Assembly: GCA_034431195.1 (NCBI GenBank)
Contig: DAOUDP010000001.1
Location: 179,385 to 243,384, forward strand
From: Dehalococcoidia bacterium
Lineage (GTDB): Bacteria > Chloroflexota > Dehalococcoidia > GIF9 > AB-539-J10
DNA length: 64,000 nt
Direction: 5' to 3'
In this document: piece after piece, positions 1 to 64,000 of the stretch
How the letters are laid out: every line of letters begins with the position of its first letter
How positions within the stretch are numbered: the stretch's first letter is position 1
Translations under genes and position numbers: made by a program
The notes under the pieces: model-generated
The model's input: the letters and a program-made list of their open reading frames with translations, nothing else
The model's database searches: none
What the model was told of the DNA's origin: nothing

Positions 1-705
1 GCCCAGCTTCAGAGCTTCGTTCAAATCATGGGTAACGAACAAGACAGTCTTGTGAACCACAGAGAGCAGTTTGATGAACTCCTCTTGCATCTGCCGCCGT
101 ATTAGAGGGTCCAAGGCACTGAAAGGCTCATCCATAAGCAAGATTTCCGGCTCGACCGCTAGAGCCCGAGCTAAACCAACACGCTGCTGCATTCCCCCGC
201 TTAGCTCATCGATTTCGCTATTTTCCCAGCCTTTTAGGCCAACAAGCTCCAGCATTTTCAGTGCCCGCTCACTTCGCTCGTCACGGCCAACGCCTTGTAT
301 CTCCAGCCCGTAGGCAACGTTCTCTAGGACCGATCGATGAGGAAACAACGCGAAATGCTGGAAAACCATGCTCAGTTTCTTGCGTCGTAGCTCTCTAAGC
401 CCAACACCACTGAGTGTGTTTACCTCTTCTCCGTCAACGAAAATCTTCCCATCTGAAGGTTCGACGAGCCCATTAATGCAGCGTATCAGGGTGGACTTGC
501 CACTCCCCGATAGCCCCATGATCACAAAGAGTTCCCCTTCATAGATTTCCAGGGAGACATCCTTCACGGCAATCACATGGCCTGTTTTGGACAGCATGTC
601 CTCTTTGGCCATATCATGGTCCGCCGATTCAATAATCTTATCCGGGTGGGGACCAAAGATTTTCCACAGGTTCAGGCACGCTATTCTAGGACAAGCTTCA
701 TTCAC
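1..705 (-). CDS. ABC transporter ATP-binding protein, glycine betaine/proline (ProV/OpuAA-like); C-terminus runs off the window
   Basis: Minus-strand translation gives LWKIFGPHPDKIIE...MGLSGSGKSTLIRCINGLVEPS (Walker A) ...LSGGMQQRVGLARALA (ABC signature) ...LLMDEPFSALD (Walker B). Probable GTG start at 705. Confidence 0.8.
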   Translation of the reverse strand, partial: MNEACPRIACLNLWKIFGPHPDKIIESADHDMAKEDMLSKTGHVIAVKDVSLEIYEGELFVIMGLSGSGKSTLIRCINGLVEPSDGKIFVDGEEVNTLSGVGLRELRRKKLSMVFQHFALFPHRSVLENVAYGLEIQGVGRDERSERALKMLELVGLKGWENSEIDELSGGMQQRVGLARALAVEPEILLMDEPFSALDPLIRRQMQEEFIKLLSVVHKTVLFVTHDLNEALKLG

Positions 706-983
706 AGGCTACACCCTTTGTGCGCTGCCTTTTGCCACCCGTGGCTTGAAATGCGGCGCTATCGGGGAGCTAAGCTGTCTAACAAGATATGGTCAGATGC
801 GATAAGTATGATGAGATGGAAGGCACAAAAGACAACTCAATCTCTCATAGAGTTATTATCTTTGGGATTAAGCCTCCTTTTTTTTAACAATTCAATATTA
901 ATAAAATGGTTACAACATGTCAACCGCCCATAACTAATTTGACCCCGAATCCATTTTGTTGTATTTTGAGGTGAAGCTTAACC

Positions 984-1892
984 ATGTCTGTTATATTACA
1001 AACCAATTTACCCTTTCCTTTAGCTCGGCGTGGCAAAGTGCGGGATGTCTATGATTTAGGAGACAAGCTTCTCATCGTATCCACTGACCGCATCTCTGCC
1101 TTCGACTATGTCCTCCCCTGCGGTGTTCCTGAAAAGGGAAGGATTCTCAACCAGCTCTCCGCCTTCTGGTTTAAAAAAACAGGCCATATTATTCCCAATC
1201 ACCTTATTACAGCAATTGATAGCCTCGATACCATTCAGGATGTTATTCAACAGCTGACAGCTGACAGCTATCAGCTGAAAGCTTTAAACTGCCTCATTGG
1301 TCGCTCCATGCTTGTAGCCAAAGCTCACCGTATCCCGGCGGAATGCATTGTTCGAGGCTACCTTTGTGGTTCAGCCTGGGTAGAATATAAACAAAGTGGA
1401 AGAGTTGGCAACATTCGATTGCCATCTGGAATTCAGGAAAATGAGGAACTTCCCCAGCCCATCTTCACCCCCACCACCAAAAGCGATGTGGAACATGACC
1501 GCCCGTTGACCAGGGAGGATGTAACAGAGCTTGGCATCGAGCACTTAGTAGCAGAAATGGAACGAAAGAGTTTACTCATCTATCGATTTGCTCAGGACTA
1601 CGCTAAAACCAGGGGCATCATAATCGGCGATACCAAATTTGAATTTGGTCTCATTGATGGTAAGCTATCGCTTATCGACGAGTTATTAACCCCGGACTCA
1701 AGCCGTTTCTGGGATGCCAGTCAATACAAAGTCGGGCAATTTCAGCACAGCCTGGATAAACAGCCTGTGCGTGATTGGCTGCTTGCCTCAGGGTGGGATA
1801 AGGAATCCCCACCACCCACGCTGCCCCTGGAGGTAATCCAGGCCACCACAGAGCGCTACAATAAAATCTATAACCTGTTTACTAGCCATTAA
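984..1892 (+). CDS. purC: phosphoribosylaminoimidazole-succinocarboxamide synthase (SAICAR synthetase), long form
   Basis: GKVRDVYD...LLIVSTDRISAFD motif typical of PurC; 302 aa. Confidence 0.88.
   Translation: MSVILQTNLPFPLARRGKVRDVYDLGDKLLIVSTDRISAFDYVLPCGVPEKGRILNQLSAFWFKKTGHIIPNHLITAIDSLDTIQDVIQQLTADSYQLKALNCLIGRSMLVAKAHRIPAECIVRGYLCGSAWVEYKQSGRVGNIRLPSGIQENEELPQPIFTPTTKSDVEHDRPLTREDVTELGIEHLVAEMERKSLLIYRFAQDYAKTRGIIIGDTKFEFGLIDGKLSLIDELLTPDSSRFWDASQYKVGQFQHSLDKQPVRDWLLASGWDKESPPPTLPLEVIQATTERYNKIYNLFTSH
1254..1285. repeat. 32-bp in-frame insertion-like element CTGACAGCTGACAGCTATCAGCTGAAAGCTTT (copy inside purC)
   Basis: Identical 32-mer at 57080-57111 (reverse complement, inside ileS); related variant at 46926-46955 (inside nnr). 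Confidence 0.85.
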
Positions 1893-1984
1893 ATATCTCA
1901 AAAAGCTTGCCTGATGAGTAAGAAAGAAATAAAATTAAACTAGGTTTGATGTTTTCGGCATAGACCTTTTGTAGGAGGCTGGAT

Positions 1985-2197
1985 ATGAAGTTACCGGTAG
2001 TTCTAACACCTGGCGAGGCAGGATACATCGTAGCTGAGGTGCCCATTCTGCCCGGTTGTATCTCGCAAGGAAAAACTGTGCAAGAGGCGTTAGCTAATAT
2101 TAAGGAAGCCGCTGAGTTGTGTTTGGAGAGTGCAGAGGAAGAAGGATGGATACTCAGCAATGAGTACACCATTGAACAAATCGAAGTAGCTGCCTGA
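1985..2197 (+). CDS. hicB: HicB-family antitoxin (UPF0150)
   Basis: 70-aa protein with HicB-like N-terminus; its stop overlaps the start of the downstream HicA-like ORF (TGATG). Confidence 0.7.
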   Translation: MKLPVVLTPGEAGYIVAEVPILPGCISQGKTVQEALANIKEAAELCLESAEEEGWILSNEYTIEQIEVAA

Positions 2198-2415
2198 TGG
2201 CAAAACTGCCAGTTATTTCCGGGGACGAATGCGTAAAGGCTTTGGAGCATGTGGGCTATTATGTAGCTCGGACTAAAGGAACCCATGTTAGGTTGAGATG
2301 TCCGGAGCGAAAGCCGGTAACCGTTCCCAAGCATAAGGAGTTGGACCCTGGGACTCTGAGAAGCATCATCAGAGTAACAGGGCTCTCAGTAAAAGAATTC
2401 CTTGAGCTGCTATAG
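2197..2415 (+). CDS. hicA: HicA-family mRNA interferase toxin (YcfA-like)
   Basis: 72 aa, GDECVKALEHVGY...KGTHVRL pattern of HicA; coupled to hicB. Confidence 0.7.
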   Translation: MAKLPVISGDECVKALEHVGYYVARTKGTHVRLRCPERKPVTVPKHKELDPGTLRSIIRVTGLSVKEFLELL

Positions 2416-2477
2416 ATGATAAATGATTTTAAATAGCCTATTTGGCTTAAGGTAAATAAAGAGAGTAAAATTTAAAG

Positions 2478-2555
2478 GCGTCCCTGTAGCTCAATTGGAT
2501 AGAGCGGCTGCCTTCTAAGCAGCGGGTTGTGGGTTCGAGTCCCGCCAGGGACGCC
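2478..2555 (+). tRNA. tRNA-Arg (anticodon TCT)
   Basis: Cloverleaf with acceptor stem GCGTCCC/GGGACGC, D-arm TAGCTCAATTGGATAGAGC, anticodon loop CTTCTAA, T-arm GGGTTCGAGTCCC. Confidence 0.85.
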
Positions 2556-2665
2556 ATGAGGTTTGTGGATTGTAGAATATGGTTCACTGTCGCAATACAC
2601 ATTCTCTGGGATGCCCTAGTAGCAGCGGGGATTTTCTGCAATAATGTTCAGGAGACGGGCGCGAT

Positions 2666-4075
2666 ATGAAGCCTCGAAAGTTGTTGTGGTTGAGCCTTTT
2701 GATAGTGGCTAGTCTGGTTATGCCTGCCTTCCTGCAATTCTATGTAGTTCCTCCCCAGGTGGCGATGGCCAGCCCCGATACAGTTACTTATTATTTCAAC
2801 GCTTATGGTGCCGAGGTTTGGGAGTTCAGTCCAGCTTCTATGACCGATGGCAATCTCGGTACCTATGCTTCTACCAACAACGCAGGAGAAGTTCAGCTTA
2901 ATAATGCAAATAACTGTTCCGGAACAGGTTTAGGGCCAATCAGCAAAGTTGAGCTTCGGGCTTATGGATATGGAGATGGTGGAGATTTTATCTATCTTCG
3001 ACCGGTTTTCACCGCAGGAGACGGAACTAACCACACGTGGACTCCAGGAACATCGCCTGGCTGGAGTCCTTACTATAATATTACCAGTGATACCAATGCC
3101 CCCACTTCATGGAACTGGAGCAATGTTCAGGAACTTGACGTTGATGTGGTGTATGATGGTTTAGCTAAACCAAATCTTTTGTATATTGCTAAAGTTGAGA
3201 TTCGGGTTACTTATACACCAAATGTTTCGCCCACTGTGGGCACCATCACCATCTCACCAAGTCCTATGACGCCGCAGGAGCAGTGGACAAATATAACCGT
3301 CCCCGTGACGGATAACGATACTCTCGCTGATGTGAATGAGGTTCATGTCACTGTGTTCTATGACAGTGCCGGAACCGACCCTTCGGCACCAGGGACGGCC
3401 AATGTCCAGACCTGTGCCATACTCACCTGGACCAGGGGAGGTTCTCCCGAGTGGGATATTGACCCGGCAAGCACAACCTGGGCAATCAATGCCGCTGGAT
3501 GCTCCAATGGCACTGACAGCCTGACCACAGATAACTGGGTGTTCTCCCTCAAGGTAGGCAAGGTAGCCACCCAGTCCCCTGGCAGTGATGATTGGGATAT
3601 ATATGCTAAAGCAACGGACAGCGCCAGCCAAACCGGAGATAATTATCTCCGTGATGTAGAGATGAACTGGTATGGCGAGATAACGGTGGAGACTTCAACC
3701 GTCTCCTGGGGAATTGTAAGTCCCGGTTGCAGTAACGAGACATCCCCGGTGGTGAACATTACATACATCTGCAACGGTAACTACACTGAGCAGATAAAGA
3801 CATCACAGAACTGGACCAGCGCTTCGGGCAACGTAACCCTGAATACAACTGGCAGCCCGGGGGCAGGTGAGTTTTCGCTGAAGGCCGATGATGATGACAC
3901 CGTTGCGGACGCTGTGCAGGTTCTTAGTGCATCGTATACCACTTTTGACACTGGCACTCAGACCACTGAGGCTGGGAATGCGGAAAACAACAATCACCTC
4001 TGGCTCTCACTAGGCAGCTCGGGCATCACATATGACACCTACTCCGGCACACTTTACTTCAGCATTGCACCGTGA
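2666..4075 (+). CDS. secreted surface (S-layer-like) protein, N-x-S/T sequon-rich, N-terminal signal peptide
   Basis: Signal peptide MKPRKLLWLSLLIVASLVMPA; Thr/Ser/Asn-rich; about 14 N-x-S/T sequons; paralog of the 4266-5276 product, sharing a NVTLNTTG(S/T)PGAGEFSL...YSGT(L/I)YF C-terminal block. Confidence 0.6.
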   Translation: MKPRKLLWLSLLIVASLVMPAFLQFYVVPPQVAMASPDTVTYYFNAYGAEVWEFSPASMTDGNLGTYASTNNAGEVQLNNANNCSGTGLGPISKVELRAYGYGDGGDFIYLRPVFTAGDGTNHTWTPGTSPGWSPYYNITSDTNAPTSWNWSNVQELDVDVVYDGLAKPNLLYIAKVEIRVTYTPNVSPTVGTITISPSPMTPQEQWTNITVPVTDNDTLADVNEVHVTVFYDSAGTDPSAPGTANVQTCAILTWTRGGSPEWDIDPASTTWAINAAGCSNGTDSLTTDNWVFSLKVGKVATQSPGSDDWDIYAKATDSASQTGDNYLRDVEMNWYGEITVETSTVSWGIVSPGCSNETSPVVNITYICNGNYTEQIKTSQNWTSASGNVTLNTTGSPGAGEFSLKADDDDTVADAVQVLSASYTTFDTGTQTTEAGNAENNNHLWLSLGSSGITYDTYSGTLYFSIAP

Positions 4076-4265
4076 ACCAAATGGAGATTGCTTCGGCCTC
4101 TGTGCTTCGCAATGACATAACAGCACTAAAGTGATATTGCCAAGCGTAGTGCAAGGCAGTATAAGTAGCGTAGGGTATTGTAACCCCATAAGATATTTGA
4201 TAGATTTATTACATAGTTATTAATGTAGTAATATAGAGAATTAAGTAAGTAGAGGGGAAAGAATA

Positions 4266-5276
4266 ATGAAAGGAAGGAAATTTGTATCAATTGTGGCTAC
4301 CCTGGGGCTGATGCTTGCACTGGCATTGGTCCCGATGGCACTGCCGGTCACGGCAGCTGAAAACCAGACTGCCACAGGTAACTTCACAGTGGGGAACGCT
4401 GTGCCGACGGTTGGGACGCCTACAGTTACTGCTTCGATGACTCCGCAGGCACAAGCATGGGTCAATGTTACCATCACCGATAACAACAAGCTATCTGACC
4501 TTTCCACAGTACAGACAGTTTTGTTCTACGATGCTGATGGCACCTATACTGACCCTGGAGCATCCCCGACTCCTGATACCCAGACTCTTGCCATTATGAC
4601 CTGGTATGCATCGAATGACACTTTTACCATCCAATCTGGTTCTCCTTCCACCTGGTCAATAGATAATTCAACTTCCACACATCCGGCTCTCACTGAATAT
4701 AGTGGCGACTGGAAATTTAGTTTCCAGCCAGGCAAGGTGGCTACCGAAACCCCTGGTAGTGATAGGTGGTTTGCAAGAGTTAACGCTACTGATTCTGCAA
4801 GTGCTACTGGGAGTAACAATAATAGCGCCACTGGTTCCACAATGAATTTCTATGGCGAGATAAATGTGAATACCACCATAGTTGATTTTGGGACTGTAGC
4901 CCTTGGGTCGGGCTTTGCTGCAAACAACGAAACTGCGGACGTTAAGAACATCGCTAATGGCAACTATAACGAAACTGCCAAGACCGACGATGGCTCAGGA
5001 AATGGCAAGTGGCTCGGTGCTACAGCAAATGTGACCCTCAATACCACCGGTACTCCTGGAGCTGGTGAGTTTTCCCTGGCAATCGATGATAGCACTACTT
5101 TAGCCAGTTCGGTAAACATGAGCACGGCTTATCAAGCGATAAACAGTGCTGGAGTTCAGACTGGCGAGGCTGGCTATCCCAGTGGTAACCATGGATTGTG
5201 GCTAGCGGTGGGGGCAGAAGGCATCGAACCAACAGAGTATAGTGGAACGATTTATTTCCAGATTGCAAACGGCTAA
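4266..5276 (+). CDS. secreted surface protein, paralog of the upstream gene, sequon-rich
   Basis: Signal peptide; shared blocks PGKVAT(Q/E)(S/T)PGSD, ATDSAS(Q/A)TG, MN(W/F)YGEI, NVTLNTTGTPGAGEFSL. Confidence 0.6.
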   Translation: MKGRKFVSIVATLGLMLALALVPMALPVTAAENQTATGNFTVGNAVPTVGTPTVTASMTPQAQAWVNVTITDNNKLSDLSTVQTVLFYDADGTYTDPGASPTPDTQTLAIMTWYASNDTFTIQSGSPSTWSIDNSTSTHPALTEYSGDWKFSFQPGKVATETPGSDRWFARVNATDSASATGSNNNSATGSTMNFYGEINVNTTIVDFGTVALGSGFAANNETADVKNIANGNYNETAKTDDGSGNGKWLGATANVTLNTTGTPGAGEFSLAIDDSTTLASSVNMSTAYQAINSAGVQTGEAGYPSGNHGLWLAVGAEGIEPTEYSGTIYFQIANG

Positions 5277-5281
5277 GGTAA

Positions 5282-6418
5282 ATGGCTAAACTGAGATGGG
5301 GGGCAGCTTTAACTGTCCCCCTTATCTTTATTACTCTTTTTCCCTTTTTGCTCACTCCCCTGCCAGTAAAGGCTGGAGGGTTAGCAATGTCGGGCAGCTT
5401 TTATCGCCAGAAGTTTGAGCTGCCCCAAGGGGTAAATATAAGCTCCCCGGGCATTTATGTGGTCATATTCAACAATGCCGACGATGCACTCAAAATCAAT
5501 ATGACCACTGAGGCTCCGATGGGAGTGAAGTTAGCGCTCTCTGAGGAAGATTTCGTTCTCAACGCTGGAGAACAGAAAAAGGTGATGGTTGGCGTTAATG
5601 TCACTGAGGATGCTGTTCCCGGAGAATATGAGCTTAAGATAAGTGCTGAAGCCCAGAGGGAAGGTGCCGGCATAAAAATCGTTGGCTCTGTTGCTCAGAC
5701 CGCTACGTTAACCATCATTGGTGAAGCGGCTTCAGTGGAGGTAACCGCGGTCAACCCCAGCGACGAGCCTATGCCTGCAGTGGTCAGGTTATACAAACTG
5801 GTAGATAGCGAGAAAACGGACTTTGGCTATTCCGAGACGGGGAGTCTCAAAGTCAAAGTATCGCCGGGAAAATACCTTGCTGAAGCTTATGTTGGTGGGA
5901 AAAAGCTGGTTGAGGAGGCCTTCGATATAGCCGCGGACGAGGAGAAGACAATAACCCTCGTTGTGAGAACGGTTTGCTTTGAAGGTTTTGGCATCGTTCC
6001 TAATTACCACACCGAGACCGGCAAGCTTGCCTTCGTCCAGTTAGTTTATACCATAAACAACCTTTATCAGACCTTCCCTGAAGCTGAGGTGGTGCTAAAG
6101 GTGACACTTGATGGCACTCCGTTAGAGGAGACCACGGTGGCAACGCTTACCCCGCTGAAGAAGGTGAGAGTTACGCAAGAATATCGTTACATCCCAGCGG
6201 GGGGCTGGCTGGATGGGACTTATGGCTTTACGCTTCAGTTGAATCTGGAGGGTGAGCCCTATGCTACCACCCTGGAGGAGGAATTGAATGTGAGTGGTGA
6301 AGTCGCAGGAGCCAGCCACAGCCGCTATTACATTATTGGCGGAGTAGTGGCAGCAGTAATCATCGGCGGGGCATACTTCTTGATGAGGAGAAGGAAGACT
6401 AAAGCTTCATCTGCTTGA
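5282..6418 (+). CDS. secreted protein with a C-terminal transmembrane anchor and basic tail
   Basis: N-terminal signal peptide; C-terminal YYIIGGVVAAVIIGGAYFLMRRRKTK. Confidence 0.5.
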   Translation: MAKLRWGAALTVPLIFITLFPFLLTPLPVKAGGLAMSGSFYRQKFELPQGVNISSPGIYVVIFNNADDALKINMTTEAPMGVKLALSEEDFVLNAGEQKKVMVGVNVTEDAVPGEYELKISAEAQREGAGIKIVGSVAQTATLTIIGEAASVEVTAVNPSDEPMPAVVRLYKLVDSEKTDFGYSETGSLKVKVSPGKYLAEAYVGGKKLVEEAFDIAADEEKTITLVVRTVCFEGFGIVPNYHTETGKLAFVQLVYTINNLYQTFPEAEVVLKVTLDGTPLEETTVATLTPLKKVRVTQEYRYIPAGGWLDGTYGFTLQLNLEGEPYATTLEEELNVSGEVAGASHSRYYIIGGVVAAVIIGGAYFLMRRRKTKASSA

Positions 6419-6435
6419 AGACCAGGTGAAAAACA

Positions 6436-7995
6436 ATGAAAAAAACAGAAGCTATCGGGCTTGTATTCACTCTTTTTGCCCTTCTTATAGTGCCCCTGGC
6501 CTGCACGCATCATATCGTAAGCGCCAATGATTCGGCTGGAGGCAGCTTTACGGTGGATACGACGCCGCCGGCAAATGTTACCGACCTAGCAGTAAGCGGT
6601 GCAACCACTAATTCTCTCACCTTAACCTGGACCTCACCAGGGGATGATGGCAACAATGGGACAGCTGCTGAGTATGATATCAGATATGCCACCTCTAACA
6701 TCGATAACGAAACCTGGGGGTTTGCCACCCAAGTAAGCGATGAGCCGGCACCGGGGCCAGCGGGTTCAAACGAAACATTTGTGGTTGGTGGGCTCACCCC
6801 TGCCACCACATATTACTTCGCCCTAAAAACGGGGGATGATGCTGGCAACTGGGCTAATTTGTCCAATATCGCCCATGGAGCCACGCTGAGAAGCGGTGGA
6901 GGTGAAGGCATCAACCATCACAAAAGGTATTTCACGGTTGATTTTCTGGGGAAGCTTACCTCTGTGCCCCTGAGTTGGGACAGAAGTCTGGCAGTTTCCT
7001 TGTTGGCAACCAGCCTTGATGGCACAGCCAGCCTGAAAATAGATAAGGGGACGAAGGTGCTGGACGCCGCTGGCAAACCCGTGGGTGAGCTAACGATAAG
7101 GACAGTAGCTAATCAGCCGCTCTCTCTTTTGCCCAACACTACAATGGTTGGCAATGTCTATGACGTTACCCCTTACAACGTTACCTTTGACAAACCAGCT
7201 ACGCTAACCCTTGGCTTCTCTCCCTCTGAAGTGCCCGAGGGTGCTTTATCACTGACCATTGTTTATGGCTCAGAAGCAAGCTGGAAGGAGATAGAGGTAG
7301 AGTGGACTAGTATTGGTGGATTGGATGCCCTGAGCGCTAAGATAAATCACACGGGCATGTTTGCCATTATTGCCGAGATGTTATCTTTCTCGGAGTTGGA
7401 AATAGGGTATATGGGACAAAAAGTTACCTCGGGGAACATCACCAAGGATGGATTTCTGATGGAGTCCCTCGAGTTCACCATTCAAAATGGAAATGGAGAG
7501 CTATATTTTAGCCTTCGCGAGGGGACGAGGATGCTGAATCGTGAAGGCAAGCCGCCAGCCATGATTATGATAGACCCCGTTGCACCATCAGAGCTTCCCC
7601 CTCCTCCGTCTGATAGCTCCGTTATCCTGATGCCCTTCAGCATTCACCCTGACCTTACCATCGACCCAATAATGAAGGTGACAATCCATTATGACAAGTG
7701 GGAGCTGGGCGATGGCATTAACGAAGAGGATTTGGTCCTTGCCTACTATGATGAGGCAAGGGAGAAATGGGTGATGCTGCCCACTGAAGTAGATGTAGAG
7801 GCTAACACGGTTACCGCCTGGGTTAGTCACACCAGCATATTCGCCATTCTTAGTAACATAGCTGGTGAATTCCCGTGGTGGTGGATTGTTGGGGGTGTCC
7901 TTGGTATCGCCCTGCTGGCATTCCTAATCAGGCACCGAATCAAGTCCCGTCCTGCTGCAAAGCCAGACGCAAGTCAGACACGGCTAACCAAATAG
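6436..7995 (+). CDS. cell-surface protein with an N-terminal fibronectin type III-like domain and a C-terminal TM anchor
   Basis: Signal peptide; FN3-like TTPPANVTDLAVSGATTNSLTLTWTSPGDDGNNGTAAEYDIRYA...GLTPATTYYFALKTGDDAGNWANLSN; C-terminal WWWIVGGVLGIALLAFLIRHRIKSR. Confidence 0.6.
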   Translation: MKKTEAIGLVFTLFALLIVPLACTHHIVSANDSAGGSFTVDTTPPANVTDLAVSGATTNSLTLTWTSPGDDGNNGTAAEYDIRYATSNIDNETWGFATQVSDEPAPGPAGSNETFVVGGLTPATTYYFALKTGDDAGNWANLSNIAHGATLRSGGGEGINHHKRYFTVDFLGKLTSVPLSWDRSLAVSLLATSLDGTASLKIDKGTKVLDAAGKPVGELTIRTVANQPLSLLPNTTMVGNVYDVTPYNVTFDKPATLTLGFSPSEVPEGALSLTIVYGSEASWKEIEVEWTSIGGLDALSAKINHTGMFAIIAEMLSFSELEIGYMGQKVTSGNITKDGFLMESLEFTIQNGNGELYFSLREGTRMLNREGKPPAMIMIDPVAPSELPPPPSDSSVILMPFSIHPDLTIDPIMKVTIHYDKWELGDGINEEDLVLAYYDEAREKWVMLPTEVDVEANTVTAWVSHTSIFAILSNIAGEFPWWWIVGGVLGIALLAFLIRHRIKSRPAAKPDASQTRLTK

Positions 7996-8081
7996 TAAAT
8001 TATATCGCTGAACATCTCTTGAATGAGCTATCTTTAGTAGCTCAATAATGTTTATAATAAAAGAACTTCGTATCTAAAGAA

Positions 8082-8702
8082 ATGGATTGGGAGAGCATAA
8101 TCAGCCTCATAATTGCCCTTTTAGTGGTAATTGCCCTTCCTTTAGCCTTTCGCAGAAGAAAGAAGGCAAGCGTCCAGAAAAGAGAGGAGCTTTACCAGCA
8201 TCTTAAAGAAACGGGGGTGAAGGCTTCGTTGGTGGAAAAAGGCAATGAAAGGGAGAAAATAGGGCTAAGCCGTATCTCGGGGCAGACATCGGAAGGAATT
8301 ATTGAACTCGAAGATAGAAATATAGATTCCATAAATATCATCAGCGCAGCCAGTCAGTATGGCACAAACTATTTCCTGGATTACCTGGTGAAGAGCTCAA
8401 ACATAACGGCGAACCGAATACTAAAGAAAACCAAGCTGACGGTAAAGAAAAGCTTATTCCTATGGGGCAAGGTGGTAGCTATGGAGTGGAAGGGAGATAA
8501 ATCGTTAGCCCAGAGCCTTAATTTCGATTACCGGCTCAAAGATAGACTATTGCAGCGTGATGTCACCGGTCTAAGGGGAAGCATCGGGATCTTCCCTGAG
8601 CCAAAACATGGATACACCAGAATAAGAACTGGTCACTCTCTTCCTTCCCCCGAGATATTCGAAGTATTGGATATCATTGCCAGGCACATCAAGTCATGGT
8701 GA
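8082..8702 (+). CDS. hypothetical membrane protein with an N-terminal TM helix
   Basis: ORF with hydrophobic N-terminus IISLIIALLVVIALPLAF followed by RRRKK; no recognisable family. Confidence 0.4.
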   Translation: MDWESIISLIIALLVVIALPLAFRRRKKASVQKREELYQHLKETGVKASLVEKGNEREKIGLSRISGQTSEGIIELEDRNIDSINIISAASQYGTNYFLDYLVKSSNITANRILKKTKLTVKKSLFLWGKVVAMEWKGDKSLAQSLNFDYRLKDRLLQRDVTGLRGSIGIFPEPKHGYTRIRTGHSLPSPEIFEVLDIIARHIKSW

Positions 8703-8828
8703 CCTCGATAACAGGATTGTCAGGATAGTCATAAAAGAGATTAGTTGGTAAAATGTGGTACCAGGTGTGAGTTACGGGTAAGGGCGTATATTATTTACAA
8801 ATTGAATTGGCGATTTGGAAGCGAATAA

Positions 8829-9479
8829 ATGATGGAAATGTACCTGAAGCCAACTCCAGTAATCGATTGTAACGCTCCTCCTGTGAGAGAAAAAGCCCAG
8901 AATTTAACCGCAGACAAGGAAAACGATGTGGAGAAGGCGAAGGCACTTTTCTACTTCGTCAGGGACGAGATCAAGTATAACCCCTATGTGCTACACAATC
9001 TTGTTGAACATAATAAGGCAAGCGTCACTCTGAGTAGGGAAGAGGGATACTGCGTTCAAAAGGCGATACTCCTTGCTGCACTAGCACGAGGTGTAGCAAT
9101 CCCAGCCCGCCTTGGATTTGCTGATATACGCAACTATATCGTCCCTCAAAAGTTGCTGGAGCTGATGCATGGGAGTAACCTTTTTATCTATCATGGCTAT
9201 TGTGAGCTATATATCGGACAAAAATGGGTTAAAGCTACACCGGCGTTCGACCTGCAAATGTGTCAAGAACATCATATCATTCCAGTGGAGTTTGATGGCA
9301 AGAACAATGCCACTTTCCACCGCTACAATCAGGAGGGAAAACTACATATTGAGTATGTCTGCGATTATGGTCATTACCCTGACCTTCCATTGGAGGAGAT
9401 ACTTAAAGCTCGCGTGAAGGTTTATGGTCCTGATTATCTAACAATACAGGAAAATTTCGCTAATCTAAACTCTGGCTAA
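8829..9479 (+). CDS. transglutaminase-like cysteine peptidase superfamily protein
   Basis: EGYCVQKAILLAALARGVAIPARLGF core Cys motif typical of transglutaminase-like domains; a downstream His is present. Confidence 0.65.
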   Translation: MMEMYLKPTPVIDCNAPPVREKAQNLTADKENDVEKAKALFYFVRDEIKYNPYVLHNLVEHNKASVTLSREEGYCVQKAILLAALARGVAIPARLGFADIRNYIVPQKLLELMHGSNLFIYHGYCELYIGQKWVKATPAFDLQMCQEHHIIPVEFDGKNNATFHRYNQEGKLHIEYVCDYGHYPDLPLEEILKARVKVYGPDYLTIQENFANLNSG

Positions 9480-9493
9480 TACCCAAAAACAAT

Positions 9494-10471
9494 TTAATAA
9501 CGCCGATGCCAGTTTTCATCCACCTCGGTGGCTTCAAGCCCAGCATACCACGGAGTCCCATAAGCGTTTGCTAATTCAGTCAGGCTTTCAAGCCTGCTGA
9601 CCACGGTGGTCTCTAAGAATTTCAATCTTTCCTCACGGGACTTTATTTGAGTGGCTTCCTGCCACAAAGCACGCCCAGCAAGAAAGCCTGAGGCTCCAGC
9701 CCGACAGGCTAGCTCAACTTCCTGACAGAAGAGTTCGAAATTAACACCGGCGCTCAAGATAACCCAGGGAACCTGGCTTGCTTCGCTAAGCTGATGGCAA
9801 AGATTTAATAGCCTGGCTTTATCCTTCTCATATTCTAAATCGGCTGGAAATTCGGCTTTCAAGACATCAACGGGAAGAGCAGTAATTTGTTTTGCTGTCT
9901 CGATTACCAGCTGTGCTTTCACCCCTGCAAAATCCTCAGGGCTAGCTTCCTTATTAGCCACTCGGTAACTTACCGGCTCAACCACAAAAGGTATATCTTC
10001 TGCGACACAATCCGTGCCTAGCTTCTGCACCGTATTTAGTTGCTTTGGGGCAACATCGACATCAGGGCGATAGTAAAGCAAAAGCTTAGCTGCTGTGGCT
10101 CCCATTTTCCTTATCTTTTTTACATCCCACTCAGGCAACAAATTGGTAACTCTCGCCTCTGCTTCGCCGGAATAGCCACTTCCCTCCAGGCTGACCAACA
10201 AACCCGTTGTTTTAGGAATAACACCAGCGGCGATTGCCTGCGCAGCACCATAAATGGGGTCAAGCAGGATAGCGGTAGCATGGGGGGCTACAACTCGACA
10301 CAGGTCTAGTTTGAAATCAACCATCTCTTGATAGCCAGCGCCTTGGGATTGTCCAGTGGAAAGCATCTTCATCAATGAGCCCCTGTGGTCAAGGGCACAC
10401 ATCGCCATTATTCCCCTCTTGTTGGCTAACTGCTGCAATCTTCTTATTTTGCCTATTGATATCTTTCTCAT
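9494..10471 (-). CDS. class I aldolase of the LacD/tagatose-1,6-bisphosphate aldolase family; probably the FBP aldolase paired with pfkA
   Basis: N-terminus KIRRLQQLANKRGIMAMCALDHRGSLMKML matches the LacD-family N-terminal signature; adjacent to pfkA. Confidence 0.7.
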   Translation of the reverse strand: MRKISIGKIRRLQQLANKRGIMAMCALDHRGSLMKMLSTGQSQGAGYQEMVDFKLDLCRVVAPHATAILLDPIYGAAQAIAAGVIPKTTGLLVSLEGSGYSGEAEARVTNLLPEWDVKKIRKMGATAAKLLLYYRPDVDVAPKQLNTVQKLGTDCVAEDIPFVVEPVSYRVANKEASPEDFAGVKAQLVIETAKQITALPVDVLKAEFPADLEYEKDKARLLNLCHQLSEASQVPWVILSAGVNFELFCQEVELACRAGASGFLAGRALWQEATQIKSREERLKFLETTVVSRLESLTELANAYGTPWYAGLEATEVDENWHRRY

Positions 10472-10474
10472 ACT

Positions 10475-11467
10475 CTAGGTAGCTAATACCTTCACTAATT
10501 GTAGCAAGCTGCTATCCATTGCCTTCTTTCTGGTATATGTTTCCTCTAAAGGTACAAGGGCTATTTCACCGTTTGATTCCCCAATCATAAAGCCCGACTT
10601 GCCCTCAGCTAAAGCATCTACAGCCGCTGCTCCAAGTTTGCTGGCTAAAATCCTATCTCTGGCTGTTGGCGAACCACCCCTCTGTACGTGTCCCAGGACA
10701 CAAACACGGTAATCCAGCCTCAACCTTTCCCCCACTTCTACAGCAATTGGAAACACCCCCCCTGCCTCATCCCCTTCAGCAACTACCACAATGTTTGACT
10801 TTTTCCCCTTCTTGAAATTACGCCTTATACTGAGGCAAAGTTGCTCTATCTTCGTCTCTGTTTCTGGTATCAAAATATCTTCAGCTCCGCCGGCAATCCC
10901 TACATCCAGAGCTATGAAGCCTCTATTCCTCCCCATAACCTCCACGAAAAAGAGGCGCTGCAAAGACCCCGCGGTATCCCTGATTTTATCTATTGCCTCC
11001 AATGCTGTATTCACCGCGGTATCAAAGCCAATGGCATAATCAGTCCCATAAACATCATTATCTATAGTGGCAGGAATTCCAATTACCTTTATGTCACCTG
11101 CTTTAGCTAATGCCACCCCAGCGCGAAAGGTACCGTCACCACCTATAGGAATCAGACCTTCAATCCCCTCCTTATGTAGGAATTGGATGGCCTTTTTAAT
11201 CCCCTCCTCGGTCTTCATCTCTTCGCATCGGGCTGACCCCAGGAAAGTCCCTCCCCGCTGGATGGTGTTTGCCACTGACCTGGGAGTTAACCCTATAAAA
11301 TCCCTTTCCAGCAAGCCACAATATCCACGCTGAATCCCCATTACCTCCAATTCATATCTTGTAGCACAGCGCACTACCGCCCTGATGCAGGCATTCATGC
11401 CCGGAGCATCACCACCGCTGGTTAACACACCAATTTTCTTCACGTTCCAGCTCCTTTCACCAGGCAA
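10475..11467 (-). CDS. pfkA: ATP-dependent 6-phosphofructokinase
   Basis: IGVLTSGGDAPGMNACIRAVVR...GIPATIDNDV...MGR motifs. Confidence 0.9.
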   Translation of the reverse strand: MPGERSWNVKKIGVLTSGGDAPGMNACIRAVVRCATRYELEVMGIQRGYCGLLERDFIGLTPRSVANTIQRGGTFLGSARCEEMKTEEGIKKAIQFLHKEGIEGLIPIGGDGTFRAGVALAKAGDIKVIGIPATIDNDVYGTDYAIGFDTAVNTALEAIDKIRDTAGSLQRLFFVEVMGRNRGFIALDVGIAGGAEDILIPETETKIEQLCLSIRRNFKKGKKSNIVVVAEGDEAGGVFPIAVEVGERLRLDYRVCVLGHVQRGGSPTARDRILASKLGAAAVDALAEGKSGFMIGESNGEIALVPLEETYTRKKAMDSSLLQLVKVLAT

Positions 11468-11575
11468 TTATAGCACCTTCTCTAGCCTAATCAGAGCTTG
11501 CTAACCTGAACAGTTTAGCTTACCCTCCAATAATGGTATTATTTTTGAAATTAGAATCCAAGGAACAGGAATTCT

Positions 11576-12697
11576 ATGGTTAAGATACTCCACACTGCCG
11601 ATATTCACCTAGGAGCGAAATTCTCAATCTTGGGTGACAAAGGAATTAAACAGCGTGAGCAGATTAAGAGCACATTCAAGAAAATCACCTCCACTGCTAT
11701 AGACGAAAGGGTGAACATTGTTTTAATCGCCGGAGATTTATTTGACTCAAACTCCCAGCCTCAAGGAAATATAGATTTAGTGATGGAGCAATTCAACTTG
11801 CTCAGGGAAAACAATATCCCTGTATGCCTTATCCCTGGCAACCATGACCCCTTTGATTCCTCTTCGATCTACAGGAAGGTCAATTTTGAACAAATATGCC
11901 CTAATGTAAAGGTTTTTACCGAGGCAGAGATAAGCTATAAGGAATATCCCGAGCTTAATTTGACGGTATATGGCAAGCCAAATTTAAGCAACAAATCTTA
12001 TACCAGCCCGCTGAAAGGGTTAAGACCATCAACGTCAACCAGGTTCCACGTTGCTTTAGCTCATGGCTCGCTTTACATCCCCGGGAAAGTATCAGAGGAT
12101 GATCATCCCTTCAAACTAGAGGAAATCAGCGCCAGTGGCATGGATTACGTTGCACTAGGACACTGGCATCGACCTTATGTGTGCTCAGATAACCCACCAT
12201 CCCGATACCCCGGTCCACCAGAGTGGATTCCTGACCAAGAGGAAATAGGCGATGTGCTTATAGTCAACCTCTCCGACACTGCTGGAGCTGAGATTGAGCC
12301 CAGAAGATTAGCGGCTCGCGGTTACCATAAAGTAGAGTTAGAAGTGAGTGAAATACAAAGCTTAGCTGCGCTAAAGGAAAAAATTGTTGATGGAGCAAGT
12401 CCAAACCTGATAAGAATGGTGATTCTCAAAGGACTCCGAGAGTCAGAACTATTCATAGAGCCTGAAGATTTAAAAAACGAACTAGAACATAAATTTTTCT
12501 TCTTGAGAATAACTGACCAATCTCACCCAAAACTAAAGGAGATACCCGAGACAACTTCTCAAGGACAGCTAATCAAGGCAAGGTTCATTAAACTGATGAA
12601 GGAGAAAATTCAACTGTCTGAAGGAGAGGAGAAAATTGTCGCCGAAAATGCACTTCAATATGGTCTAGCATTGCTCGATGGGAAGGAAGTTTTATAA
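11576..12697 (+). CDS. sbcD: DNA repair exonuclease SbcD/Mre11 family (calcineurin-like phosphoesterase)
   Basis: ILHTADIHLG...AGDLFD...GNHD phosphoesterase motifs; its stop overlaps the start of the downstream SbcC-like gene (ATGA). Confidence 0.8.
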   Translation: MVKILHTADIHLGAKFSILGDKGIKQREQIKSTFKKITSTAIDERVNIVLIAGDLFDSNSQPQGNIDLVMEQFNLLRENNIPVCLIPGNHDPFDSSSIYRKVNFEQICPNVKVFTEAEISYKEYPELNLTVYGKPNLSNKSYTSPLKGLRPSTSTRFHVALAHGSLYIPGKVSEDDHPFKLEEISASGMDYVALGHWHRPYVCSDNPPSRYPGPPEWIPDQEEIGDVLIVNLSDTAGAEIEPRRLAARGYHKVELEVSEIQSLAALKEKIVDGASPNLIRMVILKGLRESELFIEPEDLKNELEHKFFFLRITDQSHPKLKEIPETTSQGQLIKARFIKLMKEKIQLSEGEEKIVAENALQYGLALLDGKEVL

Positions 12698-14823
12698 TGC
12701 TGCTTAACAAAGTTGAGCTTCGGAACTTCAAAAGATTCGCCAATTTCCCAGCTCAATTTAGCCCCGGCATAAATGTGGTCAAGGGTCCTCTCAACGAAAC
12801 AGGAAAGTCTTCTCTGCTTGAAGGCATAATTGTTGCCCTTTTCTACAACCCCAAAAGCACTGCCAGACGGCTCGAGGATTATGCCTCATGGGGTTCAACT
12901 AAAAGATTTGAAACTAATCTCGAGTTCGAGGAGAAGGGAAATAGATACTCGCTTAAAAAGGATTTCCAAAAGGGCATTATCAAGCTGGTGAACCAAGATA
13001 CTGGAGAGGAGCTTGATACCCCTAGAGAAGTATCCCAAAGGATAGAAGAACTGCTGGGAACTGACTCTGATAATCTCTTCCGATGCAGTTCTTGTATTTA
13101 TCAAGACCAGATTAGCGAAGTTACATCGGGCAGGAAAGAAATAAGCGAAAGCCTGGAGGAAGTGGTAACCGGAGGCGAAGAAAAAATCCTCATCTCCAAG
13201 GTAATACAAAAACTGGATGACAAGGTTTACGAGATTAGAAAGGGATTAGATAGGCCAGCAAGGTTTCTCGGTGCATTAGCCAGACTAAAGGGTGAAATCG
13301 AGAGTGCTGAACAACGGCTTCGGGAAATTAGCAATGCGGTAGCGGAGGTAGAGGCTAAGAAAATCGAACTTGTGGAGATTAACAAGAACCTCGCTCAAAT
13401 CAAGCACGAATATGAACGCTCCAAAACCTTATTGGATAAAAATAAATTTAGAATAGAGGTGGAGTTATCAATAGCAAAGCTAGCACAAAAATATAATGAG
13501 ATAGCACAATCGCTCAGTGAAATAAATATCTTGATGGAAAAATCTAGGCAGGCAAACGATGCTCTCAATTCCATGGAAGGCTTGGGAGGCAAAGCCAAGG
13601 TATCTGAAGTAAGAAGCGAGCTAAACGAAGTCCAAATCGAAAAAAGAAATATTGAGGGAGATATAGCAGAGCGAAGGATGGAAATAAACCAAGCTAAGGA
13701 GGAGCTTAATAAACGGAAATTCTACAGGCTTCTTGGCTCAAAACAGAGCATCGCTTGCATAGCAATAATATCCATATGCGGCATAATCGGCACGATAGCC
13801 AGTTCCCTTTATTTCCTTGCCCTGGTAATTATAGGCATGGCCTCCCTTACTGCAGCTATGCGCGCAAAAGGCATTCTGACTCAGGAGGAAACCAAAGTCT
13901 CCGACCTAGAAGACCGAATTCAAAAGATGGAAGTGGCTCTCAAGGAATCAGATGTCAAAGAAAAAAGCTTGTTAACGGAAGTTAAATGCAACACCCTGCA
14001 AGAATTCGAAGAGAAGGAGAAAGACTTTTGGCAACGGAAAGAAGAACAACGGAAATATGAAAACCAGCTAAAAGGAAAGTTAGGGACAAGAAACATTGAG
14101 GAAATTGAACAGCAAAGAATGGAGACAGCAAGAAACCTAGCGGTGGAACAAGCAAAAATCACCGAGGACATAAAAGCTACCGCCTTAAGCCCAGAAAGAT
14201 ACATTGAGCTAGAAAAAATAGTTGAGAAACTGGAGGCGAGGCTGAAACAGCGTGAGCAGGATAAGAACCGTTGTGAAGTATTTATTGAAATGGCAAGGTT
14301 TGATGTAGAAGAGCAAATCAAACTAGAGGAGGAGTTAGATAGTCTTCAACGGGACTTGAGGCTGGAGGAGCGCAGGGTCAAGGTCTACGAATTAGCCGCG
14401 GAGTTTTTATCCCGAGCGAAGAGCGATGCTTTCTTAGCAGCAAACGAGGTTTTAGAAAATGAAACCCGAAAATATTTTGCCATCTTTACCAACGGCAAGT
14501 ATGACCAAGTGAAGATAGGCAACGGAAACTCCGAGTTCCTCGTCTATTCCAAGGAGAAAGGCGATTGGGTTAAACCAGAGGAGCTGAGTGGCGGGGTTAT
14601 TGATGAGTTCTACCTGGCATATCGGCTTGCCTTAGTAAAATTGATATTTGGCAACAAAAATCCCCCCTTACTATTAGATGACCCTTTCGGCAATTTCGAT
14701 TCAGTCCGCCTGAACAAAGCATTACTCCTCTTTAAAGACCTAAGCAAGGATTACCAAATTATTATATTCACCCTGAAAGATACATACGACGAAGTAGCGG
14801 ATAACCTAGTCCAGTTGAGGTAA
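12697..14823 (+). CDS. SbcC/Rad50-like SMC-family ATPase with a central hydrophobic hairpin
   Basis: N-terminal Walker A GPLNETGKSSLLEG; long coiled-coil region; C-terminal LSGG signature and LLLDDPFGNFD Walker B-like motif; the mid-protein segment SIACIAIISICGIIGTIASSLYFLALVIIGMASL is strongly hydrophobic. Confidence 0.7.
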   Translation: MLLNKVELRNFKRFANFPAQFSPGINVVKGPLNETGKSSLLEGIIVALFYNPKSTARRLEDYASWGSTKRFETNLEFEEKGNRYSLKKDFQKGIIKLVNQDTGEELDTPREVSQRIEELLGTDSDNLFRCSSCIYQDQISEVTSGRKEISESLEEVVTGGEEKILISKVIQKLDDKVYEIRKGLDRPARFLGALARLKGEIESAEQRLREISNAVAEVEAKKIELVEINKNLAQIKHEYERSKTLLDKNKFRIEVELSIAKLAQKYNEIAQSLSEINILMEKSRQANDALNSMEGLGGKAKVSEVRSELNEVQIEKRNIEGDIAERRMEINQAKEELNKRKFYRLLGSKQSIACIAIISICGIIGTIASSLYFLALVIIGMASLTAAMRAKGILTQEETKVSDLEDRIQKMEVALKESDVKEKSLLTEVKCNTLQEFEEKEKDFWQRKEEQRKYENQLKGKLGTRNIEEIEQQRMETARNLAVEQAKITEDIKATALSPERYIELEKIVEKLEARLKQREQDKNRCEVFIEMARFDVEEQIKLEEELDSLQRDLRLEERRVKVYELAAEFLSRAKSDAFLAANEVLENETRKYFAIFTNGKYDQVKIGNGNSEFLVYSKEKGDWVKPEELSGGVIDEFYLAYRLALVKLIFGNKNPPLLLDDPFGNFDSVRLNKALLLFKDLSKDYQIIIFTLKDTYDEVADNLVQLR

Positions 14824-14956
14824 AGGCTAACTTAAGAGTCAAGATGGAAGTAGGCTCGTCTATTTTACCGCAGTGAACAGATGCTGTTTCTTTAGTATTC
14901 TGGTATAAATCATCCAAAGTGCCCTGTCTACCTGAGCGAAGGCAATCAATACCTTT

Positions 14957-15547
14957 CTAACCCTCAATAACCTCTTTAGTGCTGGGCACTCTGCCAATAA
15001 TTCGCTCGTCGATGCGGGTGGCTGAATCCAGGGCTTGGGCGAGGGCTTTGAACAGGGCTTCGGCTTTGTGATGGTCGTTTACGCCGATAATTACCCTGGC
15101 GTGTAGGTTGACTTTGGCTTCAGCAGCAAAGGAAACCAGAAAGTGGCGGACCAAATCCGAAGATAGCTCGTCTATACTGACATCGGAAAACGAAACCTCA
15201 ACCACGCTGTAAGCCCTTCCCCCGATATCCACCGCCACCATAGCCCGAGTTTCGTCCATGGGAACGACGGCGTGCGCCATTCGGACAATACCCTCCTTCT
15301 GCCCTAATGCCTGGTTAAACGCTTTGCCTAAAGAGATAGCTACATCTTCAACCACATGATGCTGGTCAGCACCTGTGGCTGAGATTTTGAGGTCAAATAT
15401 CCCATGCCTGGCCAGTTGGGTAAGAAGGTGGTCAAACATCCTTATTCCAGTGGTGACCTCAAATTCTCCAATGCCATCAATATTCAGTTCCACCCTGACA
15501 TTTGTCTCGGCAGTTTCCCGGGTTACCTTTGCTTTCCTTTCAGCCAT
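14957..15547 (-). CDS. hisB: imidazoleglycerol-phosphate dehydratase
   Basis: RETAETNVRVELNIDG...DHHKAEALFKALAQAL; 196 aa, typical of HisB. Confidence 0.9.
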   Translation of the reverse strand: MAERKAKVTRETAETNVRVELNIDGIGEFEVTTGIRMFDHLLTQLARHGIFDLKISATGADQHHVVEDVAISLGKAFNQALGQKEGIVRMAHAVVPMDETRAMVAVDIGGRAYSVVEVSFSDVSIDELSSDLVRHFLVSFAAEAKVNLHARVIIGVNDHHKAEALFKALAQALDSATRIDERIIGRVPSTKEVIEG

Positions 15548-15593
15548 TCTTAAACCTCCATTAATATTCTATTTATCAGAATAACGAGGGTGA

Positions 15594-15663
15594 GATTGCT
15601 TCGCTTCGCTCGCAATGACAGCAGGGGGCTCGCAATGACAGCAGGGAGCTCACAATGACGAAG
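15594..15663. repeat. tandem copies of the dispersed GATTGCTTCGCT..CGCAATGACA repeat family (hisC-hisB intergenic)
   Basis: GATTGCTTCGCTTCGCTCGCAATGACAGCAGGGGGCTCGCAATGACAGCAGGGAGCTCACAATGACG; related copies at 4086-4118, 16772-16794 and 32340-32387. Confidence 0.7.
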
Positions 15664-15678
15664 AGGCATGCTGCCACC

Positions 15679-16755
15679 TTAACATATTTCCTTCAATGCC
15701 TTAATTAGGGCATCGTTATCTTCAGGCTTGCCCACACTTATTCGCAGATAATCTTTCAATCGTGGTGTATCAAAATAGCGAATAAAGATGCCTCGCTGCC
15801 GCAATTGACGCCAAATTTTCTCAGTATTTCGCTGGAGCATTGCGCAAAGGATAAAGTTAGCTTCTGATGGATAGGGCTTTAGCCATCCCAGCTCTTTTAG
15901 TTTAGTGAACAGCCTCTCCCGCTCAGTGGTTATCTTTTGAACATTACCACGAAGGTAGTCTATATCGCCTAAAGAAGCCAATACTGCCACCTCGGCGGCA
16001 ATGTTAACATTATAGGGCTGCTTGATTTTCATCATGTAGTCAGCAATTTCCACGGGGAAGACCCCATAACCTATCCGAAATCCAGCTAACCCCGCCCATT
16101 TGCTGAAGGTGCGCAGGACTATTAAGTTACGGTGAGCAGGCACCAAGCTAGCCATGGTTACCCCGTGGAACTCAAAGTAAGCCTCGTCAATGACCACGAT
16201 CCTCCCAGTATCAACGAGCTCCATTAGCTCTTGCTCCTCAATGACGTTCCCGGTGGGATTATTAGGAGAAGCGATAAAGATGACCTTCGTTCTCCCATCC
16301 AGCGCTCCTTTTATGCCCGTTATGTCCAGAGCAAAATCCTCATCCTTTCTAGGCACATCAATTATCTTGCCGCCACAAATCTCTGCGCTGAAGGGATACA
16401 TACCAAACGTCGGTGAGCAGTTAACAATTTTGTCACCCGGCTCAATAACAAGCCTCAAGACGAGGTCAATGAGCTCATCGCTGCCACTGCCACAAACGAT
16501 GTGCTGGCAAGCTATACCGGTATATTCCTCCAGTGCTTCCTTCAATTTCCTTTGCCCCGGGTCGGGGTAGATATGATAATGAGAATAGTCAGCCAGGGCC
16601 TGATAAACTCTCGGAGAGCAACCATAGGGATTCTCATTGCCATCGAGTTTTACCACCTTCCCCCGAACCCGCTGCTCCAGAATCTCCACAGGCTCTATCG
16701 GAGTGTAGCTCTTCATTGCTACCAGTTCAGGTCTCACCAGCTTGTTTATGTTCAT
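15679..16755 (-). CDS. hisC: histidinol-phosphate aminotransferase
   Basis: KLDGNENPYG motif; class II aminotransferase length; lies in the his operon. Confidence 0.9.
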   Translation of the reverse strand: MNINKLVRPELVAMKSYTPIEPVEILEQRVRGKVVKLDGNENPYGCSPRVYQALADYSHYHIYPDPGQRKLKEALEEYTGIACQHIVCGSGSDELIDLVLRLVIEPGDKIVNCSPTFGMYPFSAEICGGKIIDVPRKDEDFALDITGIKGALDGRTKVIFIASPNNPTGNVIEEQELMELVDTGRIVVIDEAYFEFHGVTMASLVPAHRNLIVLRTFSKWAGLAGFRIGYGVFPVEIADYMMKIKQPYNVNIAAEVAVLASLGDIDYLRGNVQKITTERERLFTKLKELGWLKPYPSEANFILCAMLQRNTEKIWRQLRQRGIFIRYFDTPRLKDYLRISVGKPEDNDALIKALKEIC

Positions 16756-18048
16756 CTATCTTTTGAGATTACTTCGCTTTGCTCGCAATGACACTGCCTG
16801 GGCGTGAGCATTAAACCCTTCAGCCTCAGCTATGGTTATCGCTGGTTGAGAAAGTTCCCTGGCGGTGGAATCATCCAGGGAAATGATATTGGTGACTTTG
16901 AGGAAATCCTCAACACCGAGGGGCGAACTGAAACGAGCGCTTCCCCCGGTAGGCAATACATGGCTGGGACCGGCAACATAATCGCCAAAAACTACTGATG
17001 AATTATCACCAACGAAAATAGAGCCGGCATTGTAGATTCTGGGAATCAAAGAAGAAGCGTCGGAGACCATAAGGGAAAGATGCTCAGGAGCATAAAGGTT
17101 GACCAATTCAACAGCCTGATCAATATCATCCACAAGGACAATCATCCCACTATCAAGGACTTCAGCGACAATAAAAGACCGCTTCAGCTTATCCAATTTG
17201 AGGGAAATTTCTTCATCAACCTTGTCAGCCAGCTCAGGGAATGTGGTAATCAAAAACACTTTTGCCAGCGGGTCATGCTCAGCCTGAGCGAGAAGCTCAG
17301 CAGCACATAGAGATGCATCGGCAGTGCTGTCAGCCACAATCACAATCTCGCTTGGTCCCTGAAGGCCATCAACGCCTACCTCGCCATAAACCACCATTTT
17401 GGCCAGCATCACAAAAATGTTGCCCGGACCGCAGATTTTATCCACCTTGGGCACTGACTCCGTGCCAAACGCTAGAGCAGCGATAGCTTGAGCACCACCA
17501 ATCTTGAAAATTCGATTTACCTGAGCGATGTTAGCCGCTACCAACGTAGCAGCAGGAATAGCTCCAGTAGGTCGGGGAGGCGAAGCCATAATGATCTGCC
17601 CAACACCAGCCACCTTAGCAGGAATGGCAGTCATCAACACCGTGGAGGGATAACAGGCAGTCCCACCAGGAGTATAGATCCCCACCTTATTCAGCGGCCG
17701 AACTTGTCTTCCCAAACATGGATCAATAGATATAACGCCAGCTTTTGGTAAGCAAGCAAGGTGGAATTCTCTTATCCTCTCAGCAGCTAACTCGAGGGCT
17801 GAGATTAACTTCTTGTCCGCGGCATCATAAGCTGCCGAAATCTCCTGCTGGCTCACCTCCAGAGAATCAAGTTGAGCATCCTCTAATTCCTTAGCGTAGC
17901 GAAAAAGAGCTTTATCACCCTTACTTCGTACCTTGCCGATAATATTTGCCACTACCTGTTGCTGCTCCAGCGCTACATCCAAGGATTTTAGTGGGTCTTT
18001 TCTATCAAGCACTTGCTTTGCTTGGTCAAAACCTTTGATTCTCTTCAC
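16756..18048 (-). CDS. hisD: histidinol dehydrogenase
   Basis: 430 aa with HisD-like sequence throughout; his-operon context. Confidence 0.9.
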   Translation of the reverse strand: MKRIKGFDQAKQVLDRKDPLKSLDVALEQQQVVANIIGKVRSKGDKALFRYAKELEDAQLDSLEVSQQEISAAYDAADKKLISALELAAERIREFHLACLPKAGVISIDPCLGRQVRPLNKVGIYTPGGTACYPSTVLMTAIPAKVAGVGQIIMASPPRPTGAIPAATLVAANIAQVNRIFKIGGAQAIAALAFGTESVPKVDKICGPGNIFVMLAKMVVYGEVGVDGLQGPSEIVIVADSTADASLCAAELLAQAEHDPLAKVFLITTFPELADKVDEEISLKLDKLKRSFIVAEVLDSGMIVLVDDIDQAVELVNLYAPEHLSLMVSDASSLIPRIYNAGSIFVGDNSSVVFGDYVAGPSHVLPTGGSARFSSPLGVEDFLKVTNIISLDDSTARELSQPAITIAEAEGFNAHAQAVSLRAKRSNLKR

Positions 18049-19472
18049 GCTAATCCTCCTCGCATCATCTGAATGAGGAAATCTATTTCTTCCTTCCTAT
18101 CAGGTGAAACAATACTTTCCTTGTTGCCAATGAGGCAAGCAGTGGATTCGCAAAGGGTATCAATAATTTTGAGATTATGCTCCGCCATGGTTCTTCCAGT
18201 TTGCGTGTTATCAATAAGCAAATCGGCATCTTCAGGCAGAAAAGCCTCGCTTGTCCCCCAGGTTAGTATTAGTTTGTATGGACTAACGTGGTGGTCACAA
18301 AGATACTTATCGCTGATATTGACATACTCCGAGGCTACCCTCAGCATGGATAATTTGCCCTTCTGCAGCAATTGTTTAACCTCTTCTATGGTTGATACTG
18401 GCATTTCCTGACTCGTCGCAGCTACGACTTTAACTTTGCCGAAGCCAAGATCCAATAATTCCACCACAGGGCTGGAGGGGAAACGGTAGACATGATCAAG
18501 TAGCCAGTCCCTGCCGGTTATCGCAAGGTCGAAATTGCCGTTGGCTACCTGGAGTGGCATATCCTGAGGCCTGATTACCTTAATATCAAGCCAATCTAGG
18601 TCAACCGAAGGATGATAATCCAGCGCCTCCACAGAATAATGGCTTAAATTGAGTCCAACTCGCTTTAAAAGCTGTGTCGTGGGTGGTAGCTGATGCCCAT
18701 CAGGCAAAGCTAGCCTGACTTTCTTCAGCTCGGGGCGGGGAAGTGACTCAATAGAACCTTCCTTTCTGCCTAATTCCTCAAATGACAAAGAAAACTCCTT
18801 ATTGTCAAGCTTGGAAGCAAAGCAATTCAACACTTCGCCCAAGTCCTTACTATTCAAATTTTTCTGGCTCGCAATTATCATAGCTTTAGTGGGGAGCAAT
18901 TTCATGAGAGGAAGCAAACCTTTCCTTTCCAACTGTCTCCTATTTCTGGCTCCCAATATCGCGATTTCAGCGTTCTCCGGGGGATAGACCTCAGCATCTC
19001 CCCAAACTGGAAAAATCCGAAACCTTCTCATCCTGACACTTAAGGCAAAAGCTTCGGCTAAATTAGGATATTCACTTACTATACGCCAGTTACGTTGCCT
19101 GGCTAGAAATTCATCGAGGTTGGATATTCCTGACTTGTAACTGACTGCGGCGTATACATATCCGCCACCATAATTTAGAGCAGATATCTTCACCACTGCG
19201 CTGGCTTTATACCGCACAAGAAGTTCTTCAATCCAATCCAGTCCACATATCCCCAAGTCATAATTGCCTATCGCCACCTGAATAGGAATATCCTTTTCCC
19301 GAAATATCTTGGCAGCGAGGTAAGGGAGGTTTCTTGACTGAAGCCGATATTGCCTTGTTCGTTCCGTATACCCTTTAAAGCCTAAACCTACATCAGCAAG
19401 TAAATTCGCCGTGGCTGGAAGCAATCTCCCTTTGGGCAAAGCAAGTTTAATATAGTTTGCCTGGTTTGCCAT
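18045..19472 (-). CDS. hisG: ATP phosphoribosyltransferase, tandem fusion of two short-form HisG catalytic domains
   Basis: 475 aa. The first half (KLALPKGRLLPATANLLADVGL...GNYDLGICGLDWIEE) and second half (RLALPDGHQLPPTTQLLKRVGL...GNFDLAITGRDWLLD) each resemble a complete short HisG. Confidence 0.8.
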   Translation of the reverse strand: MANQANYIKLALPKGRLLPATANLLADVGLGFKGYTERTRQYRLQSRNLPYLAAKIFREKDIPIQVAIGNYDLGICGLDWIEELLVRYKASAVVKISALNYGGGYVYAAVSYKSGISNLDEFLARQRNWRIVSEYPNLAEAFALSVRMRRFRIFPVWGDAEVYPPENAEIAILGARNRRQLERKGLLPLMKLLPTKAMIIASQKNLNSKDLGEVLNCFASKLDNKEFSLSFEELGRKEGSIESLPRPELKKVRLALPDGHQLPPTTQLLKRVGLNLSHYSVEALDYHPSVDLDWLDIKVIRPQDMPLQVANGNFDLAITGRDWLLDHVYRFPSSPVVELLDLGFGKVKVVAATSQEMPVSTIEEVKQLLQKGKLSMLRVASEYVNISDKYLCDHHVSPYKLILTWGTSEAFLPEDADLLIDNTQTGRTMAEHNLKIIDTLCESTACLIGNKESIVSPDRKEEIDFLIQMMRGGLA

Positions 19473-19478
19473 AGAAAT

Positions 19479-20720
19479 CTAATCTACACCACCTAACATA
19501 CCAGCAACCTGAGTCAAAGAGCTGACCTCCCGTTTCTCTCCGCTCTTGCGGTCAATAATGACAAAAGAGCCTTCACCAAGAACAGAAACAACCCATCGGT
19601 AATCCGCCGCTCTCCCTCCGGCCAAGTCAAGCTCAACTATATGCCCCGTGTTACGAAGCAATTGAGCCAAGCTAAAGCATGCCTCCATCACTCCTGGGGT
19701 TCTTCCACCTGCTTTAACTAACACCCCAGACTCACTACGCTCATCTTCCTTCAAGGAGAGCATCTTTATCACCGGCTCAACATAAATGGCAAATCCACAA
19801 GCTGGCATGTTCTTGCTGCCCATCAGCGATAGGAGCTCATCATACCTCCCACCACCACCAATTTTTTCGCCCCGGTAGAACAATTGAAGGCAAACTCCAG
19901 TGTAATACTCAAAGCCATGTATGGCAGCAATATCAATCCAATAATCACATTTCAAGTCATCCAACAACCTGACAATGTCGGTGAAATCACTAAGATTGGA
20001 TTTTAGCCCCGCCGAAGCTTGTGATGCTGGAAGTTCAACTTTCTTGAGGAAGTCGCTTAATTTCCCTTTAAAGTTCACCACAGAGGCAAGAAACCTATCC
20101 ACCTCAAGGTTATTTGATTTTACCTTCCTCCATGCCTGCCAATCACCATCCAAAATACGACCGAGCATTCCAGCTTCGTCTTTGGGGCTAAGTCCAAGTT
20201 CCTTAACCAGTGCCTTCGCCAAACCAGCGTGGGACAGCCGCAACTCCACCTCGCCAATACCGAGATTATGTAATAGCTCACGGGCTAACAACATCAGCTC
20301 TACATCTGCCATTGGACTAGCACCACCCAAGAACTCGACACCACATTGCCACCGCTCCCTGTTTTCCTTCCCCGTCTGCTCGAAAGCAAAGATGTCAGTG
20401 ACATAGAAAAGCCTGGCATCCTGCTGCTGGCTTAGATTTTCGATATAAAGTCTGGCTATAGGTATAGTGCCATCCGGTCTGAGCACCACCCTTTCTCCAC
20501 TCCACCCATCCCAATCAAGAAAGGAATATGCCTTGCCCAATTTGCTAGGAGTGAGTGTTCCTGTAGCGGTAAATAGGTGGAGATATTCCAAGCTTGGTGT
20601 CCTTACTTCTCGGTACCCCCACTTAACACAGCAATTGCGGAAGGTATCCTCAATATAGCGAAATCGTCGCATATCATCGGGGAGTAAATCCCTCATGCCT
20701 TTACAGCGCTGGCTTTCCAT
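19479..20720 (-). CDS. hisZ: HisRS paralog, likely ATP phosphoribosyltransferase regulatory subunit HisZ; a genuine HisS is not excluded
   Basis: Class II aaRS-like sequence (GMRDLLPDD...LRPDGTIPIARLY...GGGRYDEL) with a partly degenerate motif 2 (FAFEQTGKENRERWQ); retains a C-terminal anticodon-binding-like domain; sits at the head of the his operon next to short-form-type HisG. Confidence 0.55.
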   Translation of the reverse strand: MESQRCKGMRDLLPDDMRRFRYIEDTFRNCCVKWGYREVRTPSLEYLHLFTATGTLTPSKLGKAYSFLDWDGWSGERVVLRPDGTIPIARLYIENLSQQQDARLFYVTDIFAFEQTGKENRERWQCGVEFLGGASPMADVELMLLARELLHNLGIGEVELRLSHAGLAKALVKELGLSPKDEAGMLGRILDGDWQAWRKVKSNNLEVDRFLASVVNFKGKLSDFLKKVELPASQASAGLKSNLSDFTDIVRLLDDLKCDYWIDIAAIHGFEYYTGVCLQLFYRGEKIGGGGRYDELLSLMGSKNMPACGFAIYVEPVIKMLSLKEDERSESGVLVKAGGRTPGVMEACFSLAQLLRNTGHIVELDLAGGRAADYRWVVSVLGEGSFVIIDRKSGEKREVSSLTQVAGMLGGVD

Positions 20721-20776
20721 CCCAAAAACCTATATTACCCAGTTTGCCTCATTCTATACTACCCCCTCATCTTGCT

Positions 20777-21706
20777 TCAATGAGGAAGCATCTCCAGGAC
20801 TTGCTTTAATTCCTCAGGCAAAGGAGCGCTAAATTCAAGGTATTGATTGGTTGACGGCGAACAGAAACCAAGCCGCTGAGCATGAATGAATTGCCGACCA
20901 AGATAAGCTAATTTCACACCGTAAACGGGGTCACCAACCACAGGATAACCAATAGTGGCAAGGTGCACCCTTATTTGGTGTGTCCGCCCTGTTTTGGGCA
21001 TCACCTCGAGTAGAGTATAATCACCAAAATATCGGTTAACCTGGTAATGTGTTATTGCCTCCCTCCCTCCTTCCACTATCGCCATCCGCTTGCGATTTCT
21101 CGGGTCTCGCCCAATAGGCAACTCGATTGTCCCCCGACCAGGAAATACCCTCCCGTTAACCAGAACGAGGTAACTCTTGGTTACTGTTTTACCTTTGAAC
21201 TGGTTAATCAGAGAAACTCGAGCGGATTCATTTTTAGCAACAACGATGAGCCCTGAAGTATCTTTATCCAGCCTATGGACTATACCTGGTCGCACCAAGC
21301 CACCACTCCCTTCCAAACCGGGACAATGCGCCAGAATAGCATTAACTAAAGTATGGTCGGGATGCCATGGAGCTGGGTGAATGGTTAAGCCAGCAGGTTT
21401 ATCCACCACAATAATCTCGTTGTCTTCATAAATTATATTCAGAGGAATTGATTCAGCTTTCGGGAGAGTAGGCAAGGGAGGAAATTCAATGGTTATTCTG
21501 TCTTCTCCAGCCAATTTCCGACTCGCCTTAGCCTGCCGTTGATTAACTAAAATATAGCCTTGCTCAATTAATTTCTGTAAGTAAGCTCGAGAAAATTGAG
21601 GAAATGTCTTAGCTAAATAACTATCGAGGCGAATCCCCGATGTGGGAACAGTGAGATGAAGCATTTTAGCCTTTGGAAGTGCGTCCATGGTGATATACCC
21701 TGGCAA
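20777..21706 (-). CDS. rluD: RluA-family 23S rRNA pseudouridine synthase (RluD-like)
   Basis: S4-like N-terminus followed by HRLDKDTSGLIVVAKN catalytic motif. Confidence 0.85.
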   Translation of the reverse strand: MPGYITMDALPKAKMLHLTVPTSGIRLDSYLAKTFPQFSRAYLQKLIEQGYILVNQRQAKASRKLAGEDRITIEFPPLPTLPKAESIPLNIIYEDNEIIVVDKPAGLTIHPAPWHPDHTLVNAILAHCPGLEGSGGLVRPGIVHRLDKDTSGLIVVAKNESARVSLINQFKGKTVTKSYLVLVNGRVFPGRGTIELPIGRDPRNRKRMAIVEGGREAITHYQVNRYFGDYTLLEVMPKTGRTHQIRVHLATIGYPVVGDPVYGVKLAYLGRQFIHAQRLGFCSPSTNQYLEFSAPLPEELKQVLEMLPH

Positions 21707-22169
21707 ATAATTCTATACGATAAAGGGAATAAATGAATAAAAGGATGCCAGCCACTATAGCAGCATCCGCGAAATTAAATGCTGGCCAGTGGAAATTGTT
21801 CCAGAGCCGAAGATCAACGAAATCAACGACATAGCCGAAACGAAAGCGATCTATCAAATTACCGGTGGCGCCACCAAAAAGCAAACCAAGCGATACATTG
21901 CTTAAAGCAGCCTTAGATAATAAGTAATGTCGCACCAACAAAATGATAATTAAGACTGCTATAGTGGTAGCGATAAGAAGGGAAACCTGTCCCGGCAGCA
22001 AGCCAAAAATGGAGCCAGTGTTCTCACGATATACTAAATTCAGGAAACTTTCTCCAGAGGGCGGCAATAAGGCTGAATTGCTCCTCACCCATAGCTTAGT
22101 CAGTTGGTCGAGGGCGATTATTGAAGCAGCAGCAACCAAAAACAGCTTAAGTTGCCCTTTATCTTGCAT
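21666..22169 (-). CDS. lspA: lipoprotein signal peptidase II
   Basis: DQLTKLWV...NTGSIFG...GGATGNLIDR...VVDFVD...FNFADAAI motifs; overlaps the rluD start, as in lspA-rluD operons. Confidence 0.85.
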   Translation of the reverse strand: MQDKGQLKLFLVAAASIIALDQLTKLWVRSNSALLPPSGESFLNLVYRENTGSIFGLLPGQVSLLIATTIAVLIIILLVRHYLLSKAALSNVSLGLLFGGATGNLIDRFRFGYVVDFVDLRLWNNFHWPAFNFADAAIVAGILLFIYSLYRIELFARVYHHGRTSKG

Positions 22170-22524
22170 CCCTCGTCTGGCGCGCTTTGCAGCTCAAGCA
22201 CAAGTTTGCTTGAGGCAACGCTTCAAGACGGGCTGGCTCTATGGGCTTGCCACAAGAGTCACATAATCCATAAGTCCCTGCGTCATACTTCTCCAAGACA
22301 TGGTCTATTTCAGCAAGAGATTTCTTCAACCTCTTCTCCAAATCCAGCCTCTTTTCTAACTCCAAGACCTGGCTTGCCTCCTCCCCTCTTTTGCCAAACG
22401 GACCGCCAGCCCTTCTTTCCAATTCTTGTTGGAAACTCTGCATCTGTTCGAGCTCCTGTAACAATCGCTTTCTTTCAGCTTTCAACCGTTTCAAAAGTTC
22501 ACTAAATTCAGCCACTTTGTCCAC
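22159..22524 (-). CDS. DksA/TraR-family C4 zinc-finger protein
   Basis: Coiled-coil N-terminus plus CDSCGKPIEPARLEALPQANLCLSC zinc finger. Confidence 0.7.
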   Translation of the reverse strand: MDKVAEFSELLKRLKAERKRLLQELEQMQSFQQELERRAGGPFGKRGEEASQVLELEKRLDLEKRLKKSLAEIDHVLEKYDAGTYGLCDSCGKPIEPARLEALPQANLCLSCKARQTRDAR

Positions 22525-22540
22525 CTCAATGTAAGTTGAA

Positions 22541-24139
22541 CTAGATTCTGGTAAAAACGTTTCTTATGTTAGGGTGTAAAGCACCACCAATTTGTTCTAC
22601 TGTGTCACACCTGATTCTGTTGAGCTCTTTCTGCTTCTCCTCAAATTCAATTTTGGAATAAATCTTCTCAGGATGCAAGTAAACATTGTCTACTTGCCTT
22701 ATCGCTCTAGGCACCTTAAAGCCTGTAGGCGAATCTATCCAATCTTCAAGCCCTCCTCTTAGCAGGGAATCTAATATCGCCATGGTAAATTCCAATTTTA
22801 TATCGTGATAAAGTGCCTCTTGGCCTATCCCGCCGGTATTTAATAAGAAGTAATTCATATGAGGAAGCCCCCTCATTATTTCATAAAATTTATTTGTGTG
22901 CTCCGCTCTACCACCAGCTATAAATGGGTCATAGAAGAACTCGCTCCTTATCTTCCCCGCCTGAGTTGGGTCACCAGCAGATGACTCCACTGATTGCCCC
23001 AAAATCATCAGGGCTGTCGCTTGCTCTAAAGTTAATTGCGATATCGCTGGAATCAACGGCCCTCTGGTGATAAGAATCAGGTTATCCACCCTATCAACAT
23101 CAATATAAGGGCTGGCATGCATAAAATCTTTCCTGCGTATAACCGCTCTCCCGTTTGATGTTCTTTCAAAATTGTAAAAATCGAAATCTTTATCTTCAGT
23201 CACATAAACGTTCTCACAAAGAGTTTCTGGTTTCAACAGACCATAGAATATCTCCACCTGATTTCCAGGATTTACACTCTCGGTTTTCACAAATACTCCC
23301 CCCGCTTCGAAACCATGGAAGGAACCATCAGGCATGAGGGTTCCACCATCGTCCTGGATAAGCCAGGATTTTTCGCTATCTTTCCTGGCCAAAATCTTGC
23401 ATGTGGTGGTTGTTTTCCCATTTGCAGTCAAGGCAACGAGCAATGTCCTTACAGTTCTATAATCCCCATGTGCTGATTGAAGGCAATCCTCCCTACAGCC
23501 AGCATGCAGGAAAATTCCGTCACCAAAAGTTTTACGAGCCCAGTCTTCAGAAGCAAAAACACCCTTTTTATACTCACCGATATAATTGCTGTTCCGGACT
23601 ATCTTGATAATCCTGCCATTGCTAAGCATAGCCAATCTTATAGTGATGTCCTTTTGAGGAAGTGGTTTTGATTTATTGGGTTCAAAAGCCCCATCAGTGA
23701 ACATTACAATCTCATATGTTGGCTGCTCAACTTCCTCCTTCACGGGAACAAAAAGATTCCCGCCACCATAGGCAACATGAGCAAATCGTTCGGGAACAAT
23801 CAACCTGACCGTAGTGTTGCTATTTATATTGCCCACAATTCTGTCAATAGAGATTAATTTTTCCTTGCTTAAAGCTTGCTCACATTGAGCTAGTAGTTGT
23901 AGCTCTTCTTCACCAAAAGGATGGTCAACGCTGTTTTTGGTAAACATCGCCGCCCTGGAACTGGGCTCACTTTCAGCAACAAAATTACCATAAATTGTCT
24001 TCTCTACCTCAGGTTCTTTTTCCACAAGCACCCTTAATTCTTCAGCAGAAGGATTATCTAGTAACCTATTTCCCTCCATTGCCTTCTGCCTAATCCTATC
24101 AACAGTTAACGCAAATTGTTCTAACTCAATTTCTGACAT
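22541..24139 (-). CDS. pckA: phosphoenolpyruvate carboxykinase (ATP)
   Basis: Kinase-1a-like ALTANGKTTTT; IQDDGGTL, HGFEAGGVFVKT and NQVEIFYGLL align with the E. coli PckA motifs GLSGTGKTTLS, IGDDEHGW and FNFEGGCYAKT; 532 aa. Confidence 0.85.
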   Translation of the reverse strand: MSEIELEQFALTVDRIRQKAMEGNRLLDNPSAEELRVLVEKEPEVEKTIYGNFVAESEPSSRAAMFTKNSVDHPFGEEELQLLAQCEQALSKEKLISIDRIVGNINSNTTVRLIVPERFAHVAYGGGNLFVPVKEEVEQPTYEIVMFTDGAFEPNKSKPLPQKDITIRLAMLSNGRIIKIVRNSNYIGEYKKGVFASEDWARKTFGDGIFLHAGCREDCLQSAHGDYRTVRTLLVALTANGKTTTTCKILARKDSEKSWLIQDDGGTLMPDGSFHGFEAGGVFVKTESVNPGNQVEIFYGLLKPETLCENVYVTEDKDFDFYNFERTSNGRAVIRRKDFMHASPYIDVDRVDNLILITRGPLIPAISQLTLEQATALMILGQSVESSAGDPTQAGKIRSEFFYDPFIAGGRAEHTNKFYEIMRGLPHMNYFLLNTGGIGQEALYHDIKLEFTMAILDSLLRGGLEDWIDSPTGFKVPRAIRQVDNVYLHPEKIYSKIEFEEKQKELNRIRCDTVEQIGGALHPNIRNVFTRI

Positions 24140-24231
24140 TTCTCCCCCAAGAGGAATCCCAAATTCTAAACAAATTCAAAATCTAAATCCTCAATGTTTC
24201 GCATAGATATGAGCCCCTAGTATTTTAGTGT

Positions 24232-26130
24232 TTATACCTCGCGGAATTCACCTTCAACAGGACCTTCCTCTCCACCAGGGCCTTGCTGACCACCGGGACC
24301 CTGTTGACCACCGGGAGGTTGTTCACCAGGCTGTCCATAAACTGCACCACCAACCTTCTGCATAGCCTGCGACAGCTCTTGCGTGGCATTACGAACAGCA
24401 TCCATATCCTTGCCTTGAAGTGCTGAACGAACCGCAGCTATTTTGCCTTCTATTTCCTGTTTTAGCTCTTCAGGTATTTTGTCTCCATGGTCACGAAGCG
24501 TTTTCTCAGCAGTATAAGCAAGGTTATCAGCGGCGTTGCGAGCTTCGGTTTCCTCCTTACGTTTAACATCCTCAGCAGCATGCATCTCCGCTTCTCGCTT
24601 CATGCTGTCTACCTCTTCCTTGCTAAGCCCGCTGGAGGCGGTGATAGTGATTTTCTGTTCCTTCCCAGTGCCTTTATCCTGAGCACTGACATTAAGGATT
24701 CCGTTAGCATCAATATCGAAAGTAACTTCAACTTGAGGCATGCCTCTTGGCGCTGGCAGAATACCGTCGAGCATGAAACGGCCTAAAGTTCGATTATCTG
24801 CCGCCATAGGACGTTCTCCTTGGAGAACATGTATCTCCACGCTTGGTTGACTATCAGCAGCAGTGCTGAAAATCTGGCTCTTTGAGGTGGGAATGGTGGT
24901 ATTACGGGGAATAAGCGTCGTAGCTACTCCTCCCAGAGTCTCTATGCCTAAAGTAAGCGGGGTAACATCGAGGAGGAGAATTTCTCCCACCTCACCTTTG
25001 AGCACTCCTGCCTGAATCGCAGCACCTAAAGCCACTGCCTCATCAGGATTGACTCCTTTCACCGGTTCCCGACTAAAAAACTGCCTTAAAGCATCCTGAA
25101 CCTTAGGCATCCTCGTCTGCCCACCAACTAAAATTACATTGTTAACCTGGCCTGGTTGCAGGCCGGCGTCAGCTACAGCTTGACGACAGGGACCAAGACT
25201 TCTCTCTATTAAGTCAGCCGATAGTTGCTCCAGCTTGGCTCGGCTAAGCGTCATGGCAAGATGCTTTGGACCAGAAGCATTAGCGGTAATGAATGGAAGA
25301 TTTATCTCTGTTTGAACCACCGAGGATAGCTCTTTCTTAGCCTTTTCAGCAGCATCTTTTAACCGCTGTAATGCCATCTTGTCCTGACTTAAGTCAATGC
25401 CCTGCTCTTTCTTAAATTCGTCACATATCCAGTCCATAACTCTCTGGTCAATGTCATCCCCCCCAAGGTGGGTATCACCGTTAGTTGACTTGACCTGAAA
25501 AGTGCCCTCCCCTATATCAAGCAGGGAGATATCGAAAGTGCCTCCGCCAAGGTCATAAACGGCGATGGTTTCGTCTTTCTTCTTATCCATCCCATAGGCT
25601 AGCGATGATGCTGTGGGTTCATTAATAATGCGGAGAACGTTAAACCCAGCTATGGTTCCAGCATCTTTAGTCCCCTGTCTCTGACTATCATTAAAGTAAG
25701 CAGGCACAGTAACCACAGCATCAGTGACCTTCTCCCCGAGATAAGCTTCAGCATCAGCTTTCAGTTTTTGCAATATCATCGCTGAAATTTCCTGCGGACT
25801 ATACTCCTTATCCCCCATAATCACCCGGCAATCGTCATTGGGTGCTTTAGTGATTTTGTATGGTAAACGCTTCATATCCTCCTGGACTGAAGGATCACTA
25901 AACTTACGCCCGATAAGACGCTTCACGCTGAAAATAGTGTTATCAGGGTTAACCACTGCCTGGCGCTTAGCTATTTCTCCTACTAAACGTTCCCCCGTCT
26001 TGCTTATCGCTACCACCGAAGGAATTAGATTTCCACCTTCAGCACTGGGGATAATCTTGGGCTCCCCTCCTTCCATAACCGCCACTACACTCAGCGTGGT
26101 CCCTAAATCAATCCCTACTGCCTTTGCCAT
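24232..26130 (-). CDS. dnaK: molecular chaperone DnaK (Hsp70)
   Basis: GIDLGTT...canonical Hsp70 sequence; Gly/Pro/Gln-rich C-terminus. Confidence 0.95.
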
Positions 26131-26677
26131 CGTTTTTCTCCTCTGTTTCTTCTTTCCCCTTGCCCACCACTACCAAACTGGGGCGAATCACTCTATCTTT
26201 CAACCTATAACCTTTCTGAATTTCCTCTAATATCACCCCTTCCTCCCCTGCTCGGCCCATCACTGCCTCATGTAAATGTGGATCAAACCTTTCACCTTTA
26301 GCCTTGATTTCGGTTACTCCCGCCTTTTCCAGCGCTGCCTTAAGGCTATTATATATAATTTTAATGCCCTCAATCCAATTCATTTCACAGAGTTCAGAAG
26401 GTAATGAATCAAAAGCTCTTTCAAAATCATCTATAATAGGCAATAAACTCAAGATAAGCGTGCTATTACCAAAATCTACAATCTCTTGTTTTTCCTGCTC
26501 GGCATGCTTTCTGTAGTTAGCAAGATCAGCTTGAGCTCTTTGCCAATTCGCTAAGTATTTCTCCGCTTCTTTTTCTTGCTCCGCTAAAGCTTGCTGTAGA
26601 GCCTCAATATCCTCTGCCTTTACCTCCTCAACACCAGCTTCAGTTGTTTCGTCATTAGTTAATCCTTCTTCAGACAA
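26108..26677 (-). CDS. grpE: nucleotide exchange factor GrpE
   Basis: GrpE-like coiled-coil plus C-terminal beta domain; sits between hrcA and dnaK. Confidence 0.9.
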
Positions 26678-26691
26678 AGTTTAGAACCCCC

Positions 26692-27711
26692 CTAGATGTA
26701 TTCAGCTACCGATTCGCTCAACAATGTAGAAACAGAATTCACTGAGGAAATAGCTCGGGAATAATCCATCCGCTTCGGACCAAGCACGCCAATAATGCCA
26801 CTTGCTTTACCAGAAACTCCATATTGCCCAACTACCAGACTAAAATCCTGTAGTGCCTCCTCCCTATTCTCTTCACCTATGATTACCTCTGCCTTTTCCA
26901 TGCTAACTCGCTGTCCAAGCACGCTTGCTAGCCAACTCTCCGTCTCTAACAGCTCTAATATAGTGATTATCCTGGGACTTTGATGGAATTCAGGCTGGTT
27001 TAATAGCAGACGTAATCCTTCAATGTAAGGCCTACCATATTCCTGCCTATTCTCTACTTCCATTATATCCACTACCGCCTGAGCCACTATCTTTTCCTCA
27101 GGGGAAAGCTTTGGCTCACTAGCTGCAATTTCACTGCCTGTCGTCCCCACATAAATAGCATTAAACTTGTTGGACAAGGTGGTTAACTCATCCTGAGAAA
27201 TTACTTCATCAAAAGATAAGATTCGTTGTTTGACTCCCACTCCATATAGAACTAAGATTAGCAAGGCTACGAAATCCTGCAAGCTCACTAAGTCAAGGTG
27301 TTTAAGCCGACTTTCCGGTGCCCTTGGCGATGTTATTATTGCCAGATTATGAACAAATCTGGCCAGAAAGAACACCGCTAACCTTAGTTGCTGCTCAATC
27401 TTATCTTTTGCTTCCCGAAATAGTTGATAGAAAAAGTATTGCTCATTCTCGCCGAGGTCAAGTGCATTTCCCAGCAGTTCTACATAGTAACGATAAGCTT
27501 TATCAGTAGGAACGCTACCTGCAGAATGGTGAGGATGGGTAATATATCCCTCGCTCTCTAAATAGGCCACATCATTGCGAATGGTGGCTGGACTTACCTC
27601 CAGAGTGTAATCCTCAGCGATGCTCCCCGAGGCAACAGGCACCGCCCTGGAAATATACTCACCAACTATTATCTTCAAAATAGTTTCTCTTCTTTCTTCC
27701 AGTGAGGTCAT
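26692..27711 (-). CDS. hrcA: heat-inducible transcription repressor HrcA
   Basis: RRETILKIIVGEYISRAVPVASGSIAEDY...SPATIRNDVAYLESEGYITHPHHSAGSVPT. Confidence 0.9.
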   Translation of the reverse strand: MTSLEERRETILKIIVGEYISRAVPVASGSIAEDYTLEVSPATIRNDVAYLESEGYITHPHHSAGSVPTDKAYRYYVELLGNALDLGENEQYFFYQLFREAKDKIEQQLRLAVFFLARFVHNLAIITSPRAPESRLKHLDLVSLQDFVALLILVLYGVGVKQRILSFDEVISQDELTTLSNKFNAIYVGTTGSEIAASEPKLSPEEKIVAQAVVDIMEVENRQEYGRPYIEGLRLLLNQPEFHQSPRIITILELLETESWLASVLGQRVSMEKAEVIIGEENREEALQDFSLVVGQYGVSGKASGIIGVLGPKRMDYSRAISSVNSVSTLLSESVAEYI

Positions 27712-27738
27712 TTAGCACTTCCCCTATGAGATTGCTAA
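27712..27738. promoter_or_regulatory. CIRCE operator (HrcA binding site) abutting the hrcA start codon
   Basis: TTAGCACTT-N9-GATTGCTAA versus consensus TTAGCACTC-N9-GAGTGCTAA, with one mismatch per half-site. Confidence 0.7.
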
Positions 27739-27798
27739 TCTGTTTGAATGTATCACTTCTAGCTTCAACTGTCAACCAGGTTCGGCTTAAATTGACTA

Positions 27799-29088
27799 GT
27801 GCAAAGGGAAGGTAGTATGATAACACCGAGCATGGCTATCAAAACAACTTCTTTTATTGCCCGGCATGATGCTGAGGTAGCTCAGATTATGGAGCAGGAG
27901 AAGAAGAGACAAGCAAGCACCATAGATCTTATTGCCTCCGAAAATCACGCTGACCGTGCAGTGCTTGAAGCTCAGGGGTGCCTGATGACTGACAAGTATG
28001 CTGAAGGCTATCCAGGGCGTCGTTATTATGGTGGTTGCACTTATATAGATGCCGTGGAGACATTAGCCATTGAAAGAGCGAAGAAATTATTTAATGCCGC
28101 GCATGCCAATGTGCAGCCTCACAGCGGCGTTCAAGCTAACATGGCAGTTTACGCAGCTTTACTTCAGCCCGGTGACACCGTGATGGGCATGAGACTCGAC
28201 CAGGGTGGACATCTTTCTCACGGTGCAAAGGGCAGTTTCTCAGGGAAATTATATAACTTTGTCTCTTACGGCGTGAACCGTGAAACCGAAATGCTTGATT
28301 ACGATGAGCTAGAAAAACTCGCCGCGGAACACAAGCCTGAACTGATTATCGCTGGAGCTAGTGCTTATCCCCGAACCATTGACTTTGAACGCTTCCGCTA
28401 CATTGCTGACAAAGTGGGTGCCAAATTACTGGTTGATATGGCCCACACAGCGGGCATAATTGCTGCCAGACTTCACCCTGCCCCCATTCCTCATGCTGAC
28501 GTGGTCACCGCGACCACTCAAAAGACGCTGCGTGGCCCACGAGGTGGCTTTATTCTGTGTAAGCAGGAGCTAGCCTCAGTCATTGATGACGCTGTTTACC
28601 CAGGAATTCAGGGAGGCCCTTTAATGCATGCCATTGCAGCAAAGGCAGTTTGCTTTTTCGAAGCCATGCAACCCGACTTCATCACTTATCAACAGTCAAT
28701 TCTCACAAACTGTAAAACATTGGCTTCCGAGCTTCAGAGGTATGGATTCCGTATCGTTTCTGGAGGCACTGATACCCATCTCGCTCTCGTAGACCTTACC
28801 TCCAAAGGAATAACAGGAAAGGATGCCGAAAGCGTACTGGAATCGGCTAACATTGTGGTAAACCGAAATACCATTCCCTTCGACCCCAAGCCACCTCGAA
28901 TTGCCAGTGGCATTAGAGTAGGCTCACCGGCAGTGACCACCAGAGGCTTTAGCACTGAAGAGATGAAACGTATCGCCTTCTGGATCTCAGATGTGCTTTC
29001 CCATCCCGACGATGAACACACTATAAACAAAACCCGCCAGGAAGTTGTGGAAATGTGCCAACATTTCCCCATACCAGCAATGCAATAG
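27799..29088 (+). CDS. glyA: serine hydroxymethyltransferase
   Basis: LIASENH...[14 protein letters not shown]...HANVQPHSG...SHGAKG motifs; the true start may be the ATG at 27817. Confidence 0.9.
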
Positions 29089-29098
29089 TGAGGCAGCA

Positions 29099-30037
29099 AT
29101 GGACGAATTAAAGGTATTTAGTGGCAATGCCCATCCCTCCCTAGCACAATCAATTTGCGATTATCTTCAAATCCCTCTAGGCAGGGCCGATACTTTTGAA
29201 TTTTCTAATGAAAATATCTTTGTTCGAATCTTGGAAAATGTCCGTGAGCGGGATGTGTTTATTGTCCAGCCTATTTGCTCACCAGTCAATAAGAGCCTGG
29301 TCGAGTTATTAATCATGCTCGATGCTTTCCGAAGAGCTTCAGCAGGGCGAATCACCGCTGTCGTGCCCTACTATGGCTATGGACGCACCGATAAGAAAGA
29401 CCAGCCAAGAGTGCCTATCACTGCCCGTTTAATCGCTGACTTGATTGCCACCGCAGGAGCCAACAGGTTACTCACCGTCGATTTGCATGCCCCTCAGATT
29501 CAAGGCTTCTTTACCATACCTGTGGATGAGCTAGCTACCCTGTCAATCCTTCATCAATACTTTCAGAGGAAAAACCTAGATAACGTCACCGTAGTAGCCA
29601 CTGACATTGGCATCTCTAAGCGAGCTCGAGATTTCGCTGCCAAGCTTAACGCACCTCTGGCCATTATGGAAAAAAGACGCGTGGGAAATGCCGATGTCAC
29701 TGAAATCCTCAACATTATCGGTGATGTCCAGGGAAGGTGTGCCCTGACTGTCGATGATGAAATTGATACCGCCGGCTCCTTAATCGATACCGTAAACACA
29801 CTTTTAGAGCATGACGCTACCGAAGTTTATGCCTGTTGTACTCACCCTGTTTTCTCAGGTCCAGCTATTCAGCAAATAGCATCCAGCCCCGTGAAAGAGG
29901 TGGTAGTCACCGATACCATACCAGTTACCGGGAATAAAAAACTCGACAAGATTACCGTCCTGCCTATAGCCTCGCTTCTTGGGGAGGCTATCCAGCGTAT
30001 CCACACCGGCTCATCTGTGGGAGCTATGTTTGAGTAA
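29099..30037 (+). CDS. prs: ribose-phosphate pyrophosphokinase
   Basis: MDELKVFSGNAHPSLAQSI...DLHAPQIQGFF...; start set at the ATG preceded by GTGAGG rather than the upstream ORF extension that overlaps glyA. Confidence 0.9.
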   Translation: MDELKVFSGNAHPSLAQSICDYLQIPLGRADTFEFSNENIFVRILENVRERDVFIVQPICSPVNKSLVELLIMLDAFRRASAGRITAVVPYYGYGRTDKKDQPRVPITARLIADLIATAGANRLLTVDLHAPQIQGFFTIPVDELATLSILHQYFQRKNLDNVTVVATDIGISKRARDFAAKLNAPLAIMEKRRVGNADVTEILNIIGDVQGRCALTVDDEIDTAGSLIDTVNTLLEHDATEVYACCTHPVFSGPAIQQIASSPVKEVVVTDTIPVTGNKKLDKITVLPIASLLGEAIQRIHTGSSVGAMFE

Positions 30038-30179
30038 AAGTTTGCTGAAGCCAAAGAGGGAATCTAAACACAGAATGCTAAGCAATATCGAAGTCCAGAG
30101 GATGAGGGTTTTGAATTTAGAGCATTGAGATTTGGAATTTGTTTAGAGCCTAGAAATTAGAATCTGGGATTTATAGACG

Positions 30180-32816
30180 ATGTTGGGCTGGTTTACCAAA
30201 TTAATCGATTCTAACGAAAAAGAGCTGAAGCGACTTCAACCTTTGGTATCCCATATAAACTCGCTTGAGCCCGATTTTGAAAAACTCACCGACGGTGAGC
30301 TTCGCGACAAAACAGATGAGTTCAGGACCAGACTAAAGGATGACGAGGATTTAGATGACCTCTCATCTGAAGCTTATGCTGCAGTGAGAGAGGCTGCCAA
30401 ACGAACGATAAAGCAAAGACATTTCGATGTTCAATTAATGGGTGGAGTTGTCCTTCACCAAGGCAAAATAGCTGAAATGGCAACTGGAGAGGGAAAAACG
30501 CTGGTGGCTACATTGCCGCTTTACCTCAACGCCCTTACCGGGGAAGGATGTCACTTAGTAACCGTCAACGATTATCTCGCGAAGCGTGATTGTAACTGGA
30601 TGGGGCCTATCTACCATGCCCTCGGAGTAAGCGTGGCATGCATCAATGCCATGCAATCTCCAGACCAACCTTCACCTTCTTTCCTTTATGACCCCGATTT
30701 TGACTCCGGAGACCCGAAATGGAGGCAGCTTCGCCCCATCACCCGCCGCGAGGCTTATGAAGCAGATATAACCTATGGCACAAATAACGAGTTTGGCTTT
30801 GATTACCTCAGAGACAATATGGTCCTGGACTTATCCCAGTGCGTCCAGCGGGAGCTTAACTATGCCATCGTAGATGAAGTTGACAGCATCCTCATCGACG
30901 AAGCCCGCACACCACTGATTATAAGCGGAGCTGCTGAAGAAGCCACCCAGAAATACTACACCTTCGCTCGGCTCGTTTCTCGCCTCAAAAAAGATGACGA
31001 TTACACCGTTGACGAAAAGACACGAACATGCTCACTCACGGAAATCGGCATCGGCAAGATGGAGAAGATGCTCAAGAGCGCCGGATTGCTTAAGGCTCCC
31101 AGCTTTTACGACCCCTCCAACTACTCACTCACCCGATATCTGGAGAATGCCCTCAAGGCTCATGCTCTGTTCAGAAGGGACAAAGACTACATGGTTAAGG
31201 ATGGGCAAGTTATCATCGTTGATGAATTTACCGGAAGGTTGATGTTTGGCAGAAGGTATTCTGAGGGCTTACACCAGGCTATCGAAGCCAGGGAAGGTGT
31301 AAAGGTACAGCGGGAAAGCATCACTTTAGCCACCATCACCTTCCAGAACTATTTCCGCCTGTACCAGAAATTAGCGGGGATGACTGGCACCGCCGCCACC
31401 GAGGCTGAAGAGTTTCACAAGATTTATAAATTGGAGGTGGTGGTTATACCCACCAACAAACCCCTGGTCCGCACTGAACATACTGACCAGGTTTACAAAG
31501 ATGAGAAGGCCAAGTTTGAAGCTGTCGCCAGAGAAATTGAGCATTGGCATAAGCAAAAAAGACCGGTGCTCATTGGCACAACCTCCATTGAGAAATCGGA
31601 GACGTTAAGCAACTTATTAACCAGGAAAGGCGTACCTCACCAGGTGCTGAATGCCAAGCATCATGAGAAGGAGGCAGCCATTGTTGCTCAGGCTGGTTGT
31701 TTAGAAGCAGTAACTGTAGCTACAAATATGGCTGGACGCGGTGTGGACATCATTCTTGGAGGCAATCCTGAAAAACGTGATAGCAAGGGATGGCTTGAGG
31801 AGCATAACAAGGTGGTTGAACTTGGCGGCCTCCATATTGTAGGCACTGAGCATCATGAAGCCAGACGCATTGATAACCAGCTCCGCGGCAGAGCAGGGAG
31901 ACAGGGAGACCACGGCAGTTCCCGCTTCTTTGCCTCTTTAGAGGACGAAGTTGTCCACCGCTTCGGCGGCGACCGCATCGGAGGACTTATGCAATGGGCT
32001 GGCCTGGGAGAGGATAAGCCTCTCGAGCATCCTATGGTCAGCAAGGCGATGACAAATGCCCAAGTGCAGAGCGAGGGATATAACTTCGATATTCGCAAAC
32101 ACCTTGTTGAGTATGATGATGTAGTCAATCAGCATCGCGAGGTAATTTATGACGAAAGGAAGAAAATACTGAGCGGTGCCGACCTTAAGGCAAATATAAT
32201 GTCTATGATTACAGATGAAATTCAAACCGTGGTGGACGCTCATATCAACCACAATTTAAGTGAGCCCGATTTATCAGGATTGCGTGAAGACATTTCCGCC
32301 ATTTTCCCCTCACCACCTGACATTGCCAGCCTTTCTTCTGTCATTGCAAGCCGAAGCCCTGAGCGAAGCGAAGGGGCAGCGAAGCAACCCGAGTTTGACA
32401 GCAAGGAAATTGCCGACAAGCTAACCAATTACGCCATTGATCTTTACGAGCAGAAGGAGCAGGAAATAGGTGCCGAAAACATGCGCCTTATCGAGCGTAT
32501 GGTAATGCTTCGCGTTATTGACCGCTTATGGATGGAGCATCTTACCACCATGGAGGACATGCGGCAGGGAATAGGCTTGCGAGCTGTGGGACAGCAAAAC
32601 CCGCTGGTAGTGTACAAAAGGGAAGGAGGCATTCTTTTTGATGGTCTTCTGGCTAGCATCCAGCATGATGTCGTCCGCAGCATCTATCGGGTCAGCCTGG
32701 TTAAAAAAGAGCCGCCACTCAAAAAACAGGCTGTAATAGCCGGTAAGAAAGTGGGCCGCAACGACCCCTGCCCCTGCGGGTCAGGCAAGAAATATAAACA
32801 CTGCTGCGGAAGGTAG
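30180..32816 (+). CDS. secA: preprotein translocase ATPase SecA
   Basis: 878 aa with DEAD-like motor motifs and a C-terminal zinc-binding [14 protein letters not shown]. Confidence 0.95.
32785..32813 (+). repeat. direct repeat copy A (the native secA 3' end); attL-like
   Basis: GCAAGAAATATAAACACTGCTGCGGAAGG recurs at 34410-34438 with a single mismatch. Confidence 0.8.
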
Positions 32817-32824
32817 GATTAGGT

Positions 32825-33802
32825 ATGGGGAATCATGTACTACTTGTAAGTAGAGAGCATTTTAATAAGTGTCTTAAGTATGGAATATATGGTGCTCCCT
32901 CTCACCCACTTGAGAGAATTAATTCGGAAATTATAGCTGGTTCTGAAGCTATTAAAGCAGGAGACTTCATATTCTTCTATGTTAAAAACATTGGAGTATA
33001 TGGTTTGTGGAGAGCAACAAGTCGTCCGTTCTTTGACGAGACTGATATTTGGGGTGAAAAAGACCAGAAGTATCCTTATAGGATCTGCTTCGCACCCTCA
33101 ATTAGGTATTTCTCAAAGCCAATTGCCCTTAGTGATGTTTTAGATTTGCGAGATAGGGGAAAGATATGGACATTTGATTTAGGAGCTATCCGCGCAAAGA
33201 ATCACAATCCGCTAACCACTGATGAAAGCAAAGACTTAATACGCCTTTTCCTAAGGAATAATCCTATTTTTCATTCAGTTGCATCCATACCAGAACCGTA
33301 CCCAGCAGGTAATATCACACTGCCATTAAGCCTAGAATCAGATAGTAGGGGACGTATAAGATATGAGGGCTTCTTAAATGCTTGGTTTATGAGGAGTTTT
33401 GTTGATGGTAGATTCAAGGAAATCATTGGCGAATATAGAGATTTTCTAAACTTTGTCCCTACCTCTTTTAATAAAGTAATGGATATTTTTCTTACGCATG
33501 TCACCTCAGTTGACGGTGTTGATATCCTTCATAAATTTACTTGCATCGAGCTAAAAACAGGAATATGCACTGAAGAAGATTTGAATCAGATCATTAAATA
33601 CGAAAATTGGCTCGTAAGGAAGCTAGCTAATGGTGATAGTGAAATGGTCCAAAGCGTCCTCGTTGCATTCGATTTTCAAGACAAAGTATTGGAATATGTG
33701 CAGAAGAGAAGAACGATAGAGGAAAAGACAGTCAGGTTGCTAAAATATCGAGTGACTAAAGAACAAAACGATATTATATTAACTGAAATTGAATTCGGAT
33801 AG
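32825..33802 (+). CDS. EVE (PUA-like) domain fused to a PD-(D/E)xK nuclease; candidate modification-dependent (type IV) restriction endonuclease
   Basis: N-terminal AGSEAIKAGDFIFFYVKNIGVYGLWRATSRPFFD resembles the EVE/PUA-like GD-x-hFFYHS...G core; C-terminal VDGVDILHKFTCIELKTG fits a D...E-x-K motif; low GC. Confidence 0.55.
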   Translation: MGNHVLLVSREHFNKCLKYGIYGAPSHPLERINSEIIAGSEAIKAGDFIFFYVKNIGVYGLWRATSRPFFDETDIWGEKDQKYPYRICFAPSIRYFSKPIALSDVLDLRDRGKIWTFDLGAIRAKNHNPLTTDESKDLIRLFLRNNPIFHSVASIPEPYPAGNITLPLSLESDSRGRIRYEGFLNAWFMRSFVDGRFKEIIGEYRDFLNFVPTSFNKVMDIFLTHVTSVDGVDILHKFTCIELKTGICTEEDLNQIIKYENWLVRKLANGDSEMVQSVLVAFDFQDKVLEYVQKRRTIEEKTVRLLKYRVTKEQNDIILTEIEFG

Positions 33803-34289
33803 GAGGTTTGACGCAATGTCGGATGAAGCTATCACCGGAGTTTACAACTCTGACATTTCTGATGACGCTATTCATGAGCTTGCTCCGTCTATCCTTTTGA
33901 GCGAACAGAGTTCAGAGTTCACGCTTAACCAGGGTAAATATGCCTATCGGGTTAAAGGGGGGAAGGATGGACACCTATACTATAAAAAGAGGGCTAACGA
34001 CAGTTGGATCCTTATTGCAAACTGGTGCCTTTATGGTCTTTATATTGTAATCCGTTATAGGAAACCATTATGGCTAAGGCCAATGTATCGGAGCTTGTTT
34101 AGCAAAATGAATTTTGTTTCTATCACCTTCAGCGACCATAGTATTGAAGCGATGGGCACAGATGGACAAATTTTAAGAGGTAGACGGCTCCGCCTCAGTC
34201 CTCCTTTTGCTTTTGAAGAAGTTATGATGGAGAAGTTTGGTTATTCCCTACAGAAGGCGGAAGTGCTTCGATCGAAATTGGATTTGTGA
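33789..34289 (+). CDS. hypothetical protein; start possibly at 33816. Its 3' end overlaps a frameshifted remnant of the small gene at 36631-36843
   Basis: ORF only; the C-terminal AEVLRSKLDL resembles the N-terminus DVVEEFLDCEL of the 36631 gene. Confidence 0.3.
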   Translation: MNSDRRFDAMSDEAITGVYNSDISDDAIHELAPSILLSEQSSEFTLNQGKYAYRVKGGKDGHLYYKKRANDSWILIANWCLYGLYIVIRYRKPLWLRPMYRSLFSKMNFVSITFSDHSIEAMGTDGQILRGRRLRLSPPFAFEEVMMEKFGYSLQKAEVLRSKLDL

Positions 34290-34320
34290 TTTAATTGTTG
34301 AAGTGAAACCCTCCAAAGAT

Positions 34321-34389
34321 TTTTGCCAGTATGTTGAGGACGATTATTACGAGTGGCTGAAGGATAACTTCAAGTCCTTCTTCGACCAT
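34321..34389 (+). repeat. direct repeat copy B (small-gene fragment); B' at 36727-36793
   Basis: About 69 bp of similarity, mostly synonymous differences. Confidence 0.75.
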
Positions 34390-34409
34390 GGAAATCTAGA
34401 CCGGGAGCA

Positions 34410-34438
34410 GCAAGAAATACAAACACTGCTGCGGAAGG
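34410..34438 (+). repeat. direct repeat copy A' of the secA 3' end
   Basis: GCAAGAAATACAAACACTGCTGCGGAAGG versus the secA end; 28 of 29 identical. Confidence 0.8.
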
Positions 34439-34621
34439 GGAACATAATTCCGAGGGGCTAATTATAATGGAAGCTTGCTTAGGCATTACTATGTTGATAA
34501 ATGCGAAAAGTCTTTCGCTATGCTTGCCACCTTGATTGTTGGGATGGGGAGGAGATTTTAGAGGAGATAAAGGTATGAAAGGTTACAAGGGAAAAAGAAT
34601 AACTTATGGAGGTGCAATAAA

Positions 34622-35629
34622 ATGGAACGAGATTCAAACTTTCAGATGCTGTCTTGGTTTACAGATCAACATAGAATGGGAAATCTCGATTTAGAGCCTC
34701 CGTATCAAAGAAAAAGTATTTGGAATAATGACTACAAAGTTTATTTCATTGATACGATTCTTCGGAACTTCCCTTGTCCAACCATATTTCTAGCAGTTGA
34801 GCTTAGTTCAAGTGGACTTACTAAATACCATGTTGTGGATGGTAAGCAAAGACTTTTAACGGTTTTCGAATTTGTAAACGATGAGTTCACTACATCAGAG
34901 ATATACAGTGACCCTGATTACGCCGACAAGTATTTTTCACAATTGCCAGCCAAGGTAAAGACTCGTTTCTGGGGATACAAGTTTACAATAGAATATCTTA
35001 AAACCGAAAGTAGAAAAGACTTAAATGATTCTTTTGACAGGTTGAATAGGAATGTTGCTCGGTTAAATAAACAAGAACTGCGACATGCGCGACACGCTGG
35101 AGCATTCATCACCTACGTAACCCAGTTATCAGACGATCCATTTTGGAAAGATATGGGGATATCTACTCCCTCAAGAATAAGAAGAATGCTAGATATTGAA
35201 TATGTTTCGGAGATATTTTTAGTGGTTATGCACGGAATCAAAGACGGTAGAGACCATTTAGACGAATATTTTGCAGTGTACGATGATGAAATTCCAGACT
35301 TAGAAGAAAACAGAAAAAAATATGAAGTATGTAAGGATCTCATTGCAAAGCTAGATGTATACAAAACACGGTATAGCAACCTTGCAGACCTCTATTCTTT
35401 ATGGTCTGGGATGTCTGAATTATATGACGAGAATGGTGGTAGTTTAGAGATAGCCGTTGAAAGAACAAGAACAAAACTATTACAGTTTGCAGATAGAATC
35501 CGAGGTGACGTAGATGAACAACGAGTTCAAGCCTATGCATTGGCAGTGTTGCAGGCGTCTAATAGTATTAAAAGTAGACAGACTCGTGAGAATATATTGA
35601 AGGGACTTATTGTTGTAAAAAGAAAATGA
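34622..35629 (+). CDS. DUF262 (GmrS/ParB-like NTPase domain) protein
   Basis: EPPYQRKSIWNN...FIDTILRNFPCPTIFL...HVVDGKQRLLTVFEF, the DGQQR-type motif of DUF262; a second block FDRLNRNVARLNKQELRHA; low GC; 4-nt overlap with the downstream gene. Confidence 0.8.
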   Translation: MERDSNFQMLSWFTDQHRMGNLDLEPPYQRKSIWNNDYKVYFIDTILRNFPCPTIFLAVELSSSGLTKYHVVDGKQRLLTVFEFVNDEFTTSEIYSDPDYADKYFSQLPAKVKTRFWGYKFTIEYLKTESRKDLNDSFDRLNRNVARLNKQELRHARHAGAFITYVTQLSDDPFWKDMGISTPSRIRRMLDIEYVSEIFLVVMHGIKDGRDHLDEYFAVYDDEIPDLEENRKKYEVCKDLIAKLDVYKTRYSNLADLYSLWSGMSELYDENGGSLEIAVERTRTKLLQFADRIRGDVDEQRVQAYALAVLQASNSIKSRQTRENILKGLIVVKRK

Positions 35630-36585
35630 TAATTCCCAGATCCATTGAAGCTTTCTACGGCAAAGTAGCAGAGTCTTTATATGTTCTTAAGTACAACATT
35701 GACCAACCACTTAAGAATATAGCTGATTCATTAAATATCAGGTATGTCCACGCGAGGATAAAGCCAAAAGAGAGCTTGATGGCCAAAATAGAGAAAGAAG
35801 GGTGTAAGAATCCAGCCGATGAAATTGAGGATCTAGTCGCTTGTAGATTAATCGTGAATAACATATCTGAGATAGGTTATGTAAAAGAGAAGATAAAACA
35901 ACTATTCAATATAGAGGATGAAAAATCTAAAAGATCTCGCTCACCAAATGAATTTTTGTACGATGCCATTCATTTAATATTAAGTTTTAAAGACAGTCCC
36001 TTTATAAGTAATAAGGACATCTTAGGGAAGAAATTTGAATTGCAAATTAAAACCAGCCTACAAAATGCATTAGATGAAGTAACACGCGGCGAAATTTATA
36101 AAACAGATATATTAACCTGGGAAAAAGATAGGACTGCAAGCGAGTTAAGAGCAAATCTTGAATTACTAGATACATTGTTAAAGGATTTCCCGAAGATAGT
36201 TGCTATTCAAGAGGAGAGAGAATATGAACTATATCAAAATAGGAACAAGATAATAGCTTTACTTAAAGATGTTTGGAGCGCTGAAAAATTACCTGACGAT
36301 TTACGGAGGGCAAGCATTGTTATTGAGGAGTACCTGAAACTGGCTGAGGCAAAGGTAGAAGATTTATCTAGTTGGCTAAATCTTGACAGGTACAGAAATG
36401 CTGTTAAGGCTGTCTCAATTACTCCGTGTCAAATAATATTGATTATCTTGTTCCTAGAAAAAGGGGCTTTCCTTAACAACGTAAGAAGACAAAATAGATG
36501 TTTGCTCATAACCGATGAGATGATAGATATATGTCCCGAACTTAAGGAAATAGACCTATCATATCGCGTGAACATCGATTACTAG
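35626..36585 (+). CDS. RelA/SpoT-homolog (RSH) synthetase-domain nucleotidyltransferase (small-alarmone-synthetase/toxSAS-like)
   Basis: Syn motifs: RYVHARIKPKESLMAKIEKEG (basic ATP-binding motif), IEDLVACRLIV (D-x-x-G/A-x-R-h-h), YDAIHLILSF, FELQIKTSLQNALDEVTRGEIYK (E-h-Q-I-R/K-T...YK). Confidence 0.75.
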   Translation: MIIPRSIEAFYGKVAESLYVLKYNIDQPLKNIADSLNIRYVHARIKPKESLMAKIEKEGCKNPADEIEDLVACRLIVNNISEIGYVKEKIKQLFNIEDEKSKRSRSPNEFLYDAIHLILSFKDSPFISNKDILGKKFELQIKTSLQNALDEVTRGEIYKTDILTWEKDRTASELRANLELLDTLLKDFPKIVAIQEEREYELYQNRNKIIALLKDVWSAEKLPDDLRRASIVIEEYLKLAEAKVEDLSSWLNLDRYRNAVKAVSITPCQIILIILFLEKGAFLNNVRRQNRCLLITDEMIDICPELKEIDLSYRVNIDY

Positions 36586-36630
36586 GGACTCAGCAAGGGT
36601 TAACCAAATACTTATACAAGGTAGCAAAAG

Positions 36631-36843
36631 ATGCTTGATAGAGATGTAGTTGAAGAATTCCTTGATTGTGAACTTGAGGGTATAGAAATTCCTGCGGATA
36701 TTTCCAAGGAACAGCTTGTAGAAGCTTTTTGTCAGTATGTTGAAGATGATTACTACGAATGGCTGAAGGATAACTTCAAGTCGTTCTTCGACCACTGCAA
36801 CCCAGATTGGGAGTGGATAAGGGAGAAGCTTAAGAACCAGTGA
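36631..36843 (+). CDS. small hypothetical protein (70 aa), intact copy of the duplicated small gene
   Basis: ORF with a partial diverged copy at 34237-34400; its stop overlaps the polX start. Confidence 0.45.
   Translation: MLDRDVVEEFLDCELEGIEIPADISKEQLVEAFCQYVEDDYYEWLKDNFKSFFDHCNPDWEWIREKLKNQ
36727..36793 (+). repeat. direct repeat copy B'
   Basis: Matches 34321-34389. Confidence 0.75.
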
Positions 36844-38564
36844 GAAACACCGCTATCGCCAAAGTATTCAGCGATATAGCAGACCTCCTCGAGCTCAAAG
36901 GTGAGAACCAGTTCAAGATTCGTGCTTACCAGAAGGCAGTTCGCGCTATTGAGCACTATCCCAAGGAAATAAGAATTATGATTGACGAAGGGGAGGACTT
37001 GAAGAGTATCCCCGGGGTAGGAGACGCAATAGCCAAAAAAACAACCGAACTGGTGAAGACGGGAAAACTGGAATACTACGAGAAACTTAAAGCCGAGTTT
37101 CCCGAAGGGATAACTAATCTCCTCGATATACCGGGGATTGGCCCAAAGACAGCTAACAAACTCTGCTCCGAACTGGGGATAACTTCAGCAGATAGCCTGG
37201 AGCAAGCGATAAAGGATGGCAGCGTGGCCACGCTGTTTCGTCTTGGTGAAAAGACCGCCAATAATATCCTCCAGCAAGTCGAGGCCTCCCGCCGCAAGGA
37301 CCAACGCATCTCTATCGGGGAGGCTTTGCCTATCGTCGAAGAAATACTCAGTGCTCTCAACTCTGTCCCCGGGGTGAGAAATCTAACTTACGCTGGAAGT
37401 CTGCGCCGCTTCCGAGAAACATTGGGCGACATTGACCTTATGGGCACCGTCGATAACCCCCAGAAAGTTATGGACGCTTTTGTCTCGTTACCTATTGTAG
37501 GGCAGGTTTTAGTCCAGGGACCCACTAAATCAAGCGCCATAGTCTCCGGTGGTTTGCAAGTCGACTTAAGACTGGTAGAACACGAGGCTTTTGGGTCACT
37601 GCTTCAATATTTCACCGGAAGTAAACAACATAATATTTCTTTAAGGGAAAGAGGGCGAAGGCAAGGATTAAAATTGAGCGAATATGGCATCACCGATATT
37701 GCCACAGATAAGCTGGAGAAATTTGCTGATGAAGAGAATTTTTATCACCGACTGGGGATGCAGTATATTCCCCCCGAGCTTAGAGAAGATCAAGGCGAGG
37801 TGGAAAAGGCTGAACGGGGAGCCATCCCCAGGCTTGTAGAGGTGTCCGATATAAAGGGAGACCTCCATATGCACACCGATTGGAGTGATGGGCATAGCTC
37901 CATCAAGGAAATGGCTCTAGCGGCTAAAAAATTAGGGTATCAGTATATTGCCATCACCGAGCATTCCGGTGGGCGCGGCATCGCCCACGGGCTTGATGTT
38001 GAACGGCTAAGGAAACAGATTGAGGAAATCAAAAAGGTCAATGAATACATAGATGGCATTCAAGTGTTCAGTGGCATCGAGGTTGATATCCGAGCAGATG
38101 GGACTCTGGATTTACCCCACGAAATTTTGGCAAAGTTGGATGTAGTTATCGCTGCGGTGCATTCAGCGATGAACCAAAGCGAGGGAAAAATGACCCAGAG
38201 AGTACTAAGCGCTGTGGAGGACCCCGATGTCGACATTATTGCCCATCCTACCTGTCGTCTTCTGGGCGAGCGTGAACCTATAGCCCTTGACCTGGAAGCG
38301 GTTTTTCGCACCGCTGTCAAGAACAACAAAATCATGGAGATAAATGCCATGCCCGACAGACTTGACTTGAATGATATTCATGCCTCCAGGGCTAGAGAAC
38401 TAGGTGTGAAGCTTGCTATCGAGACCGATGCCCATGCTGTCTCCCACCTTGATTTTATGAGGTTTGGAGTCGGCATGGCGCGGCGAGCCTGGTGTGAGCC
38501 TCAACATATAGTAAATACTCTGCCCCTGGCAGACGTGCTCACCTTCCTGAATGTGAGCAGATAA
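36840..38564 (+). CDS. polX: DNA polymerase X family protein with a C-terminal PHP phosphoesterase domain
   Basis: N-terminal NxxIAxxFxxIAxLLExxGENxFKIRAY helix-hairpin-helix region; PolX palm; C-terminal PHP (DLHMHTDWSDG...). Confidence 0.9.
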   Translation: MRNTAIAKVFSDIADLLELKGENQFKIRAYQKAVRAIEHYPKEIRIMIDEGEDLKSIPGVGDAIAKKTTELVKTGKLEYYEKLKAEFPEGITNLLDIPGIGPKTANKLCSELGITSADSLEQAIKDGSVATLFRLGEKTANNILQQVEASRRKDQRISIGEALPIVEEILSALNSVPGVRNLTYAGSLRRFRETLGDIDLMGTVDNPQKVMDAFVSLPIVGQVLVQGPTKSSAIVSGGLQVDLRLVEHEAFGSLLQYFTGSKQHNISLRERGRRQGLKLSEYGITDIATDKLEKFADEENFYHRLGMQYIPPELREDQGEVEKAERGAIPRLVEVSDIKGDLHMHTDWSDGHSSIKEMALAAKKLGYQYIAITEHSGGRGIAHGLDVERLRKQIEEIKKVNEYIDGIQVFSGIEVDIRADGTLDLPHEILAKLDVVIAAVHSAMNQSEGKMTQRVLSAVEDPDVDIIAHPTCRLLGEREPIALDLEAVFRTAVKNNKIMEINAMPDRLDLNDIHASRARELGVKLAIETDAHAVSHLDFMRFGVGMARRAWCEPQHIVNTLPLADVLTFLNVSR

Positions 38565-38717
38565 TTTATAGCTAACCACACACCTCTTCCTTGGTTCTCC
38601 CTCACCTAACCTCTCCCTTCAAGGCAGAGGAACTTTATACAAGGTTACGCCAAGGATTATAATCATCAAGGAGATTAAACAAGAGGCTAGCGAGCCAAAT
38701 TAGGGGAAAATAGGATT

Positions 38718-39512
38718 ATGCTAACGACAACCCGCTATGAAGAAGTAACCCAGATCAAGATGAGCCTCTTTTCTGAGAGTCATCCTCCTTTATGCGCCTG
38801 TGCCTACCTGGTAGATGGTTTGTTAATAGACAGTGGCCCCGATTGCACAGGCAGGGAGCTAGCCGATTTCCTGAAAGACAAAGGGGTAAAGCTCCTGGTC
38901 AATACTCACTATCATCATGACCATATCGGGGGTAATGCCACTCTCCAACAGAACTATAGCCTGGAGATACTTGCTCACCCAGCGGCGATAGACAAAATCG
39001 AGCAACCGCCCCAACCATATCCCTATCAGGAAGCACTCTGGGGACATGCATTGCCCAGTCAGGCAAAGAAAATCGGTAATGTGGTCAAAACGGCACACTT
39101 CCAGTTCGAGGTAATCTACACACCGGGACATAGCAATGACCATATTTGCCTCTTTGAGAGGAATAAAGGATGGCTTTTCTCGGGCGATCTGGCCACCGTC
39201 ACCCATCCCAGGTTAGCCAGGGCTGAGGAAAATCAATGGAAAACGATAATTTCACTTAAGAAAATCAAAGAATTAATGCCGCGGGTGTTACTTACTGCGC
39301 CAGAATACATAATCACTGAACCATCCACCATGCTGGAGAAAACCATCCAGTACCTCGAGGAAACAGGGCAGCGCATTAGAGCCCTGTCTAGCAAAGGTCT
39401 ATCTCCCGCTGAGATAGCAGAGCAACTCTTTGGTGAAGACATTGCAGCCCAAATTACCGAAGGACAGTTTTCCTCGGAGAATTTTGTGAACTCCTATCTT
39501 AAAACGGATTAA
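38718..39512 (+). CDS. MBL-fold metallo-hydrolase
   Basis: NTHYHHDHIGG (HxHxDH) motif. Confidence 0.75.
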   Translation: MLTTTRYEEVTQIKMSLFSESHPPLCACAYLVDGLLIDSGPDCTGRELADFLKDKGVKLLVNTHYHHDHIGGNATLQQNYSLEILAHPAAIDKIEQPPQPYPYQEALWGHALPSQAKKIGNVVKTAHFQFEVIYTPGHSNDHICLFERNKGWLFSGDLATVTHPRLARAEENQWKTIISLKKIKELMPRVLLTAPEYIITEPSTMLEKTIQYLEETGQRIRALSSKGLSPAEIAEQLFGEDIAAQITEGQFSSENFVNSYLKTD

Positions 39513-39529
39513 AAGGCTATAATTATTCT

Positions 39530-40288
39530 ATGGCGACGGTAAATTCCTCGATAGCGAAGCAACAAATATCTGAACTTGCCACAAGCGATGTCGAGGCAAT
39601 CAAACATTTAAAACAGGCTATCGCCCAGGGTAAACACTGGTATCTAGCTTTACTCGAAGCCGTCAAGGTATGGGACAGCACTGAAGAGGACTATGACGAC
39701 AGGCATTACCAATACCTCATCGCTAATGAAGCTTTTGATTGGTTACTCCTTGCTCAAAGACTATGTGAGGAGGTTAGCGAGCTCATTCCACATAAAGAGC
39801 TAATTAATCTTCTCTTCTTCGATCAGCAACCGATAGAGCTGACCAAAGACGAGTTCAAGGAACTGATCGGTAATGCTAAATATCTCGCTTATCTCAACTA
39901 CCTATATGGAGTCTTCATGGAAAGACTCCTCGTTTTGACCATCGCTGAAGAGATCCGGAAAAGAAGGCGAACTGCTGGTTTAATCAACGAAGGAAACACA
40001 ATTAATGAAGCATTTCAACATCTTTATGGCGAGAGTGAACAGGAATTGGCGCAGCAGTTTAAAAGGGAGAAGCGTTATCCCAGACGCAGATCTATGAATT
40101 TAAGTGAGCTCAACGAGTTTACCTATTGGTTATTTAAGAAAAGATTAGTCCGCAACGATAAATCTCGCGTTGCCAGCGATACCAAAAAGGCGTTGCTGGC
40201 GTTGTGTCACTATTTAGAACGAAAAGGGGAACGTCTCAAGAACGAAGCTGAGAAATTTCCATCTTCACCCGCTCAAGCTTATCTCTGA
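39530..40288 (+). CDS. hypothetical protein
   Basis: ORF only; its 3' end overlaps the convergent valS 3' end by about 50 nt. Confidence 0.4.
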   Translation: MATVNSSIAKQQISELATSDVEAIKHLKQAIAQGKHWYLALLEAVKVWDSTEEDYDDRHYQYLIANEAFDWLLLAQRLCEEVSELIPHKELINLLFFDQQPIELTKDEFKELIGNAKYLAYLNYLYGVFMERLLVLTIAEEIRKRRRTAGLINEGNTINEAFQHLYGESEQELAQQFKREKRYPRRRSMNLSELNEFTYWLFKKRLVRNDKSRVASDTKKALLALCHYLERKGERLKNEAEKFPSSPAQAYL

Positions 40289-42902
40289 GCTCAGTAAGTC
40301 TTTGCTTTTCCTTTTCAACGACATGCTGTGGCGCTTTCGCCAAAAAATCATTATCGCGTAGCCTGGCGTCGAGCTGACCTATCCTTGCCTCAGTCACCTC
40401 ACGTTCCCTGGTCAACCGTTGCTCCTCAACAGATAAGTCAACCAGGCTTGCCCATGGCAAGATTACCTCGGATTCCTTGAGCACCAGCACAACCGCACGC
40501 CCCACATCACTCTTCCTTTCCCTTCGAGGAGCAACAGCTAACGGATTAACTCGTGCTAGCGTTTTGATTGCTTCAGCTTGGGAAGAAATTTGGGGCAAGA
40601 GTTCATCAGCATAAACCCACGCTTCAATTTGCTTGGCTGCCTCCACCTTATACCGGGCACGAACATTGCGGATGGAACGGATAATTTCTATCACTGAATT
40701 CATCGCTCGTTCCGCTTCAGGGTCTATTGCCCTACTGTCAGCAACAGGGTAGGAAGCTGTCATAATGGAATCAGGCATGTGGCTTTCCTCAGGGAAATGC
40801 TGCTTTACATTTTGCCACAGCTCCTCAGTAACAAAAGGCATGAAAGGATGTAAAAGACGTAATGAGTTTTCCAATACATTCACCAGAAATGGCAAAGGTG
40901 ATGCTGCAGGTTCTACAGGACGGAGGCGCAACTTGGCAATCTCGACATACCAATCACAGAACTCGCCCCACATAAAATCATATATTTGCCAGCAGGCTTC
41001 CCCAAACTCGAACCTCTCCATAAGCCTGTTGACTTCACCTATTACACGGTTGAGACGGCTGACAATCCAGCGGTCTTCCAATAACTGCGGCTCAACCTTT
41101 ATTTCTATAGTCTGTCCTGTTAGTGTCGTTGCATCCACACTTTGGAAAATGAATCTGGCAGCGTTCCACAGCTTGTTGACGAAATTGCGGCTGGATTCCA
41201 CCTTTCCCCTGCCGAGATTTATATCGTTGCCCGGCGTGCTATTGCTGGCAAGGGCAAAGCGCAGAGCATCAACACCATATTCATTGATAGCTTCGGTGGG
41301 ATTAATAACATTCCCGCGTAGCTTGCTCATCTTTTCGCCATGTTCGTCCCGAATCAAGCCGTGAAGATAAACGGTGCGGAATGGTATTTCACCAGTATCC
41401 TCCAGCCCCATCATAATCATCCTTGCCACCCAGAAGAATAGTATGTCATAACCTGTCTCCATCACCGCGCCAGGATAAAAGTAGCGCAGATCCTCGGTAT
41501 CCTCGGGCCAGCCAAGCGTGGAATGCGTCCATAGAGCTGAGCTAAACCACGTATCAAGAACATCGTTATCTTGAACAATCTGACTTGAACCACAGTATGA
41601 GCAGTGAGAAGCAACATCCACGGAAACAGTGAACTCACCACAATCCTGGCAATACCACACCGGAATGCGATGTCCCCACCAGAGTTGTCGGCTAATACAC
41701 CAATCCTTGATATTTTCCATCCATTCAAAGTATATCTTGGTGAACCGCTCCGGTATTATAATTATGTCACCTTCCCTGACCGTCCTTATAGCCTTTTCTG
41801 CTAAAGGCTTGGTGCGAATAAACCATTGCAGGCTAACCCTGGGCTCAACCATTGTTTGACAGCGAATACAATGCCCCACTGAATGCAAATAAGGCTCTAT
41901 TCTCTCCAACAGGCCTTTTCCCTTCAACTCATCCACCACCATATCCCGACAGGCAAATCTCTCCAGCCCAGCGTAAGGACCGGCATTCTCATTCAGAGTG
42001 GCATCGGGGTTCATAATATCCGCCAGCGGCAGATTATGTCTCTGCCCTACTTCGAAGTCTGTGGGGTCATGCGCCGGGGTTATCTTCAACACTCCGGTGC
42101 CAAAAGATACATCCACGGCATCATCGGCAATAACGGGAATCTGCTTATCTATGATAGGAAGCACTACTTTCTTACCTACCAAATCTTTGTATCGCGCATC
42201 TTCAGGATTCACCGCTACCGCAGTATCACCAAAGAAAGTCTCGGGACGGGTGGTAGCTACAGTGATAAAACCACTTTCGTCTGCTAAAGGATAACGAATG
42301 TAATAAAGATGCCCGTTAATCTCCTTGTGTTCCACCTCCAGGTCAGAAAGAGCAGTCTGACACCGGGGACACCAGTTTATAATGCGCTCTCCCCGGTAAA
42401 TCAGCCCTTTGTTATACAAGTTGACAAAGGCGGTGCGGACTGCCTTGCTCGGCCCCTCATCCAGGGTGAATCGCTCGCGCGTCCAATCACATGAAGCCCC
42501 CAGCATCTGATGCTGGAGGTTGATACTCTCCCTGCTGTTATTTGCCCATTCCCAGGCCAGTTGGAGGAATTTTCCCCTGCCTACATCCCTTCTGGTCACC
42601 GATTGCTCTGCCAATCGCTGCTCCACCACTACCTGTGTAGCAATGCCAGCATGGTCAGTTCCAGGTAACCATAATGTAGGTTCCCCCTTCATGCGCTGCC
42701 ACCTGACCATCACATCCTCCAGGGTAGTAGTAAGAGCATGCCCCAGGTGGAGCTCACCGGTAACATTTGGCGGTGGCATGATAATAACGAAAGGCTTCTT
42801 CTTGAGGTTTATCTCAGGGGTAAAGTAGCCCTGCTTGAGCCAGAAGTTGTACCAGTTTTTCTCTATTTTACCTGGCTCATAAGCTTTAGGAATTTCAGGC
42901 AT
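40236..42902 (-). CDS. valS: valyl-tRNA synthetase
   Basis: PPNVTGELHLGHA (HIGH) and KMSKLRGN (KMSKS) motifs; C-terminal coiled coil; 888 aa. Confidence 0.95.
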   Translation of the reverse strand: MPEIPKAYEPGKIEKNWYNFWLKQGYFTPEINLKKKPFVIIMPPPNVTGELHLGHALTTTLEDVMVRWQRMKGEPTLWLPGTDHAGIATQVVVEQRLAEQSVTRRDVGRGKFLQLAWEWANNSRESINLQHQMLGASCDWTRERFTLDEGPSKAVRTAFVNLYNKGLIYRGERIINWCPRCQTALSDLEVEHKEINGHLYYIRYPLADESGFITVATTRPETFFGDTAVAVNPEDARYKDLVGKKVVLPIIDKQIPVIADDAVDVSFGTGVLKITPAHDPTDFEVGQRHNLPLADIMNPDATLNENAGPYAGLERFACRDMVVDELKGKGLLERIEPYLHSVGHCIRCQTMVEPRVSLQWFIRTKPLAEKAIRTVREGDIIIIPERFTKIYFEWMENIKDWCISRQLWWGHRIPVWYCQDCGEFTVSVDVASHCSYCGSSQIVQDNDVLDTWFSSALWTHSTLGWPEDTEDLRYFYPGAVMETGYDILFFWVARMIMMGLEDTGEIPFRTVYLHGLIRDEHGEKMSKLRGNVINPTEAINEYGVDALRFALASNSTPGNDINLGRGKVESSRNFVNKLWNAARFIFQSVDATTLTGQTIEIKVEPQLLEDRWIVSRLNRVIGEVNRLMERFEFGEACWQIYDFMWGEFCDWYVEIAKLRLRPVEPAASPLPFLVNVLENSLRLLHPFMPFVTEELWQNVKQHFPEESHMPDSIMTASYPVADSRAIDPEAERAMNSVIEIIRSIRNVRARYKVEAAKQIEAWVYADELLPQISSQAEAIKTLARVNPLAVAPRRERKSDVGRAVVLVLKESEVILPWASLVDLSVEEQRLTREREVTEARIGQLDARLRDNDFLAKAPQHVVEKEKQRLTELRDKLERVKMEISQLRS

Positions 42903-42921
42903 GTTTAATGATTCTCCCTAC

Positions 42922-43107
42922 TCAAGGCTTTGGAATTTCCAAGTCTTTGCAGATCTTCTTTATCAAAAAGTCATTAATCTCTCGATGGCGAGGGACAGTG
43001 GAGGTTCTGTTATTGGCTGGATTATAAAATACACTGTGCTTGCTACCTTCTCGGAATAATTGGCATCCTTGGTTATAAAGGTGCCTCAGCAAATCCCTTC
43101 GTTTCAT
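42922..43107 (-). CDS. hicA: HicA-family toxin
   Basis: 61 aa LLRHLYNQGCQLFREGSKHSVFYNPANNRTSTVPRHREIN, the YcfA/HicA pattern. Confidence 0.7.
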   Translation of the reverse strand: MKRRDLLRHLYNQGCQLFREGSKHSVFYNPANNRTSTVPRHREINDFLIKKICKDLEIPKP

Positions 43108-43116
43108 TCAACGGGC

Positions 43117-43338
43117 TCATATCTCTATGGTGATAGGCTCTTTGGTGACGACGGTATCTGCTTGGCTTTTTGCTGCGAGGTCCCTATTGGCTTCGATAAT
43201 TAAGTGCAGAGCTTCTTTAAGGTTTTCTCTCACCTCTTTCAAGGTTCTCCCCTGGGTATTTACCCCAGGAAGCTCCTCCACATAACCGATATACCAGTTA
43301 CCCCTTTTCTCAATAACGCTGGTGAACTCTCGTTGCAT
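43117..43338 (-). CDS. hicB: HicB-family antitoxin (UPF0150)
   Basis: 73 aa EKRGNWYIGYVEELPGVNTQGRTLKEVRENLKEAL, the HicB/UPF0150 pattern; upstream of hicA. Confidence 0.7.
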   Translation of the reverse strand: MQREFTSVIEKRGNWYIGYVEELPGVNTQGRTLKEVRENLKEALHLIIEANRDLAAKSQADTVVTKEPITIEI

Positions 43339-43350
43339 CTTCTCAACTCC

Positions 43351-44442
43351 TTACTCTGTTTTAAGGCGGTAGCGCTTCATTGGCTCAATGACTTCAAAAA
43401 CCACTTTATCCCCCACTTTTACTGTCGGGTGCTGTCTATACCATCCTGCTAGCTTTGCTTGGATGTAAGTCCCCCCATGTGGGTCACCAATCTGAGTTCC
43501 TTCTTTGTCTGAAGTGACATAAGTTTCGATTTCACCCACGTCTGTCTCCAATTTAAAAGGAACCTTATAGCCAGGGAAAAAACTCCGTTCAGACTTTGGG
43601 ATCACAAAAAGGTGAAATTTTATGAATGAAGGGTTTCGCACAGTAATTTCGATTGTCGGAAGCTTGTCTCCTCTTATCCAACTTTTGGCCTGTTCTAGCG
43701 AGCGGAGGCCTCGAGCAATTTCGGCCCTCTGAGGGAGCTTCCCGATAGAGTATTCCCCCTTTTTTTCGTATATTTCATAATCACCCACAATATCGACTAG
43801 CGTATACCCCTCACCTTGCCAACCAATTTCCCTCTTTTCCTCTTTTTTGTCTTCGTATAATGGCCCAAATAAATGTGCATGTACATCCAAACCAACGCCT
43901 GCTCTAATAAAAGTTTGAAACTCTACAATTTTAATTTGAGAGTGGGCAAGTGCGCCGATAGCTTCGTCTAACTGCTCTGTGCGTTTTTCTATAATGATTG
44001 TTACCACTGGTGATTTTGAGAGCAGGTCTGAAAGGAATTTATAGGTTTCGGTTGTCCCAATCGCCTTTTTTAAGCGAAGTCTAACAAACTCATCGCTATC
44101 TATCTCCTGGTAGATAGCACTAACTATGTCTTTTTGAGTTGAAGGATTTTTAATCCCGTTAATGAACCTGCTAACTTGCGGAACTATATGTTCATATAAT
44201 GGATGAGAGGATAGTTCTACTTCAACGATGTGCCAATGAGGTTCGTCTCCAAAAATAATCACATATCCATCAGGTATGGAGCCAATCCCCGATTTCGTTC
44301 TTAGCTTATGTTTTATATCAAGGTATATAGATTGCTCGCCGAAGATGTCTTTGGCGTGCTCCTTGACGACTTTCTCAAAGTCATATTCATTTTGAGGTGT
44401 CCACGCTTCATACCTCACGCCATCTATCACGACTATTCGCAT
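43351..44442 (-). CDS. hypothetical protein, possible restriction-endonuclease-like N-terminal domain
   Basis: IPDGYVIIFGDEPHWHIVEVELS resembles PD-(D/E)xK/HsdR_N-like cores; otherwise unassigned. Confidence 0.35.
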   Translation of the reverse strand: MRIVVIDGVRYEAWTPQNEYDFEKVVKEHAKDIFGEQSIYLDIKHKLRTKSGIGSIPDGYVIIFGDEPHWHIVEVELSSHPLYEHIVPQVSRFINGIKNPSTQKDIVSAIYQEIDSDEFVRLRLKKAIGTTETYKFLSDLLSKSPVVTIIIEKRTEQLDEAIGALAHSQIKIVEFQTFIRAGVGLDVHAHLFGPLYEDKKEEKREIGWQGEGYTLVDIVGDYEIYEKKGEYSIGKLPQRAEIARGLRSLEQAKSWIRGDKLPTIEITVRNPSFIKFHLFVIPKSERSFFPGYKVPFKLETDVGEIETYVTSDKEGTQIGDPHGGTYIQAKLAGWYRQHPTVKVGDKVVFEVIEPMKRYRLKTE

Positions 44443-44446
44443 CGGC

Positions 44447-45652
44447 TTATCTTTTACCTCGCGTTTTTTTGCTTAAAAGCTTCGCCACTTTGTCCAGAAC
44501 TTTGTCAGCCACCTCTTTTTTGTGAAGAAGCGGCAGGCTTTCAGCTTTGCCACCCTTGCCAATTATGGTTACTTGATTGCTATCGGTGCCGAACCCACTA
44601 CCCTCAGCAGTAACGTCATTAGCTACAATAAGGTCAAGGTTTTTTCGTCGCAATTTTCGTGTGGCATTTTCCACCAGATTTTCACTTTCAGCGGCAAAAC
44701 CTACTCTGATGAAATCTCCTTTAACCTCGCCCAAAATATCTGGCGTGCGTTCCAACTCCAGGGTTAATCCAGCACCTTCTTTCTTAATCTTTTCTTTGGC
44801 TTTAGTCTTGGGGCGGTAATCCGCTACCGCTGCTGCCATAACTAAAACATCAGCCCCAGAAATAGCGCTTCTCACCGCCTGAAGCATCTCTTCAGCAGTG
44901 CAAACATCAATTACTTCAGCACCAACAGGCCTGGTGAGCAAGGTGGGACCGGTAATCAACGTTACCTTAGCTCCCCGATCACGAGCAGCCTCAGCAAGGG
45001 CATAACCCATCTTCCCTGAAGAGCGGTTAGTGATAATACGAACCGGGTCAATAAATTCTTGCGTGCCACCAGCAGTAACCACGATATGCCTATCGGCAAA
45101 GCTTCCTCCCCTACCCAGTACTTGAGAAATAACACCTATTATCTCCACAGTATTGGCAAACCGTCCCAGACCCTCCACCCCCGAAAGCAACTTGCCGAAC
45201 TTTGGTCCTACAAAGATGAAGCCACGCTTCTTTAGCCTGGACACATTCTCCTGTGTAACGGGATTCTCATACATGTTCACATCCATGGCTGGCGCTATTA
45301 CTACAGGTGCATTGGTTGCTAACACCGTGCAACACAGCACATCATCAGCAATGCCAGTAGCTAACTTAGCAATGACATTAGCTGTGGCTGGAGCGATAGC
45401 AACTACATCAGCAGCTCTAGCCAGAGCAATATGGGTAACATTAAGTTCCGAAGAGGCATCAAACATGTCGGTCGCCACAGTCCTTCCGGTAATAGCACGA
45501 AAACTGAGCGGAGATACAAACCTGGTAGCCTTTTCAGTCATAACTACATCCACCTTGACCCCTGCCCTGCTGAGCTGGCTAGCAATATCCACTGCCTTAT
45601 AAGCAGCGATGCTCCCTGTTACTCCCAGGATTACCGTCTTTCCTTCAAGCAT
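44447..45652 (-). CDS. coaBC: bifunctional phosphopantothenoylcysteine decarboxylase / phosphopantothenate-cysteine ligase
   Basis: KTVILGVTGSIAAYKAVDIASQL flavoprotein N-terminus plus a C-terminal CoaB domain; 401 aa. Confidence 0.9.
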   Translation of the reverse strand: MLEGKTVILGVTGSIAAYKAVDIASQLSRAGVKVDVVMTEKATRFVSPLSFRAITGRTVATDMFDASSELNVTHIALARAADVVAIAPATANVIAKLATGIADDVLCCTVLATNAPVVIAPAMDVNMYENPVTQENVSRLKKRGFIFVGPKFGKLLSGVEGLGRFANTVEIIGVISQVLGRGGSFADRHIVVTAGGTQEFIDPVRIITNRSSGKMGYALAEAARDRGAKVTLITGPTLLTRPVGAEVIDVCTAEEMLQAVRSAISGADVLVMAAAVADYRPKTKAKEKIKKEGAGLTLELERTPDILGEVKGDFIRVGFAAESENLVENATRKLRRKNLDLIVANDVTAEGSGFGTDSNQVTIIGKGGKAESLPLLHKKEVADKVLDKVAKLLSKKTRGKR

Positions 45653-46436
45653 GATGCTCCTTTCGCCCCTCCACTTTGTTCATTTCATAGATAAGACGCA
45701 GCCCAACTAGCGACAAATCAGGATTTATTACCTTTATCCGTGACGTTGCCTCAGCCAAAAGGTGGGCATATCCCCCCGTAGCTATCACCTTTACCTTACT
45801 CCCTAATTCCTGTTCTATACGATTAATCATACCCTCAACAAGCCCTATATATCCAAATATTATACCTGATTGCATCGCAGAAATCGTATTCCGGCCAATA
45901 ACTTGCGTGGGGCGAACTAACTCCACCCGGGGTAACATGGCAGTGCGGGAAAATAGTGCTTCGGTAGAAATGGTGACTCCCGGTGAAATGGCTCCACCTA
46001 GATAATCACCTTCTTCAGAAATAACATCAAAAGTAGTAGCAGTGCCAAAGTCAATAACAACCGCCGGACCCCCATAAAGATGATGAGCAGCAACAGCATT
46101 CACCACACGGTCAGGACCGAGTTCTCGGGGGTTATCCACGGAAAGGCGTATCCCCGTTTTAACCCCCGCTTCAACTATTAAAGGGAGAATATTCAGGTAT
46201 TTCCGGCACATCCCCTGAAAAACGGGGGTCAACGGTGGAACAACGCTGCACGTCGCTCCCCCGGTGATTCTCGAAATAGGCAACTTTTTCTGCTTGAGAA
46301 AGGCAACCAACAAAGCACCATATTCATCCGCCTCGCGCTGTATGCTTGTGGCTAATCGCCAAGTAGCCTTAAGCTTCTCACCATCAAATACACCTATGGC
46401 GATGCTGCTGTTTCCAATATCAATAGCCAGTAACAT
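45645..46436 (-). CDS. coaX: type III pantothenate kinase
   Basis: MLLAIDIGNSSIAIGVF...; typical CoaX length of 263 aa. Confidence 0.9.
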   Translation of the reverse strand: MLLAIDIGNSSIAIGVFDGEKLKATWRLATSIQREADEYGALLVAFLKQKKLPISRITGGATCSVVPPLTPVFQGMCRKYLNILPLIVEAGVKTGIRLSVDNPRELGPDRVVNAVAAHHLYGGPAVVIDFGTATTFDVISEEGDYLGGAISPGVTISTEALFSRTAMLPRVELVRPTQVIGRNTISAMQSGIIFGYIGLVEGMINRIEQELGSKVKVIATGGYAHLLAEATSRIKVINPDLSLVGLRLIYEMNKVEGRKEHHA

Positions 46437-46441
46437 AACAG

Positions 46442-48004
46442 CTAACCTTCTCTCAATGCCTTGATTACCCTGGGCAAAACAGGTAGCAAATCAGTGGCAA
46501 TTACCCCGGCATCACCCAGCTCCTCGGCGACAATGTCACCCGCTCGAGAATGAAGATACACCCCACAGGCAGCAGCATCGAAAAGAGAAAGCCGTTGCGC
46601 CGCTAATCCAGCTATTGCGCCAGCGAGGACATCCCCCGTCCCCGCTGAAGCTAAAGCAGGATTTGCAGCATTATTCACTTTAGCTTCCCCATTTGGAGCA
46701 GCCACAACCGTGTTAGCTCCTTTAAGCACAACGGTTTTCCCCCATTCCTTTGCTGAGCGTTGCGTTATTGATAACCTACTTTCCTGAACTTCTTTTGCCG
46801 AAATTCCCAACAATCTCGCCATCTCCCCAGGATGCGGCGTAAGGATAGCATCCCGCCTTAACTTTCGCCACCACTGAGGCATTTGAGCCAAGGTATTAAC
46901 AGCATCGGCATCCAGAATTAGACAGTTGACAGCTGACAGCTGACAGCTATCAGTTAGCAAAGACTTGACGAATTCTACCGTCTCAGGATGCTGTCCCAAT
47001 CCACAGCCAAGAAGCAATACGTCGTAATTGCTAAGCTCCAATTGTAGCGTAGAGGTTGCCTGTGAACCAATCACCCCCGTCTTAGCTTCAGGCAGTGGGA
47101 TATAGGTTGTCTCGGTCAATTTAGACGCCAGGATAGGCTGGAGGCTGCTGGCGGTAGCTAGAGTTACTAATCCAGCACCCACTCTGGCGGCACCCATACA
47201 GGCAAGATAAGCAGCGCCGATGTAGTTAACCGAGCCAGCAATGACCAATACTTTCCCAAAACTACCTTTATGGGCATTCAAAGGACGCTGGGGCAAAGTT
47301 TCCCTTACCCACTGCTCGGTTATCAATTCCACATCTATATCATGAACCAAATCTCGTGGAATTCCAATGTCAGCAATAACGAGCTTGCCCACTTTCTCGG
47401 CGCCAGGAAAACTGAATAACCCAATTTTGGGATAACCGAAGGTAACAGTGATGTCAGCGTATGGACAACTCGGCTCTACTTCGCCAGTATCGGAGTTGAG
47501 CCCTGAGGGTAAATCAACAGTCACCAGGACAGGCTTTGACTTCGTTCCCTTAACCATAGAGACATTTTGCAATACTTCCTTGAATATCCCTTCAATAGGG
47601 CGGATTTTGCCAATGCCAAAAAGGGCGTCAATGATGACATCAGCCGCAGATATGGAAGCACGCAGGTCAGCGAGAGCCCTACCTTCATAAGCGGGGATAA
47701 TAGGTATCCCGCATTGCATAGCTAGTTTAAGGTTCTTATCATTCTGCGCCCTGGAAGCACAAAGGCAAATATTGACCTTAGCTCCCCAGTCATGGAGATA
47801 ACGCGCAGCTACCAAGCCGTCGCCACCGTTATTGCCAGGACCAACCAGAACCAACACCCTTTTACCAACAGCGCTATGCAATACTTGCTTAACCTGTGCA
47901 GCTACGGCGTTGCCGGCATTTTCCATGAGCATTTCCAATGAAACGCCCAAATTAACAGCTTGATTTTCAATTTGCCTCACTTGGTCAGCAGTGACGATTT
48001 TCAT
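46442..48004 (-). CDS. nnr: bifunctional NAD(P)H-hydrate epimerase / ADP-dependent dehydratase (YjeF family)
   Basis: GPGNNGGDGLVAARYL (YjeF_N) plus a C-terminal carbohydrate-kinase-like domain with GTGDVLAG. Confidence 0.85.
   Translation of the reverse strand: MKIVTADQVRQIENQAVNLGVSLEMLMENAGNAVAAQVKQVLHSAVGKRVLVLVGPGNNGGDGLVAARYLHDWGAKVNICLCASRAQNDKNLKLAMQCGIPIIPAYEGRALADLRASISAADVIIDALFGIGKIRPIEGIFKEVLQNVSMVKGTKSKPVLVTVDLPSGLNSDTGEVEPSCPYADITVTFGYPKIGLFSFPGAEKVGKLVIADIGIPRDLVHDIDVELITEQWVRETLPQRPLNAHKGSFGKVLVIAGSVNYIGAAYLACMGAARVGAGLVTLATASSLQPILASKLTETTYIPLPEAKTGVIGSQATSTLQLELSNYDVLLLGCGLGQHPETVEFVKSLLTDSCQLSAVNCLILDADAVNTLAQMPQWWRKLRRDAILTPHPGEMARLLGISAKEVQESRLSITQRSAKEWGKTVVLKGANTVVAAPNGEAKVNNAANPALASAGTGDVLAGAIAGLAAQRLSLFDAAACGVYLHSRAGDIVAEELGDAGVIATDLLPVLPRVIKALREG
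46926..46955. repeat. variant copy of the GACAGCT-repeat element inside nnr
   Basis: TTGACAGCTGACAGCTGACAGCTATCAGTT: three GACAGCT units versus two in the purC and ileS copies. Confidence 0.7.
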
Positions 48005-48489
48005 TTCTCTTCCTTGGCAAGCTCCTCCAGTTCCTTACTCATCCTTTGCCAGTGAGTGCCCTGCCAATAGATACGGTGGCATACTGGACATTCCATATAG
48101 TGCTCCTGGGTCTTGAACACATAAGGCGGAACTAAACTCCGCACTTCCTCCCTACTTTTTGGCATTAGTGGCTGGTTACATTCCAGACAAAGAGAGAAGG
48201 GTTTACGATGATAATCTAAATCTAATCTTGTAACCACTTCCTGCAATTGAGCTTTGGGATTATCGTGTTTAATCAATACAGCCTTCAGCCTGCCACTGGT
48301 AACCAACCGCCTTACCATGATTTGGGTGTCCTTGGTCAGAATCGTCCTGTCCTCTTTAACCGCAATTTTAATCAGTTTCCCATCATCCCTTTCATCAAAA
48401 AACAAGGTATCATAGCCAATAATCCTGAGCCATTTAGCTAATTTACCAACGTTATTATCTGCGATGAACTTCATCAGTTTGGAAGGCAA
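48001..48489 (-). CDS. Mut7-C RNase domain (PIN-like) protein with a C-terminal zinc ribbon
   Basis: FIADNNVGKLAKWLRIIGYDTLF N-terminal signature; C-terminal CLECNQ...CPVCHRIYW. Confidence 0.65.
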   Translation of the reverse strand: MPSKLMKFIADNNVGKLAKWLRIIGYDTLFFDERDDGKLIKIAVKEDRTILTKDTQIMVRRLVTSGRLKAVLIKHDNPKAQLQEVVTRLDLDYHRKPFSLCLECNQPLMPKSREEVRSLVPPYVFKTQEHYMECPVCHRIYWQGTHWQRMSKELEELAKEEK

Positions 48490-48516
48490 AAGAGCCCGCT
48501 CTAAATCAAGGGATAC

Positions 48517-49479
48517 TTACAACCATTTTCGGCGGCGAGCGTAAACAATCATGCCTACACCGATAAATGCCATAACTAAAAGCAACATGCCTAAGGGTAA
48601 AAGATTGCCTGACTCCAGTCCACCTGGTAGGGGGATGTTCATACCGTAAATGCTAGCCACCAATGTAGCTGGTGCTATGATTGCCATGATAATAGTCAAA
48701 ACGCGCATTATCTCTTGGATGCGATTTGAGGTTAACCAATTGCTAGTCTCAGCAAGCCCGTCAACGACTTCCTTGCTATCCTCAAGTCCATCCCAGATTT
48801 TACGGGTATGGTCAGCAATATCACCAAAATAAGCTTCCTGGTCTTCTTTAAAGAAAGGATATTCCTCCTTCTCCAGCGTCTCGATTACCCGTATCTGGGG
48901 ATGGATAACCCGGCGAAAAGAGATAAGGTCATGCCGAATCACGGAGATCTCTTGAACAGTCTTTGGAACAGCTTTGGCGAAGATAACATTCTCCACATCA
49001 TCAATGCTCTCGGTAATCTTACCCAGGATGGGGAAGCAATAGTTAACCAACCTATCGAGAACATGGTAGAACAGAAAACCGGAGCTTCGTCCTAAATAGG
49101 CGCGTCGCTTCTCTTCATTAATCTGACACTCCCTGAAGAACTTAGCCAGTGGCTTGAGGTCAGCAGAACAATGCACAGTGACAAGATAATTTTCCCCGAC
49201 AAAAACATCTACCTCGCTCGGTCTCGTTATCTTATTCTCCTTATCAAACACAGGAAAATGGAGTACTACGAATAAATGGTCATCATATTCGTCGATTTTA
49301 GGGCGCTGGATACGGCTCAAGACGTCATCCAGGTTAAGGGGATGGAATTTGAAACGCTGCTTTAAAAATTCAACCTCAGCGGCAGAGGGCTTTTCAATAT
49401 AGAACCAGGTCAACTTACCTTCGCTAATTGATTGTATATTTAGTTCCTTTTCTTTGGTTACCGCCATTGATATCCCCAC
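48517..49479 (-). CDS. corA: CorA-family magnesium/cobalt transporter
   Basis: Two C-terminal TM helices with a YGMN motif (SIYGMNIPLPG). Confidence 0.8.
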   Translation of the reverse strand: MGISMAVTKEKELNIQSISEGKLTWFYIEKPSAAEVEFLKQRFKFHPLNLDDVLSRIQRPKIDEYDDHLFVVLHFPVFDKENKITRPSEVDVFVGENYLVTVHCSADLKPLAKFFRECQINEEKRRAYLGRSSGFLFYHVLDRLVNYCFPILGKITESIDDVENVIFAKAVPKTVQEISVIRHDLISFRRVIHPQIRVIETLEKEEYPFFKEDQEAYFGDIADHTRKIWDGLEDSKEVVDGLAETSNWLTSNRIQEIMRVLTIIMAIIAPATLVASIYGMNIPLPGGLESGNLLPLGMLLLVMAFIGVGMIVYARRRKWL

Positions 49480-49611
49480 ATATTGCGAAGTCTTGGTTAA
49501 ATAATAAATCTAACCAGGTGATATTTACAATACCAAGCTCAATAAAAACCAACCTGGTAAGTGAACTCCTTTGCCAGGCTGGAGAACTTCTGTTACCTGC
49601 ATCACAAACTA

Positions 49612-49956
49612 TTAATCGACATCAATATACATGCGCAAGAGTGCCTGACACATTGCCCCCCCGGTGCCATCCCAGCGGAGGGTGGTGGTCATTCCCCCAC
49701 CAAGACCATGGTCAAGAACGATGTTCAAAGCCTTCATGTTATCCAAGGGATAAATATGCACATCACCCTTGCTCCACTCCTTGAAATGCTCCTGCAGTGC
49801 CTCGGGGGTCACCTTCTTCCTTATCAGTTCATAAACCCTTTCGTCGAAATCAATAGCCTGCAAACCAATATTGCTCTTATCTCCCCTACCTCCAGAGCGT
49901 GCATAGCAAATATCCTTTAGTTGCACCTTACCCGCCTTTGGTATCTCTACTGCCAT
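49612..49956 (-). CDS. small protein partner of the AtuA-like protein (DUF4387-like)
   Basis: 114-aa ORF immediately downstream of the DUF1446/AtuA-like gene, the arrangement commonly seen for this pair. Confidence 0.4.
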   Translation of the reverse strand: MAVEIPKAGKVQLKDICYARSGGRGDKSNIGLQAIDFDERVYELIRKKVTPEALQEHFKEWSKGDVHIYPLDNMKALNIVLDHGLGGGMTTTLRWDGTGGAMCQALLRMYIDVD

Positions 49957-49968
49957 TCTGCCTCCTTC

Positions 49969-51354
49969 CTAGAGCTTGCTTTCCTTTATAGCTAATGCAG
50001 GATGGATTTCGCTCCTGGGGATAAGCGTTGGCCAGAAAGCTGTTATCCGAATGGGCGCTGGCGGAACATGCTGTCCAAATGGCAAGCCAGGAAAAATTGA
50101 CCAAACCCTTCCAAGCTCTTTCCTAAAGAACTCCGCCTCTTCACGAGTCTGCCACTTGGTAGCAAACCTTACTCCTATCTCAGGAATGTCCTTGCCATAT
50201 TTCCCCTCTATCTCATCTATGGAAACGGTGGGACCCAGACACATGTTAACACCGTCAATCTGGACCTCCCACTCTAAAGGATGCACATTAGCCCACTTAA
50301 GCCACTCTTGGAAATGCTTTTTGCACATTCTCACCTTCTCCAGAACATCAGGCCAGACAATGTGAACAGTTACATCAAACAGAAACCCACCATGAAAGCC
50401 TATTCCTACCTTCAGTTTGTCAGGTCTTGGTTTTCCAGTCATGTTGGTAATCCTTACCCTGTTCTGACCCACATCCTCAAGATGCAACGTCGTCAAATCA
50501 GCAATTCCATCGGGCATTATATAGTTTCGAGGGTCGAGAATCTCGTAGACCAATTGCTCCCTGATTGTTTGGCGGTTCACCAAACCACCCGTGTCAGGCG
50601 TCTTGGTGATTACCGCAGTACCATCCTCATTCATCTCGACAATAGGATAACCAGGATGCCAGGGCTCAGGAATCTCCCGCCATATGCTGCTCATCGCACC
50701 ACAACACGACCGGGAGGATTCAACTATGTGCCCCGCAGTTATGGCAGCGCCAATCTTGTTCCAATAAGGTTCCTTATATTCCCAGCCAAACTCATACATC
50801 ATTGGCCCAACGTATAAAGCGTTATCGGAGAACCTTCCTCCCACTATCTCATCACATCCCGCCTTAAGAGCCTCGATAATCTGGTCAGCACCGATGTAAG
50901 CATGAGCACCTATCACCTTGTCTTCGATGCTGGTAATATCCTCCTCACCAGTATCCGTGTTGGGGAATTTCATCCCTTCCTTTCGCAGCCTCTTTATAGT
51001 ATCAAGCACATCATCGCCAGTAACAACTCCCAGCTTCAAAGGCACTTCCAGCGCCTGAGCTATATACAATATCCCGTCAGCAACTATCTCGGGATTAGCC
51101 CCTCCCCCATTAGAAACAAGCCTGATGCCCTTCTTGATGGCGATGGGCAAAAGCCGTTTATTCCATTCCACAACATCGGTGGGATAACCTGAAAGAGGAC
51201 TCCTCTGCCGCAACCGATAAAGCAACGACATGGTAAATTCAGTGAGAAAATCGTAACATTGATAGTGCACATCAGCCTTCTCAGCCATTTCAACAGAAGG
51301 CTGGATAAGGTCGCCCCACATCATGCCACACCCACCTACTTTCACTGTTTTCAC
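49969..51354 (-). CDS. AtuA-like (DUF1446, acyclic terpene utilisation family) protein
   Basis: 461 aa with N-terminus MKTVKVGGCGMMWGD and overall AtuA-like architecture; assigned from memory of the family. Confidence 0.5.
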   Translation of the reverse strand: MKTVKVGGCGMMWGDLIQPSVEMAEKADVHYQCYDFLTEFTMSLLYRLRQRSPLSGYPTDVVEWNKRLLPIAIKKGIRLVSNGGGANPEIVADGILYIAQALEVPLKLGVVTGDDVLDTIKRLRKEGMKFPNTDTGEEDITSIEDKVIGAHAYIGADQIIEALKAGCDEIVGGRFSDNALYVGPMMYEFGWEYKEPYWNKIGAAITAGHIVESSRSCCGAMSSIWREIPEPWHPGYPIVEMNEDGTAVITKTPDTGGLVNRQTIREQLVYEILDPRNYIMPDGIADLTTLHLEDVGQNRVRITNMTGKPRPDKLKVGIGFHGGFLFDVTVHIVWPDVLEKVRMCKKHFQEWLKWANVHPLEWEVQIDGVNMCLGPTVSIDEIEGKYGKDIPEIGVRFATKWQTREEAEFFRKELGRVWSIFPGLPFGQHVPPAPIRITAFWPTLIPRSEIHPALAIKESKL

Positions 51355-51579
51355 ATTACACCCGCCCTATCAAATATTCGGGACACTCTACCTTGAACTC
51401 CAGAGTTTGTCAATCAAGCTGTATCTGTTCATAATGTAACCAACACGTGTGACCGAAATCACGATTCCCTTGCGCATGTTATAGCTATCTTTAACTTTGT
51501 CCAGTCAACCTCTCTTGACAAAGGGTGGGCTTGCTACATAAAATATAATAGAACTGAATAAGTGAAAGGCTGCGAACAG

Positions 51580-51835
51580 GACTAGTACAGTCTGAGGCGG
51601 AGTTTAGAGAGTCGGGTAAGGTGTAAGCCGATACTTGCGCAAGACTGGAATGGACCTGGGAGCTGCAAACCGAAAGGCTACAAGGCTGAGTAGGCTTTGT
51701 CGGTAGGGCACCGTTAGAAGCCCAGGGTATCGCTCTCAAGTTGAGCTGTATCCGAGAAGAGATAGTCGTAAGACTGAAATGGGGTGGCACCGCGAAGGTT
51801 AGGCCTCTCGCCCCCTGGCGAGAGGCCTTTTTATT
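51580..51835 (+). promoter_or_regulatory. T-box riboswitch leader (Trp-specific) upstream of trpB2
   Basis: Conserved T-box sequence AAATGGGGTGGCACCGCG at 51777-51794; UGG codons in the putative specifier region (ACUGGAAUGGA); followed by an intrinsic terminator. Confidence 0.7.
51801..51835 (+). terminator. Rho-independent terminator of the T-box leader
   Basis: AGGCCTCTCGCC-CCCT-GGCGAGAGGCCT followed by TTTTATT. Confidence 0.75.
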
Positions 51836-51938
51836 ATACTGAAGGAGGTTTAAGCATGTTCAATATTAAGACCTGGCGCCACGCCGGCGCCTGAATAGAA
51901 ACGGTGAAAATAAACAGACAATGAAAGGAGGTTAGAAA

Positions 51939-53300
51939 ATGGAAAGAACAAAATTCACCCTTGATGAAACAGAAATCCCTACTCATTGGTACAACATCCA
52001 GGCTGACTTGCCCAAGCCACTGCCACCGGTTCTGCACCCAGGTACTGGAAATCCAGTCACTCCTGACGATTTAGCACCCCTATTTCCCATGGAGCTGATC
52101 AAGCAAGAGGTGAGCACTGAGCGGTGGATTGAAATACCCGAGGAGGTGCGCGATGTATACCAGCTATGGAGACCGACAACGCTATTTCGGGCGCATAGAT
52201 TGGAGAAGGCTCTGGATACGCCGGCAAAGATTTTCTACAAATATGAAGGGACAAGCCCTCCCGGCAGCCATAAGCCAAATACCGCCGTAGCCCAGGCATA
52301 TTACAACAAGCAGGAAGGGATAAAGCGCATCAGCACCGAGACTGGAGCAGGGCAGTGGGGAAGTGCCCTATCCTTTGGTGGCGCCTGCTTCGGCGTTGAG
52401 ATCAAGGTCTATATGGTGAGGATTAGCTATGATCAAAAGCCTTACCGCAGAATAATGATGGAGACCTGGGGGGCGAAATGCGTGCCCAGCCCGAGTGAGG
52501 ATACCAAGGTAGGGCGAGATATGCTGGCAAAATGGCCTGATTGTCCCGGCAGCCTGGGTCTTGCCATTAGCGAGGCTGTGGAGGATTGTGTGACCCATGA
52601 TGACACTCACTACGCCCTGGGCAGCGTGCTCAACCATGTTCTGCTGCATCAAACTGTGAACGGCCTGGAGGCGAAAAAGCTGATGGAGAAGGCAGATGCC
52701 TACCCCGACATCATCGTCGGCTGCATTGGTGGAGGCTCAAACTTCGCCGGGCTATTTTTGCCCTTTGTCAAAGATAAAATTGATGGTACAAAGCCAGACC
52801 TGCGTGTCATCAATGTAGAGCCCATGTCTGCTCCCAGCGTTACCAAGGGACTATATACCTATGACTTTGGCGATTCAGCCCAGCTCACCCCCTTGATTAA
52901 GATGTATACCCTGGGACATAGCTTCATTCCACCCCCGATTCACGCTGGTGGACTGCGCTATCACGGGATGGCACCCATAATTTGCCATCTCCATCAATTA
53001 GGGCTTGTTGAAGCCAGGGCTGAGCACCAGCTTGCCACCTTCGAAGCGGGGGTGACCTTCGCCCGCACCGAGGGCATCATCAGTGCTCCAGAGCCATGCC
53101 ATAATATTAAGGTTGCCATTGACGAAGCCTTGAAATGTCGCGAGTCAGGCGAGTTAAAAACCATCCTGATAGCCCACAGCGGACATGGACATGTTGACAT
53201 GGCTGCCTATGATGCTTACTTTTCGGGCAAGCTCCAGGATTATGAGTATCCCGAGGATAAAGTAAAGGAGGCGCTGGCTGAGCTACCAAAGGTAGGCTAA
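51939..53300 (+). CDS. trpB: tryptophan synthase beta chain-like, TrpB2 family
   Basis: PLP-lysine motif GSHKPN; 453-aa long-form TrpB2-type length; downstream of a Trp T-box. Confidence 0.8.
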
Positions 53301-53301
53301 C

Positions 53302-54075
53302 CTATAACACCACCCTCATATCTTCGTGGCCCAGGTTTACATCAGCTCCCAGCTCCTTAGCTACCTGGGCCACTTCTTGTTCAATTTCCTGCTCATGCAA
53401 AATAGCAATATGAATAACGATGACCTTTGGCAAATAACCTTTAAGTTGCTTGAACTGGATAAGCTCATCTTTTAACAATCGTGGAGTAAGATGCCCAGCT
53501 TTCCTGGCAAAATCTCCCAACATATTTGGAAGGGAAGACTCGCAGATAAGTAAATCTGGAGAAATATGCTCCCAGCAATCAGATAGTCCAGGACCGGTGT
53601 CACTGGTGTAAAACAACTTTTTGCCCCTGGGGGAGGTAACTTGATAACCAACGGTGGGGGTATTATGTTTTACCGGTAACGCCAAAATCTTGTATCCTTG
53701 CATATTTGCTTCCTTATATGTCTCAATAGTCTCGAACTGAAGTACGGGTCTTTTTTTGGAGGGATATTCAAGCAGATTAGCATATATCTTGCCATCAAGA
53801 AGGCATGGAATAACAACGTTTAGCGTTTCAGATAGAGCATAGACTTTAACTTGCCCATCCCATAAAGCAGCATTGTAACCAAGAGTGACTAAATCCCGTG
53901 TGTGGTCAAAATGATGGTGAGTAAGCAATACAGCCTTGATTTTTTCTTGCTCGGCTAAAGAAAGAGTGGAAGTAAGCCCGCCGGCATCTATAGCTAACAC
54001 ATCACCGAGCAACAATGAAGTTAGGCAAGCCCCTCTAGCTTCGTTGCTATGGGCACCTAAGATTCGTAGTTCCAC
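53302..54075 (-). CDS. MBL-fold metallo-hydrolase (RNase Z/phosphodiesterase-like)
   Basis: LTHHHFDHTRD (HxHxDH). Confidence 0.7.
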   Translation of the reverse strand: MELRILGAHSNEARGACLTSLLLGDVLAIDAGGLTSTLSLAEQEKIKAVLLTHHHFDHTRDLVTLGYNAALWDGQVKVYALSETLNVVIPCLLDGKIYANLLEYPSKKRPVLQFETIETYKEANMQGYKILALPVKHNTPTVGYQVTSPRGKKLFYTSDTGPGLSDCWEHISPDLLICESSLPNMLGDFARKAGHLTPRLLKDELIQFKQLKGYLPKVIVIHIAILHEQEIEQEVAQVAKELGADVNLGHEDMRVVL

Positions 54076-54107
54076 TATTAGTCTGCTTCCGACTGCAAAG
54101 ATGGTTT

Positions 54108-54458
54108 CTAGTAACTTACAACCTTACTGGTGGCATTATAAAATTGCTGCCATTCGCTTAATTCCTCAGCTAGAATTTGATGCCCTTTTTCAGTTAACAC
54201 ATAGCATCTCCGCTTTTGCTTCCGGGTAACCTGCTGCCACGTGCTCAACACCAACCCTTCCCGTTCCAAGCGGCGTAGTGCTGAGTAAATGGTGCTCCCT
54301 CCAAATTTGAAGTAACCTCTGCTCCTCTTATCTAACTCCTTGGCAATGTGATAGCCATACGTCGGCAACTCTCTGATAACGAGAAGCAACAAAGGTTCTA
54401 CAACACCCTTCAAAAGCTGCTCCAAATATAGTTGAGTCATTTTATAGTACTTTACCAC
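54108..54458 (-). CDS. PadR-family transcriptional regulator
   Basis: LLLLVIRELPTYGYHIAKELDKRSRGYFKFGGSTIYSALRRLEREGLV winged helix of the PadR type. Confidence 0.8.
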   Translation of the reverse strand: MVKYYKMTQLYLEQLLKGVVEPLLLLVIRELPTYGYHIAKELDKRSRGYFKFGGSTIYSALRRLEREGLVLSTWQQVTRKQKRRCYVLTEKGHQILAEELSEWQQFYNATSKVVSY

Positions 54459-54529
54459 CTATCCTTAAATAAGTCACATAACAGGAAAACTTGTCCAAAC
54501 TAGGCTAGAGTAATAAAATTAAGTTTGTA

Positions 54530-55600
54530 ATGCGTGGTAAATTCAAATACATCTCCCTTTTTCTAGCGACGTTAGCTTTAATTCTGCTGAGCGTAACTGG
54601 CTGCACCGCGCCCGAAGTATTCACTCCCCCTCCCCCCAGCAATGCCACCGAAACAATTGAGCCCAATTGGGCTTTCCCTACCACATACAATCAATCAAGC
54701 GCCTTGTTGCCAAGCTTCTCCGCTGTAGTGACAAAGGTGAAACCTGCAGTAGTTTCCGTAACTACAGAGGTAGCTAAAGGCTCTGGATTCGTGATTGACG
54801 GAGAGCAGGGATATATCGCTACCAATGAGCATGTGGTTGCCAACGCTCAAAATATTGAGGTAACCATGGATAATGGCGAGACATTTTCCGCCAATGTAGT
54901 GGGCGAAGATGCGCTGACTGACCTAGCAGTGATCAAGGTTGACGCTAGCGATTTACCCTACACTTACCTGGGCAATTCCTCCTCGCTAGCAGTAGGGGAA
55001 TGGGTGCTGGCTATTGGGAATGCCTTTGGCATGGGTTTGAGGGTAACCGAAGGAATTGTAAGTGGATCAAACGTCACCATAACCCTATTATCCGGGGAGA
55101 AGCTCTATGCCCTGATCGAAACTACGGCAGCGATCAATCCCGGTAATAGTGGCGGACCACTGGTGAACATGAAAGGCGAAGTGGTAGGCATTACCAGTGC
55201 CAAGATCCTTGGGGCAGAAAACATGGGTTACGCCATAAGCAGCAGTATCGCCAAGCCAATCATTGAAGATTTAATCCGCCAGGGCTATATAATTCGCCCC
55301 TGGTTGGGAGTGCAAATCCAGACTTTGGACTGGTTCACCGCCTGGCTCAACAAGCTTTCGATTGATGGGGGAGCGTCAATTACAGAAGTGGTTCCTGGTA
55401 GCCCAGCGGAGGCCGCTGGATTAAAGAAGGGAGATATAATCACCAAGTTCCAGGACAAAGAAATTGATACCGCTCGGGCATTGCAGGAAGCGATACACGA
55501 TTGCTATATTGGTGAAAAAGTAGAGATAACTTTTGTGAGAGGGGGAAGTACTGGCACAACCCACGCCGTTCTAGAGCAAAGCCCACCGCCATGGAGCTAG
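54530..55600 (+). CDS. HtrA/DegP-family trypsin-like serine protease with a PDZ domain; likely lipoprotein
   Basis: Signal plus lipobox-like LSVTGC; catalytic His (ATNEHVV), Asp, and GNSGGPL serine motif; C-terminal PDZ. Confidence 0.8.
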   Translation: MRGKFKYISLFLATLALILLSVTGCTAPEVFTPPPPSNATETIEPNWAFPTTYNQSSALLPSFSAVVTKVKPAVVSVTTEVAKGSGFVIDGEQGYIATNEHVVANAQNIEVTMDNGETFSANVVGEDALTDLAVIKVDASDLPYTYLGNSSSLAVGEWVLAIGNAFGMGLRVTEGIVSGSNVTITLLSGEKLYALIETTAAINPGNSGGPLVNMKGEVVGITSAKILGAENMGYAISSSIAKPIIEDLIRQGYIIRPWLGVQIQTLDWFTAWLNKLSIDGGASITEVVPGSPAEAAGLKKGDIITKFQDKEIDTARALQEAIHDCYIGEKVEITFVRGGSTGTTHAVLEQSPPPWS

Positions 55601-58600
55601 TCAACCTTACTAACAGCCAACAAAACATCGCTATTTGAGATGCGATGCTTTTCAACATAAGCACCTTCAGGCGGTGAACCCTCAGTAAGCTCCAGAGATA
55701 AGGTCTCTTGCTTGATATAGCCAGCAAAATCCTTCATCACCCTCGTAATATCTTCTTCTCCTTGATAGTAGGTAGCAATATGGTCGGCAACATCAAATCC
55801 GGCAGCACGACGCATAGTCTGGATATGACGCACGATTTCCCTGCTTGCTCCTTCATCTTCAAGCTGGGGAGATAACCTTGCATCTATAGCTACCCAATAT
55901 TTTCCATCATTAGCCACAGCATGGTAAGGCATGTCTTCCAAGAGCGTGTCCTTAACAAACTCCAGTTCCTTAACATTTATCTCATCCATGACATCAGCGG
56001 CAGACTTCTCCAAAGCACCCCTTTCGCTTCCCTGCGTTAATGTAATAATTGCTTTAGCCAATGGTTGCCGTACCTTGATGCCCGCTTTAGCTCGTGCCGC
56101 CCTGCCCAGACTGGCTATCTTCATTGCTAATCTAACCTCACCGTCCAACCTGTCATCAATTTTAGCTTCATTTGCCAATGGGAAACCAGTCAGATGCACA
56201 CTTTCGGGAGCTTGCTGATCTGCAGAACAAATCAGGTTTCGGTAAATTTCCTCAGCAATGAAGGGGACAAACGGAGCCAACAGCTTCGATAAGGTTACCA
56301 AACACTGGTATAGGGTGTTATAAGCAGCTAACTTATCGGCATCTTCTTCGCTTTTCCAAAATCGTCGCCTGCCCCTCCTTACATACCAGTTGGAAAGCTC
56401 GTCCACAAAATTCCCGGCTCTACGTGCCGCTGAAGTAAAGTCATAATTATCTGACGCCTTGGTCATATCAACGATAAGCCGATTGAGCTCCGAGATAATC
56501 CAGTTATCCAGGTGAGAAAAAGACAGATTCTTTTCCCCCTCCTGAGGAACAAAATGGTCAATATTAGCGTAAAGAACAAAAAAGGAATAGATATTCCACA
56601 AAGTAAGCAGATCTCCCCGCATTGTCTCAGCTACCATTTGCGTGGAAAAACGATGGACACTTTCTCCGGGCGCTGCGGTAAGCAAGTGCCAACGAAGCAC
56701 ATCAGCACCATAGTTGTCCACCACCATCCAGGGATCAACAACGTTATTCTTAGACTTGCTCATCTTTTCGCCTTGAGCATCCACGATATGCCCTAAACAG
56801 ACAACATTCTTAAAACAAGGACGGTCGAACAGCAGCGTGGATATAGCATGCAAGCTATAAAACCAACCACGAGTTTGGTCAATGGCTTCACAAATAAAAT
56901 CAGCAGGGAAATTCTGCCCAAATTCTTCTCTATTTTCAAAAGGATAATGCCATTGGGCTATGGGCATAGCTCCGGAATCAAACCAACAGTCAATTACCTC
57001 AGGAACGCGCCGCATTACACCGTTGCATCCAGGACAAGCAAAAGTGATCTCATCTACATAAGGACGATGCAAATCACTCAAAGCTTTCAGCTGATAGCTG
57101 TCAGCTGTCAGTTTTGACCTTGTCTTTAGTTCCTCAACGCTACCTACGCAGTCAAGATTACCACAGGATTCACATCGCCAAATATTCAACGGCGTCCCCC
57201 AATAGCGCTCCCTGGAGATAGCCCAATCGACGTTGTTTTCCAGCCAATCACCGAAGCGACCATACTTGATATACTCAGGATACCAGTTTATCTCATCATT
57301 ACCACCAGTAAGCCTATCTTTTACTGCCGTTGTTTTGATATACCACGCTTCCTTAGCATAATAAAGAAGAGGAGATTCACATCGCCAGCAAAATGGGTAG
57401 GTATGAACAATTCTGTCACTGCGATAGAGCAAACCGCGAGATTTAAGGTCTTCAAGGATAAGAGAGTCGGCATCTTTCACAAACTTGCCAGCGAAGGGAT
57501 AGGTGCCCTGTATGATACCCTGCAAATCAACATAATCTCGCACGAAATCGAGGCCATTATCCTCACCCGCCTTGAAGTCCACCTCGCCAAAAGCCGGTGC
57601 ACTATGGACGATGCCGGTGCCCTCGTCTAGGGAGACGAAGTCAGCATCGATAACCGGGAAGGATAAATCCTTGTCCTCTGGCTGAATTTCAAGAGCCATA
57701 CGCCATGTGCTTGCCTCTTCGTAATACTGCCTAAACCGTCCCCTTTCTACACCATATTCATGTGGATTGAATAGCGGTTTGTATCTCAACCCTTTTTGGA
57801 CGCCTGCGAGGTCTACCCCCTTGACCCTATCTACCTCACGATAGCCCTCAAGCCCTACCTTACCCACAAGGATCGAAGCCATGATAAGGTAGTTATCCTC
57901 TCCCTCCATTACTGAATATTCAGCATCTGGTGCCACCGCCAGGGCGGTATTACCAGGCAGTGTCCACGGAGTAGTTGTCCACGCTAAAAAATAGGCGGGC
58001 TTACTTGAAAAGAGATTAGAAAGCCGTTCCAGTGCTTCAGAACGTGGCAATGATGATGGGACAACCTTGAACTTTATGTAAACCGAAGGGTCATCAACCT
58101 CCTCGTAACCCAAAGCTACTTCGTGAGAGCTAAGAGATGTCCCACACCGGGGACAATGCGGCGTTACCTTATATCCCTGATAAATAAGCCCTTTGTCCCA
58201 CAATTGCTTTATCGCCCACCAGCAAGATTCAATATAGCCATTATCCAGTGTCACATAGGGATTCTCCATATCCAGCCAATAACCAATACGCTCAGTCATT
58301 ACCTCCCATTCCTTGATATACTTGGAAACGCTTCCCCGACACTTCTGGTTAAACTGGGCTATCCCGTATTCTTCAATTTGAGCCTTGCTGGTAAATCCAA
58401 GGGTATTCTCCACCTCCAACTCCACAGGCAGACCATGGGTATCCCATCCAGCCTTGCGTGGCACGTAATAACCTTTCATCGTTTTATACCGGCAGACAAC
58501 ATCTTTAAATAGACGGGAAAGCACATGATGGATCCCCGGGCTGCCATTAGCCGTAGGTGGACCTTCATAAAAGACGTACCTCCTCGACCCTTCCCTCACC

Positions 58601-58698
58601 TCAACACTTTTGTCAAAGATCTTGTGTTCCTTCCAATAACGGAGAATATCTTTTTCCAGTTGAGGGAAGTCTATTTTACTATTGACCTTTTTGAACAC
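55597..58698 (-). CDS. ileS: isoleucyl-tRNA synthetase (type 2, about 1033 aa)
   Basis: PPTANGSPGIHHVLS (HIGH-type) and KMSKSKNN (KMSKS) motifs; CP1 editing domain; zinc-binding cysteines. Confidence 0.95.
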   Translation of the reverse strand: MFKKVNSKIDFPQLEKDILRYWKEHKIFDKSVEVREGSRRYVFYEGPPTANGSPGIHHVLSRLFKDVVCRYKTMKGYYVPRKAGWDTHGLPVELEVENTLGFTSKAQIEEYGIAQFNQKCRGSVSKYIKEWEVMTERIGYWLDMENPYVTLDNGYIESCWWAIKQLWDKGLIYQGYKVTPHCPRCGTSLSSHEVALGYEEVDDPSVYIKFKVVPSSLPRSEALERLSNLFSSKPAYFLAWTTTPWTLPGNTALAVAPDAEYSVMEGEDNYLIMASILVGKVGLEGYREVDRVKGVDLAGVQKGLRYKPLFNPHEYGVERGRFRQYYEEASTWRMALEIQPEDKDLSFPVIDADFVSLDEGTGIVHSAPAFGEVDFKAGEDNGLDFVRDYVDLQGIIQGTYPFAGKFVKDADSLILEDLKSRGLLYRSDRIVHTYPFCWRCESPLLYYAKEAWYIKTTAVKDRLTGGNDEINWYPEYIKYGRFGDWLENNVDWAISRERYWGTPLNIWRCESCGNLDCVGSVEELKTRSKLTADSYQLKALSDLHRPYVDEITFACPGCNGVMRRVPEVIDCWFDSGAMPIAQWHYPFENREEFGQNFPADFICEAIDQTRGWFYSLHAISTLLFDRPCFKNVVCLGHIVDAQGEKMSKSKNNVVDPWMVVDNYGADVLRWHLLTAAPGESVHRFSTQMVAETMRGDLLTLWNIYSFFVLYANIDHFVPQEGEKNLSFSHLDNWIISELNRLIVDMTKASDNYDFTSAARRAGNFVDELSNWYVRRGRRRFWKSEEDADKLAAYNTLYQCLVTLSKLLAPFVPFIAEEIYRNLICSADQQAPESVHLTGFPLANEAKIDDRLDGEVRLAMKIASLGRAARAKAGIKVRQPLAKAIITLTQGSERGALEKSAADVMDEINVKELEFVKDTLLEDMPYHAVANDGKYWVAIDARLSPQLEDEGASREIVRHIQTMRRAAGFDVADHIATYYQGEEDITRVMKDFAGYIKQETLSLELTEGSPPEGAYVEKHRISNSDVLLAVSKVD
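57080..57111. repeat. 32-bp element copy inside ileS (reverse complement)
   Basis: AAAGCTTTCAGCTGATAGCTGTCAGCTGTCAG is the exact reverse complement of 1254-1285. Confidence 0.85.
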
Positions 58699-58701
58699 AA
58701 C

Positions 58702-59334
58702 TTAGCTCTGTTTAGGTGAAATAACTACTTTCCTATCCTCACCAACACCTATACTATGAGTTACCACTTCAGGATGCTCAGCCAAGGCGAGGTGGATGAT
58801 GCGCCGTTCACTAGCAGGCATTGACTCCAAAGTTATAGCACGCTGTCTTAATTTAACCTGTTCCGCCAAGTGCAACGCTAATTCCTGAAGTGCGCTACGT
58901 CGCCGTTCCCTGTATCCACCAACATCGATAGAAAGTGGCTGCCAATTCGCTAATCGTCCAGCTACTATAAGTTTAACAATGTACTCCAAAGAGGCTATGG
59001 TTTGCCCATGACGTCCAATCAAAATACCCAAATCATCGCCTTTGATATTGAAAGTCACCGGTATTTGGTCAGGCAGAACTTCAACCTCAGCTGTTACCTC
59101 TAATAAATCAAGTAACTTATCCAGAATCTCTCTGGCTATCTCAACTAAATCCTCCTCCGCTGGAGGTAAAGGCTTCACCCTGATTACAGCCTCTTCAGCT
59201 CCTATACCCAGAATCCCTGACTTCCCTTCATTAACAACCTCTACTTCAAATTGGTCTCGCTTCATCTCAAGTCGCCTTTCCGCTTCCTCCAGCGCTTCCT
59301 CAACCGTGCCTGCAACTATCTCCAGCTCCTCCAT
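58702..59334 (-). CDS. jag: Jag/KhpB RNA-binding protein (Jag_N + KH + R3H)
   Basis: R3H motif IIHLALAEHPEVVTHSIGVGEDRKVVI; position next to yidC. Confidence 0.8.
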   Translation of the reverse strand: MEELEIVAGTVEEALEEAERRLEMKRDQFEVEVVNEGKSGILGIGAEEAVIRVKPLPPAEEDLVEIAREILDKLLDLLEVTAEVEVLPDQIPVTFNIKGDDLGILIGRHGQTIASLEYIVKLIVAGRLANWQPLSIDVGGYRERRRSALQELALHLAEQVKLRQRAITLESMPASERRIIHLALAEHPEVVTHSIGVGEDRKVVISPKQS

Positions 59335-59409
59335 ATTTTAACCTCCCCTTTGAGTAATTCACCACAGTATTGAATTGCCTTAAGGCTGTTTTGATGATGC
59401 TGCTTTAGT

Positions 59410-60156
59410 CTACCGCCTTAATGGCAACTTAGGCAAAGCACCACGGCCCAGGTACCCCCACCCAGTAACTAAATACTGAATTACAATGCCAATCACATTG
59501 GAAACTGCCCAAAAAAGAGCCAAACCGCTGGGAAACATCAAGGTAAAGAAAGCAAACATAAATGGCATCATTAACTGCATCATGCTATTCATCGACTTCT
59601 GCCTCGGGTCAACCGTGGGAGCAGTTACCATCTTCTGTTGTACCCACATTGAGCCACCAACTATAACAGCTAGAATCATGGTGCCGTCAGGCACTCCTAA
59701 ATTGAGCCACAGGAAATGGCTATCTAGCGGAATAGCCCGAGTCACTACCTCCCAGGAGTAAAGATGCCGAAATAAATCTAACAGGCTTTCGGGAGTAGTA
59801 GCTAAAGCCCTCATGATAGATTGATAGAGGGCAATCCACACTGGAAATTGAACCAGCATTGGCCACAAACAACCCAGCGGATTGACTCCAGCCTCTTTAT
59901 AAAGCTTCATCATCTCCTGCTGAAGTTTTTGCTGATTTTTACCATGTTTCTTCTGTAATTCCTGGATTTTAGGTTGCATGCCTTGCAAAGCCTTGGTGGA
60001 TTTGAGTTGCTTCAAAGTAAGGGGCACGAGTATCAAACGAACTATGATGGTGAGCGCAATGATAGCCAGCCCAAAACTGCCATCTAAAACACTGGTCAGC
60101 GCAACCAACCCATTGAGCATCGGGTTGAGGATAATTAAATTCCACAGGTCAGCCAT
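59410..60156 (-). CDS. yidC: membrane protein insertase YidC (short form)
   Basis: 248-aa polytopic protein with YidC/Oxa1 core ...IIVRLILVPLTLKQ...MQPKIQELQKKHG...; oriC-type gene context. Confidence 0.85.
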   Translation of the reverse strand: MADLWNLIILNPMLNGLVALTSVLDGSFGLAIIALTIIVRLILVPLTLKQLKSTKALQGMQPKIQELQKKHGKNQQKLQQEMMKLYKEAGVNPLGCLWPMLVQFPVWIALYQSIMRALATTPESLLDLFRHLYSWEVVTRAIPLDSHFLWLNLGVPDGTMILAVIVGGSMWVQQKMVTAPTVDPRQKSMNSMMQLMMPFMFAFFTLMFPSGLALFWAVSNVIGIVIQYLVTGWGYLGRGALPKLPLRR

Positions 60157-60169
60157 GACTATAAAACCT

Positions 60170-61342
60170 CTATTCGGTAACTAGAGGAAATTCCCAAATC
60201 ACCTCCCCTTGCTCAATATCCAGAGCATATAGACAGTTATCCTGCCCACGAACATAAACCACATCACCTGAAGCACAAAGCGATGCTCGGACAGAAGTAC
60301 CAATGGATAACTGATTTACTATCCTGTTATCACCTGTAGCCTCAGTCTTAAGAACATATACCTCTCCTAAGTCACAAGCTATTACCAGCAAATCATCCAC
60401 CAGAAGTGGTGAGACGACTATAGGACTTCCCGCATCAAAAGACCACAATTGTGTGCCATTGCCAGCATCAATAGCATAAATCTTACCATCAAGACATCCA
60501 GCGTAGACAACATTATTACTAACTAAAGGAGTAGCCCAAAAGCAGTTGTCTCCAGCGAATTTCCACAATGTTTCGTTGCTTTCTACTTTCACAGCATGGA
60601 GGTTGCGGTCGAAGGAACCTACAAATATCACTCCGTTAGACACTACCGGAGAGGAAATAAATCCTATTTTTGACTCTGATGCAAAACTCCAGGTTATACT
60701 GCCATCGTCAGCCGATAAGGCGTAAAGATGCCCATCAAGGCTAGTTATATAAACCTTGTCTTCCTCAATATAGGGAGTGGACCACAGTTTCTTAGCGAGG
60801 ACATCCGATTCCCATTTTTGATCACCAAAATCTTTGTGTAACGAATACACCTTGCCATTTGAACTTGTTACATATATAGCGTCGTCACTCACCACCGGAC
60901 TGCCTACAACGCTTCCTATCACCTCGTTTGTCTTGGGATAGAACCATTCCTTGTCTCTGGTCTGTGGGAAATTCAGATTCTGGCTTCGGGCTAACGTGCT
61001 TAGCGCATAGACTTTGCCATTATAGGTACCAATAAACACTAAATCTCCATCCACAGCGGGTGTGCCATATATGGCAACAGGAGTGGATACTGGACCGCAT
61101 GACAATCCCCCCTGGGAAGAAGTAGTAATAGCATAAACCCACTCCCCACCCGCCGGGAAGTAAAGTCGCTGACTCCGAGCAGAGGCATTCACCGCCATGA
61201 TTTTGCCATCCATTGAACCTAAATAAAGAATCCCGTCACCACGAGTAATTCCCGAGAACCCGGTTGGTGCTTCAGCACAACCAAATGCAAATAAGCTAAA
61301 AAGGCAAAAAAGGACGATAAAATTTGTTAGATTAGTTTTCAC
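60170..61342 (-). CDS. PQQ-like beta-propeller repeat protein, secreted or lipoprotein
   Basis: Signal peptide with LFAFGCA; repeated G-x-LYALD/VYALS/IYAID and W-x-F blades. Confidence 0.65.
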   Translation of the reverse strand: MKTNLTNFIVLFCLFSLFAFGCAEAPTGFSGITRGDGILYLGSMDGKIMAVNASARSQRLYFPAGGEWVYAITTSSQGGLSCGPVSTPVAIYGTPAVDGDLVFIGTYNGKVYALSTLARSQNLNFPQTRDKEWFYPKTNEVIGSVVGSPVVSDDAIYVTSSNGKVYSLHKDFGDQKWESDVLAKKLWSTPYIEEDKVYITSLDGHLYALSADDGSITWSFASESKIGFISSPVVSNGVIFVGSFDRNLHAVKVESNETLWKFAGDNCFWATPLVSNNVVYAGCLDGKIYAIDAGNGTQLWSFDAGSPIVVSPLLVDDLLVIACDLGEVYVLKTEATGDNRIVNQLSIGTSVRASLCASGDVVYVRGQDNCLYALDIEQGEVIWEFPLVTE

Positions 61343-61365
61343 TTCAATGTCTCACAGCATGGCGG

Positions 61366-61578
61366 TCAAGGCACAGGGTCATATCCCCCTCTAGAGAAAG
61401 GATTGCACCGAGCCAATCGTTTAGTTACCAACCAGCTACCTTTAATAAATCCATACCTTTCAATCGCTTCATGAGCATAGTGCGAGCAAGTGGGTTGATA
61501 ACGGCAGGAATGCGGAGTAACTTCCGATATCGTCGTTTGATATAATTCAATCAAATCGAGGATTAACCGTTTTGTCAT
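61366..61578 (-). CDS. yidD: membrane protein insertion efficiency factor YidD
   Basis: [19 protein letters not shown]...[17 protein letters not shown]. Confidence 0.85.
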
Positions 61579-61909
61579 CGTCCATCAGCAACTGCGCCTG
61601 CCCCAATAATCTAGCTACCGAACTTTTCAATTCATGATAATCAGCACCCGCTGCTTCGGGTTGGGCAATAAATACTATATCCCATCCCGGCTTTATCACT
61701 TGTAGCCTCATTATCTCCCTTAATAAACGCTTCAACCGATTGCGTATTACCGCGTTGCCCACCTTCTTACTCACCGAAAGACCATACCTGGTCGAACCTA
61801 AGCCCGTGGGCAAAGTTCTCACCACTATTAGATCTCCCCTCCATACTTTGCCTCTTTGGTAAACCGAAAAGTAATCTGCCTTCTTGGTTAGAGTCAAGGG
61901 TCGTCTCAT
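61547..61909 (-). CDS. rnpA: RNase P protein component
   Basis: 120-aa basic protein with [12 protein letters not shown] (RNR motif region); downstream of rpmH. Confidence 0.85.
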
Positions 61910-61913
61910 ACAA

Positions 61914-62054
61914 TTAAACCGGGGTCAGCTTCCACCGCCCTTTAAGCCGCCTTCGCTTAAGCACTCTCCGGCCACCTCGAGTAGCCACTCTGGCACGAAA
62001 GCCGAGCTTTCTCTTCCTGGAAAGCCTCTTTGGCTGATAAGTTCGTTTAGGCAT
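61914..62054 (-). CDS. rpmH: 50S ribosomal protein L34
   Basis: Manual translation [46 protein letters not shown]; below the ORF-track length cut-off. Confidence 0.85.
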
Positions 62055-62354
62055 TTAACTCCTGCGATGTCTTGCTGCAGGCAAGCCTACACCGCCTGTC
62101 TTCCAGATATGAACCGGGGCATAAGGCAACAAAGCCAAAAAACGAGCCCTCTTTATAGCTCGTGCTAGAGCCCGCTGATGCTTAGCACAAGCCCTAGTTG
62201 TGTGCCGTGACCCAATGCTTCCATGGCTAGCGAGATACTGAGATAAGGTAGCCACATCTTTATAGTCTATGGTTGCCTTTCCAGTGCAGAAAGGACAAAT
62301 TGCAGGCTTACGGGTGAAGCTTCTTGTCCGCCCTGTTGCTCTAAAATCAGCCAA
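62055..62354 (-). CDS. rpsR: 30S ribosomal protein S18
   Basis: ICPFCTGKATIDYKDVATLSQYLASHGSI...KHQRALARAIKRARFLALLPY; its stop directly abuts the rpmH ATG. Confidence 0.85.
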   Translation of the reverse strand: MADFRATGRTRSFTRKPAICPFCTGKATIDYKDVATLSQYLASHGSIGSRHTTRACAKHQRALARAIKRARFLALLPYAPVHIWKTGGVGLPAARHRRS

Positions 62355-62371
62355 TCCTTTGCTCCTTCGAA

Positions 62372-62779
62372 TTACTCAAAAGGCAGATCCTCAGGCTGGA
62401 TCTCCCCTTCCTCAGGAACGCCCTCTTCAGGAAGGGGAGCTACAGCTCCTGGCTTACCAAGGAAAAGTACTTGATTTGCAGTCACTTCAAGGCTGGTGCG
62501 TACCTGTCCATCCTGCCCTTCCCAGTTGCGAGCATGCAGCCTCCCTTCCACATAAACCTGCTTACCTTTGGTTACGAATTGATTACAAGCCTCCGCTTGC
62601 TTACCCCAAACGCTAATTCTAAACCAATCTGTTTCTTCCCTGGTCTCGCCGCTAGAGGTGGTGTAACGGCGACTAGTAGCCATGCTAAAAGAAGTAACCG
62701 GTTTGCCATTTGGTGTGTAGCGCATCTCAGGGTCACCGCCTACATTGCCGATAAGTATCACTTTGTTCAAACTTGCCAT
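62372..62779 (-). CDS. ssb: single-stranded DNA-binding protein
   Basis: MASLNKVILIGNVGGDPEMRYTPNGKPVTSFSMATS... OB fold; acidic C-terminal tail EDLPFE. Confidence 0.9.
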   Translation of the reverse strand: MASLNKVILIGNVGGDPEMRYTPNGKPVTSFSMATSRRYTTSSGETREETDWFRISVWGKQAEACNQFVTKGKQVYVEGRLHARNWEGQDGQVRTSLEVTANQVLFLGKPGAVAPLPEEGVPEEGEIQPEDLPFE

Positions 62780-62782
62780 CTC

Positions 62783-63070
62783 TTAACCTCCTCCTTTCAC
62801 TATGAGATGTCGCAGAATTTCCTCCGAAGCCCGCAGTTCAGCACCAAGTTTCTTCGTCAAATCGGGCTCCAGCTTAAATCGGGTCAAAACATAATTAGCT
62901 TCCATGAACTTCTTTATAGGATAAGCTAACTTCCGTATTCCCCATTGTTCAGTTGATTCCACCATCCCACCTTCGTCAGTAATAAACTTGCCCACCTGCT
63001 CGATAATCTCAGGCAGTCTTTCCCCGTCAACTTCGGGACTTATTATAGTTACCAACTCATAATCAGTCAT
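62783..63070 (-). CDS. rpsF: 30S ribosomal protein S6
   Basis: YELVTIISPE...WGIRKLAYPIKK...ANYVL. Confidence 0.85.
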   Translation of the reverse strand: MTDYELVTIISPEVDGERLPEIIEQVGKFITDEGGMVESTEQWGIRKLAYPIKKFMEANYVLTRFKLEPDLTKKLGAELRASEEILRHLIVKGGG

Positions 63071-63108
63071 CTCTAACTCTAGTATTTTAATCCGTATAGT
63101 ATATCATA

Positions 63109-63876
63109 CTAGTAGCCATAACTTAATCGTTCAGTCAAAGGCGAAGGTAAATTATATTCCATCATTTTTTGCTGAGTAGCACTTATATCATAGTTAACCC
63201 GATAATAATATACCATTTGAGCCTCGCCATCATAGATGGCATAGCTAGCTCTAGGGTCACCATCACGGGGTTGTCCCACCCCACCAGGATTGATAATCAA
63301 GCGCTTGCTTTCAAAGCTTAACTTTATTTCACTGGGAATTTTAGCCACAGAGTAATGTTTTAAACTATCCTGCTGGAAGACTATCGGCTTATGAGAATGA
63401 CCTACAAGGCAAAACTTGGTGTCAAACTGGTTAAAGTTATCCTCAACATCCTTTGTTGATAGCCACCCTGGCTCAAGGTATTCCCAGATTGGATGGCGAG
63501 GACTGCCATGAACTAGGGTAAAATCCCCCTTCTTTATCCTCTGAGGAAGATCTTGCAGATAATTCATATCCCCGGCAGCCAGTTGCTGCCTCGTCCAAAG
63601 GATAGCTTGAGCTGCATAGGGATTAAAATCGGAGATATCAAGTTTACCAATAGCTGCCCAGTCATGATTGCCGGCAACACAAATATGCTTGTATTGACAT
63701 AAAAGCTCAATGCAGGCATGAGGCTCAGGTCCATAGCCCACTACATCACCCAAGCACCAAATCTCATCAGTGCCGCCCCTACTTTCTATATCTCGAAGCA
63801 CAGCTTGAAAAGCAACTAGATTGCTATGGACGTCGGCAAGGATAGCATAACGCATGACACCAACTATACCATCCAT
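63109..63876 (-). CDS. metallophosphoesterase (calcineurin-like); start probably at 63855
   Basis: ILADVHSN...GDVVGYGP...GNHD...GHSH motifs. Confidence 0.7.
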   Translation of the reverse strand: MDGIVGVMRYAILADVHSNLVAFQAVLRDIESRGGTDEIWCLGDVVGYGPEPHACIELLCQYKHICVAGNHDWAAIGKLDISDFNPYAAQAILWTRQQLAAGDMNYLQDLPQRIKKGDFTLVHGSPRHPIWEYLEPGWLSTKDVEDNFNQFDTKFCLVGHSHKPIVFQQDSLKHYSVAKIPSEIKLSFESKRLIINPGGVGQPRDGDPRASYAIYDGEAQMVYYYRVNYDISATQQKMMEYNLPSPLTERLSYGY

Positions 63877-64000
63877 AGGACAGCATGGTGAAATTGAGGC
63901 TAATGTGCGCTGAATGCTATAATCACCTTAAAACTTTGACGGATTAGGCAAACCCAGAGTTCATATATGCCGCCGTTAAGTGAAATCTGGCTCGGGCTCC

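Follow-up and report, generated by a model that had tools for sequence, protein, structure and literature searches.

The interval between secA and the small gene that precedes polX in Dehalococcoidia bacterium GCA_034431195.1 (contig DAOUDP010000001.1) holds two alternative occupants of one and the same slot, alleles A and B, stacked in tandem, and the odd repeat between the two cassettes is what a single non-homologous joining event left behind. Taken as a whole, the locus is probably best explained as a recombination hotspot in which alleles were stacked by homology-facilitated illegitimate recombination. Positions are coordinates of the window, the 64,000-nt stretch of this contig that was analysed, and L-numbers are labels of the related loci or strains compared with it.

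Layout of the secA-polX interval

An initial annotation had described an AT-rich accessory island without recombinase genes at the 3' end of secA, and both the island and its repeats were confirmed as a real feature. The order of elements from the secA end to polX was as first proposed: secA tail, ORF1 and ORF2, small-gene piece plus secA-tail copy, DUF262 and RelA/SpoT genes, intact small gene, polX.

30180-32816, + strand: secA, left conserved flank (Pfam SecA domains and SEC-C motif)
32785-32813, + strand: functional secA tail, repeat copy 1 (codons KKYKHCCGR)
32825-33802, + strand: ORF1, first gene of cassette 1, EVE/PUA-like N-terminal domain (weak Pfam EVE match, E = 0.007)
33816-34289, + strand: ORF2, second cassette-1 gene; 157-aa conserved hypothetical protein
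34316-34407, + strand: 3' remnant of the small gene (codons ~31-61), read as inherited with allele A; its right end is the recombination joint
34408-34409, no strand: filler bases CA of the illegitimate joint
34410-34438, + strand: displaced relic of the secA tail (28/29), lacking a stop codon where secA has one
34467-34557, + strand: pseudogene of c13, a small Cys-rich gene, frameshifted and split over three frames, directly after the secA-tail copy
34622-35629, + strand: DUF262/GmrSD_N (ParB-like) protein, first gene of cassette 2 (Pfam GmrSD_N, 5e-19)
35626-36585, + strand: RelA/SpoT-type nucleotidyltransferase, second gene of cassette 2 (Pfam RelA_SpoT, 2e-13; PADLOC PDC-S33)
36631-36843, + strand: intact small gene, right conserved flank (70 aa, acidic, four predicted helices)
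36840-38564, + strand: polX, family X DNA polymerase with PHP domain (Pfam), right conserved flank

Over 32.8-36.8 kb the GC content was 0.33-0.43, as against 0.47-0.52 on either side. The secA tail at 32785-32813 recurred at 34410-34438 with the single mismatch reported before (28/29); no match of at least 21/29 to it was obtained in 1.07 Mb of shuffled related sequence, and no minus-strand copy was found. The small-gene segment, first given as 69 bp, proved to be repeated over 92 nt at 85% identity (34316-34407 versus 36722-36813). Pfam detected no recombinase domain in any island ORF. Neither a tRNA nor an Rfam family nor an attC-like hairpin was found at the island, no integrase or transposase was present in the slot (Pfam on the island ORFs, precomputed Pfam on the slots of relatives), and tblastn with the L082 integrase fragment gave no match in the window.

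A slot of variable content

The arrangement prs-secA-(variable, 0.07-5.3 kb)-small gene-polX was seen in more than 40 related Dehalococcoidia loci. Constant content between secA and polX would have spoken against an island; the comparison revealed great variation at exactly the same slot. Even the nearest strains (94-96% nt identity) had wholly different slot content, with homology breaking at 32813 and 36617: that to L082, L083 and L084 stopped exactly at 32813, the final secA codon, and that to L082 resumed at 36617, 14 nt before the small gene, to continue into polX at 96% nt identity. The slot was occupied by PIN, ParE, HNH/MTase/HNH and DndB genes in L082, by an EVE-nuclease in L083 and by PIN plus EVE-nuclease in L002. 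Content thus differed between close strains and was rich in defence-type genes, as judged from homology. With the same flanks, variable defence content and no integrase or transposase, the slot can be assigned to the known kind of core-gene-flanked defence hotspots.

The stop codon of the small gene overlaps the start of polX, and more than 1150 homologues of the gene were found. Its AF2 model (pLDDT 69) had no fold match in the PDB. As a separate observation, this conserved 70-aa protein adjoins many kinds of restriction or defence genes in several phyla, which makes it a candidate for follow-up.

Each cassette occurs alone in other genomes

The island had been described as two separable cassettes, and each of them was found by itself elsewhere. 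Allele A, with the order secA, ORF1 (EVE-like), ORF2, 3' remnant of the small gene and polX, was present on its own in L089-L104, where ORF2 followed ORF1 in every case. Homologues of ORF1 carry PF01878 and are annotated as EVE-domain proteins; its C-terminal region, read by eye, is a candidate nuclease-like region. ORF2 is a genuine conserved gene that the initial annotation had overlooked, with 338 homologues at 64-95% identity and no Pfam match. Cassette 1 is predicted to be a defence module, its EVE-domain protein being of the modified-base-reader type. At the nucleotide level ORF1 was 96% identical to L096 and 99.2% to L115; cassette 1 was 99.2% identical in L115 although the secA gene of that strain was only 85% identical, which points to a recent exchange of the cassette.

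Allele B (secA-...-DUF262-RelA/SpoT-small gene-polX) was present on its own in L033, L008, L070, L005 and L013. The DUF262 protein showed 72-84% aa identity to its counterparts in L070, L005, L008 and L033, and PADLOC matched it to NsnA (3e-35) and PD-T4-2_A (6e-19). Its identification as a GmrSD type IV restriction enzyme was rejected: the Pfam match to GmrSD_N was confined to residues 20-158, and the DUF1524 (His-Me finger) nuclease half gave no Pfam match in the protein. For the pairing of DUF262 and RelA/SpoT proteins only generic PADLOC candidates were matched (NsnA-like, PDC-S33). Cassette 2 is a predicted defence module, composed of a DUF262 protein and a toxSAS-like nucleotidyltransferase.

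The joint between the cassettes

From the secA tail to the bases GGGAG ending at 34407 the window tracked allele A continuously, at 96% identity to L096, and then diverged; the blastn match to L096 stopped at the same base. The joint reads GGGAG-CA-GCAAG, with microhomology of at most 2-5 nt plus the two filler bases, and resembles GGGAGAACCA/GCAAG, which precedes a relic of this type in L026. In this alignment the right edge at 34407 is new and non-homologous. The left edge of the small-gene remnant was identical in L089, L096 and L102, where the remnant runs directly into polX and nothing is duplicated. The initial annotation had taken the chimeric, att-like junction as a sign of site-specific or circular-intermediate insertion; this reading did not hold, as the comparison identifies the small-gene piece as an inherited pseudogene remnant of allele A and not as an att site, only its right edge being new.

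On the other side of the joint, tblastn with the c13 family recovered the segments MEACLGIT and FRYACHLDCWDGEE (E down to 7.5e-9), and DKCEKS was read from the third-frame translation. This c13 pseudogene had been missed before. Its region has nucleotide matches to L074, L002 and L018, and c13 directly follows secA in many relatives. By these matches the relic and the c13 pseudogene together are identified as the fossil of a common secA-c13 junction, which in the window leads into allele B.

secA-tail relics in related loci

Relics of the secA tail were detected in about 20 related loci, with up to four per locus (maximum in L019). All were in direct orientation and downstream of secA, nearly all kept frame and stop, and they separated compact toxin-antitoxin cassettes. 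Relic lengths varied from 29 to 62 nt. The left edges clustered at -42 to -44 (about five cassettes) and at -29 to -32, with -47 and about -62 also occurring, and the events behind these clusters are possibly not independent. These loci lend support to the secA tail as a preferred point of recombination; that much of the earlier proposal of a recombination site at the secA end was strengthened, whereas its att-like reading of the window junction was not.

Such regularity could also mean that some recombinase encoded outside the locus uses the secA tail as its attachment site (integron-, IMEX- or ssrA-island-like); small cassettes would then be excised as circles and integrate site-specifically in the last 30-45 secA bases, each bringing a replacement tail, the window island being one such integration. 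We consider this unlikely, although several features agree with it: besides the number, orientation and position of the relics, those of L082 were 100% identical to the window secA tail over 41-44 nt, and the same PIN cassette preceded at least five different downstream contexts. The clustering of left edges in other loci is not predicted by random illegitimate joining and so leaves a site-specific mechanism some plausibility. Against it, no recombinase was found in any array, and the relic regions had neither dyad symmetry nor an attC-like hairpin (z mostly -0.3 to -1.1); when ten junction strands were folded as single-stranded DNA, z-scores ranged from +0.1 to -2.5, most of them less negative than -1.2, and the folds had no hairpin in common. 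The edges are not unique (-62, -47, -43, -29), and L066 has a further, shorter relic with a zinc-ribbon-gene fragment at a different breakpoint. Finally, the window joint attaches a truncated pseudogene and not a cassette end, which makes it illegitimate under any model. A somewhat more doubtful proposal is that the last 30-45 secA bases serve this Dehalococcoidia clade as a dedicated landing pad, at which small defence and toxin-antitoxin cassettes would be added serially, each with its replacement tail, by a recombinase from outside the locus or by sequence-specific breaking and joining, to give integron-like arrays without an integron.

The relic edge in the window coincides with that of the zinc-ribbon-cassette relic. 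The window relic may thus be older than the stacking event, in which case the joint would lie in the 3' flank of the zinc-ribbon cassette.

Ancestry of the window and proposed history

Informative sites were L082-like to the left of about 31300 (184:92), L096-like over L082 between 31300 and 32813 (58:31) and again L082-like on the right side (310:136). The ancestry switch at about 31300 had an uncorrected p = 1.5e-7, and the signal was mosaic rather than clean. These counts indicate import of the stretch from ~31.3 to 34.4 kb into an L082-like backbone, and the last ~1.5 kb of secA, beginning near 31300, seems to have come in with cassette 1.

The comparison shows the two alleles, where the joint lies and that the ancestry is mosaic; which allele arrived last, and by which molecular pathway, we infer as follows. 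The interval between secA and the small gene would be a recombination hotspot in which defence and toxin-antitoxin cassettes replace one another or pile up. An L082-like chromosome with allele B would have taken up DNA from an allele-A strain. At the left end, homologous recombination would have occurred within secA, about 1.5 kb before the stop codon. At the right end, where no homology was available, the incoming DNA would have been joined illegitimately just before the last 29 secA bases of the recipient, with a few bases of microhomology (GGGAG/CAG) and the addition of two filler bases. Because the incoming DNA carried its own tail, secA would have stayed intact and the old tail become the relic. 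Such an event would require neither an integrase nor a circle. It fits the L096-like tract from ~31300 to 34407 on one side and the joint with microhomology and filler on the other, as expected for homology-facilitated illegitimate recombination. A close relative of allele B was not found (best 83% nt identity), so the recipient state is one that we infer.

The same illegitimate joint could have arisen in the opposite direction, in an allele-A recipient, if the incoming allele B started 29 bases before the donor secA stop and recombined by homology, at its right end, with the small gene or polX. The structure fits such a geometry equally well, and nowhere is the window more L082-like than in the small gene and polX. 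Yet L082-like sequence flanks the L096-like tract from 31300 to 34407 on either side, which is better fitted by a 3-kb import of allele A than by one of all that lies to the right of the tract, and it is for cassette 1 that a near-identical copy exists in another background. In other arrays, moreover, each relic and its downstream sequence matched a genuine secA-downstream junction of another strain; relic and downstream sequence are there the older junction, which suggests that newcomers enter on the secA side. We regard this opposite direction as improbable.

A local tandem duplication of the segment from secA tail to small gene with later replacement of one cassette, as the initial annotation had also suggested, would give the observed order of small-gene piece and secA tail, but is very improbable: the junction copy lacks codons 1-30 and has exactly the left edge of unduplicated allele-A genomes, 10 of its 14 differences to the resident copy are at third codon positions, alleles of other strains match it better (up to 95%) than the resident copy does (85%), and more steps are needed than for a single joint. 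Equally hard to credit is an assembly chimera of two co-occurring strains, one with each allele; the sequence comes from a metagenome assembly, L001, the only further contig of the strain, begins at 34778 and so gives no independent assembly support for the joint at 34407/34410, and a 24-mer across the joint had no exact match in JGI metagenome contigs, but with only 2-5 nt in common the two sides offer a graph assembler no k-mer to cross on, the relic has unique flanks and is not identical to the genuine tail, and relic junctions of this kind recur in many independent assemblies.

Significance and comparison with known systems

Core-gene-flanked defence hotspots are not new, and the entry and exit of cassettes without mobile-element genes has mostly been inferred. 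The present locus keeps its scars, namely the displaced secA tail, the c13 pseudogene and the truncated small-gene remnant, while close relatives hold each parental allele separately, so that one acquisition event in an uncultured lineage can be retraced nearly to the base. Acquisitions throughout the clade can be counted and ordered with the recurring secA tails as a marker, and the same tails make it possible to test whether ordinary recombination or a dedicated site-specific system supplies such hotspots.

Defence hotspots between core genes have been described as cDHS in Pseudomonas aeruginosa (PMC10250203) and as defence-island hotspots in E. coli (PMC10121019). The present locus shares with them a fixed slot between core genes with strain-to-strain replacement of content, the dominance of restriction, defence and toxin-antitoxin genes, low GC content and the lack of mobility genes inside. 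Unlike them, it lies in uncultured Dehalococcoidia between secA and the small gene-polX pair, its defence function is assigned by homology, and readable scars (secA-tail relics and pseudogene remnants) record the order of acquisition.

Integrative elements that target and restore the 3' ends of conserved genes use tRNA, tmRNA and protein-gene targets (PMC7192596). Here too, the incoming DNA would supply a new gene tail, the displaced tail forms a direct repeat at the far end, and accretion is in tandem with the newest unit beside the gene. In contrast to such elements, no integrase is encoded in or beside any unit, the units measure only 0.5-1.7 kb and the relics 29-62 nt, and the window joint involves a truncated pseudogene instead of an element end. 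The tandem ssrA islands of Dehalococcoides are likewise 3'-end-targeting integrative elements.

With integron cassette arrays and CALINs the arrays have in common co-oriented, small, mostly promoterless cassettes, rich in toxin-antitoxin genes and set apart by a recurring short separator. This separator, however, is a secA coding fragment conserved in sequence and not in structure. An integron or CALIN was rejected, as neither intI nor attI lies by the array and the ten junction folds contained no structured attC.

Cassette 2 resembles GmrSD/DUF262 type IV restriction systems and toxSAS/CapRel toxins in combining a DUF262 (GmrSD_N) protein with a RelA/SpoT nucleotidyltransferase fold. It differs from toxSAS/CapRel in that the similarity of the RelA/SpoT protein to known structures, YwaC (6FGK) and 7ZTB, is marginal (about 1e-3).

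A close parallel to the preferred history is homology-facilitated illegitimate recombination, reportedly described in naturally transformable bacteria by de Vries and Wackernagel in 2002 and by Prudhomme et al. in 2002. As in that process, a one-sided homologous anchor (secA) would be combined with a second end joined by a few GC-rich bases of microhomology plus filler, with no dedicated recombinase. Here, unlike in the published cases, the event is deduced from sequence alone, and the join falls inside the tail of the anchor gene, where it would produce a short duplication instead of a deletion.

Composition of the interval between secA and polX

Between secA and polX, the window carries an island (32785–36800) with two cassettes, ORF1 plus ORF2 (cassette 1, allele A) and a DUF262 plus a RelA/SpoT protein (cassette 2, allele B):

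32785–32813, last 29 sense bases of secA
32825–33802, ORF1, weak EVE-domain match, homologues annotated as EVE proteins
33816–34289, ORF2, no Pfam match, 338 homologues
34316–34407, piece of the small gene
34407, joint, followed by two bases (CA) and the secA-tail copy from 34410
34410–34438, copy of the secA tail
within 34410–34557, pseudogene of the small Cys-rich gene c13 in three reading frames (MEACLGIT, DKCEKS and FRYACHLDCWDGEE)
34622–35629, DUF262/GmrSD_N protein, NsnA-like by PADLOC (3e-35)
35626–36585, RelA/SpoT-fold nucleotidyltransferase, second gene of cassette 2
36631–36843, small gene (70 aa), upstream of polX

Over 32.8–36.8 kb the GC content was 0.33–0.43 as compared to 0.47–0.52 in secA and polX, in agreement with the AT-richness described in the initial annotation. 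The two repeats reported there were both recovered by sequence comparison: the secA tail recurred with one mismatch in 29 bases, and directly upstream of this copy lay the small-gene repeat, which was longer (92 nt, 34316–34407 versus 36722–36813, 85% identity) than the 69 bp first given. No match of 21/29 or better to the secA tail occurred in 1.07 Mb of shuffled related sequence or on the minus strand of any locus examined. As also stated initially, none of the four island genes (ORF1, ORF2, DUF262 and RelA/SpoT) carried a recombinase domain in Pfam, and scans of the island for Rfam families, tRNAs, promoters and terminators gave nothing over background. The displaced extra copy of the secA tail, hereafter relic, could fold at 34406–34431 into a 6-bp hairpin, GCAGCA...TGCTGC, which the genuine tail cannot form; at z = −0.6 versus shuffles this was not significant.

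Variability of the slot in Dehalococcoidia

The comparison of the slot was based on 80 genome loci retrieved with the small gene as query (homologous loci from other genomes or contigs are designated L001 to L115). The order in Dehalococcoidia is prs, secA, a variable stretch of 0.07–5.3 kb, the small gene and polX. The three nearest backbones, with 90–96% nucleotide identity in the flanks, had a slot content entirely unlike that of the window: a PIN pair, a ParE pair, HNH-methylase-HNH and DndB in L082, a 49-aa ORF and an EVE-nuclease in L083–L088, and a PIN pair, c13 and an EVE-nuclease in L002. Nucleotide homology to the nearest strains ended at 32813, the last secA sense codon, and restarted at 36617–36624, just upstream of the small gene. 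The comparison among relatives suggested in the initial annotation thus revealed strong variation, with content replaced between close strains, and the island is real.

The small protein is acidic and 60–96% conserved (L002–L081). Its family numbers more than 1150 proteins, and the protein is found as well on contigs placed by binning in other phyla and on the chromosome of an Asgard archaeon (L068). It had no Pfam match, and a Foldseek search with its AlphaFold model (pLDDT 69) gave no PDB match. In nearly all cases the same-strand gene just upstream was one for restriction or defence: the EVE-nuclease c7 (18 loci), an ORF1-type EVE gene (13), methylase plus HNH (12), DUF262 plus RelA/SpoT (7), DUF262 plus HEPN (2), a GHKL ATPase pair (2), AbiEii (2) or DndB (1). 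A small protein that accompanies so many such genes merits follow-up. Two tandem paralogues (about 40–50% identical) preceded polX in L020, L024, L032 and L050. In eight loci (L014, L028, L038, L047, L059, L063, L075 and L080) the place of polX after the small gene was taken by a conserved ORF of about 90 aa corresponding to the N-terminal helix-hairpin-helix domain of polX; the gene after this ORF is the one that lies, in the window, downstream of the metallo-beta-lactamase gene.

The region between valS and coaBC (window 42903–44474) is another variable spot. Its 1.6-kb segment, with a 363-aa ORF (43351–44442) without Pfam match, was missing from L082, L083 and L096, and L102 had a RAMA-domain gene at this spot. 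After coaBC, where the window has coaX, L082 (17943–18395) and L083 (14068–14520) carried a 150-aa ORF made up of a tyrosine-recombinase catalytic domain and nothing else. It was dropped as the recombinase of the island, being absent from the window and located at a different variable spot.

Relics of the secA tail

Extra copies of the secA tail were present in about 20 related loci (L002, L005, L007–L010, L019 with three extra, L026, L057, L066, L070, L082 with two extra, L096–L100, L102–L104, L111, L112 and L115); those of L082 were 100% identical to the window secA tail over 41–44 nt. All were co-oriented and downstream of secA, with none upstream or on the other strand among the related loci. 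The cassettes between them were compact: HTH plus PIN, another type of PIN pair, HicBA, pairs of RelB/ParE type and a zinc-ribbon gene. Every relic, along with the sequence that follows it, matched a genuine junction downstream of secA in some other strain, the match extending 40 nt or more beyond the stop codon, and novel sequence sat to the left of the relic. As a rule, a newcomer would come in at the secA side and bring its own tail, the old tail staying behind.

Counted from the secA end, the left edges of the relics fell at about −62, −47, −42 to −44 (about five cassettes) and −29 to −32 (zinc-ribbon cassette and window). A search for short relics that used the final 10 nt of secA as anchor proved overly strict and remained at background (three plus-strand matches of 9 nt versus three control matches of 9–13 nt), so that a continuum of relic lengths cannot be claimed. 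The clustering of the edges makes it possible that a site-specific system acting in trans builds these arrays throughout the clade. Yet the edges are not unique, no array examined contains a recombinase, and the relic regions have neither dyad symmetry nor an attC-like hairpin, nor any consistent structure; the joint of the window itself would be illegitimate in any case. The clade-wide arrays merit follow-up.

The clearest array, L019:880–4600, has four secA-tail copies separating HTH+PIN, HicB+HicA and RelB+RelE/ParE-like pairs; it precedes an EVE-like gene and is surrounded by REP-like palindromes (GACCCTTTAGGGTC). In L005 (5900–10300), two PIN pairs, each followed by a relic, precede DUF262, RelA/SpoT and the small gene, with no secA within 6.8 kb upstream; this hotspot was apparently split from secA by a rearrangement. 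The genes upstream look like housekeeping genes by eye (a lysA-like decarboxylase and others), and the c44 gene upstream of this array, considered as a recombinase, was rejected because its sequence and neighbours, judged by eye, suggest a housekeeping decarboxylase of lysA type. In L066 (8690–8790), a short secA-tail fragment (CCTGCGGAAGG) and a piece of about 30 nt of the zinc-ribbon gene 3' end sit between a PIN cassette and the −29 relic, with an intact zinc-ribbon gene upstream; they look like nested scars of successive events.

Origin of the joint

Allele B, followed by the small gene, occurred alone in L033, L008, L070, L005 and L013. Allele A was found directly upstream of polX in L089–L095 (ORF1 97% identical), L096–L101 and L102–L104, without an intact small gene; there the small gene is a pseudogene. 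When the gap of about 140 nt in these loci was aligned with the window, allele A always showed a decayed 3' remnant of the small gene, from about codon 31 to the end, preceded by the same spacer after ORF2 and continuing into polX. The window followed allele A (96% to L096) as far as ...GACCGGGAG at 34407, where the match stopped, and its junction copy had exactly the left edge of the remnant. This shared edge and the continuation into polX identify the small-gene piece, as judged from sequence, as an inherited pseudogene and not half of an att site, contrary to the chimeric junction proposed initially. Third codon positions account for 10 of the 14 differences between the two copies, consistent with this reading. 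The junction copy was closer to alleles of other strains (up to 95% over 81 nt) than to the resident copy (85%). Arrival with ORF1 from a distant donor was rejected, since the piece shares 90–95% identity with the alleles that close relatives carry, and the same remnant is fixed in allele A.

To the right of the joint, the secA-tail copy is followed by the c13 pseudogene. Many relatives (L012, L031, L074) have c13 immediately after secA, so that 34410–34557 is the fossil of a junction between secA tail and c13 and once formed the left end of allele B. The 49-aa ORF after secA in L083 lies at the position of c13.

In L115, a relic with ORF1 and ORF2 was 99.2% identical to window 32769–34154, whereas its secA was only 85% identical, with a PIN cassette in between, which argues for a recent exchange of cassette 1 between backgrounds. 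When the window was aligned jointly with L082 and L096, informative sites grouped the window with L082 upstream of about 31300 (184 versus 92) and right of the island (310 versus 136), and with the allele-A strain L096 over 31300–32813 (58 versus 31). The switch had a Fisher p = 1.5e-7, uncorrected for about 80 breakpoints tested; only this count of informative sites gave a significant switch, simple sliding identity gave no sharp recombination tract, and the ancestry signal is mosaic rather than clean. The data fit an L082-like chromosome with allele B that imported about 31.3–34.4 kb (the 3' part of secA, ORF1, ORF2 and the remnant). The left boundary of this import would be homologous, inside secA, and its right boundary a non-homologous joint with at most 2–5 nt of microhomology and two filler bases. 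We infer from this combination a signature of homology-facilitated illegitimate recombination, a pathway of transformable bacteria. The window sequence GGGAG-CA/GCAAG resembles GGGAGAACCA/GCAAG, which in L026 stands between the zinc-ribbon gene and the same −29 relic; the relic may therefore be older than the import, with the joint formed at GGGAG microhomology in the 3' flank of the zinc-ribbon gene.

The initial readings of the junction fare less well than such an import. Circular or site-specific insertion is not supported for the window, where the small-gene piece is the inherited remnant and the joint is non-homologous. Tandem duplication followed by cassette replacement is disfavoured by the inherited remnant, identical in allele A, by the differences between the copies, the junction copy being nearer to alleles of other strains, by the recent exchange of cassette 1 and by the mosaic ancestry. 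A chimera of the assembly is unlikely, since no k-mer is common to both sides of the joint, even though the joint is without independent assembly support: L001, another contig of the same strain, begins at 34778, JGI metagenome contigs lacked the junction 24-mer, and no record matched the DUF262 protein exactly.

Comparison with known systems

Cassette 2 is not a canonical GmrSD system because it has no DUF1524 domain, and its RelA/SpoT protein is marginally similar to YwaC and 7ZTB. In the literature search, no account of insertion sites in the secA tail came up. With elements that integrate at the 3' end of genes the locus shares a restored gene tail and a displaced old one, but it has no integrase; from integrons it differs in having neither attC nor intI. 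By definition it does qualify as a defence hotspot flanked by core genes (PMC10250203, PMC10121019). The island is a real feature of an ordinary kind, a member of the defence-hotspot class in which the scars of recombination are unusually legible.

Follow-up and report, generated by a model that had tools for sequence, protein, structure and literature searches.

The gene that lies immediately downstream of secA in a 64,000-nt stretch of Dehalococcoidia DNA (contig DAOUDP010000001.1; hereafter the window) encodes a protein, EVEnuc, that by its sequence is a real, uncharacterised two-domain enzyme, in which a predicted modified-base reader (an EVE domain) is joined to a predicted DNA-cutting domain. 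EVEnuc is probably a modification-dependent (Type IV-like) restriction nuclease that consists of one polypeptide, needs no nucleotide and resides in a variable defence slot. A modification-dependent restriction enzyme was also what a sequence-only reading of the gene had proposed, and the proposal is supported by the conservation of the PD-(D/E)xK residues and by the restriction and defence genes that alternate with EVEnuc in the slot. As in Type IV enzymes, the modification sensor (EVE) and the nuclease (PD-(D/E)xK) are found in one chain, no cognate methyltransferase accompanies the gene except in a single family member (locus L079), and the setting is that of a defence island or variable slot, with a DUF262 and RelA/SpoT-like gene pair adjacent in the window. 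No methyltransferase domain is encoded by the window genes from secA to PolX, and a methyltransferase was not recovered as a conserved neighbour when the genes around EVEnuc were clustered for 21 loci; together with the variable slot of restriction genes this argues for a single-chain, Type IV-like enzyme.

The open reading frame contains both peptides quoted in the sequence-only reading, AIKAGDFIFFYVKNIGVYGLWRATS (aa 42-66) and VDGVDILHKFTCIELK (aa 229-244). Its Shine-Dalgarno sequence, GGAAGG, falls within the final codons of secA, the EVEnuc ATG follows the secA stop after a gap of 8 nt, and no terminator-like site is found between the two; EVEnuc is probably co-transcribed with secA. The low GC content claimed for the gene was borne out, with GC and GC3 of 0.374 and 0.328 as compared with 0.494 and 0.537 for secA and 0.492 and 0.520 for PolX, and the low-GC stretch of the window spans about 32.8 to 36.8 kb (coordinates of all features are collected in the table). 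In all of the 41 loci compared, EVEnuc has a foreign composition, its GC being lower than that of the flanks. Promoter and terminator scans of the locus returned nothing above shuffled expectation, and tRNA and Rfam scans gave no candidate integration site near it.

Table. Features of the secA-PolX interval, in window coordinates
Feature	Position	Strand	Remarks
secA	30180..32816	+	conserved left flank of the slot; upstream in Dehalococcoidia loci
EVEnuc	32825..33802	+	325-aa ORF, ATG start; EVE domain fused to PD-(D/E)xK nuclease
EVE domain (UPF0310/PH1033-type, PUA-like)	32825..33274	+	N-terminal, aa 1-150
NucS/RecB-like PD-(D/E)xK nuclease domain	33320..33799	+	C-terminal, aa about 166-325 (~160 aa)
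E181 codon	33365..33367	+	conserved acid just ahead of first core helix (H184-193)
D220 codon	33482..33484	+	predicted catalytic Asp, start of second core strand (VMDIF); strand 219-229 in model
E242-L-K244	33548..33556	+	predicted active-site ExK; aligns with ELK of NucS and EndoMS
Q255-x-x-x-Y259	33587..33601	+	RecB/NucS-type motif; helix after ExK strand; aligns with Q and Y of NucS SQMKRY
157-aa basic protein ("partner")	33816..34289	+	tightly coupled; GGAGG; ATG 13 nt past EVEnuc stop
3' remnant of second, diverged small70 allele	34316..34407	+	92-nt direct repeat, 85% identical to 36722-36813
29-nt copy of secA 3' end	34410..34438	+	97% identical to 32785-32813; junction between two slot alleles
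DUF262/GmrSD_N protein	34622-35629	+	second cassette; Pfam GmrSD_N 5e-19
RelA/SpoT-like nucleotidyltransferase	35626-36585	+	second cassette; Pfam RelA_SpoT 2e-13
small70, 70-aa acidic protein	36631..36843	+	stop overlaps PolX start by 4 nt; pI 4.1
PolX (HHH_8, Pol-beta thumb, PHP domains)	36840..38564	+	conserved right flank; Pfam, synteny

The N-terminal EVE or PUA-like core had been described as some 120 residues long; the domain is present, and its extent has to be revised to about 150 residues. Searched on its own, the window protein stays below the threshold of the Pfam EVE profile PF01878 (16.8 bits, cutoff 23, E 0.007), a shortfall that was counted against a restriction function. At the level of the family, PF01878 is matched by 24 of 48 diverse members (best 1e-9) and the EVEnuc family profile matches PH1033 (E 2e-19) and MJECL36 (4e-15). 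Single-sequence searches were nearly uninformative, with significance coming only from the profile of the diverse family alignment A5: against the PDB (phmmer) the window protein gave only spurious armadillo-repeat matches, and against PHROGs it gave nothing. Among aromatic residues that might line a pocket for a flipped modified base, Y22 and Y85 (YPYR) reach at least 90% conservation among close family members and align to W22 and the YPYR of PH1033; Y22 is not conserved across the wider EVEnuc family. A helix at aa 132-145 is the proposed linker between the sensor and the catalytic domain.

The catalytic domain follows the helix-strand-strand-strand-helix-strand core order of the PD-(D/E)xK fold. 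D220, E242, K244 and E181 are invariant among 49 close homologues (alignment A1) and at least 90% conserved in alignment A5 (48 sequences at 20-59% identity), where Y259 never varies and the majority of sequences have Q255. The sequence-only reading was to be abandoned if the PUA-like fold, or conserved acidic and lysine residues, were missing; a PUA-like beta-barrel is found, and the PD-(D/E)xK residues are near-invariant down to 20% identity. Its D...E-x-K motif was correct as regards the ExK (E242 and K244), while the aspartate has to be reassigned to D220 from the VDGVD segment, of which D230 and D233 are hairpin residues without conservation across the wider family. The structure model is weak over aa 209-234, D220 included (pLDDT below 50), and this, too, was counted against a restriction function.

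A QxxxY motif in the helix after the ExK strand is the signature of the RecB family, as known from the RecB, Cas4 and NucS nucleases. Between the EVEnuc family profile and NucS there is a match at 1.4e-3 that brings ExK and QxxxY into register and is limited to the C-terminal domain (profile positions 247-304). The Mrr_cat profile, which had been suggested for this region, is matched neither by the window protein at E<=1 nor by the 48 family members at E<=0.01; the matches of the nuclease domain among these members are NucS_C, YhcG_C and HSDR_N_2. By these profile comparisons, the nuclease is NucS/RecB-like and not Mrr-like (PF04471). Identity with NucS/EndoMS as an equivalog was considered and rejected, as the NCBIfam NucS model gives 11.5 bits against a cutoff of 216 and the N-terminal domain is an EVE domain.

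In Dehalococcoidia the interval from secA to small70 and PolX is a variable slot. When 73 loci were sampled through small70, the gene at the equivalent position fell into about 21 clusters, and the alternatives include GmrSD_N with HNH, GmrSD_N, an N6_N4 methyltransferase, a TdeIII restriction enzyme, HerA, HATPase_c_3 and a second EVE-nuclease family. Because the whole interval between secA and PolX varies in related genomes, the earlier description of EVEnuc as the first gene of an island downstream of secA is essentially correct, and because related bacteria fill the slot with other restriction enzymes, EVEnuc is most likely another modification-dependent restriction nuclease. The window itself holds two tandem cassettes, joined at a small70 remnant and a copied secA 3' end. 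The remnant matches the small70 genes of many loci (up to 95%), the two copies of the 92-nt repeat differ mostly at third positions as read by eye, and positions 34412-34545 match the secA 3' end and downstream spacer of another locus (L063). The second cassette (34622..36585) is matched in PADLOC by NsnA (3e-35) and PDC-S33 (1e-11), and its pair of DUF262/GmrSD_N and RelA/SpoT-like genes is also found upstream of small70 in two further loci (L096 and L131).

A conserved core or repair gene outside any island had been suggested by the first three homologue contigs (prs-secA-EVEnuc-157aa-PolX), a reading that was dropped because the position proved highly variable when sampled through small70. 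It is distinctly unlikely that EVEnuc is a housekeeping DNA-repair endonuclease whose EVE domain would detect bases that are damaged or non-canonical, after which a NucS/EndoMS-style nick beside the base would follow and the gap would be passed to PolX. The nuclease domain does resemble NucS/EndoMS, and in several Dehalococcoidia the gene lies between secA and PolX, probably co-transcribed with the former, but of 42 loci only 11 have PolX within 3.5 kb of EVEnuc and only 12 have secA within 2 kb, and the adjacency to PolX is explained by the slot, because sister genomes hold restriction and defence genes at this very position. Likewise, the slow, housekeeping-like evolution of the family and the mostly housekeeping genes that surround EVEnuc outside Dehalococcoidia have to be set against its foreign composition at every locus, its patchy occurrence across phyla and the lack of the NucS N-terminal domain.

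Elsewhere, small70 is the usual next gene after EVEnuc, lying directly downstream in 17 of 42 species-level loci from both bacteria and archaea; an all-against-all clustering of 218 neighbour ORFs from 21 loci identified it as the sole conserved neighbour and yielded no conserved third component. The family numbers 2223 matches, 20 of its 70 residues in the window are Asp or Glu (counted from the translation), no Pfam or PDB match was obtained, and the gene often overlaps the preceding one by 4 nt, an arrangement that amounts to translational coupling. In 13 loci the gene that immediately follows EVEnuc is 62-68% identical to the 157-aa partner, which has 338 homologues without a Pfam match and also follows the other EVE-nuclease family. 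With such companions, EVEnuc could be pictured as the toxic or effector half of a module made of two genes, held by small70 or the partner as an inhibitor (an antitoxin or DNA mimic) until infection or stress frees the nuclease for abortive infection or addiction. The acidity of small70, its conservation and coupling, and its occurrence after a distant EVEnuc relative and after the second EVE-nuclease family are consistent with this picture, as is the finding that VcaM4I without its EVE domain and linker is a toxic, non-specific nuclease (PMC7897488). We nevertheless consider such a module unlikely: neither small70 nor the partner is found in 15 of 42 EVEnuc loci, the intact small70 of the window is 2.8 kb away beyond another cassette, with only the remnant following the EVEnuc cassette, and a search for the fold of small70 gave nothing informative. 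Furthermore, small70 also closes cassettes ending in a methyltransferase, GmrSD, HerA or TdeIII and can stand alone, and is therefore not a specific EVEnuc antidote.

A tentative idea, which we hold to be possible though doubtful, is that small70 accompanies mobile restriction and defence cassettes in general, EVEnuc being one of the cargoes of a system for exchanging cassettes that has not been described before. The cassettes that it ends comprise EVE-nucleases, GmrSD-like genes, methyltransferase and restriction-enzyme pairs, HerA and TdeIII, and occur in Dehalococcoidia, Stahlbacteria, Deltaproteobacteria, Scalindua and archaea. It could be a modulator that these cassettes have in common, such as a DNA-mimic-like nuclease brake while a cassette establishes in a new host, or it could instead be a homology anchor for swapping cassettes at the secA/PolX slot. 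As a by-product of the analysis, the finding that small70 closes restriction cassettes of widely differing kinds in several phyla is more novel than EVEnuc.

The EVEnuc family itself was found in Dehalococcoidia, Zixibacteria, Ignavibacteria, Brocadiia, Thermoplasmata and Methanoperedens, a patchy distribution across phyla, and has spread horizontally. Identity across phyla, bacteria and archaea included, is 54-98%, so that the family is unusually slow-evolving, whereas defence EVE domains are described as fast-evolving (Bell, Wolf and Koonin, 2020; PMC7641849); this slowness was counted against a restriction function. One distant member adjoins a Lamassu system, a setting that speaks for a restriction or defence function. 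The distant member at L079 lies directly upstream of an N6_N4 methyltransferase, likewise counted against a restriction function of the modification-dependent kind, and part of the family may therefore work in a methylation-blocked classical mode. No homologue was detected in phage and IMG/VR collections, and a plasmid search returned only two distant relatives, one of which adjoins a Sau3AI and dcm restriction-modification system. In PADLOC-DB 2.0 the window protein matches only PDC-S02 (E 0.012) and the 48 members only PDC-S02 or PDC-S11, weakly (best 1.6e-5), none of these being a significant match to a system model. The missing phage and IMG/VR homologues and the weak PADLOC matches neither support nor contradict a role in defence; that these matches are weak and that no known system claims the family was also entered among the points against restriction.

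EVEnuc belongs to an architecture class that has already been catalogued (Bell et al., 2020; Lutz, 2019), EVE-PD(D/E)XK being a core architecture among predicted Type IV enzymes (PMC7641849). Like these predicted enzymes, it has an N-terminal EVE and a C-terminal PD-(D/E)xK domain in a single polypeptide, a defence-type context and no obligatory methyltransferase. The class was drawn up bioinformatically and contains no EVEnuc-family protein that has been characterised, and EVEnuc is set apart in it by the specific pairing of a PH1033/UPF0310-type EVE domain with a NucS-type nuclease. The modification-dependent EVE-HNH enzymes VcaM4I, whose pocket residues are P24, W82 and Y130, and TspA15I use a catalytic HNH domain in place of PD-(D/E)xK and share only about 10% identity with EVEnuc (PMC7897488; PMC6765204). 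YenY4I (EVE-DUF3427-PD-(D/E)XK) also combines a PUA-family sensor with a PD-(D/E)xK nuclease, and it cleaves DNA weakly, in dependence on modified cytosine, and partially restricts T4gt (PMC6765204); however, it is about 600 aa long, with an additional DUF3427 and a DUF3883-type nuclease, as opposed to the 325 aa of EVEnuc, which lacks DUF3427 and has a NucS-type nuclease. The archaeal and actinobacterial mismatch endonuclease NucS/EndoMS (PDB 2vld, 5gke) carries an N-terminal dimerisation and DNA-binding domain where EVEnuc has EVE, and is a repair enzyme passed on by vertical descent; EVEnuc, in contrast, has a patchy distribution, is richer in AT than its hosts and occupies a restriction slot. 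PH1033 and MJECL36 (UPF0310 archaeal EVE proteins; PDB 1wmm, 2p5d) are stand-alone proteins of about 145 aa without a nuclease.

Bell et al. have proposed RNA as the ligand of several EVE classes and as the target of the related CoCoNuT Type IV systems (PMC7641849, PMC11090510), so that EVEnuc might be imagined to recognise a modified nucleoside of a tRNA, an rRNA or a phage transcript and to cleave RNA with its PD-(D/E)xK domain. This is very unlikely: the nearest relatives of the nuclease (NucS, EndoMS, Type IIS and Type IV restriction enzymes) are DNA enzymes, the alternates in the slot are DNA restriction-modification genes, and the characterised EVE-nuclease fusions act on DNA (PMC7897488; PMC6765204). 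Fusions of PUA-family domains to nucleases, found without nearby methyltransferases, cleave modified DNA (PMC6765204; PMC7897488), which favours a modification-dependent restriction nuclease.

As a modification-dependent restriction nuclease, EVEnuc would bind DNA through its PH1033-type EVE domain and hold a flipped modified base in the pocket; by default the recognised base can be guessed to carry a cytosine or adenine methyl-type mark, and the ligand may be 5mC or 5hmC. The linker helix would join this sensor to the NucS/RecB-like domain, which would cut the DNA nearby with Mg2+ by means of E181, D220, E242, K244, Q255 and Y259, and the enzyme would probably be dimeric, like related enzymes. 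A cognate methyltransferase would be unneeded because the host DNA lacks the mark. A DNA rather than RNA substrate, base flipping, the type of modification and the dependence on it, the oligomeric state and an anti-phage benefit are what we infer for this mechanism.

Modification-dependent restriction enzymes serve as a defence against phages with hypermodified DNA and as tools for mapping epigenetic marks. If EVEnuc is modification-dependent, it would be a compact representative (325 aa) with a metal ion as its only cofactor, and its sequence is so well conserved across phyla that it should be easy to synthesise and test. The structure of PH1033 was solved in 2005 and, to our knowledge, its ligand is still unknown; since the EVEnuc sensor is of the PH1033 type, identifying its ligand would also annotate a family of archaeal orphan proteins. 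We know of essentially no characterised restriction biology in the uncultured anaerobes to which Dehalococcoidia and their neighbours belong, and for this poorly studied phylum the slot between secA and small70-PolX is a ready catalogue of defence genes.

EVEnuc, the 325-aa fusion of an EVE domain to a PD-(D/E)xK nuclease, is encoded by a genuine reading frame that opens with ATG and contains both peptides quoted in the sequence-only reading. The gene starts 8 nt past the secA stop, its GGAAGG ribosome-binding sequence sits within the final secA codons, and a terminator scan found no terminator-like site between secA and EVEnuc or between EVEnuc and the next gene. It is indeed low in GC, as had been remarked (0.374, GC3 0.328, vs 0.494/0.537 for secA and 0.492/0.520 for PolX), within a low-GC stretch of the window at ~32.8 to 36.8 kb. 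EVEnuc GC lies below that of the flanks in 41 of 41 loci (mean gap 11 points), while still tracking host GC (r 0.77).

Features of the secA-PolX interval and of other sites mentioned (L-numbers are sampled loci of other genomes)
Feature	Location	Strand	Remark
secA	30180-32816
EVEnuc	32825-33802	+	first cassette
157-aa partner	33816-34289	+	first cassette
small70 remnant	34316-34407		junction; 92 nt of a different small70 allele, 85% identical to 36722-36813
secA 3' end copy	34410-34438		junction; 29 nt, 97% identical to 32785-32813
Spacer	within 34410-34545		junction; resembles region downstream of secA in allele L063
DUF262/GmrSD_N protein	34622-35629	+	second cassette
RelA/SpoT-like protein	35626-36585	+	second cassette; 4-nt overlap with preceding gene
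small70, intact	36631-36843	+	follows second cassette; stop overlaps PolX start by 4 nt
PolX	36840-38564
tRNA-Arg(TCT)	2480-2556	+	far from EVEnuc locus, unrelated
T-box leader	51563-51818	+	Rfam 102 bits; far from EVEnuc locus, unrelated
Distant EVEnuc family member	L079:2017-3066		HMM E 8e-83
N6_N4 DNA methyltransferase	L079:3076-4005
DCD domain protein	L031:6556-6993		Pfam 8e-20
77-aa ORF	L012:6754-6984
PUA306 proteins	L053:4041-4958; L065:3089-3958		further copies at 16 loci

The N-terminal domain is assigned as PUA-like/EVE, in line with the earlier claim, because a profile built from 48 diverse family members (20-59% identity) aligns across the full domain (profile positions 1-151) with two archaeal EVE proteins, PH1033 (E 2e-19) and MJECL36 (E 4e-15), and 24 of the 48 individually match PF01878; the predicted fold agrees. 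Taken alone, the window protein scores 16.8 bits against Pfam EVE, under the cutoff of 23. As candidate pocket residues, Y22 and YPYR line up with PH1033, Y22 being variable across the wider family. In the C-terminal domain, the modelled secondary structure fits a PD-(D/E)xK core (helices H184-193 and H250-266; strands E207-212, E219-229, E232-243 and E275-281), and the same profile finds NucS (E 1.4e-3) along with EndoMS (E 0.011), placing E242-x-K244 over the NucS ELK and Q255...Y259 over its Q...Y. Residues E181, D220, E242, K244 and Y259 are invariant or at least 90% conserved across the alignment. Of the D...E-x-K motif read from the sequence, the ExK (E242, K244) stands, but the Asp does not lie in VDGVD: D230 and D233 fall in a hairpin between strands and are not conserved beyond the close family, and the motif Asp is predicted to be D220 (VMDIF), at the start of the second strand. 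Model confidence is low at aa 209-234 (pLDDT below 50), so D220 is assigned from conservation and topology rather than from geometry. Mrr_cat, which had been suggested as a check, matched neither the window protein (E<=1) nor any of 48 family members (E<=0.01).

The EVEnuc family comprises >500 proteins of ~325 aa at 67-98% identity, and they are labelled 'EVE domain-containing protein' or 'hypothetical' in some databases. An exhaustive search of 1.84 billion representative proteins yielded only 290 matches to the EVEnuc profile at E<=1e-3; the majority are full-length (320-400 aa), and the two-domain architecture is therefore the family norm. The family has spread horizontally, its hosts at 42 species-level loci including, with 54-67% identity, Zixibacteria, Ignavibacteria, Gammaproteobacteria, Gemmatimonadota, Brocadiia, Thermoplasmata and Methanoperedens. 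The gene immediately upstream of EVEnuc in L031 encodes a protein with a DCD domain (Development and Cell Death, EVE-like); in L012 a shorter ORF that clusters with it by BLASTP takes the same position. The sole family member found beside a methyltransferase gene, a distant one in L079, lies directly upstream of it, with small70, a gene for a 70-aa acidic protein, following.

The first three long contigs all carried prs-secA-EVEnuc-157aa-PolX, and the conserved housekeeping operon that they suggested was overturned by wider locus sampling: secA lies <=2 kb upstream of EVEnuc in only 12 of the 42 species-level loci, and PolX downstream in only 11. That EVEnuc is a damage-repair nuclease acting with PolX is accordingly judged improbable. 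Clustering of 218 neighbour ORFs gave small70 as the single conserved neighbour, and no methyltransferase as a conserved one. When the slot was sampled via small70 (80 metagenome loci, L061-L140), Dehalococcoidia showed small70 directly upstream of PolX, with a 4-nt overlap of the small70 stop and the PolX start, and secA further upstream, while the gene just upstream of small70 fell into ~21 unrelated clusters in 73 loci, mostly restriction/defence related. Cluster representatives include GmrSD_N+HNH and GmrSD_N proteins, an N6_N4 DNA methyltransferase, the Type II restriction enzyme TdeIII, HerA, HATPase_c_3 proteins and PUA306, a second family of EVE-like nucleases that shares a homologous N-domain with EVEnuc (hhalign probability 94%) but has a different C-domain. 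PUA306 occupies 18 of the 73 loci vs 6 for EVEnuc. Its members (~290-306 aa) start with NYWLVVGSPxNW and conserve LDVVW and FEVQ motifs in the C-domain, which suggests a D...ExQ-type site. The stretch from secA to small70-PolX (32817-36843 in the window) is therefore a restriction/defence hotspot with EVEnuc as one alternative cargo. This bears out the description of EVEnuc as the first gene of an island, and nothing else in the context argues as strongly for a restriction role.

The small70 protein (pI 4.1) has >2000 unannotated homologues, no Pfam or PDB relative, and a predicted structure of four helices at modest confidence. Besides the 80 metagenome loci it was found at 13 others (L012, L019, L024, L026, L029, L031, L032, L036, L040, L047, L055, L141 and L143), and in archaea and several bacterial phyla alike it is the last gene of varied restriction/defence cassettes: EVE-nucleases, GmrSD-like proteins, methyltransferase and restriction-enzyme pairs, HerA and TdeIII, as well as a methyltransferase + 264-aa cassette in Stahlbacteria, an HNH + methyltransferase cassette in Deltaproteobacteria and, in Scalindua, a distant EVEnuc relative adjoining Lamassu. 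Since it also stands alone and is absent from 15 of the 42 EVEnuc loci, small70 is not a specific EVEnuc antidote, and it is unlikely that EVEnuc is a toxin with small70 or the 157-aa partner as modulator. No domain was matched in the partner (basic, pI 8.9; 338 homologues), which comes immediately after EVEnuc in 13 loci and after a PUA306-like protein in L149, and which may be an accessory of EVE-nucleases.

In the window the slot holds two cassettes. The DUF262/GmrSD_N protein of the second matches PADLOC NsnA (3e-35) and PD-T4-2_A (6e-19); GmrSD_N is its sole Pfam match, and a nuclease C-domain was not detected. Together with the RelA/SpoT-like nucleotidyltransferase (Pfam 2e-13; PADLOC PDC-S33) it forms a candidate two-gene defence pair, which recurs in L096 and L131. 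Between the cassettes lie the junction elements listed in the table, the small70 remnant differing from the intact copy mostly at third positions and mostly synonymously, as read by eye. The simplest reading is that two slot alleles were joined in tandem.

EVEnuc is probably a Type IV-like restriction nuclease, modification-dependent and made of a single chain: its EVE domain would recognise a modified base in flipped form, and its NucS-like domain would cut the DNA. What we infer here is that the substrate is DNA, that the base is flipped, which mark is read and that cutting depends on modification; an RNA-directed nuclease is very unlikely. Bell, Wolf and Koonin (PMC7641849) already count EVE-PD(D/E)XK among the core architectures of enzymes predicted to be Type IV. 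YenY4I (EVE-DUF3427-PD-(D/E)XK) and EVE-HNH enzymes have been shown to have modified-cytosine-dependent activity, and methyltransferase neighbours are rare for such genes (Lutz et al., PMC6765204), while in VcaM4I structures a hydrophobic pocket takes up the base, 5mC or 5hmC, that the EVE domain has flipped (PMC7897488). By analogy EVEnuc would work like these enzymes, yet it lies outside their families: its sensor is PH1033-type and its nuclease NucS-type, YenY4I is twice as large, and EVEnuc belongs neither to Mrr nor to NucS proper. Against the Type IV-like model stand the slow evolution of the family, whereas defence EVE domains evolve fast (Bell et al., PMC7641849), the distant member adjoining a methyltransferase, and the lack of homologues in phage collections, with only weak matches to PADLOC models. 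The fusion noted in the sequence-only reading is real and its interpretation there largely right, and EVEnuc is an uncharacterised enzyme of a kind known and already predicted. More unusual are the Dehalococcoidia secA/PolX restriction hotspot and the ubiquitous acidic 70-aa protein that ends many restriction cassettes.

Follow-up and report, generated by a model that had tools for sequence, protein, structure and literature searches.

The 64,000-nucleotide stretch of Dehalococcoidia DNA analysed here (the window) carries two adjoining genes on the forward strand, and the question that they raise is whether a DUF262 protein and a RelA/SpoT-homolog (RSH) enzyme form one functional module, and of what kind. 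ORF1 (34622-35629, +) encodes 335 aa and ORF2 (35626-36585, +) 319 aa, both from an ATG start. A sequence-only reading had proposed a new two-gene defence or toxin module lying in an accessory island. When the sequence was read again, we found the two genes at the coordinates that this reading gave, with the ATGA stop/start overlap it had reported (35626..35629, +; translational coupling), and a Shine-Dalgarno-like GGAGG (34608..34612, +) located 9 nt 5' of the ORF1 start codon. The low GC was confirmed as well (0.36 for the pair vs 0.47 in the remaining window). Both are real genes and not chance ORFs, since each has dozens to thousands of homologs. The promoter/terminator scan gave no convincing sigma-70-type promoter or terminator around the pair; promoter-like sites were fewer there than in shuffles, and the scan was uninformative.

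Of the neighbours, the gene at 32825-33802 had been predicted to be an EVE nuclease, and this prediction fared poorly: the EVE matches were all sub-threshold (Pfam E=0.007, 16.8 bits vs a cutoff of 23; NCBIfam PRK00809, E=4.5e-4), and nuclease-family, PDB and PHROG searches returned no match. As a neighbour of the pair it is unique to the present genome. The small ORF at 36631-36843 was considered as a third component and rejected: it trails the pair in Dehalococcoidia loci only, and its counterpart is missing at locus L001 and in other phyla.

ORF1 belongs to Pfam GmrSD_N/PF03235 (E=5e-19, 69.5 bits vs a cutoff of 33.2). The DUF262 domain (ParB/Srx-like NTPase; residues 20-158; 34679..35095, +) carries the motifs PPYQRxxxW, VVDGKQRL and FDRLNRNVARLNKQELRHA, that is, QRxxxW, DGxQR and the third motif of the family. 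Pfam returned no DUF1524 or HNH match in ORF1, ORF2 or the neighbours, in agreement with the earlier description of a DUF262 protein without a fused nuclease; every motif quoted there for the two proteins was also present. Q29, R30, W34, D73, G74, K75, Q76, R77, F138, R140-V145 and Q151-R154 were invariant in 32 sequences, down to 43% identity; the NTP-binding motifs are intact, and the protein looks active. The C-terminal half (residues about 160-335; 35099..35626, +) contains helices only, as assigned by DSSP on the model, and is probably a DNA-binding domain of the ParBDB type, a name described for NsnA, SspE and GmrSD (PMC12065111). The best structural matches of ORF1 in the fold comparison were BrxU and SspE; a PDB sequence search with the DUF262 profile gave no significant match, and the kinship is visible at fold level only.

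ORF2 was identified as an RSH synthetase, as the sequence-only reading had stated, and is of the small alarmone synthetase or toxSAS type. Pfam RelA_SpoT/PF04607 matched residues 44-160 (E=2e-13, 51 bits vs a cutoff of 27), within a toxSYNTH-like domain (residues 1-165; 35626..36120, +) that has Syn1 (RxKxxxSxxxK), the Syn2 Asp, the Syn3 aromatic and the Syn4 ExQ. Across 146 representatives of the family, little or no variation occurs at R44, K46, S50 and K54 (Syn1), D69 (Syn2), E138 and Q140 (Syn4), Y158 and K159; the aromatic residue at position 112 is Tyr or Phe, and position 116 holds His or Arg. The catalytic residues are intact and the enzyme looks active. One family member, P0326, is joined to an N6-methylase fragment, which may be a gene-call artefact.

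The acceptor-stacking position of the family is Phe, not Tyr, in 83/146 representatives, and the neighbouring His is Arg in 89/146. These substitutions hint at an acceptor site unlike that of characterised enzymes, and they bear on a very improbable alternative, in which ORF1, coming from a DNA-binding sensor family, would recruit the RSH to DNA, where the enzyme, instead of using free nucleotides or tRNA, would pyrophosphorylate a nucleic-acid 3'-OH (phage DNA ends, replication primers) or another macromolecule and block replication directly without killing the cell. This alternative is speculative and the remaining active-site motifs are canonical; an RSH that pyrophosphorylates DNA is not known. 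Polynucleotide 3'-OH chemistry as such is already found in toxSAS enzymes, which pyrophosphorylate the CCA end of tRNA according to two reports (bioRxiv 10.1101/2021.04.30.441581, PMC11782079).

The remainder of ORF2 (residues 166-319; 36121..36582, +) corresponds to the C-terminal extension of roughly 150 aa noted before. It matched no Pfam family and, as a separate domain, no fold in the PDB; its model consists of helices only (pLDDT 76-96). Conservation within the family is high at W165, R169, E179, P223 and R228, and several phyla share an LLITxEM motif close to the C-terminus. We propose a partner-binding or regulatory role for this domain. Such a role is known from PANGU, in which a DNA-bound YejK-like sensor activates the toxSAS GRel via the C-terminal domain of the enzyme (bioRxiv 10.64898/2026.04.06.716658). 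PANGU type I resembles the present pair as a two-gene operon of a sensor that binds DNA (putatively so for ORF1; roughly 300-340 aa) and an RSH effector (roughly 320-340 aa), in its defence neighbourhoods and mobile elements, and in the order of N-terminal synthetase, helical linker and C-terminal domain for partner binding (a proposed role in ORF2), the comparison being one of architecture. The PANGU sensor Pag1A, however, is an NA37/YejK protein, whereas ORF1 is a DUF262/ParB-like NTPase with no NA37 match. Further, the C-terminal domain of Pag1B (GRel) is acidic and DNA-mimicking, whereas that of the ORF2 family is not consistently acidic (net charge -5 in ORF2; mean -2 and negative in 62% of the 146 members). 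A DNA-mimic role as a general feature of the family is therefore unsupported, and the PANGU mechanism is not simply transferable. The pseudo-ZBD of the fused CapRelSJ46 (PDB 7ZTB) is also unrelated in sequence to the helical domain of ORF2.

We then asked how far the pair corresponds to a named system. PADLOC v2 has no system model for it and gave partial single-protein matches only: NsnA (3.2e-35, residues 16-232) and PD-T4-2_A (6e-19) for ORF1, and PDC-S33 (1e-11) for ORF2. On these matches the pair could be a fragment or member of GmrSD/BrxU, Menshen, PD-T4-2, Dazbog, PANGU, CapRel or PDC-S33, which we consider extremely improbable. A DUF1524 nuclease, NsnB/NsnC, HEPN and YejK/NA37 are absent in about 80 loci (the non-DUF262 partner of Dazbog lay outside this comparison), and the PDC-S33 match is weak and partial (24-43 bits, about positions 47-246 of the 349 in the profile), covering the synthetase domain only. 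In GmrSD, BrxU and SspE, which share the DUF262 fold and motifs with ORF1, a DUF1524/HNH nuclease is fused or adjacent, whereas the pair has neither and carries a non-nuclease effector in trans. ORF1 has the NsnA-like combination of DUF262 and ParBDB seen in Menshen, but the NsnB ABC-ATPase and NsnC (inPIN plus nuclease) are missing, an RSH gene taking their place after ORF1. ORF2 likewise has no match to PD-T4-2_B or to the HEPN partner of PD-T4-2 (PF18735). Like the other computational checks that the sequence-only reading had proposed, this one came out in its favour: the pair does not belong to a larger annotated system.

Previous studies described how DUF262 senses DNA in SspE and GmrSD and then activates an effector (PMC12065111, PMC10952713), and reported stand-alone DUF262 proteins that work with a separate non-nuclease effector in PD-T4-2 (with HEPN), Dazbog and Menshen (PMC10952713, PMC12065111). 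The DUF262 proteins of PD-T4-2, Dazbog and Menshen NsnABC are similar to ORF1 in having a helical C-terminal domain and no DUF1524; their effectors are HEPN or BECR RNases or other nucleases, whereas that of the pair is an RSH pyrophosphokinase. In view of these precedents and of PANGU, we regard the architecture as a new combination and not as a new principle. A full-text search of a literature library did not link DUF262 with toxSAS or alarmone enzymes, and within that search the claim that the pairing had not been described before held. The idea that DUF262 replaces the nuclease needs correction: the RSH enzyme takes the place of the nuclease, and DUF262 keeps its sensor role. The pair is most likely a variant, not described before, of anti-phage or toxin systems that are already known.

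The pairing itself is highly constant. Sixty-five metagenome loci contained a full ORF1 ortholog together with sufficient sequence 3' of it; in 64 of them an RSH gene follows directly, and the junction is tight in 64/65 (the aligned ends overlap or lie at most 26 nt apart), as it is in the loci of other phyla. The pair is present in at least five phyla, namely in Chloroflexota, Actinomycetota (Streptomyces, Amycolatopsis, Micromonospora), Desulfobacterota (Desulfurivibrionaceae), Bacillota (Firmicutes) and on Rhizobium plasmids, and in an uncultured Gram-negative bacterium, so that the neighbourhood conservation for which the sequence-only reading had called is evident. At the 50% identity level the RSH proteins form at least 134 clusters. 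Pairwise identities of ORF1 and ORF2 rise and fall together (r=0.92 over all pairs, 0.46 for the divergent ones), and the observed value was reached in 0/500 permutations. Among divergent pairs the mean identity is 45% for ORF1 vs 29% for ORF2, and the putative sensor is thus the slower-evolving partner.

The pair often adjoins restriction-modification genes, integrases or integrative-element genes. We observed it with an NgoMIV restriction-modification system and an integrase, beside a BsuBI/PstI restriction-modification system on a Ti plasmid, beside an N6-methylase on a conjugative plasmid, with Vsr, SRA and a PLD-helicase, near integrative-element genes for RepSA, FtsK and integrases, and near PIN toxin-antitoxin genes. 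The GC of the pair lies 4-20 points below that of the flanks in 17/17 loci. Only housekeeping genes surround the pair at some loci (L001, L015).

A rival explanation is a classical toxin-antitoxin or addiction module, in which ORF2 would be a constitutively toxic toxSAS and ORF1 its antitoxin, the main role being to stabilise a mobile element or chromosomal segment without dedicated phage sensing; ORF1 would act by direct binding (type II) or would use its NTPase site to break down or sequester what ORF2 makes or consumes (type IV-like). We hold this explanation to be unlikely, though by no means far-fetched. The signature by which toxSAS modules were discovered (PMC7229694), a partner gene lying upstream of a toxin gene that overlaps it and an arrangement conserved between lineages, is found here, and the conserved, often overlapping bicistron of FaRel, FaRel2, PhRel, PhRel2 and CapRel is seen in the pair too. 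Its presence on conjugative plasmids and integrative elements fits, addiction would account for stable retention at one Dehalococcoidia locus, and an IS-disrupted RSH gene beside an intact DUF262 gene on a Ti plasmid shows that the toxin can go first, as expected. However, known toxSAS antitoxins are small neutralising domains or SAH hydrolases (PMC7229694, PMC10440598), whereas ORF1, which is not a Panacea/PAD1 domain either, is a large protein of 335 aa with a second conserved domain, homologous over its full length to defence-system sensors. Its invariant NTPase site speaks for an active sensor, because a mere inhibitory antitoxin would not need one. PANGU is the nearest two-gene analogue, and there neither protein is toxic by itself, the enzyme being activated by its partner (bioRxiv 10.64898/2026.04.06.716658).

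The Dehalococcoidia loci showed a different picture. There the pair occupies one slot in the order prs-secA-pair-small ORF-PolX, and in the same contigs the identity is 72-84% for ORF1, 62-85% for ORF2 and 57-76% for SecA. Because of the syntenic slot and a conservation equal to that of SecA, the pair looks like a long vertical resident here and not a recent island, and the placement in an accessory island was not borne out in that sense. Defence genes are not typically inherited so stably over such a long time. These loci are a ground for a physiological signalling pair, in which DUF262 would report the state of DNA or the nucleotide pool and the RSH would answer with a regulated alarmone pulse, as an accessory branch of the stringent response at least in Dehalococcoidia, where the two genes behave like core genes. 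Synteny beside prs, secA and PolX, conservation at or above that of SecA where SecA has diverged to about 60%, and the loci among housekeeping genes agree with such a role; its patchy occurrence across at least five phyla, the GC deficit at every locus, the plasmids, integrative elements and restriction-modification neighbours, and the IS-disrupted and cassette-disrupted copies speak against it, and we judge it decidedly unlikely. Patterns from the RSH alignment reached only 6 of 185,579 species-representative genomes, all Dehalococcoidia, which also argues against the signalling role; this RSH-side scan covered the close Dehalococcoidia family only (6 loci), and the phyletic breadth given above was taken from the DUF262 side.

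We return to the conflict module, to which we give an even chance: a self-contained, horizontally mobile pair in which ORF1 would be the sensor or regulator, ORF2 the toxic pyrophosphokinase effector, and the C-terminal domain of ORF2 the control surface. ORF1, with its ParB-like NTPase and helical, probably DNA-binding domain, has the same module as the modified- or foreign-DNA reader of GmrSD, BrxU, SspE, Dazbog and Menshen. Once switched on, ORF2 would use ATP as pyrophosphate donor and, as acceptor, either a purine nucleotide (at its 3'-OH, giving (p)ppGpp or (pp)pApp) or the CCA end of tRNA, and either reaction would arrest an infected cell's growth (abortive infection). The helical domain of ORF2 would be the surface by which ORF1 keeps the enzyme inactive or activates it. 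In favour of this module are the domain identities from HMM and fold comparisons of both proteins, their intact motifs, the near-obligate pairing and co-divergence, the low GC, the restriction-modification and mobile-element neighbours, the exchange of effectors in sister DUF262 clades, and the precedents of SspE, GmrSD and PANGU. The physical interaction of the two proteins, the direction of control (activation or de-repression), what triggers it, which substrate is used and a role in defence are the parts of the scheme that we infer.

Several results count against the conflict module. One is the vertical stability in Dehalococcoidia; another is that ORF1 evolves more slowly than ORF2, the opposite of what many arms-race sensors show. 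The housekeeping-only contexts, the inconsistent charge of the C-terminal domain of ORF2 and the viral contigs, in which a pattern scan with the RSH alignment did not confirm the RSH family, point the same way. So do the best 150 family representatives, of which only the five longest could accommodate a DUF262-RSH fusion and none of these is one. We give only a slim chance to a further reading, in which the DUF262 NTPase would read the state of DNA (foreign, modified, or loss of host DNA) and directly switch on an RSH with a non-classical acceptor (for example the 3'-OH of DNA or of a primer) or with a nucleotide product not known before, the pair having been domesticated as near-core in Dehalococcoidia; if true, it would amount to a pyrophosphorylation-based, DNA-sensing immunity distinct from restriction and from known toxSAS action.

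If the conflict module is real, it would be a widespread system that couples the DUF262 DNA/NTP sensor known from type IV restriction not to a nuclease but to an effector that pyrophosphorylates nucleotides or tRNA, joining the field of modification-dependent restriction with that of alarmone and toxSAS toxins. After PANGU, it would be the second instance, independent of the first, in which an RSH effector is controlled by a sensor that binds DNA, and a SAS subfamily so far uncharacterised, along with its conserved C-terminal domain, would gain a partner and a role open to testing. Given the core-like stability in Dehalococcoidia, one may also ask whether modules of this kind can become domesticated.

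When characterizing sister DUF262 clades, we observed other partner genes. The scan of viral contigs returned distant clades without an RSH, except for one disrupted locus (L103). An ABC ATPase gene (PDC-M31A/NsnB-like) follows the DUF262 gene at L091, the only locus with a Menshen-type ATPase next to an ORF1-like gene, whose product aligns with ORF1 at 37% identity over residues 1-333, and a SIR2-like gene is found at L104-L108. Judged by gene content, these sister clades appear to have swapped effectors.

The sequence-only reading had proposed a candidate two-gene defence or toxin module. The observation is confirmed, and its interpretation held up wherever computation could test it, with corrections. 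The DUF262 gene (ORF1, 34622-35629, +, 335 aa, Pfam GmrSD_N/DUF262) and the RelA/SpoT-homolog (RSH) gene (ORF2, 35626-36585, +, 319 aa, Pfam RelA_SpoT) were read from the sequence where that reading had placed them, on the same strand, with the stop of ORF1 overlapping the start of ORF2 (ATGA) and a GGAGG located 9 nt 5' of the ORF1 start codon. The low GC was also present as claimed (0.36 in the pair versus 0.47 in the remaining window) and extended throughout 32825-36843, the interval bordered by secA at the 5' side (30180-32816) and the PolX/PHP polymerase gene at the 3' side (36840-38564).

All close homologs of ORF2 (62-85% identity) were found in Dehalococcoidia contigs, each immediately 3' of an ORF1 ortholog. 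ORF1 homologs in other phyla are full-length (43-50% identity), and the next gene after those examined outside Dehalococcoidia encodes a 313-338-aa RelA_SpoT protein of ORF2-like architecture, the two genes overlapping or lying a few bases apart. The pair is present in Streptomyces hokutonensis, Desulfurivibrionaceae, a Firmicutes MAG, an uncultured Gram-negative bacterium, an actinobacterial integrative element, Amycolatopsis, Micromonospora, and a Rhizobium conjugative plasmid. Metagenome contigs were scanned with the ORF1 alignment, and the 80 resulting loci were searched with our own profiles of both families; in 65 of these loci the ORF1 ortholog (37-93% identity) was complete and followed by 300 nt of sequence or more, and an RSH gene came immediately after it in 64 of the 65. 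The sole exception (L091, 592-2165) has an ORF1 ortholog of 37% identity followed by an ABC/OLD-type ATPase gene and no RSH gene, and the PADLOC matches of this ATPase were PDC-M31A (best, 4e-50) and NsnB (6e-12). The pairwise identities of ORF1 and ORF2 are correlated (r = 0.92 across all pairs and 0.46 for the divergent ones; 0/500 permutations as high), and ORF1 evolves more slowly than ORF2. Conservation of the pair across genomes, which the earlier reading had proposed to examine, is therefore very strong, in the metagenome loci as in several phyla.

An NgoMIV restriction-modification system and an integrase adjoin the pair in the Firmicutes MAG, a BsuBI/PstI restriction-modification system and N6-methylases are near it at plasmid loci, and Vsr, an SRA-domain protein and a PLD-helicase are its neighbours in S. 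hokutonensis. RepSA, FtsK and integrase genes of actinomycete integrative elements, PIN and HTH toxin-antitoxin genes, and a weak HEPN match in the uncultured Gram-negative bacterium were also found nearby, and some loci had housekeeping genes only. The GC of the pair was 4-20 points lower than that of the flanks in 17/17 loci tested. Such context and low GC are characteristic of conflict modules that move horizontally. On the Rhizobium Ti plasmid pTiK1_93 (L183:1420-4804), where the pair is immediately 3' of the BsuBI/PstI system, the DUF262 gene is intact and the RSH gene is split by an IS5 transposase. In an IMG/VR contig (L103:3823-7531), the DUF262 gene is cut in two by an opposite-strand cassette that carries two ORFs, one recombinase-like and one DNA-methylase-like (both by eye), with an intact RSH gene just downstream.

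In Dehalococcoidia, the pair occupies a single syntenic position, prs-secA-[pair]-small ORF-PolX...valS, in at least 11 contigs (L001, L004, L008, L009, L012, L013, L026, L028, L036, L037, L040). Identity to the window is 72-84% for ORF1 and 62-85% for ORF2, so that both are conserved as much as, or more than, SecA (57-76%) and PolX (52-82%) of the same contigs. Therefore, the pair here appears to have been inherited stably for a long time and not to be a recent island, which revises the accessory island of the earlier reading. A plain toxin-antitoxin or addiction module, one rival to a conflict module, would fit such stable retention. Despite the long residence, the GC of the pair in these loci is 9-20 points below the flanks, with no amelioration. 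L008 reverses the usual conservation order (ORF2 85%, ORF1 72%), which hints at recombination within the pair. The small ORF, 70 aa and acidic (36631-36843, +; GTGA overlap with the PolX start), has no family match; its homologs (74-89% identity) come after the RSH gene in about 20 Dehalococcoidia loci, and it is missing from L001 and from the loci of other phyla. The PolX gene after the pair is shrunk to a ~90-aa HHH_8 ORF and a ~240-250-aa ORF without Pfam match in L001:6961-7984, L004:3709-4706, L013, L037 and L040; the full 570-aa PolX/PHP gene is kept in the window and L007-L011. On visual inspection only, the sequence of a 61-aa ORF beside valS (42922-43107, -) is like that of a HicA-type toxin.

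What truly varies in the window is a 1.6-kb insert with an EVE-like ORF (32825-33802, +) followed by a 166-aa ORF (33789-34289, +), both taken as unique to this genome because neither had a tblastn match in any related locus. The neighbour had been read as an EVE-nuclease; its EVE matches were all sub-threshold (Pfam EVE E = 0.007, NCBIfam 4.5e-4), and there was no nuclease, PDB or PHROG match. A D...ELK-like motif was seen by eye only near its residue 240. Two copies of a 29-nt stretch from the 3' end of secA, covering SEC-C motif codons and identical at 28/29 positions (32785-32813 and 34410-34438), flank the insert, and just inside the second copy is a 92-nt partial copy (34316-34407 versus 36722-36813, 85% identical) of the small ORF after the pair; together the repeats look like what a nested insertion or recombination event at this end of secA would leave behind.

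All DUF262 motifs quoted earlier were found in ORF1, with Pfam GmrSD_N/DUF262 above the gathering score (E = 5e-19) and, as had been noted, no nuclease domain in the Pfam search. In its AF2 model (pLDDT 83) the N-terminal half is alpha/beta and ParB/Srx-like, and the C-terminal half consists of helices only. QRxxxW, DGKQR and FxRLNRNV..L..QELR are invariant in 32 homologs down to 43% identity, so the NTP-binding site is under purifying selection. PADLOC matches of ORF1 were NsnA (3e-35) and PD-T4-2_A (6e-19).

The synthetase motifs and C-terminal extension described for ORF2 were likewise all recovered, with RelA_SpoT above the gathering score (E = 2e-13). The AF2 model (pLDDT 88) has a synthetase fold at residues 1-165, with best fold matches to RelP (15.4), RelQ (15.2) and RelP/YwaC (15.1), then CapRel (13.8), an exported Streptomyces SAS (13.6) and Tas1 (11.4); residues 166-319 are helical, with no counterpart in Pfam or PDB. 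The full-length family forms at least 134 clusters at the 50% identity level (E<=1e-30). Among 146 full-length representatives, R44, K46, S50, K54, D69, E138, Q140, Y158 and K159 vary little or not at all, and either Tyr or Phe stands at the acceptor-stacking position 112. Conservation extends to the C-terminal region, in W165, R169, E179, P223, R228 and an LLITxEM motif. Both proteins thus look like active enzymes, and the ORF2 extension is a genuine conserved domain. In the P0189-P0352 alignment of RSH proteins, Phe takes the place of the Syn3 acceptor-stacking Tyr in 83/146 members, and Arg that of the His after it in 89/146; the window ORF2 has Tyr and His, and Gln replaces this His in some Dehalococcoidia relatives. 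P0326 (496 aa) has an N6-methylase fragment ahead of an RSH of this family, either a real fusion or a gene-call artefact.

The best-supported account is a two-component conflict module with ORF1 as the proposed sensor/regulator and ORF2 as the putative toxic effector; a physiological alarmone-signalling pair is another rival account. In SspE, GmrSD and BrxU, modified-DNA binding and NTP turnover by DUF262 control an effector (PMC12065111, PMC10952713), and ORF1 may act likewise. Like toxSAS enzymes (PMC7229694 and later work), ORF2 might transfer pyrophosphate to a purine nucleotide or to the CCA end of tRNA; alternatively, its acceptor would be a macromolecule such as DNA 3' ends. For the conflict module, we infer the action of ORF1 on ORF2 (activating or restraining), the trigger and the substrate. 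The closest functional precedent is PANGU type I, in which phage-induced genome degradation frees a DNA-bound YejK-like protein, which binds the C-terminal domain of the GRel toxSAS and leads to pppGpp synthesis, each component being non-toxic by itself (bioRxiv 10.64898/2026.04.06.716658). By this analogy, ORF2 residues 166-319 could be an ORF1-docking or regulatory domain. The "DNA-mimic" feature of PANGU was not general among the 146 ORF2-family representatives. The pair is a good experimental candidate, for which the decisive tests are clear and cheap.

That the pair belongs to an already named system was also considered. Known DUF262 systems comprise GmrSD/BrxU/SspE with a fused DUF1524 nuclease, PD-T4-2 (HEPN), Dazbog, and Menshen (ABC ATPase and nuclease effector) (PMC12065111, PMC10952713), and known RSH conflict systems comprise toxSAS toxin-antitoxin modules, fused CapRel, Tas1 and PANGU (PMC7229694; bioRxiv 10.64898/2026.04.06.716658); the defining partners tested for these (DUF1524 nuclease, NsnB/NsnC, HEPN and YejK/NA37) are missing from the window pair. 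No PADLOC v2.0.0 model matched ORF1 or ORF2 over full length, and searches of open-access full text gave no description of DUF262/GmrSD/ParB paired with toxSAS/alarmone/SpoT, in agreement with the earlier view that the pairing was not a recognised one. For these reasons, and because sister clades swap effectors, we regard the pair as a new combination of sensor and effector that is widespread and has a new conserved domain, and not as a new principle. One sister clade, in prophage-like IMG/VR contigs (L104-L108; e.g., L104:3631-5741, L108:4988-7038), has a stand-alone DUF262 protein (~30% identity to ORF1) whose gene always overlaps a 330-380-aa gene on its 5' side, weakly SIR2-like (Pfam SIR2_2 1e-4; PADLOC SIR2 models 3e-6). 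This pair matched no PADLOC system and may be another unnamed DUF262 system, and its SIR2-like partner, together with the ABC ATPase of L091, agrees with the known pattern in which a single type of sensor is combined with interchangeable effectors.
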